From Ascidiella aspersa (taxonomy: Eukaryota), in assembly GCA_963924565.1 (NCBI GenBank), contig OZ004607.1:24738001-24802000 (forward strand): a stretch of DNA of 64,000 nucleotides. Direction: 5' to 3'. Both the position numbers and the translations under genes were made by a program. Below are positions 1 through 64,000 of the stretch, piece by piece (within the stretch, counting starts at the first letter, position 1; each line of letters starts with the position of its first letter). Under the pieces are notes generated by a model. The model was not told the DNA's origin. It saw only the letters and a program-made list of their open reading frames with translations, and searched no databases.

Positions 1-816
1 AAAATAGGACTCAAATTCACGCAAGATGACGTCATAAAACAAATAGGTTAGCAAATTTGTTATTACGTTTGTAGTTGTGAGAAAATGTGCCATTTAAGTC
101 GAATTTATAGAAGGCCACAAGACGTCGCGCCAAGCGCGAAAAAATTACGACTATGTTTGTTTTAAAATGCAAACTTTATTTGAGATTTTTAGGGGGGAGC
201 ATTGAGCACAGACAAAAAATGTACATTGCTTGATGTATTGGCGTTTATCAAGTTGTGGGGTGCGCTGAACCAAAAGTTAAGATTAAAATATGTAAAAATT
301 TCGTACAAAAAACTTTAATTTTTTAAGCTTCAAGTTGCCGATGTGTTACTTGCGGCACAGCGGCCATATTACAAAGACGACGATTTAAAAATCGGGAGAA
401 ACACACAACATGGAATTAACTAAATTAGGTTTACAGGATGTGAATCCGTATATTTCAGAGTTTAGAAAAGGGTAGGTATTTCGTTTATATTTTAAAGACG
501 GAATACTTTCGACGCGCAAAAAACATTTAAATATTAGGCTAAGTTTGTTAAACTTTCGTTGGAGAGAGTGCCACATTGCATTGGACGCTATTTGTCTGTA
601 AAGTTTCCAAAAATTGCACGGAAGATACGAGAAAGACAGAATAGATTTGCGTGAAGCGCGAAAACAATTTCCGTTTTTGTATTTCAAACAAGCTAAAAAT
701 CGAATTTGGCGTGGTCATGACTAGATCCGTCCCTGAAAAGAGTGTTTACGATACAACCTAACATGTAGAAACTCACTCTGGTTTTCGCTTAGTATGTACT
801 TTAAGAAAAACAAGCT

Positions 817-881
817 GCGGGCCGGATTAAACTGCTTGGCGGGCCGGATCCGGCCCGCGGGCCGTATGTTGCCCAGTTCTG
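817..881. mobile_element. hAT/Charlie-like MITE terminus (one end only)
   Basis: gcgggccggatccggcccgcgggccgtatgttgcccagttctg is the typical GGCCCGCGGGCC sub-terminal palindrome plus TIR-like end of hAT-Charlie MITEs. The opposite-end motif of a related element is at 62784. Confidence 0.65.
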
Positions 882-1799
882 GTCTATACTATAGGGTTAT
901 TTCACCGATTTACGTAACCAAAATAAGATGGAGATTCAGCAATCCACTCATAAGGTTCATAGAAAATATCCAACCACATGCTATTCCACCTTAAAAATGT
1001 ACAGTTTGCTGCCTTATTAGTTTCGAAATTTAGTACTGCGCATGCGCACACGTCGGACTCGGGTAGTTTTACCTAGTCTTACTCGAGCCCAATCCGACTC
1101 CTCAGCGCTGCTGTAATCTGACGTCTATTTTTCGCATCTTGGGAGACGCCATTAAACCTATTTTCAGAAGTTAAATTCTGTAAGATACCCAAATTTTAGG
1201 GCATTGTGACGTAATACGAACGGTTAGTCGTAAACAATAAGTTTAACGCCCTAAACCCCCAAAAAGTTAAATACAACAGTTAAGACGCTAAATTGTGACA
1301 GCAACACTGCAGATCAAACTGAAATTGTGTGCAACCATTTATTTCACGCTGGTGTTAGTGATGCGATAGACTAGTTGTGGTGTAGATATGTACCGGTAAG
1401 CATATAGTTGAGTGGTATGCATAGTCATAGTCAATATTTAAACGAAAACACCAGGATGTAGTTAAATAGATATGAGGAATAAGGCAGAGGAATAATGTTT
1501 AGTAATGATTAAGTGTGAAGTTTTGAGGCTTATAATATGCCTATACCGGTACTTTGTGCATGACACTCAGCCTAGGCTTGCCTGCAGTTATCAAAAATAT
1601 GTGAACTAATAGCAAAAAATATGGCAGGAACAGTACAGTAGTTGAGTGGCATAATGTTCAATAGTGTAGCGGCACTCTATGTTACGACGCACATTTATTT
1701 TGCACCGAACCGGACATATTGACTTTTTCTTTTCGTTCTCTTCTTGCATTTGCATTGTGTAATTGTCTGCCCTTAGAAAGAATTTGAAACTAACCGCGA

Positions 1800-2461
1800 T
1801 TCGGCGCAGCAAGCCGATGCCTTATTTGCAGCCCGAGAGAATACCTCACAACTTTCAATTTCGAAACTACAGCGTCAAACGACAAAGCCCACCGATGCAT
1901 CCCCCCTTGTTCATTCCCCCAGGGAAACTGGCAAGCCGACCTTGTTTAGCTGCTACAATGGCCGGCCGAGCTATTAGCAGCCTTTTCTTTGTTTGAGATC
2001 GCTTAGCTGGTCGTAATTTTTTAGTGGATACGGGCGCTGAGATTAGCGTTTTGCCTCCCACAGGACCTGAGCATCGCGCGAATTCTTCCGACAAAACTCT
2101 TGTCGCTGCTAATGGCACCAAAATTCGAACTTACGGTTCTCGTTCGATATCAATGGCTTTTCCTTCAGGCAGATTTAAATGGAAGTTTGTTCTGGCCGAT
2201 GTTGCTCGGCCATTACTCGGCGCCGATTTTCTGAGGGCCCACGCCCTACTTGTGGATCTCAAGCGCCAACGCCTAATCAACGCTGAAACGTTCTGCAGCA
2301 CTCCAATCAGAAGGGCGCCGCAATTAGCGCCTCGCCTCAATGCGATCGCTTCGGGCACATTAGTGTACACACGAATTTTGGCTGAATTTCCAAGGATTGC
2401 AACGCCACACTTTTCGCAAGCACTACCTAAGCTTGGTGTACAACACTTTTTTCTCCACTGA
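1800..2461 (+). mobile_element. Degenerate Ty3/Gypsy LTR-retrotransposon gag-end/aspartic protease fragment
   Basis: Reading through TGA 1994-1996 gives LFFV*DRLAGRNFLVDTGAEISVLP...LVAANGTKIRTYG...FKWKFVLADVARPLLGADFL: retropepsin DTGA catalytic motif and LLGxDFL. It ends at GVQH just before where RT would begin. No RT, integrase or LTR seen. Confidence 0.9.
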
Positions 2462-3519
2462 GTACAAAATTTAGCCAGACTGCATACTCGGGAATTATTG
2501 AAAATATTATTAGTTCTTTAGTCATTTTTCGCCATCCGATTGTGTCATTATAGAATATATAGACACTCGAAAAGTTACTTTTGCGCTCACGCTTTGTAAA
2601 TCAACAATTTCTGCTCCACAAGTTTATCAAGGCGAGCACAACATTGTGTGAACTGTGGAAGTGAATTGTCACAATAATCTGTTACGTTTGAATATCTCTA
2701 AAAAGTGTCTTACATAAAGAAAAACCTTTAGCAAATTCATTTTTAGTTTAAGTTACCATGTTTCTGTGACTATTTTTTTAAATTTCTACTATTATTGCGT
2801 TAGGTTACGGTTTAGGTTATCTTGACTCAAACCGAAAGCGTTGAAAAGTAAACTTTAATCCTGAATAACTGTCTATTATAAACCAAATACTTTAATACAT
2901 CTAGTAGCTTTACCACAATTAACTAAATTATAAGTGTACCTACGTCAGCTGATCGCTGAAATGCATGTCCAATATGACAGAGTTTACTTTCTGGCCTCCC
3001 CATTTACATTCAAAATTATAAAACCAAAAAAAAAAATATTTAATCAAAGACTTTATTGTTTATATTTCAAAACATTGACGAGAAAAAACAAACATTAGAA
3101 CTTAAAATTAAGCTTATATAAAAGAAGCAAAATAAACCTCCAGTCTAAGAAAGGGATCATTTGGTTGTTTTAAAAACGATTTTAATTAACTCCGGAGTAT
3201 GACACAAAATCGTGAGGCCGCGTAAGATTTGGAAAAATTTATACGGGATCACGAAAACAGCGGGACCACTGGCTTATATTCTGTTAATTGTAATATTAGC
3301 TTACCACAGAAACAAGTAATATTGAAATATTTACAAGACGTTTGAGTAACAATCAAATTTGCTAATGAGAGAAAACCTCACAAACAAATATTGATTACAA
3401 CGGTAGATGGTTATCATTTGTACAATACAACAATGGTCCTTGAAACAATCGCGTTCCGAATTCATTAGTATCTTCGGATTACGTAGTTGGAACAGCTTTT
3501 AACATTTTAATGATCATTT

Positions 3520-6500
3520 TCAGACCTTTTGGTTCTTTTGCTTTTTGTTTATCATGTAGGCAATTCCTGAAAAAAAATCATGTATTGTTTATTTCTGCTG
3601 TCGCTACCAGGCATAGTATAGACTGAAAATAAGTTCTTCTGGTATATATTTGTTTGTCCAACGTTTAAACCAAATTTTACAATACTATAAACGATTTCTA
3701 AAAATAAGTAAATGTTATTTAAAAACGCTGCAATTGATTTCAATTGATCGGAAATCGGTTCAGGTTAAGTTTTATATAAACGTCAAAAGGGATTCTACAA
3801 AGGAAATCGCTGCGAAGTTACCGAATTCGTGAATTTTACAAAATTGAACAGCTCTTACCATAGCCAAGGACTGAAATGCAGATAATTCCTATCTGAATGT
3901 AGATTTTGACATACACGCAAAGAGTTGTGCTCCAGCCATATTGAATCGCATATCCAACCAAAAACAAAATGTTCCAAGCGGTGAACATTACGTCTTGATC
4001 GTCGGGAAAGAAAGATGCATGAATTTCTAAATGTAAATACATACTTAGTTAAATAACCACATCTAATATAAAGTTTATGCTAAAGTTGAGAAGCATACAG
4101 AAGTCAAAGACTCTTCTCTGGTACGATCCTTTTATAATACCAGCTAACAACAACATACAGGTTAATTCTTTATTATCATGCATTTGCCCTACTGAAACCT
4201 ACATTTATTTGTAGTTGTAAGTTAATAACTAAAATTTCTTAAATCTGACCTAGTTGTTTGTTAAATTTATTTTTTGTGTTTACCTTTTATCATAATGTCC
4301 AAGTCAATATAATTTCATACAAAATTCTATATCCGGCCTACGTTGATTTGTTCTTATAGTTTTATTCAGTCCTTTATAGATAATGTTTGGTGACTTCTGA
4401 ATCTAGGATATTTTTATTCTTTTGTTATTGTAAAATTGTGTAAATTATTATTCATTGTGTAATTATAATGATTTATTCAATAGGCAACGAAGCCGCCAAG
4501 ATTAAAAAAAAATCTAGTATTCATCCTGACAAAGCATACAAACTAAAGAGTTTTTCCAAGAGAGTCATGCTCCAAGTATCATAAGCAACGTATTTTCAAA
4601 TTAGCTAAATGTCAGGGGACAACTTCTTATTAAACTCTTTATGTTAATTGCGACAAATGACTTGTATTTTGCTATTGGAGAAAATTTACTAATAGGAAGC
4701 AAACGTTTTGTCATAACGGCAATTTCGACCAATACTTAAAAAAAATTAGCCAACCAAACATACCATAATAGGCTAATATATGCGGGGTCCTATTTTATAA
4801 TTAGGACTTTATAAATGTTTAAGTTGTTTACCATTAACTATGGGTGGCCAAACTCCATTGACCGCTCCAACAACCACGAACAGAATGTACACCATCCAAA
4901 GGTTTTCTTCATTCGGCTTCCAAAACAAACATAGCATATATCCTCCAATGTCCAAAACGAAACCTATTGCAACAGCTAGATTGACGCCAAGTCTACTTGC
5001 CAGCTTAGTACTGAGAACTGACACTACAGCAGCAGCGCTTGCAAAAATAACCATACAGAGTCCGACCTAAAACAAAACATGTGTGAGAAGCACGCATTGT
5101 TAAATAGTGAACAATAAATAAAAAAACGGACAATTTGCGATATAAGTTACTTCTGATCCAAGTGGGCATTGTGACATATTTCCTTCTTTTATGGGTTAAT
5201 GCGGTTTAAATGTGTCGCAGTTACTGATTTACAATGCTTTAACGACGATTTTTACAAAAATTACTCCCAAGAAACACACAAAAAAAAGTGCTGAAAACAA
5301 CTTTGTTCTTTGAATCGTGGACAAACGATGTCCTTAAAAAAATTTAACTTTATTGACTTTAGATGTAAATCGGCATCATTGACACAATTAAGTGTTTGTT
5401 TAACTTGTATGACAATTAAGTGTTGCTCATATTCCAATACGAATATTATAATATAAAGCTAATTGTAAAACGAACAATTAGGCTGAATACATAACGTGAT
5501 ACCGCACTTTAAGAATCTCTACTCTTTTATCAACATGTCAAACCTGGTCAACTCCGAGCATACACGAAGCAAATGCTCTGGTCATTTCAGCAAACCCGAA
5601 AGACAGAAGAATACCGCAGTATATGGTAATGGGTGCTATGAGGAGAAGCTTCGGGCGAATGATATGCCGGCCGGTCGCCTTCACCGCGGACAGAGCTAAT
5701 GCTACCGAATCCTTAAAAACACCTTATGTTATTTTATCAATCGATAAAGAAGGTAGCAGCGCGGTAATGTTTATGAAAAACGTCGTAAATCAATTAGACA
5801 GTTTATCTAAAGCAGGGGTTCTTAAACTGGGGTCCATGGACCCCTTGGGGGTCCTTGAAACTAGTTTTAGGGGGTTAATATTAGTGTATATTTAAGAGTA
5901 AATATTAGTGTATATTTTTTGATTAAAAATAAAACAGTTTTGCACTGAATCCTATTTACACTCCATTTCACTTTCACATTTTTGGACCAAAATCAGAAGA
6001 TTTATAAAGTCTATTTGTACTGTGACGTCAATTTATGATGTCATTTTGGACTTTTTTTTTCCGACCGTGGTCGAAGCTAGGTTAAAAAAAATTTTAGGGG
6101 TCCGCGGTAAAAAAAGTTTAAAAACCCCTAATCTTAAGCAAACTTTAATGGACTGACGTTTTCATAGGACATATTAAAGTTTAAATATAAACAGAAATAC
6201 TTTTGTGACAGTCCTACCTGATTCCCACCTTTTCCACAGCATGAACCACCTTTTATTGAAACAATGTCTTCATGTTTGGGCACCTCTACACTATTAAGTT
6301 CTTAATGAAAAAGAATGAGGGTAATGTACATAATATAATTATATAAAACACCCTTGTCCCTTATGTGTATAGAAATTTTACCAATCTTTTCTTTGTCTTG
6401 TGTGATCTCCATATTCGTGTTTTCCCCTTCCTTTGATTCATCTATAGGTTTGGTAGTAGTGATGTGAAGGGCAATGGATAGCAATATAAGACCTGCCATC

Positions 6501-9500
6501 ATCCCAAAGACAACGTAGAGAATGGTCATGGAGGTGGGGACATATTGCGCCATGTTGGCTGCTGTTATATTGGGATCCTGGCAATCGTGAATTCCGCAGA
6601 CTTGCAGTCTTTTTGCGATGTTCAAGTCGGCGGATGTGTTGAGCGAAGAATTTGACAATTGTACATCTGGTATAGAACTGGCACCGCCGTACAGAATTGC
6701 GTAGCTCATTAGGTTAGCAAGTACCTTTAAAAAAAACAAGGGGTTTTAATAAACACACGGGAAAATTAATGTAATAGCTTTATTTGAAAAATACTGGAAT
6801 TTCCCAAACATGGATTCGTTGATCCATGGGGGCTCTATGAGAAATTTTCAATATATCTTCGCAAGTAGCGCATCTAGAAATTTTGTTCGGGAGTGTGGGA
6901 TTTTTTTTCAGGTATGACCTCACAAATTACCTTGTAACGTAGTTTTAATTCAGGTCATTTTAGAAAACGATCTGTTTTTGAAAAAAGTTTACTACTGTGC
7001 ACTTGCAGTAAAGTTAATCGCTGGATGCTCGAATGAATTTGCGCTATGTGTTTCAGATGACGAACTTTAACCTTACAAGCAAACTTGACGCATTGGGCCA
7101 AACGATTAGCACTATCGACTCCACAGTTAAACGGCTGTAACCAAATCAGGTAAAAAAGCGTAAAATAGTGAACACAGCGTTTATCGTGTTTTAAAAGTTG
7201 GATAGGGGTTACTCATGATATGTAGGAAATATTGTAAAAGTTTAGTAATTTGGGTAAACAGCAAAATATACAAAATATTGCCAGGAATCGCATTTCGTAA
7301 AGAGTCCAGACAGATTGGCTGTGAACACATAGAAAATATGTAAATTGTATACATCTGCCTTAGCCTAAAAAAATTCTCCTGACACACAGAATAAAATGTA
7401 AAATAGTTGTGCATTTAGGTAAAGTTAAAGTTAAAATTTAGGCATAGTTTAGGAAAAATATAGTTTGAGGGGTATGACATCGTAGCCCACTCCCCTCACT
7501 CTGCAACATCTTTTAAATTCAGTAGGCTACCGCATTATTTTTTATTTTTATGTCATATTTTTTTATTGTTTTTTATGTCATATATTTTTTTTTTATAAAA
7601 ATTTTTCTACAACAACTTGTTATGTAGGCTGGGTATATAACGTACAAATTAATTTTATAAGCAAAATAGGCTTTTTGACGATATTTTGTTTTAGGAATTC
7701 TGAATTTCCCATGTATACAAAAAATTAAGTATAATATTCCTTAAATCATTTTAAACGAACCTGGCTAACTTGAAAAGCCATGAAAAAGTATCCAATGTAT
7801 TCCGTCTCATACTGCCTTACTTCTTTGCTGCCGTAGCGCGCTTGGCAACGAGCAAAGTGCAAGACATATAGGAGTGTGACTGGCCACATCGTCGCCTCAG
7901 CAAATCCGCTTGCGATAGATGTGGGGATCAACAGATAACCGACTAATCATTGTTCGGAAGAAAACAAAACAAAATACAGTTGTAGCCTTAACGTGTTAAC
8001 AACACTCGTTCAGTAGGCTATATGGGTATTACTTAAGTTAAGCGATATTGGTTATTACTTAGGCGATATGGGTTATTATACCACGAAGCTTATTTGTCAA
8101 TTTCAGTGGGATGATTATTGCAATGCTATAACATGCTACCTGCGATCGCTAAATAGCAAATATTAGCATCTAGTCTTTCACTTGTTCAAGTTTCAAACTT
8201 CATTTAATGGAAAATATTAGGTCATTATCATAGTTTATTTGACTTATTTAATAAAATGTCATATTCTAGAAAAAATAAAATTCGACATTTAAGTGGTAAT
8301 TAAATAAGTTTTGCACGGCGATCACGGTATTGTACAACACGATAAAAGTTTATGTCATTGATTTGCTTCGGATTGACGTTACCACTTAAAACGTCTGTCA
8401 GATTATCGGAAAATGTGCAGCGTTTTGTGGACAATCTTACACTATACAGTAACAGTAATAGGAATGCGTGCCTTTTCCACTCATTTAACATATGGTTGTA
8501 GTTTACAAGTGTTGCATATTAATAAAACAACTGCGAAACCGTGGCGCAAACAGCAATAATTAAAGGGGTGGCACGGACCAGGCGATGTTCCAGGATTTTT
8601 GTTTAGGTAAATTTAAACATGACGTCATACAATAAATAAATCTAGCCTAATAAAAAATAACCCTTCAAAAAACTTCTGTGCCAGACTGGTCAACTTCGTG
8701 TAACTTAAATTCGCGCTCAAATGCCTTACAGGTTACATAGGCAAAACCTACATTTTGGCATGTCCTGGAAGCTAGCTTATCGAACACAACAGGATGAATT
8801 TTCGTGTTTCTGGTTTAGTTAAAACATTTGTATTTTAAATGTCGTCACTATACTTTCAACGCTAATAAAACATTGTGTTAGGGGTAAATAAAACAGTCGT
8901 CCAATTTCACTTTTGAGAATCAAATTATTTGACAAAGTGAACTTAAACATACAAGAAGTGACTCATTGGAGGTAAAGACCGAAAAAAGGGATCAAACTAC
9001 GAAATAGATTAACAAACAGAACTAATGTTTGCTACATTTTTTTCTTTGGTTGACATGTCGTACGCAACAAATGGGGTCTTGCATATCGACAGACGACAAC
9101 CACTCCTAATTGCACCCCTGGATACCAATGTGCATTAATATGGCTCCAGGTTCACGGCCAAGAAAAAAACTCACTACTGGTACCCGCCTTACCTGGATAG
9201 TAATTCGCCAGCACAAATGAAAGGTATCCGATCTGACACATGATCATCGTACATTTGGGCCCGGCCACTCGAATGATAACCGGAGTAAGGAATATACCAA
9301 GAACAGTTGAAGTAGAGTATGCAACTGTAGCCGCGGTTGCCCCTTTACATAAAACAAACAACAAATCAGCCATATACTTTTCGTCGTTGGAAAATAGAAA
9401 ATCCATTGATATATTTTATTTGTTTATTAAAAATTCACTAAACATAGAATTCATCCTGACTTACCTAGACCTCCTTCGATGTTGATGCTTGATTGCAGAA

Positions 9501-9594
9501 AAAGCATGGCGTAATAGGTGCCATATGTTAGAAAACAAGTAACGCAGAACAAAGTATAACGTAGCGCCACCACTCGTGTAGGGGCAAGAGTCAT
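3520..9594 (-). CDS. UNC93A: UNC-93-like (UNC93A-type) MFS-fold multi-pass membrane protein, 9 coding exons, ~496 aa
   Basis: Frame-consistent GT-AG exons: 9594-9465, 9342-9193, 7942-7761, 6724-6382, 6285-6218, 5711-5544, 5066-4832, 4026-3859, 3566-3520(TGA). Family motifs: LQSSINIEGGLG, GPKCTM..GYLSFVLANYYP, SGFAEATMW, CGIHDC, AEMTRAFASCMLGV, GYAIQYGWST.LC. AATAAA on minus at ~3052-3057. A longer N-terminus is possible. Confidence 0.88.
5813..6130. mobile_element. hAT-like MITE (~318 bp) in UNC-93 intron
   Basis: TIRs caggggttcttaaact / agtttaaaaaccccta. 8-bp TSD atctaaag / atcttaag (7/8 identical). Confidence 0.85.
8579..9130. mobile_element. Degenerate non-autonomous DNA transposon (Harbinger/hAT-like termini)
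   Basis: Begins caggcgatgttccaggattttt and ends cccctggatacc (decayed TIR pair). The internal atgacgtcata context resembles positions 25-50. Confidence 0.35.
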
Positions 9595-10942
9595 TGTAAA
9601 TCTAAATATCGATAAAAGTAACACAAAATTTCCAGAAATCTGAAAGTATAACATTTTTTTTCGCCTTAACAACTCTTTTTAGTGTAATGTGTTTCATAAG
9701 CTATATTTTTATTGTTATTTTGCCTTTTCACAAATAATGTCGAGGTTTGTTCAAACAATGGAAAAAATTAGGAATGTCAATAGTTGGTAAAGACACCCAT
9801 TAAACCCATCCTGATAATTAGCTATATTAGTGATGGGCAACCTTTTCGAATAGATTGCAATTTTGTTACGTTGTGACCCACACAACATTATATCTGTGGT
9901 TACAGCAATTTAGCTAAACAACTAAAAAGCAACTTCTCACCTTATATAAGTACACATAATCAACAGCATTTCGCTTTAGAAATTCACTTACATTTGGAAT
10001 AAATCCAACTAATAAGACAAGGAAAGAATAATAAAGGAGGCCTAAATATTGCCTAAAGTGTTTTGCAATACTTGGTTCTAATCAAGGCCAATTTAAAACT
10101 TGTTTCCACCTCTGTAGCTCACCTGGATAATTTTGTTGTGCATCACAGTGCTGGACATGGCTTGGCCATGCTTTTTAGCTCTATCGTTATTGCCCATTGC
10201 TTATACGCAGGGTTATCATTTGCCATGACCAAAAAATAAGTAAGTCACAAAGTTACGTCAGGACGCGCAAAATAAAGCTAACATCCAGATTAATCGCGCA
10301 AAGCGCGAAAATATTACGTTTATTTGATTGAAATTGACAAAACTTTTAATTTGAGTAGACATGACGCCTTGTAGTTTAGGGCTTTAGGCACATAAAAGAT
10401 ATTGGCATATTTTTTCCAAATAATGGCATTTGTAGTTTTTATATAAATAACAGTATTAATAGTCTAACAGAAATTGTTCTTTGCAGAGTTTAAGTCACAC
10501 GGCTAAACCTGCAATAGTATGCATAGCGCCTTTAGGCTGAACTGCTTTCTTAAAGCAGTATATAAGCACAAAAAATAAACACTTTTAAACGGACAGAAAT
10601 TTGCGTGAACCGCTTTTTTGCGTAAAAACGTGAAATCTCATGCAACCACTACCCTAAATCCACGTGTACCAGTCGCCATATGACTGCAGACAGCTAACCA
10701 AGTCACGTATACTTTTCTAGACAATTGCATTCTGCCGAACATCCTGTTTTTTAGCAGAACTTCCCATATTTATAAAATTGACAAATTGTCGTATATTCAT
10801 GGCGTTTCTAACAACCTGTGTTGCCATTTATTATTGAATTACAGTGGCCCACGAAAATAGTAGAGAGTTTTAAATTTAGAAAATTAATCTTGTTTCGACA
10901 AGTTTTTTAGGATTTTTGCCGTTTAACATATATATTAGCCAT

Positions 10943-11095
10943 CTATAGCTCGCATCAAAAGAAACGAAACTATAGCTCACATCAAAAGAAACGAAACTAT
11001 AGCTCGGATTGAAAGAAACGAACCTATAGCTCGGATTGAAAGAAACGAACCTATAGCTCGGATTGAAAGAAACGAACCTATAGCTCGAACTGAAA
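10943..11095. repeat. 27-bp tandem minisatellite, ~5.7 copies
   Basis: Unit ctatagctcggattgaaagaaacgaac; the first two units are variants. No spacers. Confidence 0.95.
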
Positions 11096-11271
11096 CGGAT
11101 GAGTTTCTGCTCAGAACCTCAAGTTGCGAATAAATATTACACAATTTTCTCAATTCTAACCCCAAGTTTATCAGTGACTAAGACAGCACTATAAAAACGC
11201 TAGTCTAGCAGAATTCTGGGGTGTGTGCATTACGAGCTATATATGTGTGTAATACGAGCTAGCAAAATAAT

Positions 11272-11449
11272 CGGCGCTGGCCTACAATCCTACCACAACG
11301 CACATTTTTATTTGGGTTAGCATTTGGGTTAATAAATATAATAATGCCTGATCCACCCACACCCAAACGCCAACCCTCACCCTAACTCAAACATTGTGCG
11401 GTATTTAGTAATTGTTTGAACGCTGTGGTAGGATTCTAGACTAGTGCCG
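11272..11449. mobile_element. 178-bp MITE with ~29-bp TIRs and 6-bp TSD
   Basis: TIRs cggcgctggcctacaatcctaccacaacg / cgctgtggtaggattctagactagtgccg, flanked by a perfect aataat duplication. Internal gggtta/accctaac-like tracts. Confidence 0.85.
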
Positions 11450-11675
11450 AATAATCTTCTAAAAAAAGTAATAAACTGTGCGGCTACCGCTTACACCAGT
11501 CTTAGAAGCTACTGTAGCTGGCTGCCATCAAAACGTTCAGAAAACCACTTATGATGCAATAATCCAGGTTGCCACATGAAATACTTATGATGCAATATTT
11601 CAGTCAAGATTGAATTAAAAATACTTGAAAAATAAAACGAAAAAAGTTAGTTTGCGCACGATTGAATCACCTTGG

Positions 11676-11748
11676 AGCGACCCATTTTTTGACCCTACGC
11701 GACCCATGTTTGGGTCACGACTCGCGACCCATACTTTGAGAACCACTG
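11676..11748. mobile_element. hAT-like MITE terminus
   Basis: Repeated gcgaccc motifs ending in actttgagaaccactg. Confidence 0.6.
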
Positions 11749-14330
11749 CTCTAAAATATTTCGATTTATTTTCGAACCAAAGAAGAAGCCTCGTACTCAA
11801 AATATAAAAAAGTTCAAGTCTCAAAGATGTGTAACAAACTACTGCAAATTAAAACGGACCGTTCACTTTGTTCGAACCTGTTGTTATCCCATTCGCTTCG
11901 ATGTTTTCAGACACGATTTAGTCCAATTTAGATCGGTTCTCAACATGATCAATTGTAGCAATTGTCAGAACTTCCTTTATATTCCAAAACTTGACAAATA
12001 GCAGTTTATATTTCTGGTTTATAAATTGCTGTTAGCAGTTGGATATCCGCAGGATGCCAGTAATTCATTTTTAATCATGTTCGCGCAAACTCGTACTTTG
12101 GGTCGTCGTTTCTAACAAAATAGGTATGTTTTTGCTATGCATACAAAATCTAATATTGCGTAATTTTCCATTTCTTGGCAAATATTAAATAAAGAACTAA
12201 TGTAATTCATAATGCATTCTACCACCATTGTATGAACCCGTAACTGAAGTAAAACTAACGTACAATTACGGATACTATAGTGTTTCAATGTACCGCACGG
12301 TCCGTCCTGTTCGGAATTAAAAAAAATAATAAAAAGTATATACCCTCTGCAAAAAATATTCATGGTCGGGTGTTTGGCGTAAGCCTACCACGGCCTTCTT
12401 TCATTATATATCTCTACAAAGTATTAAAATCAAAATGTTTTGGGGCAAGTTTTTTTAACTTTGTAATGGCTTTGATATTTTTTGTTATTTGTTGGTTTAC
12501 TATATTTATATTTAGTCAGGTTTTCTGATGTAGGCTATGAGTTATGCCATGCCAGACATGAACCGTTGTACGAACAAATTTGATTTTCTGTTAACAAAAA
12601 TTCGGTTTCGTTGATGAAACTTGATTTGTTTGATTTTTTTATTAATTTAACAAATGCAGAAAACAAATGTTGAAAAAAATAGTGCTTTACGGATTTCCTG
12701 TGAAAAAAATATTACGAAAAACAAGCGCTTTGTGGGAGCCATATACTTATAAATAAAGCTAGCAATAAATGAGTTCAAAACTTTAGACGTTTGATGTTAC
12801 TGTTCGCTAATAAATGATAACACTGAAGTAATAGTACGGTTTAAACAACTTGACCCAATTTTTTAGTGTTAATATTTTTATATTTAAGGAACAGTAAATA
12901 TCGCAAAAAAAAAAAAAAAAAAATTTGTCAAGCAAAATCAGATTTGTTTGCTGATGGACTGTTTTTGCCGATGAAACACAAACTGTAAAACATAGCTATG
13001 TGAGAAGTTTAAATTTAACCTAAAACAGCAACGTAACCACATGAAGGCCTTATAAGGTATTGTTTTACTACCTGATTTTAATATTTTCTAAAATTTTCCG
13101 CATAGGTTTTTTATTTCTACGCTCCTGTAAAGCAGTTGGATATGAATATTTTTTTACTACTATAGATTTTACGTTGCTTGACTTATTCCATAATTTTCCA
13201 TAATATTCGCCTTGATTACCTTGGGATATATATATACATATTACCATAATAACTAAAGGAAATATTGGTTCAGTTTAATTGATACAGTGTTCTACATAAT
13301 ACAAACACAGAACAACAAACTTGTTGTATTTAGATTGTGCGAATTGGTCATAACCTCCGCCAAAGGTTTACACCATATAGCAGTGTTATTATGAAAATTG
13401 TATGTTATTATACAGGGTATTTTTTTATAATTAAAGGTATTGTGATTTAAACTTTGAGGGAAGATCCAAAGTCAAACAATACATCTTGCTAAAATAAATA
13501 GATATTTAAATGTTATATGTGTCCTCTAAAAAGATTGATCATCTTAAACAGAACGAAACTATAAATTATTATAATTTCCAGTAAAATTTATAAAACTCAC
13601 ATTGTTTTTGTTTTAATATTTACGGACTAAGAGTATTGTTGTCAACGTCAGATCCAGTGGATTAATCTAAAAGACAGTTATTGGACCGATATCCTTTCTG
13701 TGTAGAGCAGCCTACAACAGAGGTCCGTGGCTTAAATATATTCCAACTATGTAAAAAATACAACGCGTAATATTCATTTAATTTGAATTTTAATTTACAA
13801 TAAAAATCTAGATTTCGTTTGCAGAATTGCTTTAAGTTTAACTTGAAGTAATTAAAAGAAATACCAAAACGCGAATCAATACACGAAAGAAGCGAAAACA
13901 TTTTCCAGTAGCAATAGCGGCGTAAAAATGTTTATACAGCTGAAATTTATCAACACCCTAAACCCAAATATATAGCCCGCCGAAGCGTACAAATTGTTTG
14001 CAACAAAAGCAATAGCGAAAGGCTAAAACATGGTTATATGTGGACATGTGTTGAGCATCCTTTCTTGTAGGCATATTTAACTTAAACCTGTTACTGCACG
14101 TGAACAAGTGTTTGTTGTGTAGGCGCGTAGTCCTTTACGAGTCACCCAAGTGTGGCCGGATTCGCCATTGTTCAATTTATGTGACAAACTGGGTCACATT
14201 GGCCAGACGAAATTAAGGTGGTGCTTTTGTTGTCAATGTTGGTTTTCATTATTCTCAGTGGTAAATATTCAGAAATCTCAAAAGAGCGTGCGATAACCTA
14301 GTGATTGTACACTGTCAACCTTTTCGGATG

Positions 14331-15386
14331 TTATTCCTTCGCTCTGCCGTTAGTGTTTGCAGGAAAGAAACGGGTGTTTCGACTTCCATTGGCAATGGCC
14401 GCAATCGGGCTTATCGGTGAGAATTGCGCATCGTTTCGCCCAACGCAGAGTGGAAGAAGTCGGTTCTTCCAGTTTTTAAATGAGCACACAATACACAACA
14501 AGTTTGTTACCAGGCTCGCGTCGTAAATCACATTCGACATAAGCACGGGCCAGGGGAAATTAGCCGACCACAGCGTCAGCAGAAAGGCGACCGCGTCAGA
14601 AACAACGCACACCGCCGCGGTGACGAATGCGCGTCGAACTGTCGGTATTATTCGACACATGCTCTCGTTCATGCTTCCGGCCGACTGTCGCCGCATCTGC
14701 CTGTGCCTGATGAGTGGCCAAACGAATAAAAGCAACAGCGTGGTTTGGGAAACAATACTCGCACCCATCAGCACAATCCAGGCTACTTTCATATCGATCG
14801 TAGACCGAACGATACAGCGCCCGTGAAGCGATTCGTAACTTCTTGTTGTTATGAAGAGAGCGATCACCACAACAGCGAACAACACCATCGTAACCAACAC
14901 AAACGCACTCATGAACCTCGTATACGGCGAGTTGCACTGGCGCATGATCCGCTGCTTGTAGAGAAAGCGCTGCTTGTACCACAGAAACAGGTACGTGAAG
15001 GTGAGTGCTGCCGCATAGAGAAATATGTGCACGGTAAGAGTTAATGTGCAAGTATTGGCACGCGCAGAACCTAAATACATGTAGGTCACTTCTGCACAGC
15101 ATCTGCCCGTAATGGTGATGGACGCTCCTAGGCAAAGTCCGTTCTTAACCTGGTGTTTATTCAGGTTCCACCTTCGTCGATAAGTATTTTTTCGCCGGTG
15201 ATCATTGCGGCATTCGTAAACAGTCAACGCAAAAGTAACATAAAAACTAATCGCAGTCAAGATAGCAACAATGGCGGTAAAAGCAGTTATCCAAATATCT
15301 GGCACAGCCATTTCAAGCGCATCGGATGTTGCCATCAGAGCAGATGTCACATTGACATTCACGGCAGTTGTTTCCAAACTTTCCAT
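14331..15386 (-). CDS. Intronless orphan 7-transmembrane (rhodopsin-like fold) receptor, 351 aa
   Basis: Seven hydrophobic segments, N-terminal N-glycosylation sequon (NVT), and cysteines at the top of TM3 (NTC) and in ECL2 (GRC). The DRY position reads WYKQR and there is no NPxxY. Confidence 0.8.
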   Translation of the reverse strand: MESLETTAVNVNVTSALMATSDALEMAVPDIWITAFTAIVAILTAISFYVTFALTVYECRNDHRRKNTYRRRWNLNKHQVKNGLCLGASITITGRCCAEVTYMYLGSARANTCTLTLTVHIFLYAAALTFTYLFLWYKQRFLYKQRIMRQCNSPYTRFMSAFVLVTMVLFAVVVIALFITTRSYESLHGRCIVRSTIDMKVAWIVLMGASIVSQTTLLLLFVWPLIRHRQMRRQSAGSMNESMCRIIPTVRRAFVTAAVCVVSDAVAFLLTLWSANFPWPVLMSNVIYDASLVTNLLCIVCSFKNWKNRLLPLCVGRNDAQFSPISPIAAIANGSRNTRFFPANTNGRAKE

Positions 15387-16834
15387 TTGTTTGCTTTCAA
15401 TCCTTTCAATTTAGAGCATAAAAAATATACTTATAAATAAATAATAGTTTCTAAATTGTTGTAAACTGTAATGATTACTTTGTATGATACGGGATAAAAC
15501 ACTTAGTTGTCGACCTAAATTATTACTTAAACTGCTTTTAAACGTTTCTTGCGGTTAATTTATAGAACTGAAAATTAGAAATAGAACAACGTGTGATTAT
15601 TCTTTTTCCTTCTTTTCCGAAGGCCTTTAACCAAATTAAAAATTCCTTGCTTGACACTTCTAAAAGCACCAACGTGTTATGATACAGACTAGTTTAGCAT
15701 CTTGTTAAGTAAGCACATCACGACATTCGTTTATCTATTATCCTAAGTCTAGAGTAGTTTTGATTTGCACGGAATAACACGTAAATACAGCTCCTATTTT
15801 ATTAATTTGTAGCTTTTTAAAACAACATGGGGTATATATAACCTAAATTTTACTATTTCTGGCTCTATCACGAGAAAACTGTACTTCTAACCTTATTGAC
15901 CCTTTTACAATGGTTGGCTTTTAGTTACATGATTGACGTATAGTGCTGAGGGTGGCCTTTTTGCCTTTACTATTGCAGACCTAATCTTTGGCCATTTTAT
16001 CAGTTAACTGACCTCAGCCCGAAGTTTGCGTCTTTTGCCGCTTCATTATACGTTGTAATAATGTCTGATCTAAATCCTTTACCACATGTCACAGTTATCT
16101 GTCTGCTCACTTTTTACTACAGCCATGTTTCATTATATGTAATTTATTGATAATAATGTACATCATATAATTAAACACTGCTAATTAAGTTTGATCTATA
16201 TATATATAAAAGTTTCAGGCAGTTTGACAGCGATCAAAAAGTATATAAAAAGAATGTCGTTACGGCAATAAATATATCGGCCCATTCTTATCGCTCTACA
16301 GCTAAACAAAAGGCTGGGGAAAAACTTCTTCCAGTGAAAATTCCCTGCCGGTGGGTTTCCCAGACGGCCTTTGTCCCGCGGGTTCAGTTAAGTTGGCGTT
16401 GTAGAAGCGGCCTTGGCGTAAATAGCGTATAATGGCTAAAGCAGCGAGTAAAAAAGAAATTGACGTAGCTCTATTTGCATATTGCCTATCATAGGCACAA
16501 TTCCTTACAAAAAGCTGATTTAAATTTAGTGTCAAGGCCATGCACGTTTCAAAGTGGCTGCCGTTTTTGTCTGGCATTCCAAACTTCGTCTTCGCTGTGA
16601 TCCGTGCTGTCCCCGATAACATTGGCGAACCTCTTGTTACTGATCCGGAGGTCCGGAGCAGACGTCAAGGTTGTCTCGTTCGAGTTGAGCGTGCTGCTAA
16701 CCACTTCGCCACTAGATCCGTATACCGTGCGATCCTGCTTGTAAGGCCTGCTGGACAGTGCGGGCTAGAAACAGAGTTGCCATCAATAAACAACGGTTGT
16801 TTAATGTCTGTGGCATTTATAGGTAAGGCAAGTA

Positions 16835-16942
16835 TACTTTAGATCACTTAGTCTTACCGGACTAAACACAATTGTACTTTAGATCACTAAGTCTTACGGA
16901 ACTAAACACAATTGTACTTTAGATCACTTAGTCTTACCGGAC
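16835..16942. repeat. 40-bp tandem repeat, ~2.7 copies
   Basis: Unit tactttagatcacttagtcttaccggactaaacacaattg. Confidence 0.9.
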
Positions 16943-17204
16943 GTTTTTACAAAGGCAGTGGAAAAACGACTCACACCATTTTTTAACCATGCAACAAAAC
17001 GTTAGCTATCCATTAGATTACCATTTAAGATTTCCACTTTTGCCCGCCGAACTTAATGAAATATATTGCTTTACGCTTAGTATATATTCGGTCATAGTTA
17101 ATATTTGCTTTCGCTGATTAGAATATTACTGTGAAATCCTTCAACACAATGGCTAATCTGGACTTGAATATGCCGAAAAAACAAAAATGTTCCTAAGTAT
17201 AATC

Positions 17205-20200
17205 TTAAATTTGCTGGCCGCATTCAAAGATTCCACCAAAAATAGGTTGTACATGCCTTTGCTTGGGATACATAATACCTTTTTTGTTAACCCAAATTAT
17301 CTGTTGCTATGTTTAACCAGAACAATAAATATTTTAGTTGAGAACCCATTGGTGATTTGTAGTGTAGGATTTTCGTTTTTCGAGAAGCAAACAAAGCCCA
17401 AGTGGAATGGGTGTTTGCAGGAATAGCGCAACTCACCGACTTCTCCATAACCTTGTGCGAATTTCCGTTAATTTCTGCCCTCATGCTCATCATAAACTCC
17501 TGCACAGCCACCCGGCTCTTCTTGTTGTGCTTAAAGTAGCAAACCAGACCAACAATGAGTCCTCCCAGCACCGCCAGAAAAAGTAGGATGAAGAAAGCTC
17601 CGGCGTCGTTTAGAGATGACATGAAGTTTGTGTAGAGTTGGTTTCCCCCGCCACCTTCCTTGCACGTCGTGGTTGTGGTAACTAAATGTCCATGGGAGTT
17701 TTTTTTAAACGTTAATTTGTTTTAGTGAAACACGTGTAAAAATAAATGGGAGTTATTTGAAAATTTTATGAAGAATATTGACTGCAGTTTCTTAGTTGAA
17801 GTTGACAAATAGGGAAGCTTTATCAATCTTAAGGCCTAAAAGACAACAAAGTATTCTTAAATCTTACAAATTTCAACTGAATAGAATGGTTCTTCTAAAC
17901 AAGTGTCGGATGAACATGCACAAATGTTTAAAAAACTATATTAAGAAATCACCTGACGGAGTTGTGGTGAAAACAAACTCGGTGGTGGATTTTGTGAAAT
18001 CGCTGCACTGCACCGAGCTTAGCTCTTTTTCGCTTAGCGTTGCCATCAAACGACCGGAAACTTTAACGGGCCACGAGCAGACCAGGTTCATTTGGTCGTA
18101 GCTTTTTTCAGTTCGGGAAACACCCGCAAGAAAATAATAATAGGGTATCACGTCCGAGCAGCAAAGCCACTTATTCGGATAGATAGTGTTGGTTTTTAAT
18201 CTGCGGTCCATTTCAAGGGTTCCGTTGTTTACTACGATCGAGCCAAACCAAGTCGGTTGCGCTACGGTTAGTTTGTTGTCGAACAAAGAAAGGTGATTCA
18301 GCGATGTGAGGCCGACAAACGCTTCACGGGTGATGTCAGTGATCTGTGATAATATGTATCGTTAGGAATAACATAAGGTTGTAAAATGACTGACGCTATG
18401 CCCCACGTGTAGACGTATCGCCGCAATGTAGTGTCAACCAAGATGATTTACTGCGGTAGAGGAATCAACATGATGTTACGCGTGAGTAAGGGGTGATGCT
18501 TGTGCACACAAGTAAAATGGACTTTTTCAAATACATTAATACTTCAGAATAAATTGCTGAGTTTAAAATATTGTTTTTTTCTCCGTTACCTCGTTAGCTG
18601 CCAAGTACAACCAAGCAAGGCTGCCAAGGGTGGAAAACTCCCTTCCGATGGACGATAGCATGTTGTTTTCGAGATCCAAATACTCCAGTTTCGGAACCTG
18701 CTCGAACATGCGCAGCGGCAACACGCGAAGCTTATTGTTGGCCATATAAAGTGACTTAAGGCTCTTCAGCCCTACCAAGGTGTTGTCCGTCAAACCTGAA
18801 ATTCAGGAGTTATTTTCGATAAAAAAAACTAAAATACAATGACTGTTGAATTGCAAAAATTCATGTTGTCTCATTTTAGCGAACTGACCAGTTAATTCGT
18901 TTCCCGACAGGTCAAGCTCGGTGACTAGGTAAAGCATTGCGAATGAATAGTCCTCGATTGCTTGAATTTTGTTGTTCGAAAGGAAGAGGTTGGTGAGCTT
19001 TAATACGCCGAGACCATCCACCTTGACAGGAAAAAAGTATAGGTAGAAAGGGATAATTCCGACATTTTTCACAATGCCAGCATGAAAATACCATAGGTAA
19101 AGTGCATTTTAAAACCCATTTCCTGTTGCGCGCATGGCGCAAGGACTTATACTTGGATTACAAACTTCGTAAATTGCCGAAATTGCTTGCAACTTGCAAC
19201 TTTATTTATTCGACATTTATTTTATTTTTTGAGATCCAATAACGCTATAGGCAATCTTAAATCGTAGATTATTTACATAAGACAACTAACAGCTATATAA
19301 AAGCGTTAATACGAAAAAATAGGTCAGGTTGTAAAATAGCTTGAACGTTGTGATAAACCGTTATCTAATATTCTCTGTTATTTCACTTTATCAATGTGCC
19401 ATTCTTGATTCCGAGGCCAAGAGTACGTTCCAAGTTAATGCAGTAACAAAATAATTTGGTGTTGTGCAAAAACATCGAAGGCCTTCTTACAACAATAAGT
19501 CTTTTTCCCAAATCAACCTATACCAAGTGGGGATTTTTTTTATCAAAAGCCCCAAACGAATTTTAAGTGTATTCTACTTCACAACGACAAGAAAGGTTTC
19601 GGGGAAAACACAATGGCATTTTACTAAGAGGACCTTGTGAAACAAACGCGGACCAACTGCCAAGCTCTTGAGGTTAAATTGAGCCTAAAATTGCTATTCA
19701 GACGCTTATATCGACTTCCATAAAACCTCGATAACGTTATTGAATATTAAGGTGAACGGTTTCATAAAAATCTCAACACAATGTACGACATAATCCAGGG
19801 TAGATGGAAATTCATTGTAATATTCGATTACCCCTGGTGACATGTGCGTGATGGTGGCCAGAGAGGTAAGGCAAAAATTATATAAAAGCACTTTCCACTT
19901 ATATAAGTCATATCGCATTTCGAGGGTTATGTTTTGGTTCATAAACATTAAATAACTGTTTCTTTTCTTTCATTTCAACTTGTTCGGTACCACACATTAT
20001 CTCTTAGAAATGTCCCTATGGGCTTACTTTACACTTTACGTATAAAAAAACAATAAGGCGAAGTTTATATATTCGAAAGCAAAAATGCGAAAATAATATT
20101 TCGCGATATATCGAAACCTAAATCCAAATCTTGGTGCATTTTTAGAATCATGGGATCTGAAATATCCTATAACAACTTTTTCGTGCGGCGCCTTGAACAA

Positions 20201-21949
20201 GAAAAATTTTGTAGGTCATTATTGTTCTGATGTAGCCAATTCAAATCAGGAATTAGATGTACCCATTGAAAAACGACTATTAGAAAATTGAACCAAGTTC
20301 CAACTTTTTTTTTCTATTATTTCTGTACTTGTAAAATTGCAAAGAGTGTATTTTTGCTGAAGCATGTGCGCCAGTAGGGTAGTCCGATAATATAGGATCG
20401 TAGCCGATAATCGGTTCCAAGAGGCGTCTATTCGAAATTCACAGCTAAATTTACGATATTAATTTGGTGCCGTATCGACACCGATCCGATATTATCGGAC
20501 TACCCCGGTTGTAAACAAATATTTGCTTTATACACGATATAGATGTCCGATAATATTAGATTTGAGCCGATACCCCATGCCAAGTGGTAATATCGGTATT
20601 TGTCCGATACTAAGGTGGTATCGTTGCTGAATTATTATAGTTTTTTGCTACCTTAAAAGGTATTTATTTACAAAATATACCATAGGCTAAAAACCAAATT
20701 TCTTAAAATTATACAAAATAATAACCTAAGAAAAATGTCCTTGAACGCTTTAATTTAAACCTCTTCGTTTGTTTGAGCATGTTTATGACGTAATTGGTAT
20801 AGACAGAAACGCGATACTTTCTGTTCAACAAGAGTTGGATTAATTACATTAATTCAGTTCAATTACAATTACAATTACTCCCTTAAATGTTTCAATTACA
20901 TTAGAATTAGAGTTACATTAAAAACTCTAATGAAATACATCAGTTATAATTTTCGGCATTGAAACTTCAATTTTCTTAATATGAATGTATTGAGTCAAAA
21001 TTTTGGCAAATAACAATTACTATTAGAATTATACAAAATGAAAATGCCTAAATTAAAAAACTGTAATTAATTACATCAATTACAACTACAAATTGCAATT
21101 GATCCAACTCTAATCGGTATCGAATTAAAATGTCAAGTATCGGACATTCCTACTCAAAGGTATAACTTGTCATATACAGCCTCTTTTATTAGTGTAAACC
21201 GTCACTGGTATAAAATAATGTTTTATGCAACAGACCATTACATACTGCTCAGAAGCGCGACTTCCTCTATCCCAACAGGGGATACGACATAATAAAAAAT
21301 AATCCACCTGTTGCTCTCGAACGAACTCGGGCGCAAAGTGAAGCTTAAATCCAGTGCTCCGCAACTTGTTTTACTTGTGAACAGCAACAGAGCGCAAACA
21401 ATTCGGCGACACACCTACCAAATATATGTCGATCGACAAAATACCACATCCGAAAATATCCAAGGCAACCTAGAGAAAAAATTACACACCGCACAATCTG
21501 TCACAGTATATGCTCTTCGCCTTTGCGCTGAATTTCTTTCTTGAAACGGACAAAGAAGTAAAAATAGGTAAATTTTTGCCGGGAGGCTCTGGCCTGGATG
21601 CGCCCCTGTCATGTAAAGTTCGTAACAAAGTACACGGTTATGTTATATAGTGTTATACCTTATCGGGTGTATGTTGTTCGATTTATTCATTAAATAAACA
21701 CTATTATTTAAAACTGTAGAATATTACTTTTGCTACCTGTATTTTGAACAGCACCGGGCCCACCACGTTTGCGTCAAGATCGAGCCATACCGTGTTGTTT
21801 GGGAGTCCTAAGGGTATGTTGTTTACGTCAGAACAGTGGACAACTCCAGATATTGCATCGCTACAATCGCAGTGCAGGTTTGGAAGAGGGCAGGATTGTG
21901 CGTTTGCCAGCGATAAGAAAATCGCCGTTATCAAAACTACCATAAACAT
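17205..21949 (-). CDS. Leucine-rich-repeat type I membrane protein (signal peptide, LRRNT, ~6 LRRs, LRRCT, Thr-rich stalk, TM, short tail)
   Basis: Exons 21949-21737, 19021-18889, 18795-18590, 18343-17953, 17681-17437, and a probable last exon 17306-17205 (or read-through to TAA 17287). Motifs: CP..CDC LRRNT, LxxLxLxxNxL repeats, NKWLCC...LVCSWP...C LRRCT, TM AFFILLFLAVLGGLIVGLVCYF. Confidence 0.85.
20375..20507. mobile_element. hAT-like MITE (~133 bp)
   Basis: TIRs gggtagtccgataatataggatcg / cgatccgatattatcggactaccc. Confidence 0.8.
20538..21152. mobile_element. Related hAT-like MITE interrupted by a nested MITE
   Basis: Ends tatagatgtccgata / tatcggacattccta, with internal ccgata/tatcgg repeats like the 20375 element. 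Confidence 0.65.
20830..21112. mobile_element. Nested MITE with aattac-rich subtermini
   Basis: TIRs agagttggattaattac / gcaattgatccaactct, with (aattac)n subterminal repeats. Confidence 0.7.
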
Positions 21950-23394
21950 TTTGATTTCTGAATGCTTTCCAAAAGTTAACACTGAAGTAGGAAAAAACGA
22001 AAAAAAGTATTATGTATAATTTCTTTCTAATTTCTTAGGCACCCTATCCTACATGTTAAACTGGCATCTTTAAATGGCTCTAACGTGACTGCTTACAACT
22101 GTAACGTATTCCTCAGATCGTATCCTTATATCCTTATTTCAATAAAACAGTTCGGTTTACATAAATGGTCCATTTCGTATGAAGAATCGACTAAACTGAA
22201 AAACATGAGGTCGGCACTGGCTTATTGCCTTGCTTTTTAATTTGCATCGGCAACAACGTATCCTCTGCTGATTATTATATTTAAATACAACTTGCGCGAG
22301 GGGTGGCTTGTCGTTGTTGTTGAAAATACGTTATTTGCTTTTGCGAGCTGCGCTAGCACTGTAATTAAGTTCGTAATGAAAACCCGTCGTGTAGTTTGGC
22401 TAAGAATCTGATTACCGGTTCTTGTCTGATAATCTTTAGGAATAGAAAAACCTTTGTTTGTAAAAGCGCATTTATACTACAACTAACGATGCCGTGCACC
22501 ACTAATGTAAATGATCGACATCGAAGCCACCATTTTATACTCAAACGTATGCAGGTTAACCTGAGGCTCCTTTATCCAAATGCGGTCATTGGTTTGAAAT
22601 AAAGCAAGTGATATAATACAGGACGTCACGTTTCGAAGTGACGCACATTGTTTGAAGCTGATTCAGTCCGGTGCTTCCGCTCTTAGCTATAGGTGCATGG
22701 TTTTTAATGCTTGGTAATTTTAAGCTATTTAAAGCACTCCCAAGACAGCATCCTGTGTACACTCTTTTTCGCTGGGCTGATCAACTCAATGTCTAATGTT
22801 TCATTGGGATTACTTTTCTGCAAGTTAATCTGCAAACTTATCACAAGCGTGAAGACATGACGTAGATATAAATTGGCACAGATAGAATAATTCAACAAGC
22901 AAACTCATGGATTATAGCGTATAGCATAAGCGATATAGCACTAATGGAATTTATTACTGATTTAATATATCACTTAACTGTGATTACAGACTGAATTTAA
23001 ACGTTTATCATGACCAAAGCTTTCGACTGAACATACGTTTGAGCCATTCAGACATGGCTGTAATAAATGTGAAATAGTTTGTTATTGACGTATAAAATAA
23101 AATCAATACTACAACTTAAAAAAAGGTTAAAATTCCGACAAAAAATCTATACGGACAAGTCAAACTTCAAGTTGCAATATAAAATGAAACACGCGTGACT
23201 AAGGGACGATAATTATTTTTGGAGGAGCGAAGTTTAAGTCGGTGAAAAATATGTTTTACATAGTGTACCTATAAATAAGTCACAAATGATACCACACTTT
23301 GTTGGTACGAAGAATAAACAAATCACAGATAAGTTCTGCCTGCTTAAAGAAACTCGTTTGTCTGTAGGCTACTTTATTTCTTCTCATAGGACTG

Positions 23395-25881
23395 TTATTT
23401 TTCCATCGCAATTCTTCGTTTGGGTGAAGCTAAAGGTGGGCTATAGTTTTCCATATTGTCGAGATGAGGTTTTTCAATCGCAATTTTTCTTAGTTTTTTG
23501 CTTTGTTCTCGTTCTTTTAGTTTTTGCGACTCCAGCTTTCTTTGTTCCATTCTTTCTTGAACGGCAGTCTATATTACGCATATAGGATAAATGTAATAAA
23601 AATATAGCTCTGTGCACGGTTTTGGACCATAAATTTTATTTGTAATTCTTAAACAGAGAATAACTAGCCTACTAATAATTATTTTTTTTTGCAATATAGC
23701 TTTTCGATTACAAGTAACACCTCTCCAACCTAAAACTTTTAAGAAAATAAAGAATTAAAGGTTACTTTTTATAACGTCGCGCTTTAATACTTATAATAAA
23801 CATCCAATGGGCCCAAGTGTGCGATTTTAATTCGCAGTAAAACTTTCGACCCTGACCCTTTACTGGGATTAAAACTGTAAACCTTTAACGATGAACACAC
23901 ATAAGGGTATTTGTAGAGCGTTTGAACATTTGAAAAGAAACCAGTAAGCAAACAAAGTGAAGCAAGTTAGTTGCGCCTTTTATACAACGAAGGGCAGCTA
24001 AGACCGAATTGCAATAAAATAGTTTACTGAGCTCTATATGTGTAAGTAAGTTGTGCACTTTAGTTTTATAGTTAATTATTCTTGATGGAACATTATAGTT
24101 TGTGTGACTTTTTATTACACCGAACTCGTTTTACCTGGGGATGCTCGTATCGAATGGATTGCATTGTTTTTTTCAACTGAACTTCTTCCCTGAAGTCCTG
24201 TTCCATTTGCACTAGAACCTTTGGCCTTGATTCGTGATTTTCTTCTTTTTTTCTTTCCTCGTTTGCGTTAAATTCGTCCATGGCCACAGAAATTTGGGGT
24301 TTGCTTTTTCCCGGTGTATGAAAGTCCACTTGTTGATCAGACATCGGTATCTGCGCGGTTATACATTTGAACGTTTGTTGGTGACTTTATTGTCGGAACA
24401 AGACATGTAATAAGTGCTCAAAGTACCTAATAATATGCACCAGCAACTACCAAAGTTAATTTATCAAATTAAGCTCGAAAATCTACAAAAATTAATGAAT
24501 TAATGATGCAACAATTGTTTTCCGTACATTTATTTTGACTGTCAACTAATCACTACAGATTATAGTCTAACAGAATTGCTATTTGTCATACAATATCTGC
24601 TATAGCCACTAAAATATAGTTCACCCCGCCAAAAGTGGACAAAAATCATCAGGCTTAACAAGCAAACGTACTTTATTACAATTGGACTAAAATTACCAAC
24701 CGGCCCTGTAAGACATGTCCCGTTTGTACAGCCGTCTCCTGTAAAAAATGATTATCATCCCTAAATTAGATTATTTGCCTTTATTTTTAATTAACCCAAG
24801 GTGGTGATACAATTTTAGGAATAGCAGATCGCTTTGCAGGCGCGACAAAAAAAAAGTTGACTCACTGAACGAAAACAATAGTTACATTAGTTTTGACACC
24901 TTAATTCCTTTATAATGGCCTTTTGGTGATCCAGGGCCGCCGTGTGTGTGTTCAAGTTTATCGTAGGCAATTACCACAGAAGGTTTTAGATCGTGTGGAG
25001 CTGAAACATCACGGTTTGATTCGTAGCCGACACGAGTTGGACCGTACGTATCATCTGTTTGGTAACTTGCGGGGTCCTCAGCGATATCCGAAAAGATGTG
25101 ATTGATGTAGCTCAAGGTTGTGTCTTGGTTTTCTTCAGCTGCCGGGTCGTGCAAATCTATGAAGAATAAATGGGCGTTTATATAAAGGAAGAAAAACTCT
25201 ACCTATATTGGGCCAGATTTTGTTCTATAAAAACGCTCCCAAAAACTCTCCCACTTGTGACATAGCAAGATTTTTTATCCTCTAGAAAGATAAACCACTT
25301 ACAACGATGATTATTCTTAGCCCGATAAAGGAACCTGATGTATTAGTGTCTTATCTCGGAAATCTTACATCAACTTGAGAATAAAACAAATTAGTTCTGA
25401 CAGAAGTAAACCGACCTACTGTCGACGTGAGTGGATGTTCGCCCCAAGACACTGCGTTCCCATAAAGCCAACGAGGAAAGCTTAAACGCATTTTCGGGTC
25501 GGATAGCGATTCGACCCTGAGTTGTCTTCGTTCCAAACGTAGTTCCGAGGGGCCCTTTAAGCATCCGGTCGCCTCCAATATAAAGAAAATAGTCGCGACT
25601 ATCATAACAGCTCCCAAAAAGCCGCAGATGCAAGAAATGAAAACTGAGCAAAAAAAAAACAGTTAAATTTTTTTAAACCTATACTTAAAAGCTGATATAT
25701 AGGACAAAGCTCCGAAGTAATTTAAAAAGTATATTGGCATGCTAACTATCTTCAATTAGATTTACCTTTTTGTACTTGTATATGTGCATATGTATATGTA
25801 TACTTGTACATTCTTACCCACAAAATTATCTCTGGATTCCAGAAATGAACTGCTATAACTTTGCTGTGTTTCGTCTGCCAT
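23395..25881 (-). CDS. Uncharacterised single-pass (type III) membrane protein, 5 exons, ~312 aa
   Basis: Frame-consistent exons 25881-25818, 25643-25416, 25156-24900, 24350-24135, 23568-23395(TAA). One TM (VVFISCICGFLGAVMIVATIFFIL) ~20 aa from the start, no signal peptide, Tyr-containing disordered tail and charged coiled-coil-like C-terminus. Confidence 0.72.
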
Positions 25882-27133
25882 TGCTTCAACTTGCTTAATT
25901 TTCACTAAACAGACATACATAAATAATAACCGTGGGTGCCTGCAAGTAGTACTAATAAATGATAAACAGGATACGCTAGTAATTTTGTATTATAAATGAC
26001 AACAGCTTTTTATTGATTTAAATTAAAATAGCAAATCAATTTAATGAGTCTGACACATTGTGCTAAATAGAGTTTAAACTTCTATACTGCGTGTTATGTA
26101 TAGTTTATGGTCTGAAGGTTTGACTTGTGTTCCTTTCGCAGCTCGCAAAATTGTCCAAGTTGCAACTTAAGTACTTTAGCAAAACAAATACGCCTTGTAA
26201 GGTATTTGTGAGCAGTGCGGTTAATAATCAACTAAGAGGCGGCCAGTCACTGTGGTGTTCTGAAAGATGGATACTGCGATATCGACTTGAAGCCAAATAT
26301 TTGCGCAATCCATCGCCTTTGAGCGAGTTTTCCCTAACTCTGTCGCTTGAGCACGTTTCTATTAGCTTCGGGTCGTTTATATTGATGACGAACGAACGAC
26401 CTGCCGTTATTTGCATTGTACCACCGAGTCGCGTGCTCAACACCAGCAAATTCCGGGACGACAAAAACAGATAAGGCACTTGAACCGCAATAAAATTTAT
26501 GACAATGAACTGGCAGGTTTAGGGCGTCGCGCGTTTCAGTGGAATTTTTGGATAGCCATTGCATTTAATAGAGGCATCACTCTATTTTAAAAAGAAAAAA
26601 ATTTTAAAAAGCAAATCCTTTCTCTATTTTAAAAAGCAAATCCTTTCATATTATGCAGTATAGCTTTCGGCCCAAATAAAAGTGTATATAGAGTGGCTGT
26701 AATGCGTAAATTGTTAATATTTATGCAAACAATATCCGAAAGTACAACACTCAGTATGTGCAAAAAAGGAAGTCATCTGCCTCTATACGCTTAAAAGCGG
26801 AAACGTATGATTAACGTCATATAATGCAAACACAAATGTCTCTCTGCAAATAAACGACACATTTGGGGATACATGCTCCAGTTTGTGTAAATATTTAAGA
26901 TAACACAGTGTTAGTTTAAACGACAGTGACTTTACTGCTGTTTCCTAAAAAGCAGTCCAGCTGTAGATTTAGAAATGGTTATGAATTATGAAGTCTTCAA
27001 AACAAAATGCTAAAACATGACATGTAACATAAAACTTTATCAGAATAGTGTGATAAAAGAAGATAACTTGTAGCAGAATTTTAAACAATAGTCCAATCGA
27101 ATCATCTTTCTGGTTGAAAATTAAATAACCATA

Positions 27134-28255
27134 ATGAGTCTACCCGCTGGTCATTATGTTGTAAGGCAACCACGTGGTCCTCCGGAACCTTCTTCAGGTG
27201 CTCCATCACAAGCATATCATCCTCCACCGGCTCCCACAAGAAGGCGAATGGGGTTCTTTACAACAGAAGGCGCTTCGACGAGCGCAAACCTGGGCAACGG
27301 AGTAAGTTCGTGTCGCCAAGCCCAGCGCTCGGAAGGCTTTGCACAATCTCGACGTCGTAGCATGGGTTCGGCCAGCAGAAACAGAAGGGCGAGAATAAGA
27401 ACGGAAAACCTCCCCGATTCGGTAATGGAATTTTTGCAATCCCTGGAAAACGATGAGTTAGCGGTTGAGTACGAGTCTTGGTTGGTGGATTACGGCGGTG
27501 AGTCTGATGTAAGCAGGCACAGTGTCATTCTACCATCACCGAGCGGTATGTCGGAACCTGCAGTAGCAACACCTATATCGCCATCACCAAGAGGTCATTT
27601 ATGCACGAGATACATTACAACCCTTATTCGTTATAAGGGCTACGTCTTTGTGGTCTTGGGTTCTGCGAGCGTAATGCTTCTTTTGATGGGAATCGCTTTT
27701 ATATCGAACAGCGCATCCTCTGCTGCACCCTTAACCGGTTTAGACGTGGACTTTGGAATCGCTATGTTGGTGATTGGTGGATGCTTTGTTGTCATCATCT
27801 GTATTGTTGAAGGATTTAGCTGGTGGCGTAAAAGCTCGCGATGCTCCAGTTTTCGCCGCTCTCCGCGTAGCAACGACTCCCATAATCAAAATGGTGGAGA
27901 AGCTTCAGAAAATGCCTTGCCGCCTATTCATTGTACGTTTGCCAGTGGGGCGCCACCTCCCATTGATTTTGACCCTGTCGTGGTCATAGACGACGTAAGT
28001 CGCGGGGCAAGTTTTTCAAGCAGGAAATCCAGCTGGACGTCCACGGGTACCAAGCCGCCGCCCTACAGCGAACATTTGCCTATAATAACTACCGCTCACA
28101 ACAACAGGTACCTGGTTGTACCGCTACGAAATAACAATCTGCACAATTTAGGAAGGAGAACTTTTAGTGACGCTAGGTGGCAACAAAGATTTCAAGCTAG
28201 TCGACCAATGCCCACAAGGCGAACCAACTCGCTGGGTAAAATAATGAGGCTGTAA
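27134..28255 (+). CDS. Intronless 373-aa two-TM protein with C-terminal PPxY motif
   Basis: ATG in good context (accataATG). TM1 YVFVVLGSASVMLLLMGIAFI, TM2 FGIAMLVIGGCFVVIICIV, motif KPPPYSE. AATAAA at ~28385. Confidence 0.8.
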   Translation: MSLPAGHYVVRQPRGPPEPSSGAPSQAYHPPPAPTRRRMGFFTTEGASTSANLGNGVSSCRQAQRSEGFAQSRRRSMGSASRNRRARIRTENLPDSVMEFLQSLENDELAVEYESWLVDYGGESDVSRHSVILPSPSGMSEPAVATPISPSPRGHLCTRYITTLIRYKGYVFVVLGSASVMLLLMGIAFISNSASSAAPLTGLDVDFGIAMLVIGGCFVVIICIVEGFSWWRKSSRCSSFRRSPRSNDSHNQNGGEASENALPPIHCTFASGAPPPIDFDPVVVIDDVSRGASFSSRKSSWTSTGTKPPPYSEHLPIITTAHNNRYLVVPLRNNNLHNLGRRTFSDARWQQRFQASRPMPTRRTNSLGKIMRL

Positions 28256-28497
28256 GTTAAATGCGATCTGCAAATCTAAATGCGAAACGACCATTTAACG
28301 GTCTACTCAAATGCCAATTTTAGTTTTTTAAATTGATTTTCGGTATTTTGCTTACAAGTGAATATTTTTTTCTAGAGCGAAATTAATAAAACTAAAAATG
28401 GTTCTATTTGCAAATATATTTACTTTCTTGTCTTAGTCAAATACTAGAGTTTCTTGTCTTAGTCAAATTCATTCATTCATAAGTTCTAGTCTTTAAC

Positions 28498-28538
28498 GGA
28501 AAAATATAATTCGCCAAAATATGGCATCATCAGTCTCT
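28498..28538 (-). ncRNA. Minimal type-I hammerhead ribozyme motif (degenerate core, GAAU)
   Basis: Minus strand reads AGAGA-CUGAUGA-U-GCCA-uauuu-UGGC-GAAU-UAUA-UU-UUUCC. Confidence 0.5.
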
Positions 28539-28584
28539 AGAAAAAACAACAACAAAACAATACAAACACGTAAACTGGGTTCCA

Positions 28585-28620
28585 CTGATGATTCCATATT
28601 TTGGCGAAATATATTTCTCT
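28585..28620 (+). ncRNA. Minimal hammerhead ribozyme motif lacking the 5' strand of helix I
   Basis: Plus strand reads CUGAUGA-U-UCCA-uauuu-UGGC-GAAA-UAUA-UU-UCUCU. Confidence 0.5.
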
Positions 28621-30682
28621 GTTAAAGTCTAAATTATATTGGCCAATATTTGAAGCCATTTTGTCGTCATTTACGTATAAGGGCGAGGATATATCTTCCT
28701 ATTTTACACATTCAGTTTGTCATGGTTCTATTGCCTTATTACTACAAAAGAAAATTTATTGACAAAATAGATTTGTTAGTACTTGTGTAAAATATACTAT
28801 TGTGTTGTTGTTTTTTCAATCAAGTGTAGTGGGTGCTGTCTTGAACTAACACCCGGACGAGCAGAAACGCAAAGATACCCGAACTAGTTATTTCTAATAC
28901 CGTAGCCTAATGGTTAGTCTGTAGTTCGTATTCTTTTTAAAAAAGTTTAAACCCATCTCCTTAAAAATCCCACTGAGTTCCAGCAAACCTTTCGACAAAG
29001 TAAGATCTTCACAAATGATTGCCCAAAATCTCTTCAACCTCCTAGTCCACGATATTCAGTTAACGAAGCACATTAGATGATATATTTTGAAACAATAATA
29101 TAAAACGATTTAAAATAAATCAAACATTTTTCTAGGTACACCAAAAATTATAGCGACGTTTTGTTATTGGTATTAAACTCTTTATGTTTGTTTTGTTCTT
29201 AAAACATAAATATAGGGCCTATGATTAACTGGATAAAACACAGTTTAAGAACAATTGGTTTAAAGAAAGTCTAGCTTTATAAAAGTAATAATTAAGGGCT
29301 TGCAAAATGTAAACGATATTCTATAAATTACACAGCGAATGAAATATAGACTGTTTTTAAGCCTAGTTATATCACAGAACTATTTTTATTAGAATATGAA
29401 AGGCTAAAATATTTCTGAACTTTACATGAAGTTAAACGTAAAACACAACACAGGATTTGAAATATATAGGTTTTATGGCACGTTTCAGTGGAATTACGGT
29501 AGGTTTCGATTGGCACGACAAAAGGCACACACTTAACATATTTGGCACAAGCAAAGAAATGGAATTTCTGGCTTATGGTTTCGAAAACCGTTGCAATACA
29601 TCTTTTTCATGAAATACATAGTGTAAAAAATGCAGACTTGGCAAGCAGCGACTGATTTTAGTGTTTTTCTCATTCAGGAAACAAAATTGTCATAAATTGA
29701 AAGAAATAGAAAGCTAAACACAAACCACAAGAGCGTTTTCAAAATGTGCAAAACATGTAAGGCTATTAACAATGGTATTAGCGGTAAAATATGGTTTTCT
29801 TTCGTTCTGTCAAGCTTCATTTTACGGTTTATCTGTTGCGAAAGTAAAGGCTGAGTAACATCGGCGAAAGAGGTTGTTTTGTTTTTGGCATTTCCGTCAC
29901 TTAAAAGAAAATCATAAACATGGAATAGAAGCTAATGCTCGAGTACATCGGTAATGTTGGTTGTTACTGACACATAAATATTTAAACGAGTTTCACGAAA
30001 AGTAAAATGTTTGATTGTGAAAACACTCACTTTTAGTGTAAACAGAGCCTACTTTTTTTAACAATTTTAAGTATTTTGTTTGTCATGGGCGGTGATGCGG
30101 TAAATATGTGGCTTAACAAAATTCTATCAACACAGTGATGAACAAATGGATGAAGACAAACAGGCATACAATCGATAATGCATCGCTACAAGAGAAAGCC
30201 CAAACCTTCCTAAAATAAATGTAAGTTGCATGACATGGCGATGACATGGTTAGGGATTAACGTTTTTAGAGCGCAATGTGTAAGGATAAGCCGAAGCAAA
30301 ACACCGATTCGGAAATGCGGGTAGCATTTGGAGCAATATTAATGCGACACACTCGGATAAGCGAAAGGAACCGTAGAGAAAAAGGGGGACTTCGACACCA
30401 CATTTGTACACTAAAGAAAAACATAAAAATTAATACCATTTGGTATTTTTTTTGTTATATCGTGTACTAGACAAGACGTAACTAAGTTATATAAATTAAA
30501 AGCTTAATATTGAATCATATAGGAAGGAACCGACAAACTAAACGAAAACCAATAAAGCTTAAATGGAGCATTGCCTTAAACAAAAAATGTTAGTTATAAT
30601 TGTCCGAACAGGTTCGCGCAAATGACAGAATCGTTTGAACAGACTTTGCCACAATCAAGCGTGATTATGGGTATACAAATAT

Positions 30683-33600
30683 TTATGCGTGATAAGCAAG
30701 GCTTCGGTGCAGGTTGGGGTTCTGACTATGGCGATTGCGACTTCTCACGGAAGTAAACATCATGTCGCAGCCCGGGACAGTGCATTGGTGCATCTCACGG
30801 AGGTGGACCGATTTAAAGTGAACTCTCAGCGTACCTTTGTTGCTGTACATTCGCTTACATATGCTGCACTGTACCGGGCCGGTTTTCCATGTGTTTCCTT
30901 CCATGCTCAAGGTAGGGTCGTCCATCTCTGTGACGTTGCTAAATGGCGACGACAAGCCACCCAGCATGGCTCTCTCAGCCTCACCGTTGATAAGGTCGGA
31001 TGACGACACTCCCATTTGTTGGGAGTCGTGGAAACCAGATGATGCCCGGTTGCTGTTGGCCGCGATCGCTGCTGCCCAAAACGTATTCATCCAATTTCTG
31101 TTGAGCAGGTTTTGATTTGGCAGCACGCCAGCTTGCGCGACTGTTGATACGGGTGGGAAAACGGGGGGAAACAATAGAGATTTTGTGGGAGGAAGAAGAC
31201 TGTTGTTCCACATCGGCATGAAGGCTGACGGCGTCTCTGTAGGAAAGAGTTTAGCGTAGGAAGAAAATGAGCTGTGTTGCATGGAAGATATGTCGGAAGC
31301 GTATTTGTACATCCCGAAATCACGTTGTGGTAGTCCTGCTTGAACAGAAAACCTGCGTTTCCAAACGCTGTCGTCTTGTATCTGATCATCGTCGGGTCGC
31401 ATAGTTTCAAACGGGGCAACAGGAGCCGATTTTCGTCGCTTGTGATCAAAATCAAGGGTGCCATGGTCTGGTGTTCTCATGTTGGCGTCACTAACATCGC
31501 GCTGTCGTTTTCTAGAAATTCCTGTTTCTTTCCAATCACCTGTTTGTGGTTTTATCTTGACAGTAGACGGTGACGGCGGATCAAGGCGAATTGAGGCGTT
31601 ATTATGTTCCCCAGTGCTATTTTCGCCGCGATTTGGTGTACCCACTTGCCTGCCAATTAAGTCTGGGTATTTACTCAATGGATTTTTAGAACAAGCACCA
31701 TCTAGTAGTTTGGTTGAAGGCGCAAGAAGGTTGACCAATGACGACGGTTGCGAAAAGTCGGCACAAGTGCGAGGAGCACCTAGGTTCCGCTCAAAAGGCG
31801 GTACAATAGTGCTGGTCGAGCGGCGCTTGATGCTATCAAAAACCCGAGGTGCTACCATTCGTGTTTCATCAACCGAAAGCTTTCGTCCGGCAGGATAAAA
31901 TTTCGAAAAGCTGCTGGTCTTGTCGGACGCTGTCGAGAAGCTGTTTGGTGAGTTTAACTGGAAAGGCAAGAAATTTGCTGAGCTGGACGTTGGAAAGTTG
32001 GCGGTGGAAAGCAAGTCCGGCTTGATGCTGTAAGCCTTCATCGCCTCAGCGAAAACCCTCTGATAAACTGCCATGAACTCGTCCGACGCTACAGAGGAAG
32101 AAGCTTTATCGCCTAAATTTGCGGACGCTTTATCTGCCTCGCAACGCTCGATCTTGCGCTGCTGGTGAGCTTGCTGGTGCTGACTTTCGCTTTCAAAGTC
32201 AGCTTTACTTCTCTGCGGTGTAGCCAGAACAGCCGAGGGTGTTTCCAATTCGGCGTTTTGCTCGCTGGAGCTGTTGTTGTCGTGGAAGCTGGAGACCGGC
32301 GACGGGCCGCAAAGTCCGGGAAGTAGTTGCTCCTTGAGCTTTTCCGTCATTCCGGTGGTTTGCGTGCTGATCCTCGGATCGCTGTACAGGCCGCGGAGAC
32401 GCAGTTTACTGCAAACAACCAAACTGCGTAAATCGAACTGAGAATAGCATCACATTCATTTTATTACAGCTTTGGGCAACAAAAAGCTCAATACTGCGTT
32501 GGAATAAATCGACAGTTGATATAGGCCAGATACAACTCGGTCAAAATTTACACGTCGACTAATATAGGTCAGAGTAATGAAGTATTTAATATTAGTATTA
32601 TTACCTGGAATTATTTAAAGTCAAATTAGCAAAAGTCGGCTTTTTTTAGATTTAAGGTATTGTTTGTGGAAGTCAGAAATCAAAGAAAAAATATATTTTT
32701 TTCATTCGGCATTGAATGTTTAGAAATAACGTCATTTTTTCAATTAAACTCTTTATTTTAAAAATCACTCAATTGTTTCAATCATGCACCGCGATTTTAG
32801 ATGGGCCATCATGGACCGCATTAAACTAGTCCACGTACCCCCAAGTGGTCCATGGAACCCAGTTTAAGAACCCCTGCACTATAATTTATCAATTGTCGCG
32901 TATAGACTACGAAATAAATTATTTTTAGGCCATGCATAAATAAGTTTATAATTTGTCGGTATTTTGTAGACCAGACCAGTGTTTATTAATCAAGTTTCGA
33001 TCGAACACTTGGGTTTGACAACGCTCTTTCACGGCTTCGACGCGAAAGTCATATAAAACATGAACAGCACGGACTACTTAAAGCTGTATCAACGATTATT
33101 TGAATTTTCTCACCTAAAGTTGCTATTATAAACAACAAAGAAACCCTTAGTAAAAATATAAAATTGACTCATATTACTAAAGCCTTGATTCTCACAATTA
33201 TTCATCGAAAAACAACGAGAGTATGGTCGCATGTACACAGAATGATTTTTTGTTTTTTTGTGACCATGCGAAAATGTGGGGTTCGACAGAAGCTTGGTAA
33301 ATGATGTAGGGGTTCGGTAGGGTAAAGCAAAGGTTCTACTGTCGTAGACATTTGGGTTTCACATACGCTGTGAATAAATACATTTATTTCTCATAGAAAG
33401 CTTGGCGCTCCACATGACTGAATTAAAATATGCAATGGTATCGAATTACACCCTTTTCTGACAATAGTCGAGTACACACATCGTAGTGGAAAATGTACAA
33501 TGTCAAAAAACTTAAAGTGGGCTACAGAGTGATTCACGTAAACCACGAAGCAAAGAGTGCAATAAACCCTGAGCATTGCAGCAGTTCAACTTATAGATAC

Positions 33601-36600
33601 CTAATTTTATTAAGTGTCAAGGATCAGCGACATTTGTGAGTCTGACTTGCGACACTCACCTGTGCAGGTTTGCGTTGGCGCTGTGTCGATCTCGGCTTCG
33701 TTTTGACGGGAATGTGGCGTTGCATCCTGGCACCGAACACTGCCACATCTCCTTTAAGTGTACGTTCTTTATATGAAGCTTCACACTGCAAAGAGGAAAC
33801 GCGTAGTTGTATTCGCAGGGTTGGTATTTGCAAAAAAATATCTAGTGTCAAATATTTAACTCCAACTTTGCGTCTTATCGAAAAGCACTCATTGCGTTTT
33901 AATGTATAGTCACATAAATTGTCACTTGCGATAAGCTATAAGTGTTCGTTTGCTAAAAATAGGTTTAGCTATAATTACAGGTTCACTGTCAAGGTGATAT
34001 GGACCACCTCTTGCAGTCACGGTAATGTCGCTTAACCGCACTGTACATGAACCTCCTACAAAGTCCAAGATTATCTATTTGAAACCGCTTTACATAGCTA
34101 GCCACTTGCGCAACGAACTAAGTATTCATTTTGTCGGCTTTCGAACTTTTCTAACGAGTGCTGTCCGTTATTTAACGCTGAAAAGCCTAAAATCGCGCTA
34201 AAACACAGCAAAGAAGGCAAAGGCATTTGCCTGCAAGGCAAGGGAATTTACCTGTAGACGTTTTTGAATTCCTTTCCACAAAGATGACAATTTCTGGAAC
34301 GTGTAGGAATCCAAACCCCGCTGTGAATTTCTCCTCCTGGAAGGCAAAAGTCTTTCTGCGACGAGTCACCAAATTCTATGGGAGGCTCGAAGTTTTTGTG
34401 GCGCGAGGTTGGATCGAGCGTGTCATTCAGTCCAGCAAACATCTTTGCAGGAAATCGAACGTTTTCTGAAGATCGTCTCGCCTTTTCTTCCGCTGGTATT
34501 AACTGTTGATATTCAGATGAAGTTGGCAGTTTTGGACTTTTATCTTCCTCTATGCTTCCGTCGGACCTCTCTTCGGATCTTTCGAACTTACGTTTCCTAT
34601 TTGATTTCTCAGCATTGGATTTTTCCGGGTCTGAATACGACCCGTCATAATCGACCTGTCGAGACCTTTGGTCGTTTGGCACTGAACGTGAACGTCTTAA
34701 AAAGTGGCCACTCGGCTTATGCGCAGGTGCACTTTCCGACATCATTTCCTTGATCATTTCTTCGCCGCTACTTGTGACTTTGGGCGAATTAGCAAAGACC
34801 TGTTGCGATACTGGAGATGTATCTTCTTCCTCATTCTCAACAATGCTGTCCGCAACAATGTCGTCTCTACTTTGTTCCTCACATGTTGGGCTTGGGATAT
34901 CTTTCTCTGTGACGACTTTGTCGCTTTGTAGCATATTGGAACTGTTATCGACTGGATTCTGGGCAGTTCGGGACGAAGACGACCATTTTGCTAGCAGCCA
35001 GGGTAAAGCAATAGACTTATATTGACTTTGCCATATATCGAACAGCACGTTAAAATTTTTTAGTTCTGGATTAAGGAAGGTTGTTTTGTGATCGCTGGGA
35101 TTTGAATCGCTTTTGCCATGTTCTGCGGTTTCTTCTTGGCAGCGAAACGGAACATTAGGCTTTCTTTTGTTTTTTCTGTCAAGAGAAACAGAGGGTGGTT
35201 CATCTTTGCCAGAAACTGTGTCATTTTGTTCTTTTGTGTCCGGCCCACTTTTAACACAGGGTGGTTTAGCATGCGATGACGAATTGTAAGACAACATTTG
35301 GGAGTCAATTTCAGTTGTTGTAGTCGAGTTACGACGATTCCGTTTGTCTTCACTATTCAGTATGCTAGGTTGTGAAGCAAAGGAATAAGACTTCCTACTT
35401 AAACTTGACTCTGGTGACGACGAAGCATCGTCAGACGAGGTGAAAGCGTTAAGTACGTCCGAGTGCTTTTCTTGATCGGAGATGTCCATTTTGTTTTTCA
35501 CTCCGTTAAGCTTTACAGAGAAATCTTGCGTTATGTCGGCGGCTGCGTCCAGGTGTACGTTGTACAAAGGCTGGCGTGGACGTACTGGAGATGAACTGGA
35601 TGTGGCCGCGTTGTACGTGTTTGCACCGGACACGGATTGACAGGAATACGACGATGGAAGAGTTAAAATGCATTGATCCTGTCAAAAAAGTGTAACGCAA
35701 AAAGAATAAGTTATCTCAGAAATGAAGCAAAAGACATAACATTTTGGCCCGCAAGAGTATGCAGGCCAAAACGAGCGCGATAGAAATAATAACGTTCTAT
35801 ATTATGTGTTCAATAGGAAAATAATTTATTACAGAGATAAATAATAATTTAAAAATTACGGGCTTGAAACGTACAACGTTGTATAAAATTGGTATATGAT
35901 AAAATTAAAAAACAAATAATATAGCTACATGACAAAGTTTGTACAATTTTTGAAAAACAAATCGTATATTATTTTTTGCAGTGTAACTCCAATATAGCTT
36001 CACGTACATCAGTATTTCCAATGTACATTATTGGTTTACACGGTTTAAGCTTTTGCATCTGCAACATGGCCAATAGTCACAGTGTCGCGGCATTTACCAC
36101 GAAATGAAAAACTGGTTTGGGCGGTTTGACGCGACAGCAATATTTATAAAGCTTTTTGCACATCGGTCTTACCTGGTAATCTGCCAGCATTATTCTCTTC
36201 GCTACGTCGAACGTGTCTGTAAAACGAAGAAACTGGAGAAAAATCAACTTTTCTTCGATATAGGAAATAAAATTCCCCCACGGTGATCCCTCACCCTACA
36301 ATAAAACTTATTTTAAGTGCCTTAATTTATTCAGTATACCATATTGGGTAAAAATGCACCATATTGGGTAAAATGGTATACGTATCATAAATATATAATA
36401 TGATTTTAGATATATTTAGATAACTATAAAACTTTGAATAGTTTAGTATGCGGTGCATAACTTAACAGAGTACCCCTAAGTTAGCGATGAAGCTTTGTTT
36501 TTATATTTACCCGGAGCTGGTAACCCCGCAAATATTCAGGGTAGGTCCAGCCAAATTCGGCCAGCAGAGATGAAACTTCTCTTGCGGGCAACAAACAGAG

Positions 36601-38776
36601 TAGTCTATCAAGGAGAATCCTAATCCTGCAACATTAAATAAAATAAAGGTTAATATGTTTAAACTCATTATGTTGATCACGTTAAACATAATTCTGGCTA
36701 TTTCTCGTCGTTTTATTTGTCTGGCCGTTACCATTAAAATATTTATTGTTACCGCTTCCTGAGATTTGTCGCCTATCATGAGAGTAATCTTCATGCAAAT
36801 CGGGAATAAATGTTACTTAAAATGCACAAAATTTAGTTATTTGTCTGTATTACACTTTAGTTTTAAAGTTTAAAAAATAATTTAGAATTTATATATTTAG
36901 GTTAAAAATGAAATAATTATGTCAATTATATCCCTTGTAAAGCTGAAAGAAACAACAAAGTATCTAAATAAGTATAACTCGGTAAAAAACTTCTAGCTTC
37001 TAAAGTTTAGTATTTAAACTGTTTTATATGAGTCGTTCGCCAGTAATACACTTCTACACAACTGCTTATCAAACATCAGACTTTCGCCATAAAAATTTGC
37101 ATAGAACTAAATGCCTGCAAGACCAAATCTTTACGCGTCAAACTCCCATACCAACTAGCGACTTCTACATGTGCCTCGCATTGTCACCGACAATTAAAGT
37201 CCTTGTATCCTGTCCACTACTTTACCTGCTGCTGGTAGGACGTGGTTGTCTGTCCGCAGCAGAGGCATTACCTAATACACTTTCGAGAAAATGATCACGT
37301 TTCAATTCTTTCCTGTTCCGTATAGCTGCGACTCGGTGGTGTTCCTATCGGCGAAAATTGTTGGGATAATAAGCAGGTCGCCTGGCAGCCGCCCAGTACA
37401 TTAGATTGATTAAATGCGAACACTTCATCACAATGTCGTTAATTAGGTGTCCGGGAGAGCGTTTAGATGGAACAGAAGGAGGTCTCGCTATCGGAAATGT
37501 CTTTTGAGGCTACGTGACGGGGTGTGTAAGGCACAAGCATTCCTGCCGTAGCAACCCCCACCTTAAATTGGCTTTTGACGAAATATTTAGCACTCCTTTA
37601 CTATATATAAATCGTTATGGGCAGTTGGGGCCATTAATTCATTGTATCCGCATTCCGTTTGCTATGCGACTTAAATGCACAGTAGAATTCCGCTCAACCT
37701 CAATTTACCTGTACTCGAAAATACTAAAACGTTAAATATATCGATACACTGCAGGGACAATAAATTCGTACTGATTGTGCGCAGTAGAAAAGACTGCTAT
37801 TTCTAATAAATTTCACAAACATTTTACGCCAGAAATATAAAGAAAATTGTATTAACTGCCTACATATATAATATTGATTTTCCTTTAATAAACAATATCG
37901 CTAAGATTCATATTCCTTTTCATGCAAAAATAAGTAGAATTTACCGGATTGGAATGCCTTCTGTTCCAAACAAAACAAGGCTGGCCAAACTCCTTGAATC
38001 TTCTGCAGTTGCTGCACGCGGTTGAAAATTACTTTTTATTTCGAATAGTTTGGAGCATTCTAAAAAGAGAGATCCATGAAAAGCAGATTGCAATTTTTGA
38101 AACAGTATGTTATAATGAATCAATTATTTTTTTCTGTATAAACAGTTGTAAGTAGGGTTTGTAAAGTATTAGCTATAATGAAAGGGATTGTGATAAAACT
38201 GGCTCAGTCACCTAAAAACGATAGATACTTTTCTATAAATTGCGAGTTTACAAAATGGCTCGGTATGGGGTGGTTGGGTACGGGACATCACCTGAATGTT
38301 GCAAGTCACCGCGTTTCAGGAAACCGTATAATGAGAAGAAGTGATAAATACATTGGCGAATCTAAGATCGGTATATAAAAAATGTAGTTGTTTTACCGTG
38401 CTTGGCACCACTTAAGTTTGTATTAGACCTTAAGAGCACTGCATGTGCATCAATGCATTACCGGAAAAAATTGGCACAACGTTTATGCATAATATTAAAC
38501 TTTGACAAGTGTACAAAAGTTTACGCCATATCTATAAATGCTTAAATTTATTTCAATTGTGGGTAAAAACCACAAACTTACTTACAGTTGATAATGTTTT
38601 ATATTAAGAAAATATATACTATGTTCAACCAATTTCTTACTATGAAAGATCCAGCAGTGGTTACAGGCAGCGCACTCGCGTGGTCGTTTGTCTACAGCTC
38701 GAAACTCAACGCAGTCACAAAGGTCAACGTTGCAATGGATTTTTAGTTTCTTCTCTTTGTTGGCAGATCCTTCAGC
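30683..38776 (-). CDS. BNC2: Basonuclin (BNC1/BNC2; disconnected family) C2H2 zinc-finger protein, >=7 coding exons, >1255 aa; start exon not located
   Basis: Exons 38776-38641 ([26 protein letters not shown]), 38059-37945 ([16 protein letters not shown]), 36625-36511 ([23 protein letters not shown]), 36295-36173 ([15 protein letters not shown]), 35678-34252 (NLS-like RKNKRKP; [12 protein letters not shown]), 33785-33660 ([42 protein letters not shown]), 32408-30683 ([54 protein letters not shown]). All phases are compatible and the motifs match vertebrate basonuclin as recalled. Confidence 0.95.
32838..32876 (-). mobile_element. Terminus of the same hAT MITE family as 5813-6130, in BNC last intron
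   Basis: cccccaagtggtccatggaacccagtttaagaacccctg is a near-identical reverse complement of 5813-5851. Confidence 0.8.
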
Positions 38777-41700
38777 CTATCCGGACATAAACAATGGGAT
38801 CATTGAGGTTTACTCCAGGAGAATTGAGTTTTATAATTGGCTTTGTAGTATTAAGGGATTAGAATTAAGGTCAATTCACTTATTAAGCATTTTTTTCGCG
38901 AGAAAGACGCAGGTGACACGTATATTAACGCGGAGGAAAAGATGAAACGACTTGACGACTCAAGGGTCAGCTTTCAAGTCGCTTACCCATACAAAGTCAC
39001 CCGAGTGAGACCTGGAAGTCAATTCGCCTTGCGTCCAGGCAGCTTTAGGCGGGGTCGCCGAGCAGGGTTACCGGAGCCAGCGCTGTTTAGGATGACAACA
39101 AGTCGCCCGGCCCGCATCCAGTTGCGCGCCCGACAGATCACAAAGGCGGGCGGCGCGTGCACGGCCAAGCGAAACTAACGACGCAAACCCGTTGACGATT
39201 ACTGGCTCGATAAGGCCGCACAAAACTTCTTGCTGGGGCCAAATCAAAGCGACTGAACTTGGCAACTGCGAGCTTCACTGCGCGGTCGCGTAAGTCAGTC
39301 AATCGGCACCCCTTGCTTTTAAGACGCCCCTGCTCGTGAAATTGGGGCGACGAGGCGAAAAGTGTGATAGCGTTAGCGGCGGCGCTCTTCGGAGGTTTGC
39401 CAGCAGTTTTTTTTTTGCTGACAAAATGCTTGCGAATCGAACCGCAGCCCTCGTCAACAGACACGTCTTGTCGTCGTGCCCGCTCAAGCGTCCACAAACG
39501 TGATCGAGTATGTGCATTACTTGGCTCAGTTGTTGTCGCTTGCGCAAACGCGGTTTATGACCGCTCTAAACTTGTCGTCTTGTTTTTTTAAAACCATGGC
39601 GCTTCTCAATTATTAAACAAATCCGTATGTTAACACGTTCAGGCGTTATAACGCAATAAAAAGCTAATCTTCACTGTATAAACATTGAATGTATAGATTT
39701 TATAGATGATTCATGGGTATTGTTTCTATTTCGATTTTTTTTTTTTTTAGTTATTTTTTAGTGTTTGTTTGAAGTTATGTAAATGGCGGAGAAGGCTCCG
39801 AGAAAGCTTCATCGTTCACAGAAAAAGTATTGATTGGCTGTTAATGACAAACAATTTCGATTTTTGAAATTAAACATGCAATCAATAAACATACAAATTA
39901 ATATAAAAATACTACCTTGCCATATTTAATTTCCCATTATTTATGTATGTATAATATTCAAGTTTTACGGGCGTTAATTATTAAGCAATTTTGTTTGTCT
40001 TACAAAAATAATTAAGGCTTCCAAATATCCAAAAACAAACTTCCAAATTAAATTTTCCTTTACCACAACTTAGAGACACCGAAGAGTCCAGGTTCATTGT
40101 GACTTGGAAACTTTGCGAGCACGTTTAGCCACAGGCGCGGCACTACATGCCGTTAGGGAGTACCAATAAAGCTGTGTGCGACATCTTAACCGAAATCCTG
40201 TCACGTACTAAAGTTGGACAGCAGGGAGGTTGCTGGCTCGCAAACTGTCAAAATTATCTGCCTAACATAACAACGCGTAGAATGGGTCGGTGTACGGCAA
40301 GATAAGACTAGCGCGTTTCTGCAAATGTTATAGTCGTCGTGTCGCAGCATAGGAGGACATTTGTCGTCAAAGTCGAAACTCTCTCACGACCTTGCTGATT
40401 TTGGCAAGGGTGTCGCCTTGAAAGCAATGGATGCCTCCACCTACTTCCGAAAAAATCCAATTAGCTACCAGGTCAACGGACCAAATTAAATACCTTCGAG
40501 ATGATTTTGTTTGAAATAACACAGAAAAATGCTAAGATTATTATTTACTATAAGAAACATGTAAATTGACTGCATAGATAAGGTGTTGAAATTTTTTTTA
40601 GTTAATTAAAAACAGACAATCCCTTTTCGTGACAAAACTCATAATGGCTTTGCATATCAATTTCTTATATAATGATTAGTTTATGGCATAAACTAAATTA
40701 AAAAAAGCGATAAAATTTTGGGTATTTAAACTACCAACAGAAAGTCACCTTGTGCCTTTGAACCAGTCATATTCGGGATAGGCTTTTAAATAAAATGAAA
40801 CAAAATATTGCAGGGATCGTCGCAAGGAACACGCCAAATTAATGAAAAGTGACAGGATAGTGGGGCGTGGGGAGACGGTTACCCGAAAGCGATTTCCAAG
40901 TAAGCGGGACTCTTTGATCATTACCGCCCTTGACATGGCGAAAGTGCTGGTAGCAAATCCAGTGGCCTGAGACATCAGACTAATCACTATAAAGGCTGGC
41001 AGCGTTAGGTGCAGTGACTGTTGGGGCCAAGTTCGCCCGGAACGAAGAACGTGGGCGCCCGGTTGAGCGTCGGAGACTTAAACACAGTTGCTCCCCTGTC
41101 AAGACGCACCGTGACCTCACCGGGTAAAAGCCTAAAACAAACGGAGGAGGCGGCTCGGGCCGGGGATCCTCGGGCAATTTTCCGCATTCCTGGACAGAGC
41201 TCGTCGCAACTTAAGAGGCTTATCTTCAGTGGAAAGTGAAGTGTAAATTCTGACTTGGGTGGCTGCCAGCCGCCCGTAACGCAGTCGGGGGCGGACGCTG
41301 GTGTTTGTCGACAACAGACTAATATTGTTCGTGCTGAAATACCAAAATCGCCTGATTTTCGTCCGGTTATTTTTCTTTCACATTCCTAGAGCAACACTTA
41401 CTGATGCGTGTTTATGTTTCTCTTGATAATCTCGTGCATGCTTGTTTCGCACACAGCAGGGACATCAATCATGCGAAGAAACGCGGCCAAAATGAAATCG
41501 TCAGTAAAATGTTTCCATTTACCACAAATGAAAAAGTATGTCGACTGTTCAGTAGGCTTACAACGGCTTACGCAGGACTCTTGCATTATATCAAGCACAA
41601 TCTGCTATTTAAAACAACCTTTTAAGCGTTCAGATTGAAATCAAAGAGGAATAAACGAAGAAGTCAGTGTATGGTGAGAGCAATGTTGGCATTGCTGTAC

Positions 41701-44700
41701 ATTGCGTCATGTGGGCTTAGAGGAAAATCACGGATAATTACAAAGTTTGTTGATATGATGTGGTACCTAAATTGAACAGAGGTGCCTTGATGCGCCTTTG
41801 AATGTTTATACCCCGGAGCCAGACCGCTGTGGTTCGACTCTCTTTTGGGGCACCACGTTCCTGGAAACCGAACGTAATCCGCTAATCATCATTAGAACCT
41901 TTTAGCATTGACCGAGAAGCAACGAATCGTTTAAGCCTGTTAATCTATTTTTTATTTAAAATACACCAGTGTGATTCGAAAAGTGTCGACTTTTAACGCG
42001 ACTGGGGGAAATTGGTTCTACATAAGCTTTTTCAATAATAGATGCACAGTTACGAAGAATATAGTACCATCTAAATGGCGCTGTAATTCACCCGACACGA
42101 AATATCAATAACCACTCTTGCAGCAAGCCAAAGACATGGTTTGTTAAGTATTTACACTCACCGAGTGTTTAGACTGAAACCAAAACTCTTATCCCACACA
42201 AGAACTTTTGATATGAACAATGATAGCATGGGATCTAACAAGAATCCAGAATCCAACCCTCTTTCGTGCATCAACATTTAAAAGCTCGAATAACAGACAA
42301 AGGCGACACATGATCATCGAGAATTGTATATTACAACCACGATTATCGTTCAATCACTTCCACCTCGAGTAGGAGCCCATTATCCAGAGTACTCCACACT
42401 CCTCTGGTGGCGGTTTGTATATGCTAAAGGAACGCACAACGAGAGTGACAGTAATGGCAAAATTTAAGGGATTACGGCTGCTAAAAGCGACGAAAATCGT
42501 TGGTCGCGCGTTGACACCGGCGCAAAATAAACCTGACAACAAATTTGCAAGGTTGGATGTTCAGGTGCTCGGAGCGCGCGATTAGAAACGAGATTAGGCC
42601 AGATTGCCGCTCAACGCTCTTGTGTCAAATCGCTACAAGCCTGGACGATATGCGACGACGTTGATTTGCGTGTAAACAGAGCGAAAATCTGTACATGACT
42701 TATGTTTCGCCTCTCGGGCCTGCTCGGTTTATTCTCGGCGCCCGAGACAGCCCGCCATACAATAAACAGATAACGCCCTAATGCTCCTTCGAAACGCTCC
42801 TCTTTGAACTTTGCACCACGAAACTTTCCTAAAGAGCATTTCTTTTATTTATTGCTCTTGTGCTTTTCTAGTGCTCCTGTGAAGCATCCCTCGACGTGGC
42901 GACGTAAGTGCGCTTAAATAGTTGCCATCTTTTTAAAGGCCTTATTCAGTAAACACCATGAAACTCTAGACCTAACCCGACGGACCGAGTTTACCTACTA
43001 GAGGACAACCAAAGTATGTTTTGTCGCTATAGATTAACTTTAAAAATGTATCATTTTACCATCCTATCCAAAACGAAAAGACAAAACAAGAGAGATGTAC
43101 CAATTATTACAGTAGTTATTTAATTATGTTTGGAAACAGCCAGTTTTCATTATTGATCGATAGAATACTCTGTAGGCCAGGATACATTAACCTACCTTTT
43201 TATTAAAATAAAAGTATTACATAATAGACTATTAATTTACATTTACATTTTCTGGCAACTTTGATATTAAGGTCAAGTAAATGATAATTTCCAGAACGTA
43301 AATTACTTTCTCGAACTGTTGCATAATTTTACAAATCTGTAATTTCCTGTCAATAGGCGGCCACCCTTTAAACTTTTAAGGACATCTAAACAATGTGCTA
43401 AAGTGTAGAACACATGCAAAATATTTACCATGAATCATTGGACACATCGGACGTCATGAATGGTTTGCACTTAATCTTTTACACGAAGCCTTCCAAAGTG
43501 ACTTTTTGCTATTGGCTTATACTCTGAAAAACAATGGTACGCGAATGTTGAAATAGTTATTAAAGTTCTTTATCTACATTTTTCTGTGTAGGCCTACACT
43601 ACAGGTAGCTTAATATTTAGGCAGATTTCTTCACAGAATGAATTGTAAGAAAGTCATTTCAATTTTCAACTAATACTGGAGAAGGCTGCGACATTGCGAT
43701 GTTACCACTGGAAGGATGGATATAGTGTCAAGTGTGTGGTGTATAAATAACGGAATATGTTTGTGTGGACACAAATGACCTAATTCTTTTTGTGATAAAT
43801 ATTGCTATTTGGTTTGCAGCCGACCCACAATTTTTGGTTTTAAATAAAAAATCTATTATTTCATTATTTTTCTATGATTTAATGGTCACGCACAAGTTTA
43901 TGTGACTAAATTACCCTGTCTCATTCGAGAGTTTGTAAAAGTGAATTCTCGGTGTGCAACAGCGTCAGCTTGTGGTCAAACGTTATGTATGGAGCGATTT
44001 TCCGCGCGTGACAGGAAAACGCCATTATTACGCAAGTTTATCAAACATAGGTGACAATTTTATGCAGGCCGGATCCAATCGGACTTGAAAATGATTACAG
44101 GTGATCGCAATTGAGCCAAATCGTTCTTGGGACGGGATTGCGCCCATCGGCACGTAATCCTTTGGTTAAATAAAGAATATCGAGCGCGAATTACATAGTG
44201 ATGATCCAAAGCAGGTGCAAGCCTGATTGGACCAAAATATCGAGAAATATAATTAACGCAGTTCGATAATGAAATTGGAGGTAAGATTTTTGATATAATC
44301 CATTTGGTTTATTTAGGCTTGTGGCGTAAAATTTAATATTTTAGGAATCACCGTCACCAATCGTCACCAATCATTGCAAGTACAAAAGACAGCTGCTAAA
44401 GCTTTTACGAAAACCTCCTTTTTAAGAAAAAGTTATTTAAAGTGAATACAGAATATTTAATAATGACAATTTTTCTACTATAGATTCTTTACTTTTAAAT
44501 TTATCCAAGTACAAGATGTATCTCTGATGATGGGCAAGTCTGGTCCACTTAATAGATGCTTTGGTTATTTTTTTAATAACCTTTTCCTAAAAGAGTATAA
44601 ACTATATAAATAATACAAAATTATGTCAAAAACAATTTTAATGAGAACGTTAAATAATCCATTCTCAACAGTATAGTAAAGATGTAATTTTAAAAGGTTG

Positions 44701-47700
44701 TTGACAAAGTCCCCCAGTCACACGAAGCTCTTTCTTATCCAACGATCTTCACTTTTTTTTGGTTTTTAAAAGTACCAACGAAAAATGCGTGTTTTAATCT
44801 ATAGATCGGGATAACGTACTGTGCGAAGTTCTCCTGAACGAGCAATGTTACCGATACATCGGTCAACGTTGATTCGCCATTTTTTTTAAAACGCAGCGGC
44901 CATTTTGAGAAGTCGTGATCAGCTCGGACGAGCCAATGATTCAGTTATAGGAAAATCTCATCTTGGCCTCTTCAACGGACCAATGTACGGCTTGTGCCGG
45001 AGCAAATGTCAAGGGCCGCCAATCGGTTTGTTGTCTGTATTACTGGTTGCGCGCAACTTTCTGAGAGCAAAATCTAGTTTAATTGCAGGAGACTGTTGCA
45101 AAGGCGGCGATGGCCGACTCGGCAATGTAACAGTTTCGCGACGGATTGACGGGTCTAGCCGCTTATTTTAATTAAAATGTGGAACTTTCCAGAAACGTGT
45201 TTCACTAATTGAAAAGCTTAAAGAACTTATTCAGTTTAATCGTGAGGAAATAGTGTATACAAATCCTCGACTGTGTTTAGTACCTAAAGGTGGCGTGACT
45301 TAACAAAAACGATAAACGTTTTCCTTAAACGTTGACAGCTTGTTTACTTAATTTTCATGAGGTGATATAAAAGTATTTGCATAAATGCGCGCACACCTTA
45401 ATTGGAAATAAACTGTTTTATTTCCGAAAGTTGGTCATCAAAAAACTATTTTTGCCCTAAAAGACGAACATGTCATTTTAAAGCTTTCGATGGTGGATCA
45501 CTTTTTCGTTATTCTGTTTAATAATAAGTTAACCACTTGGTAGAGATCTTCGTCGTAATGTGACACGCTTACCACAAACCACATTCTGTGAGGTCGAGAC
45601 ATAGCATTGACGGGCGATTTAAAAGGCAGCAAGTTATAGGCCTCGTCGTCGCAAAAATTGTCGCGAACGCGGTGCTGTAATTGTCGTCCTTCCCATCTGG
45701 TGTGTAATTTGTGTCCGGACCATGGCTTGACACGCCCCGCCTTACTTCAGCCTCATCGCCGAGTGGGTTAAAAATAGCCGCGTTGAACAAAGTGCAGTTT
45801 ACCTCTGCTCACGATTTGCGGTCGCCGTCGCGAATCAAATTGCCGCGCGGCGTACTTGGCGCTTTCACGCGGCCGCAATTCCGATATTATATACGCGAAC
45901 GTTTAATTGCTGTCCGCGTGCCGAGAGATAATCGTCCGCGGCTTCTCGGTATCGAATGGACGCGACGATATATGGCCTCGTCCGTTTGTCACTATAAGCG
46001 GGTAAGAGCAGCGTCTTGGCGCGGAAATGTCACGAAGCCACATCTGTGACAGGCTTCACTCGACTCGGAGTCAGCCTTGCCGACAATTTCGCTATGAATC
46101 ATATATGAACTTATATAAACTGCAAATTAGACCGTCAAAATGAGTGCCCAAATATGTTTGCTAAAGAATTTTAATCGGATTAAAAGTGTATAACAAGCTT
46201 GCGTTAGACGAAATTGGCAAAATTATCAAACATATTTCACGAAGATACTTCTTCCCTTGTAGAAAGACTTGTCCCGCGAGCCGGATTTCATTAATCGACG
46301 TACGCCAGATTGATTCATTGGAAAAATTCATGAGGTTCTTCACTGAAAGTGGCATAGACACGATAACGGTCTGTTTACGCTCAACCATCACCGTAACGAA
46401 AAACCAAATCCGCCCAATGGCTAAAAGAATTCCCCGTTAAAACCCAGCTCACTGCGACTGCATAAACAAAGAAAGGGACGTTGGCGACGACCCGCGAAAA
46501 TACCAGGGCGACAATGCCCTCCTTGTCCCGGCTATCCTTCCTTAATTGGACAAATGCGTCTTCACTTTCGAAAGGCGTTTTTTCCGGGTCTCTGATCATA
46601 GGTCAACGGCTCGTTTATCAGCCGGGGTCCGCCCCCGTGGAATTCGTTTATTCACGATCACGACGCTCGAATTCGTGTCGCGCGAGCACTGGTCTGCAAA
46701 TAGTAGGCCCAGCGCGTGTCACACTCGGGTGACTTTGAAGGATTACGCGACTCCGTGGCCCGATTGTTCGCCTTTGAAGCAGATGCCGCTCGACGAAATC
46801 CTGCCCCTCCTGGGGCCCCAACAAAAATTATTACCAAAGCACGGGGTCGCGGGGGTTGCGATTATTTGACATCACTCGCTCCGAGCCAAGTAAACATTGG
46901 GACTAAGACAATATCGCATTTCAAGGTCACGCCAAGGACAATTGTAAATTTGAGCTGCGGCTGCCCCCAAATGGGGGCTTGTGGTGAAGGCCAGACGAGC
47001 TATCGTTGACGTGGGTAAGGCGCCAGGCTACTGACGACGCGACTGGGCAAGCGAAAGCCGACCCAAAGTCGTCTGTCGCGTCAACCTTTGCGCGAGGGTT
47101 TCGGCGTTCGGAAGCAACCCGTGACCGTGAAGCCACCACAAAAGAGCCCGGCGGGGATCATTTAACTTATTAAAATTCCGCCAGCGCTGATCCATCCAAT
47201 CCCGAGCTCTGTCACCGTCACGAGTGCGCGGACGCGAAGCCGACGTGACCGCATAATTATATTGTCTGCCCAGCAGGACCCCGCGAAACAAGGGGATGGC
47301 CTTGCTGCGCACGATCTTCGGGGCAATTAAGATTCTCTTATCGCCCCGATCTGGACAGAGCTTCTTGCGCTAGCGAAAAGCAAGATTGACAACCCACGAT
47401 TGGCTTTGTTGCTGTTATTGCAGGGATGCTTACGCCCGCTGTTTGTTCCGCTATCGGCGGGCAGCTAAGGCTCAAACGCGCGCCGCAGCATTAGCGAGGT
47501 AATGCGATGGGTGCTTGTGGGGTTGAGGCGCGTGCCCAAGCAGAAATTAGGACGGATAATAAACGACGACTGCCTGTCGACGCGGAACGCTGTCGAAGCC
47601 GGGCTCTGTTCGTGGTAAGCTGGATGCTTATTACTCTGGTACTGAGCAAAGGCCGGCTACCCCGCATCTCAATTTGTGCATTTCGGCGCGCTCCCGAATC

Positions 47701-50700
47701 AGGGGGAAAGCGAATTAAGCACAATGCCCAAGCACCGACAGTCTCCCGTAATTGATACTAATTGAAGTGTGGCGCAGCGCGGCGCAAGCGAGACCAACGC
47801 GTAAAATGATGAATTACAGATTAGCGAACTGTTGAAGCCATTGCGGTATCGTTGGTGTACAAATTTAAAACTTGAACTGATTTAAAAAAAATAGTCGGTG
47901 GCTCGTCCTTTATAGCAGCCAATGATGAGGGTATATCTAATCTGTTATGCGCTTCAGTTTACTGCTTGGACATAGTTATAGCCGAATGTGCAGCAACGAT
48001 GTGACGTCGGGGTGTATGTTTGCTGCAAATACACAAACCTAAAGTTAAAACCACTCTTTCACGTGTGATCCGCGCGTGAAAGGGCGACCGCCACATCCGC
48101 CCGAAAGCGTAAGATTATCGTTGTTTTTCCGACTCAGCATGTGACCCGCGTTGAGAGCGCTTGAACCTTGCGACAAGCATTGCCCCTTTTGCGCCAAATC
48201 GTGATTTTTTTGGCCACAAGAGGCGGACGAGACAGCACACGCTGTGTTACCGTATCGCATATGTAAAGAAAATCTTATTTGACACTACAGGGATTTTTTG
48301 AAGTTTTGTGACTAGGCGGTAGCCAACTTAAACTGGCTTAATATGTTTTACCTTAATTGCGGGCACATATTTCTTTGCCTAACAACTAAAAACAAAATAT
48401 ATTTCAGTAAATGTGAATTCTGTCTGAAAATTCAGCGTATCAACACAACAACGCTACATTGCTATAGCAGAATATTTTAACGATTGGTTCCTTTAGTGAC
48501 GGGCCTGTCAAACTTTTTTATGCTACGTACTCTTTCGATTGTTGGTATAGTGTACCCTCTAAAATAACAACAAGTGCCGAATGGTGGAAAATTTTAAAAT
48601 TTTAAATTGTGAGCTTTTCACATGTGCATTCCAGTAACAGTGACTTGTTTATGTCTTGTAGCAACTCAAAAAGCTGTGCAGAATGATTGCTTTAAACACA
48701 ACACAGTAAGCTTAAACGTTTATGACGTTCGTTATTATGTTCGCACCGATTTTCCAAAAACCTGTTGAGCAAAACGTATCAGAACAAGTAAAATTAACAG
48801 GTCAGCGTAACCCCTTAATTTCCTTTGCGTACCCCGTTTAAGAATCCTTACCTTAGACTAGAGTAACGCGTTGACATTAGGATAAATAATTTTCTCTCTT
48901 TGAAAATAATTTAAAAGTCTCAGCGTGTAATACATATAAGAACATAAGTATCAGAGACGATTAGAAACCGTGCGCAGTGACCAAATCGGATTAGATGTCA
49001 AGATTTTGTAGCACTTGTACTGTTTGTTATGTGTCTGAAACGATATAGCAACGATTTTGCAAGGGCCCTCACATAACAGCAACAGGCAACTTGACAAATA
49101 AAAAATGGAATTAAAACAGGCATATATTTATGGGAATATATGCTTGCGAGATTCCATTACTGTTTTTTTGTAGTTTAATTTCTCGACGAAAAGTCACGCA
49201 AAGCAAGTTGTGGTCGAAGTAACGAAAATGAGCCAACATATTTCAATCGGATTAAAGATATATCGCATCTTACCAAATGCAGAGGAAAACGAGCGTTTTG
49301 TGTTTAATGTTCGTGTGAGCGTGACAAGATGTCATCGGAGGCGCGGGGCGGATCGCGACGTTCGAGGTCATTTATCACGCTATTCGCGGGCTCAAGGTCA
49401 TGTTGTCACCGACGACACTTAAATAATCTGCAAAAGTTTAACCTTTCGCTGCGACGGCTCGGAGGAGCTACAAACAAGACAACCACAATTCGCCTTTCCG
49501 AGTAGCGGGAGGAGCATTTTGCGTCCGATTTTACAATGATATGTCAACAGGGAGATTGTGCGTTACTTTGTCGCGTCTGCGATCCAATATAATGCACGAA
49601 CCATGCAGTATTAGCGAAGTGCGGCTTCCTGACAAATCACCGGGTACATTTCTTGTAAATGTAATTATCCAACCTATAGCTTTTAATTTATCAGCAAACT
49701 ATTCGTAAATTAAACAAAATAAATTAGCGAAGGTATACCAAATTAAAATTGTTTGTTTACTAATATACATCGTTTTGAATAAATTTAAAATTAAGATAAA
49801 ACAAACAACAAACATAGATATTGAATACGAGTAAAAATCAAACTTGATTGCTTTTCGAAATTAGTTTCGCTTTCAAATTTAGCAATGACTCTGAAGGTCC
49901 TTCCCACCAATGGTAATTAGAGACATTGTAACTGCAGTGCAACAACGAGTGGCCGTCATTCCGGCAGTCATTCCTCTTGAAATGTCCGAGGCCGAGCTCT
50001 GCAGGTGGCAAGAGGCGTTCCTTGGCAGTTCCACCGCAAGGCTTGCAGTGTGCTGGCAGTTCCGGGAACGGCGCGCGCGATGCCAATCGTTCGGCGTTAA
50101 ACAAGAATATAGTTTGATGAGCTGCGACTTGGAATCTCGCTCGTCATCTCCAGACCGCGGTCGAGCTCGTGCGATAAAGGCCTTGATTGTATCACGTACC
50201 TTGGCGTCCTGCGCTTTTCCTTCGCCAAGCTATCAATCAAGACTCTGTACGACCAACTGCTCTTTGACACAAGAAAATGCCGATCCAGATTCGAAGAGAC
50301 AGGGCACGAATTTGGTGCAGATTAGACACGCACCGCTAGATAGGATTGTCGCAATAACACTGCATTAGCGAGGATACAGAAAACTATTTGTCCTTCTTTC
50401 TCGCCTTACGAAGGCGGACTGGCCAATAACGACAAATGTCGCGAAAGCAGATTCTAGGAGGAAACTCTTGTTTAAGGGAAAAACATCACATTACCTGGTG
50501 AACCATGAAATGCATTTACACTGGGGATTCACGTCAATACAATGGGGTAAAACCGATATGCCGACACTGTGCTTTTGTCGGCGGCAAACATATGTGCGTG
50601 GTACGTGTTTCAATGCCGGGAGCAATCGAGCCACAACCGTCAAAATCCCGACACTTTCGTCACGAAGCGAACAACTGCATTTTTTCGCGCTATACTTTGC

Positions 50701-52896
50701 GTCCGGTTGTTCTCCGTATATGCGCACTGCGGCCGTTCGGGTTATATATAGCCGATTAGCCGGCTCAAACACGTACACTCGGTTTTTCGTGACGTCAGCT
50801 ACGTCAGAAATTTGCGAAACGCGTCGATGTTTATTATTCGTGTAGTATACGAGATTTTATAGGTATAAATTTAAATTATTTGCAAGTGCTGGCGTGGTCT
50901 CCAAGCCGTAAGTTGCGTTTTGTTGCTGCTATTATGAGCTATACAACTTGCATTCTGTCATGGAGCATGTGGCGCTTAAACAAATCATTAAGTCTCTCGG
51001 CGGACACTACGATTTTTCTCCGTTTCGAAAACTCCCACAGAAATATTTTTATTGCGCCACTCGGCAAACCATTTATTATATACAATTTCCTCTGTCGGTG
51101 GGATGACGAATCAAAATCCGAAGTCGCCGCATAAACCATGGGTGTGAGCGTAATAGCCACGTATCGGTCCCGACAATTGTCATTTATTAATTAAACACAA
51201 AAATGTTTGGAATACTTGGTTACTGTGATTTTAATCTGGTCGCTATTTAAAACTTAGTCAGCTCATTGTATCTTAAATTGTGAAAGTAGGACAACCCTAG
51301 TAAAGGGACCACTTTTTGAGACTATAGCTTTTCAAGATTCGTATTAGACACCGGAACGACGTAATGTTTGTTGATGAAACAGTGGTGTAACTCATGAAAA
51401 CTGGCGACCTAGCGGGGCGATGTCAAGGTTAATTAACCTATATGACGGAAACCCTACGCAGGTAGCTCAGTTTGCGACAGTCTAAAGCCGTTTGACCCCC
51501 AAAGGCTGAAAAACAAGTGTCCTGGCTGAGCAGCGCTGTTTGTTTGCCGGCGATAGGCATTAGGCAACAAACAGTTTGAACTAACGCCCGGGTGCCAGAG
51601 GAGAACCAAAATCCCAGTGACTCATTGTTTTCTTTCGAGTTTTTGTCGTTGACGACGGGCTGACTGCCTGCCCACCAGACTTTTCGCGCACCGGTGTTAA
51701 TTCATCGAGATCCTTTTGCACGTGGCACTCCTTATCGCGACCCAAACCCCAAAGACGTCAAGACGACGAAGCCCGCTGACCGAACAGTTTGGTGTCAACC
51801 GCAGGAAATTCGTCACTGAATTGACGAGCACTCTATCGAGCTTTGTCTTTCACGAGTGCCTCGAATTCTCCCGTTGGCAGCTCGAATGAAATGCGCGTTT
51901 TTTAGCGTCGCGAAAAACGGGGTCCCCTGTGCCAGTATTCGGTGTTGGGCGACCCACGGTTTCCCGACCCATCTGGTGGGGAGCGTCTGTCGTGAGCGCC
52001 AGGCGACGCTGTATCTTCTTTCAAAGGCGGCACTCAACGTCATACAGAAAACAATGAAAATCGTTTGGCAGCATTTTGCAAAATTCCATTTTCGCGCTGG
52101 TTGGTGTCCGGTGCAAGAAATTGTAATGTAATTTAAACAGAATCAATCACTCGGTATTGTGCGGCTTCAGTTATACTTTTAGTTTGTTAATTATAAATAG
52201 CATGTTTAAGGGTGTAATAGCCTATTATTCGTTGACGTGGCTAACGTTTATAATTAAGGAAGCAACTCTAACTAGGAATTCGAATTATTTGTACATAATG
52301 ATTAGCATAAAAAGAACAATACTTACATTTCCGGCCAACCTCCTGCATCCACGAATAAAAAATGATTTTAAGCAAACAACAAGGTTTCACAAAACTATAT
52401 AAATCTGCAAAAAAACGTCCCCCAACAATAAGTCCTAAGCCATTTTAGCAATATCAAGCGTCACCAAGGTGCTATTAATAATTGTTGCTGTGAATAAAAG
52501 TTCAATTCATGCTACATGATTTAGCGTTTGTCTTCTATGCGTGTCTTATTTGTTCAACAGACAAATATCACAGTAAAAGCGTTGAAATAGTCGAAATGCT
52601 TATGACCATATTAGGAGCAGGTCGCCGCACATTTGTGCTACGATCAAGTGACAGGATTTGTCTAACTGAGCAAACAAGTAACGGGGTCCGGACAGGGTGT
52701 TAGGGGATCTGAATCTTGTCGGGTCACCCAAGCGTGACATCGTTTAGGGTTCGGAATTTGAACTTTTTTCCCGATGGTTGACACGTTTTAAAAAACGTCA
52801 ATTTAAAACAACATGACGAATTTCAGGCAAACGCATATTTAACAAAATACAAAAGTTTTAAATTATAGGGATATATCTCTAAACGTTGGCTTAAGA

Positions 52897-53009
52897 CAGT
52901 GATTCTCAAACTTTTTTTTTTATCTTCCATGTTATAAACATCAAAGGGTCCGCTAATATTTTAAGATAACATAAGGGGTCAGCAAGGTGAAAAAGTTTGA
53001 GAATCACTA
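52897..53009. mobile_element. Tiny hAT-like MITE (113 bp)
   Basis: TIRs cagtgattctcaaactttt / aaaagtttgagaatcacta. Flanks gcttaaga / gcttaaag are a degenerate 8-bp TSD. Confidence 0.8.
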
Positions 53010-55355
53010 GCTTAAAGAGGCCGAATGGCTTTATATCGTTACCAGTTTTTGTTACCTTTAACAAAGTATATGTTCTTTGGACCATATTGTTCATTTGAAA
53101 AAATAAAACGTTAGTTTTTTCTCCAACTCACAAAAAATAAGGAAAAGGAAATCATACTTCACGAGACATCTCCCCGTGGCATTCAAGTAAAAGGTTCATG
53201 CTTGATGCGCCTAATTCAAGAAAAATGTGACGATAAACGACTTGAACTTGTCCGTAATTGTCGTCCACGACAGCAAACTTGTCCCTAAAAGCTGTGATTT
53301 GGTGTTGCGTTGCCCTCGTGTTTAAAGAAAATTCGAGAAGACTTTGACAGTTCAGCGAAATAATGTCGCCAAAATTGACCGATTAAGGGCGCCTAATTAC
53401 ATAAAGTCTGTAAACTCTCGATTAGTTTTGATTTACCAAATACTTCGGCTATATTTAGCTTGCTGTCCGATGGCTGAAGTTGGTCGCTAATAGAGTCGTG
53501 GTATCCAGGGTAACTTTTTTGTTTTCCTAAAAATCGATATGCTTTAATTGTGCAGACAATTATTCAAACTTGCAGAAAATATGTCTTTGCACGCACACTG
53601 CAGCCACCCAAAATTTCCTAACCAGGGTGCAACGGCACACTGGGTGCCATTTTTTGTATATTAAAGAAATATTCCAAACTAGATATTCTTTGCTAGTAAG
53701 GGTTTGCTGAAGAATGTTGACATTGTAGCGCTGGAAAGTACAGATATCGATTTATTGCCCTATCGTATAGTAAGAAAGGTAACTTTTCCAGTAGATAGCC
53801 ATATTTCTGTCCTATAATGTATTTCTTTTTCGAGATTCTCCAATCAGATATTCCGGGGCCTTAAATTGATTAAAATATGTTTGAGCTGTTTATTAGGGCG
53901 GAGTATTTAATTGCGAACAAAAACTTTTTCAAAATATATGTCGTATTTTTCTACACTGTAAAAACTCGAACATAATTTATATTTTTTTTAGATATATTGG
54001 CAAGATAAAACAAATTGCTAATATGCTTAAATATTTCTTGTTCGATTCAACATAGAATATTACATTCTAATGTATTTTTTTCTATAATTGTATGAAAATC
54101 TAGGTTATAACAAAAATAAAAACAAAACTATTCCAATGACCTCATATTCGCCCAACAATACTAACGGACAAAATCAGTCAAAAATAATGCTTTACCATGC
54201 AAGTCGTATTTGTTTTACATTATGTTTAAATATGTGATATATTCAACCAAATAGTAACCAATCAAGAAACCATTTCGAAATATGTCGATTCATCCCCGGG
54301 TGTAATATTTATCTCACAAAATGGCTGTAACATTCTTATAAAGTCAACAAGGCACTGTGCATATATCACATTATCGCAAGGGACGCGTAGAAGATATAAA
54401 ATGCGCAGTTCAGCGAGAGAATTTTATGTACGTTATAAGCGACATTGTATACACCGCTCAGTAATGTACTCCCCTGAGTGTTGCGACGAGATACACATAA
54501 AATACAAGTTCAGACAATTTTGGAGCATCCCTTCGGAATTGAGTTACCAGCCAACGCATATTGAAATCGTGTATCTTGCAAGAGCTTGTATTTTAAAGAA
54601 AAACTGTAGAAATAAGATAGGGAGCCTAAAATTGTTTTGTTAAGGCTAAATACTTGGTAAATAAATAAAATCAAACCAAAACAAACTAAGCGTTGTTTAG
54701 AAGTGAGGACGGCGAGACGCACTAAAGGTAAACATTTAAACCGAGAATTTCGCTACAAAATATCTCTCCTACGCGCATCCAAATATAATTTATACTAATT
54801 GTTGATCATTTGGTGCCAGGCAACGCCTAGACACGGTCATACCCACACAGAGGATACGGTCATAAAATAAACATGGGACGGAACGCATACTTAAACCTGC
54901 TGGTAAATTTTTACAATAAAAACATTATTAACCCAAAGAAACTCGCACGCTTCAATTACCTACGCATATTGTTAACCTTACCCCATTTTGCAATATTTAA
55001 AATGACCTTAAACAAAAGCGTGTGTTATTCATGTTTAAAGTGCTTCGCCAGGTGATTAGGAATTTTTTGCATTTGTAATTGAAAATAACTTCCAAGATAA
55101 CAAAAAAATATGTCGCCTTTAATCATGTTTCTGGTAACTTTATAATCAAAATTATTGAGTATGCCGAACGACAAACTTATGGCTCATAAATTTTCAATTG
55201 CTATAGAATTTTAAAAATTAAGTGGATTGTTAAGTAATACGAAAGATATATTTTGGTGTAAGTTGGTCGATTACTGTCATTTTTGCCATCAATTCAACGT
55301 AAGTCGATTTTGCCCCTTTTAATTCTTATTTTGTTTAAGTTAATATTCATTCGAC

Positions 55356-55480
55356 TTTTCTGAGTTAGTCAAAGTCAGTTAATAAGTTCTAGTCTTTTAA
55401 AAGAAAAATATATTTCGCCATAAAATAGGGCGTCATCAGTCTCTAGAAAAAATATCAACACAACAATGCACACACGTAAA
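55356..55480. mobile_element. Second copy (single arm) of the hammerhead-bearing repeat
   Basis: taagttctagtctttt...tttcgcca...tcatcagtctctagaaaaaa...cacgtaaa aligns colinearly with 28480-28574. Confidence 0.8.
55402..55444 (-). ncRNA. Minimal type-I hammerhead ribozyme motif, apparently intact
   Basis: Minus strand reads AGAGA-CUGAUGA-C-GCC-cuauuuuau-GGC-GAAA-UAUA-UU-UUUCU. Helix I AGAGA/UUUCU is fully paired (one GU), loop III is palindromic, and the cleavage triplet is AUU. Confidence 0.65.
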
Positions 55481-55693
55481 AGAGGGCGAGAAAATAACTT
55501 CATATATAAGACATTTTGCCACTTGTATAAGTTACTCTTATTTTATTAACTGTTTTTATTGTTAATGATGCTATTCAGGTGGTATAATGTAAATAATTGT
55601 GCAAACGGAATGTGCAAATTATTTGGTTCTCAAGTATAAAACAATTAAGCTGTAAAGTAATACAAGGGGCTTTGTGAAAAGTATCACCTTCAC

Positions 55694-55791
55694 TATTAAT
55701 CTCGAATATTCCCATGCGATTAAGTTATGACGTTTGAGTTAAATGTTTCAAAAGTCATAACTCAATCGCATCGGAATATTCGAGATTAATA
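55694..55791. repeat. Near-perfect 98-bp palindrome (MITE-like hairpin)
   Basis: 38-bp arms with 2 mismatches (tattaatctcgaatattcccatgcgattaagttatgac / gtcataactcaatcgcatcggaatattcgagattaata) plus an inner tttga/tcaaa pair. Confidence 0.9.
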
Positions 55792-58700
55792 ACTACAAAA
55801 CCTGTATCTTATTGTCAAAAATATGTCGCCAAACAAGGCGAGCGACTTGACAATTACGACGCCCTATGCGGGGCGCAAGCTGCGCTGTAGGTAATCCGAT
55901 AAATTCCATCGCTTGTCGCCTGGTTTATTTCACGAGTAAATTTATTGTAGCCCGGCCAGGCGGAAGCTTAAGCGTCATGTCGGGCAGAAAATTCGTCCCG
56001 AGATTTAGCACGACCAGGCCCCTTGTCACTGGTGTTTAGAGAATGACATTTTTTGTGCTTTCGTAGCGCATAGTGTCACCGCCATATGAAGGCCATCGCG
56101 TTTAAAGCAAAATGCGTGAGGTAAAGCTGGAGTTGACGACAACCGTTTATGTAAACATCTATGACTAACACGCATAATAGCGGTACGGTTTAGAGTTAGA
56201 CTAATCCTTAATCTGTTAAATAAATCAATAATTGCTCTGGGTTTGTTATACAATCCAACCCAATAAACGAAGTCCGCGCGATTGGATATTCGATTTCGCT
56301 TGAGAACCTTAATCCGTGCATGCGCAAAATGGCGGACACTAATTACAATTCTGAACTGCAGGTGTTAAAGTTTATATATTAATCGTGCACCAAATTTGTA
56401 GCATAAAGAGGAAACACTCACCTAATGTTTATACCTACTTTGGAACGCAGATGGATATCAAATTTAAAACATCGCGCGTGCGCAGTAAGTTCAATAAAAT
56501 ATAAGCTGTTTTTCGGTACAGGCAGACCTGAAAACAAGCTTACGAAATTTAATTGACATTTTTTTACCAAACAATTTTGATCTGAAATTATTAACTCAAA
56601 AATCCCTTGCACAAGTAAACCACAGCATCAAATACATTTTTCGACATAGCCAAGACCAGTTAGCGGCTAAACTTTGCTACCGTAGGCAACGTCAACACAC
56701 ACCTGAATGGAAATTCTTACATCACTGGCCAATCTTATTCCATCTGGAACTAAAAAAAACACTTGTGACAACCTCAAAAACTTATACGGCCAATGCGCCA
56801 CCACTCGTCACGAATAATCTGCCTGACACATCACTCTCTACCTTGGACGGATCCGACCGAAGTCACTGCGGGGGTCGTGAGACCGCGGCTGTCGAAATTT
56901 GCCCTCCTGTGCATAGGCGCGATAAGGTTGCTTTCCTTGACAACTTGATTCTACTTCGCCTCGCCGAAATTCGGGCCGCTTTCGCTGGGCGGTAATTATA
57001 GGGCCTTTGTCAGGCTTTGTTTAGATAACCGAGTCTTTAGCGATGACAGTCGCTGCTGGTGCTGCTGCAAATCCGCTCCCCCTTTAGCATGGCTAAGCCG
57101 CGTGACCCTGCACTTGCACCGAAGCAACCACCAGCGGCAAGACATCCGCAAGCTCGTGTCCAACAAAGGTAAAGCTCAGCGAGTATTAAAATATTTTGCG
57201 CAATCGTTCCGTTTTTCGTGCGCAACTTTCAACTTATACTTTGGTTTCCGTCAACAAAAAAGGTAAATATCGCGACAAAAAAAGAAAAATCTCGGTGTAA
57301 CGTATTAAGTAACGATATAAATATCACAATGCCGATAGAGCTCGCGTCGTTTTTAAGCGCAAAGAGATTGATTCCCTGGCCGTTAACCGAAACGGGAGTT
57401 AATCGTCACACAAGCACTGATCTGTTTTGACTCAAGTACGAAAAAATTCGAGTCATCTCCAGCCCAGAGTGCCCATAAAAGGAATTACCAGCGTCGGCGC
57501 TATTTGATCTGTCGTCGACAACAGGGTCACTGTCGCTGGCGTGAGATATATTACAGCAAAGAGTAAGCAGGCCCCCACTCCGGCTTGTTCTTCACCCGTC
57601 ACGGACGGGTGCACTTGTGACGCATGCCGGTGGTGCGCCGTGAGGACGGGTTAAGGCCGGTTTAGACAGATTAGAGGCAAAAATGTTTTCGCGGGACACG
57701 TTTACAAAAAAAATTTTTCACTTGTCCTTTCGCTCGGTAGCGAGAAAGGAGAGCGGGTGTGGGGTGAAACCAGACGATGCAAGCGATTAAGGAAAGGGGC
57801 AAGGCGAGCGCATTCTTGCCTATGGGAGGCACAAACATACGACCCTTATCGGGGCAGATAACCTTTTGAAAGAAAGGCGCCGTAATCCCTTAAATAATTT
57901 TGACTTGCATATAAACACGACTCAATGCCTCTTGCCTTTCGATTGACAGGCCTACCCGTTCTAGCGGAACAGCGCGTAATGCGCGAACGAACCTTGAGAA
58001 GATTTGCGTCGCGTTTGCAGTGCAGGATTTTCACTTATCATTACGGCAAACTTGTCGACACTTCGTTTAGCGGCCACCATTTCAATGCTGGGACGTTTTC
58101 CCAGGCGGCGTATTAATTACCGAGTTTGTAAGTTGCGAGCAACACGGGCAAGTCTGCCTGCGCGCGCTGTTGGTGCGGCGAGTGGCCGCACCCAAGGGCT
58201 TTGCCGATGTTACGCAGCGAGGATGGCAGATCATATCACAGCAACAACTGCGCGTTCAACGCAGCGTTTCATCTATTTCGTGTCGTTTGATTGGTAGCAA
58301 TACACACAACACAATTTGCTTAAATAGACAAAGGGACCAAATCTATCGTGACTGTATACCGAATCGTAAGACAATCCAAATAACAATGTTTTTTCACACA
58401 AGTCAACTGCATCACTATGTATAGTAAAGTTGACCTTCAATTAACAAGTCCAATCTGTTTAGTTAAGATGGGGTCAATATACCTACTTTAACATCCATCA
58501 ATATACCTATTTTAAAGAAGCAACGCTGCGCATTACACAACATTAATGTGGTGTTCTCCGTTTAATTTAAAAATAGCAAATAAAGAATGCTACATTTAAT
58601 TACGGTCCGAAAATTGCAGCTCGGCACTTTTGTGTTGAAAAGAGTAAATAACCCTGGAAATAGTGTAATGTCAAAGTCAAATGAGAATTAAAGTGTCAAC

Positions 58701-61700
58701 ATGAGCTTCAAAATAAATTTGTGCAGGTTTCGCCAAAACTTTTCTTTGTAGTGCGCACACTCAATTCCCACTTCGCGAAGCTTTTGCCGAGGAAACAACA
58801 GCGGAGTCAGCGACAGAAGAGAGAGCAGCCGTGCAATGCCGCGAAGTGCCAAGTCAATATCTCCAATCTAATCAAATTAAAGGTTTGTCGTTACCGGGAA
58901 GGGGCTCCCACGGCGCCCCCGGGCCTTCGCCGCGCCGCTCAACTTGTCGCAATTGACTCTTTTCCACCTGTTTCAGCTCGTAGCGACATCGTACGGGCGC
59001 TACCCGCTACCTCGGTCGCCGGGGCACCGTTGGGCATTGGCGAGTGGTCTCGCGGGAGGCCGTCAGCGGAGTTTGGCAAGCAGAATTACTGCATCCGTTG
59101 CGCATCGGGGTGGCGGTTTGGCACAAAAAATATTGCCACTTTGACACGGCGCACAGCGGATATCGGGTTTCGCATTCGCATTTTTCCACCGTTGGCGATC
59201 GCAAACTTTTGCGCCACCGGTTCTATGTTCGCCGTTTGCGTTTTATTTTTGAACGCGGAACTTCGACCCTCAAAATCTATGACGAAGGTCTAAACTCTGC
59301 TAAGCAATAGGTCCGATTTAAGATTTCGCAAAAATATATTCTAAATTTTAGAACAAAACTTTAAACCATTAACAACATTAGCTCTTAAGAATGATTGAAA
59401 TATTTGTAATCCGTGAATTACGGCAACGTCTCGATAACGCCCGCGAACGTCCTACAAGTAATCGCACATTCCAAGTCGACCGCCAAGAGACTTGTAGGTG
59501 TCCTTGTCGCGGAGTTATTGGAGGCGACAATGACACTCGTGCGAGCCGCAAAAGCGGCACGAATTCGTAGTCTGGCAATCTTAGCGCTGCAACAAGGCAA
59601 AGCAGCGACCACTGCAAGGACCCTTATCCCGTCATCATATTGCAAAACGAGGGGCCTTGTAGGTTGTAGGTGGCCGAATCGTGTTTTCACAGTCGTCGCT
59701 CTGTTTATGTAGGCGCCCGACACAAACGCGCTCAAGTTTGTCAGTCACTCTCAGAAAATAGTTTTACTTTTTAATATTGTCCGCGCTGAATGTAAATGCC
59801 TATTTGAACCCGGCATAAAAAGTCAATAGCACACTTAAACAATATTTCTCTCAATGAATAACTTTGAATCTATAGACGTTTAATAGCCCATAGTGGGTAT
59901 GTACTATGTATGATCTTTATGTTGAGTTAAGCATTAAAAAATTGCTACTTATGGAGTTTAAACACAATTTCGACATTGTGTTACGTTTTACTGCCTACTA
60001 GCGCCCGAAAAATTAAAACAAATTTATCACATGGATTGCGGGGCTCTTTTTGTTTGTTACTTTGACTTGGCTTCATTTATAAGATTTTTTATGCTTTTAA
60101 AAGTAAAATGTAAAAAATTGAAGTTAGTAAATTTGATTTGCAATTGGGTAATTGGTTTTCGGTTTACACCTAAAAAAACAGATATATTTTTGCCAGATTT
60201 TTTTGCCTAACGTATATAACTTAAAAAATAAATGGCCTAATACAATTGTCGTAGTATTTGTTTCAGAGCAGTTATAAAGAAGAAGAATTGTATAGCATAT
60301 TGCACGCTATATGTGAACTTGTGAAGCTATATAACATTTTACCAAAACAACAGTCGATTGATTGGCCTATTATGCATATTTAAATAAAGTTATTTTAGAT
60401 TGGCAAGTTATTCTTGTGATAAGCTTTTTCGTTTCGATATGATTTGGTGTTAAAACTGTGATAAACCCATGTTTTACCCATGTAAAGGAAATTAAGTCCG
60501 AAAAATGTGTTTTCTTTCTATTTGTGCTTTCTGCGTTTCTTTTCACGTGTTTTCGGGTAAGCCATTGAGATGCATGAATGATATTGCAATAATTTTCTAT
60601 GTGCTTAATGCGAAACGTTTAAAGTAAACGTCTGGCCAACTGAAACTGAATAAACACATTTTTCCCACTTGGCGCGATGAACTTAGGTTTAGTTAAAAAA
60701 AAAAGGTTAATTGCACACCAGTTGTTTCGAAAAAAGAATTTTCTTAAGACTACTTGAAATATGACGTAGTTGTGACAGCATATGTCCCCCCACACTTACA
60801 ATTCAGATACGCCATTGCAACTTAGACCGTGCATTTCAAACTAACTGCATTAGTTGGCCCGCGACAAAATATAGTTGGACCACGTGGCCAAATTATTAAA
60901 ATTGGTAAACTTGTCTTTGTGTTTGTACCGGAGAATGAAGGGTGGTAAATTTACCAGAATAAAATAAAACCAAAATTTGGCGGGAATTCTTCAATATCTG
61001 ATAAAAGAAACTTGAGATACTCGATTTGGGTTATTGACGAATAGGGCGCAGTACTATATGCTAAACTATTTTAGACACAGTTTTACTTTTCTTTTTTTTA
61101 ACATTTTGTTTTACTCCAATCCATAATACGAAAAACTGCAACACCGCGTTACCATTAAAAGTGTTTGAGTTATCGTAAGGAAAAACTATTTTTCCAGCTT
61201 TATGCGAGATATTTTATATTTATAGACTAGGTTTACATCCTTTGGTTCTCCTTCCGTATAAGCCTGAAAAGTTCTATAGTTCATCTAATTTGTTTTTGCT
61301 AAAGCTTGCCTGGATTGAAATGCGAAAATATGTTAGTTTGCATGTATTGTTCATTAATCATCCTGACGATAAGGGGGCTTTATTGATTGTATGCATTTGT
61401 AAAGCGATTTTACTGTAAAAGTATTATTTCCTATACGTTGTATAGCTGTGCAAAATGACTATTTTAGCTTCTGGCGTTATATCGGCACCTGAAAGTTAGG
61501 TTCTATACATTACAAGTAGCCGACTATAAACAAAAAACAGCAACCAAAATATGGCTTTGAATACCTTTTCCCAATTCGAAATTAATAATTCGGGTATGTC
61601 ATATCTCGGCCAACATTTGTGCTTATCCGAAGTTCGTTTGTCTATCTTATGATATGTCGAAGTAACAATTAATAGAAGTGTAGACAAACACACGATTTCT

Positions 61701-62783
61701 ATGTCAAAGGTTTGCCCTGATTGGACTTATAATACCCTGCATAGCTGACATTTAGACTCGTAATTTTGGCAAGTTTAATAGAATTTAATCTGTGGGTTAA
61801 ACGTTTTAAAAGTTTGGGTTAAACTACCAATATTGCTTATATCATAAATTTCACTATTCTATTTTTTCTATAGCACTGGCATATTGCCAAATAGAAAGCA
61901 GCGCTGCTTCGACAAAGTTGGGAGGCGAAAAAACTCGTGTTATCGTTTTCAGCGGTTATCATTCGTTTCGCAGGGAATGTTAAATATTTAGATGTAAATG
62001 CCCAAAAGGAAAATTGGACGAACCCCGTGCAGGGCTTTGTCGAGACTGGCAGTGACATAATAAGTCGCGGCTGACAAAAAAATTGTTTTCGTCCGAACGT
62101 TGACTGGTATGTGCGTGAGCACAGGCTGTAAAACAAAAGTTAACAGCCTTATGCACCCGACCAGGTCCAAATAAAACTAATTTATTTCCGACGGAGTGCT
62201 ATTTAAAGTGACGAAACAGTTGGCAGCAACATTTTCGGACGTTTTTTATAACTACTTAAGCTTGTCGTGCTTATATGGTGTCAATCACACTAGAGGCAAT
62301 ACCCGGTAAATTATTTTCACCGAACTTGAAATCGAGATGTTATATTTTTTGTTTGTAACCACAGGCATCCGGCACCATTTTTATCACTTGTCTTCCGTTC
62401 ATAAAAACGTAGTTTTGTGATTCTGGACTGTTTGTGTTCGTTTCGTTTTGTTTGGAGTTATAGTTTATCCCATTTTAATATCAGAGAAGTTTAACGCTAT
62501 TTCTAAAATGTGCATATATTGCATTATTTATATTAATCAAGTACAAAAGCATATTCTCTTAGTTTTGAGTGTTGTGAGCAGTGTATCTTTTAAAAAAAAT
62601 GTTTGTTCTTGCTAGACCCACTTGACTCTATTTGCTGATCTTCAACAAATTACAATAATTTCGTTAAACAGTGAACGCTTGCCACAACTACAAAAACAAA
62701 GCCTACAAGTCTTACGTATATTTAATATTGCGGTAAACAATCGAGGCCGACTGTAGAAAATTACGACGTGCCAACACTTTAGC

Positions 62784-62873
62784 CTTGGGTCGAGCAACCT
62801 GCGGCCCGCGGGCCAAATGCGGCCCGCGAAACCAAAGTATGTGGCCCGCGGAGTGCTTTGGTTTTTGGCCCGC
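62784..62873. mobile_element. hAT/Charlie-like MITE terminus
   Basis: gggtcgagcaacctgcggcccgcgggccaaatgcggcccgcg followed by further ggcccgc repeats. Confidence 0.7.
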
Positions 62874-63176
62874 ACCACAAAACATTTGGGCAACTGTTTT
62901 AGATAACTGTTAAAATATTAAAACTTCCTGACAATTCCTAACTCTAGGTCACTTAATATATAGCATGTATTTTATTTAGTTTATTACAATAACCACAGTA
63001 TGAGGTGGGAAGCGATTTACCTAAAAGTACCGCCAACAGTCATTTTAACCGTAAAGCAAATTTTAATTCCTCCACGAATAAAATCGCCTTAAACGATATC
63101 CTTTTGTAGTGCTATTGTTTTAAAACAACCATGGAATTATCGCTGCAGTAGCTGTTAACAGTTAGTTACTATAGTT

Positions 63177-63622
63177 CAGGGGTGGGCAAATGTATTCAAT
63201 GGAAGAGCCATTTGCAGAAAATAAAAGTACCAGAGAGCCTCAAAATTATTTCAATACAAAAACGGTAAATAATGTAAGTTCAGCAATAATAACAAAATTG
63301 TAATATAGCAAAACGGTATCAATTCAACACAATAATAATAACGGTAATAGCAAAATAACACGCACAATATTTATCAATATCGGTCTTTTGTTTGATTTGC
63401 TGATCTCTGAAACCTTAGCAATAACATTGCGTTCACTTGTTGTTAGCTAACTCTTTGATTCTATGTCTAGTGTTACGTCATAAACGAAATTCTAGCTTTA
63501 AAAAAAGAACTCTTTGGTAGCCGTTACAGTTGTTTTGGAATTTTCCAATTCGACTAGAAGAGCCACAAAAAACATGCCGGCGAGCCACATGTTGCTCGCG
63601 AGCCGCAGTTTGCCCACCCCTG
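63177..63622. mobile_element. hAT-like MITE (446 bp) with perfect 14-bp TIRs
   Basis: TIRs caggggtgggcaaa / tttgcccacccctg and subterminal (a)gagcc repeats. Flanks ctatagtt / ctagtt suggest an eroded TSD. Confidence 0.88.
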
Positions 63623-64000
63623 CTAGTTTGTTTATAATTTTGAGTCAAACTTTATAGCAAAATTCCTTGGTTGACGGAAGCAAAAAACGAAAGTAATTCT
63701 AAAGTAATGTGGCCTGTTAACAAAAGAAAAGTACAAAAATGGGTTTTGGATGCTGTTGCGGAAAGTGTACGAGTTGTGTTTAAATAAAAACAATGAAAAT
63801 TGAGGATAAAAGAATGTCAGTTTTGTCCGAGAATCTCTGCGTTTGCAAATGTCAAGTGTACCTCTTTTTTGGTCAAAATATCTGTAATGGCACTAAAACG
63901 TCATTCAAATAAATATGTAGTCGGAAAAGGAAGTAGTGTTTGCTTTACAACCGTTAATTTGGCATACTTAGCACAAACTTGTGCAACAGGACTCAAAATC

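What the first reader, a model, noticed from the sequence alone, without database searches (positions are those of the whole stretch)
28450..28637. Back-to-back inverted hammerhead motifs placed between two convergent genes
Seen: a ~150-bp unit has ~50-bp inverted arms. One arm gives a minus-strand hammerhead motif (28498-28538, core variant GAAU). The other gives a plus-strand motif (28585-28620, GAAA intact, but missing the AGAGA helix-I strand). The unit lies ~100 bp past the AATAAA of the plus-strand 2-TM gene and just beyond a candidate minus-strand AATAAA (~28754-28759) that could end the BNC 3' UTR. A 19-bp direct duplication (tttcttgtcttagtcaaat, 28424 and 28450) abuts it. Known: Penelope-like elements often leave inverted pLTR arrangements. 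Inference: read-through transcripts from either gene would meet a ribozyme motif or a long hairpin, so this could act as a bidirectional terminator or dsRNA source. Both motifs carry lesions, so it may simply be a relic.
Basis: partly seen in the sequence, partly recalled or inferred. Interest (0 to 1): 0.7.

Follow-up and report, generated by a model that had tools for sequence, protein, structure and literature searches.

The report
Decayed head-to-head Penelope retrotransposon stub
This is a 315-base remnant of a Penelope-type jumping gene, one of hundreds in this genome, whose two back-to-back self-cutting RNA motifs are both damaged and predicted to be inactive, so it is likely ordinary mobile DNA that happened to land between two genes.

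Summary
The inverted arms and both hammerhead motifs are real, but the unit is larger than reported. It is a 315-bp insertion (28409-28723) flanked by a 9-bp target-site duplication. It consists of two head-to-head 3' ends (pseudo-LTRs) of a Penelope-like element whose RT + GIY-YIG frame lies elsewhere in the genome.

The intact core pattern occurs 190 times genome-wide. Head-to-head pairs are common in this family (28 of 50 loci not chosen for pairing), mostly with one short and one tailed end (34 of 37), as here. This layout is published for Penelope elements, and this scan noted it before at three other places in this genome.

Both motifs here are broken: A15.1>U plus helix I changes on the minus strand; helix I lost plus G10.1>U on the plus strand. 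Read-through RNA is predicted to bury them in a 48-bp hairpin. The insertion is present in three samples, shows no deficit of variation, and no locus-specific RNA was seen in a shallow run.

One oddity: it landed in a 40-nt gap between two convergent AATAAA hexamers (0 of 37 sister loci; 0.36% of random points). That is untested and expected occasionally by chance. Verdict: ordinary relic.

The parts
28400..28408 (+). Left copy of the 9-bp target-site duplication (11 bp if the two bases shared with the element end are counted)
   Evidence: such a repeat occurs at 26 of 20000 random 315-bp intervals
28409..28581 (-). Minus arm: 5'-truncated 3' pLTR copy of a Penelope-like element, ending at the family's short end (about +103 from the hammerhead), without tail
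   Evidence: 81% identical to the 3' end of the RT + GIY-YIG element in L073; alignment with natural copies
28424..28468 (.). 19-bp tandem duplication (period 26) inside the minus arm; not seen in the nine aligned relatives; origin by slippage at a short shared word is inferred
28498..28538 (-). Minimal type-I hammerhead motif, damaged: A15.1>U (28509) and two changes in the 3' strand of helix I (28501, 28498); helix II intact
28584..28723 (+). Plus arm: pLTR copy truncated inside the hammerhead, with an internal deletion of about 42 bp near 28626, running through the family's tail to the long end (about +186)
   Evidence: alignment; family copies and loose read ends stop at 28723
28585..28620 (+). 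Minimal type-I hammerhead motif, damaged: 5' strand of helix I lost and G10.1>U (28593); helix II does not form even in the isolated motif
   Evidence: helix II pair probabilities at most 0.006, against 0.99 in an intact copy
28724..28732 (+). Right copy of the target-site duplication
28385..28390 (+). Candidate poly(A) hexamer of the plus-strand gene, 130 nt after its stop and 18 nt before the insertion; use not shown
28755..28760 (-). Candidate poly(A) hexamer of the minus-strand zinc-finger gene, 31 nt before the insertion; use not shown, and a nearer one lies at 29385
27125..28255 (+). Host frame of 376 aa with two hydrophobic segments; no family and no homologue found, but likely a real gene
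   Evidence: 10 of 11 listed differences in one diverged contig fall on third codon positions, 9 silent
30683..32449 (-).

Best explanation
This is an old 315-bp insertion of two head-to-head end fragments of a Penelope-like retrotransposon, flanked by a 9-bp target-site duplication, whose two hammerhead motifs are damaged and predicted to be inactive, so it is likely an inert passenger between the two genes. Shown: the boundaries, the duplication, the parent element with an RT + GIY-YIG frame 357 nt upstream of the same motif, the family-wide head-to-head layout with one short and one tailed end, and the lesions. Inferred: the element's endonuclease made staggered nicks about 9 bp apart. Each nick primed reverse transcription on a pLTR copy, one from the tail end (+186) and one from the short end (+103). 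Both copies stopped early and were joined head to head. The arms later gained four substitutions, a deletion and a small duplication without selection for cleavage. The position between convergent genes is inferred to be chance insertion into AT-rich intergenic DNA.
For: Family: 72 matches from 40 scored of 470 candidates; 190 exact core-pattern matches, 0 for the reversed control. Parent: 551-aa frame with RVT_1 (E 8.9e-5) and GIY-YIG (E 0.0024), both below Pfam's curated cut-offs; the window arm aligns to its 3' end at 81%. Layout: 7 close pairs among the first 100 listed exact matches, all head to head, 75-548 bp apart; 28 of 50 loci not chosen for pairing are head to head and none of 69 was classed tail to tail; short + long end in 34 of 37 and a TSD of at least 9 bp in 20 of 37, against 25 of at most 3000 control intervals. 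Decay: the arms are 78-81% identical (medians) to other copies, at best 87-88%; cores buried in read-through folds. Variation inside the element in sample X2 (2 in 136 and 3 in 159 bases) is not lower than in the flanks (8 in 608; 14 plus 2 gaps in 2107). Literature: inverted pLTRs with a TSD and a tail on one arm (PMC3846280, passages); dual minimal hammerheads 100-700 bp apart on opposite strands, single motifs inactive (PMC4209133, parts 1-2 of 4); a PLE enzyme nicks and extends both strands (PMC11167929, passages).
Against: The insertion sits in what was a 40-nt gap between convergent hexamers, seen in 0 of 37 sister loci and 101 of 28232 random points. It is present in all three samples that cover a junction (X1, X2, X7) with no empty allele seen, though X7 depth there is only 2-3; this fits drift or selection alike. 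RNA evidence is too shallow to show that the locus is silent (about 6% of one run). No cleavage assay was possible. The insertion mechanism is inferred from end patterns only; self-priming on an antisense template is the alternative proposed in PMC3846280.
Confidence: 0.85

Rival explanations
1. Passive effect on 3' ends. The ribozymes are dead, but the insertion separated two poly(A) sites that were 40 nt apart. It now supplies U/GU-rich downstream sequence (including the duplicated 19-mer) and a 48-bp hairpin, which could reduce sense-antisense overlap or yield some dsRNA or small RNA.
For: Geometry: hexamers 18 and 31 nt from the two insertion edges, 40 nt apart without it; rare among controls (0 of 37; 0.36%). 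Strong hairpin. The plus-strand frame looks like a real gene. No empty allele seen.
Against: Hexamer counts in the intergenic DNA equal chance (4 observed vs 4.6 expected; 2 vs 2.65). With several hundred family copies, about one such placement is expected by chance, and the locus was picked after the fact. RNA depth is zero at 27801-28500 and 28801-30000; the zinc-finger gene's putative UTR is covered only down to 30001 (very shallow). No conservation excess.
Confidence: 0.1
2. Co-opted bidirectional ribozyme terminator: each gene's read-through RNA is cut by the hammerhead on its strand.
For: One motif on each strand downstream of each gene. A PLE hammerhead can be protein-assisted, so weak motifs may cut in vivo (PMC11167929, passages).
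Against: Both motifs have lesions at conserved positions; the plus motif has no helix I and no G10.1-C11.1 pair. Minimal PLE hammerheads need a second copy on the same strand, and each transcript has one (PMC4209133). The antisense arm is transcribed first and pairs the core. No cluster of read starts or ends (shallow). The layout is common family-wide.
Confidence: 0.03
3. A hairpin element that moves as a unit (MITE-like), or a microRNA-type precursor, with the hammerhead likeness incidental.
For: Long inverted arms; weak Rfam hits to microRNA hairpin models.
Against: Arm lengths and inner junctions differ at each locus while the outer ends are fixed and asymmetric. The arms are the 3' end of an RT + GIY-YIG element. 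The Rfam hits are far below gathering scores (31.9 vs 144 bits) and reflect generic hairpin pairing.
Confidence: 0.02

Closest known systems
Inverted-pLTR insertions of endonuclease-containing Penelope-like elements (Adineta vaga Pen2/Pen2a, PMC3846280; general layout in PMC8557442)
   Same: Head-to-head pLTRs, 5' truncation, a tail on only one of the two ends, a TSD of about 8-10 bp, and a parent with RT followed by a C-terminal GIY-YIG domain.
   Different: This copy has no coding sequence left. The family's tail is about 80 bp rather than the 30-40 bp described. Family TSDs found here run 10-14 bp.
Minimal type-I hammerheads of metazoan PLE pLTRs (PMC4209133)
   Same: CUGANGA and GAAA core, an extra base between positions 9 and 10.1, a 5-bp helix I, a palindromic segment in place of helix III, many dispersed single copies, and pairs on opposite strands 100-700 bp apart.
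   Different: Helix II is 4-5 bp rather than 7-8 bp as in Schistosoma. The predicted cleavage triplet ends in U. Both window copies have core lesions. Rfam has no hammerhead hit for the window or for an intact pair.
Non-LTR retrozymes (bioRxiv 10.64898/2026.07.22.740005, part 1 of 5 read)
   Same: Non-coding, hammerhead-bearing derivative of a PLE pLTR.
   Different: Retrozymes are head-to-tail tandem arrays with an intact hammerhead in each unit; this is a single inverted pair with broken motifs.

Membership tests
C-terminal EN+ Penelope-like element (remnant) | Parent ORF with RT followed by a GIY-YIG endonuclease | tested here: met
   L062 551-aa frame: RVT_1 E 8.9e-5 and GIY-YIG E 0.0024, both under curated cut-offs; window arm 81% identical to its 3' end. 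No full-length copy was recovered.
C-terminal EN+ Penelope-like element (remnant) | pLTR containing a hammerhead motif downstream of the ORF | tested here: met
   Motif 357 nt after the stop codon in L073
C-terminal EN+ Penelope-like element (remnant) | Inverted, 5'-truncated pLTR copy with a tail at one end only | tested here: met
   Window ends at about +103 and +186; the same asymmetry in 34 of 37 loci
C-terminal EN+ Penelope-like element (remnant) | Target-site duplication around the whole unit | tested here: met
   9-11 bp at the family-defined ends; chance 26 of 20000
C-terminal EN+ Penelope-like element (remnant) | A 5' pLTR or partial tandem in a full-length copy | not tested
   L073 is 5'-truncated and shows no second pLTR; longer copies were not pursued
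Neptune or Nematis clade of PLEs | CX2-5CxxC zinc-finger linker between RT and EN | tested here: met
   A CxxCxxC motif precedes the GIY-YIG domain in the L062 translation; motif definition from PMC8557442
Neptune or Nematis clade of PLEs | RT phylogeny placing it in the clade | not tested
   No tree was built
Active minimal hammerhead (window copies) | Intact core: CUGANGA, GAAA, A15.1-U16.1 and G10.1-C11.1 pairs | tested here: not met
   Minus motif A15.1>U; plus motif G10.1>U
Active minimal hammerhead (window copies) | Helix I of 4-5 bp | tested here: not met
   Plus motif keeps 1 bp; minus motif has a wobble and a mismatch
Active minimal hammerhead (window copies) | A second same-strand copy for the dimeric fold | tested here: not met
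   One motif per strand at the locus; the next minus-strand copy is 27 kb away
Active minimal hammerhead (window copies) | Self-cleavage | not testable with these tools
   Needs an assay
Non-LTR retrozyme | Head-to-tail tandem units, each with an intact hammerhead | tested here: not met
   Head-to-head pair; no same-strand pair within 3 kb among the first 100 listed exact matches

The most novel reading that the evidence does not exclude
A Penelope stub inserted exactly between two convergent poly(A) signals that were 40 nt apart, and was kept because it insulates the two genes' 3' ends. It would give each a new U/GU-rich downstream element and a long hairpin, while its ribozymes decayed. That would be a transposon domesticated as a 3'-end spacer rather than as a ribozyme.
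Probability: 0.07. Interest if true: 0.5.

Novelty: new member of a known kind. Interest (0 to 1): 0.1.

Why it matters
As an ordinary relic it matters little. It confirms in one more animal genome that back-to-back hammerhead pairs are the routine footprint of Penelope insertion and should not be read as designed terminators. The family itself, with many young TSD-flanked head-to-head copies and fixed short and long ends, would be a convenient dataset for the still open question of how Penelope elements make inverted ends. If the 3'-end spacer reading held, it would be a small, testable case of transposon co-option at a convergent gene junction.

Tried and rejected
Rfam: nothing at gathering threshold in the window; only generic microRNA-hairpin and snoRNA hits at E up to 5 in the element and in an intact pair, so Rfam neither supports nor refutes the minimal motif.

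The 19-bp repeat as a TSD: rejected; it lies inside the minus arm.

Sister-species empty site: runs X3, X4 and X5 gave no contig over the junction, and no eukaryotic relatives are held in the genome search. No RNA holder was listed by the run search; the one raw RNA run was added by species label.

RNA run X8: 36 reads laid, 34 only partly, mostly from other family copies (loose ends); it cannot show expression or silence of this locus.

Homologue search for the plus-strand protein: 0 of 4734 candidates at E up to 0.001, near lengths only. The Atlas look-up gave no result for either neighbour.

Two other loose hammerhead-like patterns in the window (14699, 47023) were not followed.

Literature search for a Penelope hammerhead acting as a terminator between convergent genes: one search, 7 papers listed, none on this by title or start of abstract. 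This is not a thorough negative. No supplements were read.

Full report
Observation. They fold into a hairpin of about -53 kcal/mol that none of 200 shuffles matches. Each arm carries a minimal type-I hammerhead motif, minus strand 28498-28538 and plus strand 28585-28620. The 19-bp duplication is exact. Rfam reports no hammerhead here or in an intact sister pair. I read the motifs against the features listed in PMC4209133 (parts 1-2 of 4 read).

It belongs to a large repeat family. A DNA search of the own genome gave 72 matches from 40 scored of 470 candidates. An exact pattern for the intact core gave 190 matches, with 0 for the reversed control. Two of the first 30 pattern loci carry a GIY-YIG frame directly upstream of the motif. 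Searching with it found L062, a 551-aa frame with RT followed by GIY-YIG; both Pfam hits are under the curated cut-offs. The hammerhead lies 357 nt after that frame's stop, and the window's minus arm aligns to this 3' end at 81%. A CxxCxxC linker before the endonuclease points to the Neptune or Nematis type as defined in PMC8557442 (passages); no tree was built.

True anatomy of the locus. Aligned with nine natural copies, the minus arm runs from about 28581 down to 28409, the family's short end. The plus arm runs from 28584 to 28723, the family's long, tailed end, with a deletion of about 42 bp. Reads and contigs from other copies also stop at 28723. A 9-bp direct repeat (11 with two shared bases) sits exactly outside these ends at 28400-28408 and 28724-28732. 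Such a repeat occurs at 26 of 20000 random 315-bp intervals. The 19-bp duplication is therefore internal to the minus arm and is not the target-site duplication.

The back-to-back layout is common in the family. Among the first 100 of 190 exact matches there are 7 pairs within 3 kb, all head to head. In one search, 39 of 69 non-redundant loci were classed head to head and none tail to tail. Eleven of the 39 are among loci I had fetched for showing paired or multiple matches; among the 50 loci not chosen for pairing the count is 28. For 37 loci with readable outer ends (35 of the 39, dropping L020, L022, L026 and L029, and adding L049 and L068), 34 have one short and one long end. Twenty have a TSD of 10-14 bp, against 25 hits in at most 3000 control intervals. 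Truncation inside the hammerhead's 5' strand, as in the plus arm here, recurs at L010, L021, L026 and L081. Inverted pLTRs with a TSD and a one-sided tail are described for Adineta elements (PMC3846280, passages). Dual minimal hammerheads 100-700 bp apart on opposite strands are described in PMC4209133. Three earlier notes of this scan reach the same reading at other places in this genome; I did not check that they concern the same family.

Mechanism. Inferred, not shown: staggered nicks by the element's endonuclease each primed reverse transcription on a pLTR, one from the tail end and one from the short end. Both products were truncated and joined head to head. A purified PLE enzyme nicks and extends both strands and starts reverse transcription at sites matching the tail (PMC11167929, passages). 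Because both arms copy the same segment, two pLTR templates or a fold-back step are needed; PMC3846280 proposes self-priming on an antisense template.

The ribozymes are predicted dead. The minus motif has A15.1>U and two helix I changes. The plus motif has lost the 5' strand of helix I and has G10.1>U, so helix II does not form even in isolation (pair probability at most 0.006, against 0.99 in an intact copy). Minimal PLE hammerheads were inactive as single motifs in vitro (PMC4209133), and each transcript here has one. In read-through RNA from either gene the antisense arm comes first, and the core is predicted paired (P(unpaired) 0.001-0.002). The arms are 78-81% identical (medians) to other copies, so the insertion is old relative to the young subfamily.

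Population and RNA data. Contigs of X1 (possibly the assembled sample) and X2 span both junctions. Raw reads of X7 run from the flank into the element with no loose ends, at depth 2-3. No empty allele was seen. X2 differs at 2 of 136 and 3 of 159 bases inside the element, against 8 of 608 and 14 plus 2 gaps of 2107 in the flanks: no sign of constraint, on small counts. In the one RNA run (about 6% read), depth is zero at 27801-28500 and 28801-30000 and 0.5-1.9 at 30001-30700. Of 36 laid reads, 34 fit only in part; those over the element run on into other family copies. This is too shallow to show silence.

What speaks against a pure relic. The plus gene looks real: two hydrophobic segments, and 10 of 11 listed differences in one diverged contig at third codon positions, 9 of them silent. 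Among 11 other alleles only 3 are third-position, and no homologue was found. Its AATAAA lies 18 nt before the insertion and a minus-strand AATAAA lies 31 nt after it, so the two were 40 nt apart before insertion. None of 37 sister loci and 101 of 28232 random points show this. However, hexamer counts in this intergenic DNA match chance, a nearer minus hexamer exists at 29385, and with hundreds of copies about one such placement is expected. If both hexamers are used, the mature RNAs end before either core, which again leaves no role for cleavage; at most the insertion could act as a passive spacer.

Verdict. An ordinary, decayed inverted-pLTR stub of a Penelope-like element, a new member of a known kind, interest 0.1. 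The boldest open reading, a co-opted 3'-end spacer, has about a 7% chance.

Noticed in passing
window 55353-55480 (-): A second, single copy of the same family with a near-intact motif (helix II keeps its pairs, helix I has one wobble); 76% identical to the parent's 3' end.
   Followed up: partly
L062 / L073 (G000:C5 about 16.41 Mb): 5'-truncated Penelope-like element with a 551-aa open frame (RT, CxxCxxC linker, GIY-YIG). The genome holds at least 150 matches to this endonuclease region, from several families at 40-95% identity.
   Followed up: partly
L031-L079, family-wide: The young subfamily has fixed outer ends at about +100-105 and +179-189 from the hammerhead, i.e. a tail of about 80 bp, longer than the 30-40 bp described for other PLEs, and TSDs of 10-14 bp.
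   Followed up: partly
L005 about 1766 and L011 about 130: A different hammerhead-like motif (longer helix II, short palindrome after GAAA) occurs in two flanks, suggesting a second hammerhead-bearing repeat family.
   Followed up: no
window 27125-28255 (+): Orphan 376-aa frame with two hydrophobic segments and proline-tyrosine motifs in the tail; no Pfam family and no homologue at near lengths, but a third-position bias in one diverged contig.
   Followed up: partly
window 28540-28562 and 28795-28817: A (CAA/AAC)-rich stretch inside the element is complementary to a T/G-rich stretch 70 bp outside it (87% over 23 nt); probably low-complexity chance.
   Followed up: no
L050-L053 (G000:C2 5.54-5.57 Mb): Four near-identical loci, each with a family insertion beside a 200-aa frame: a local segmental or tandem gene duplication that carried the insertion along.
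   Followed up: no
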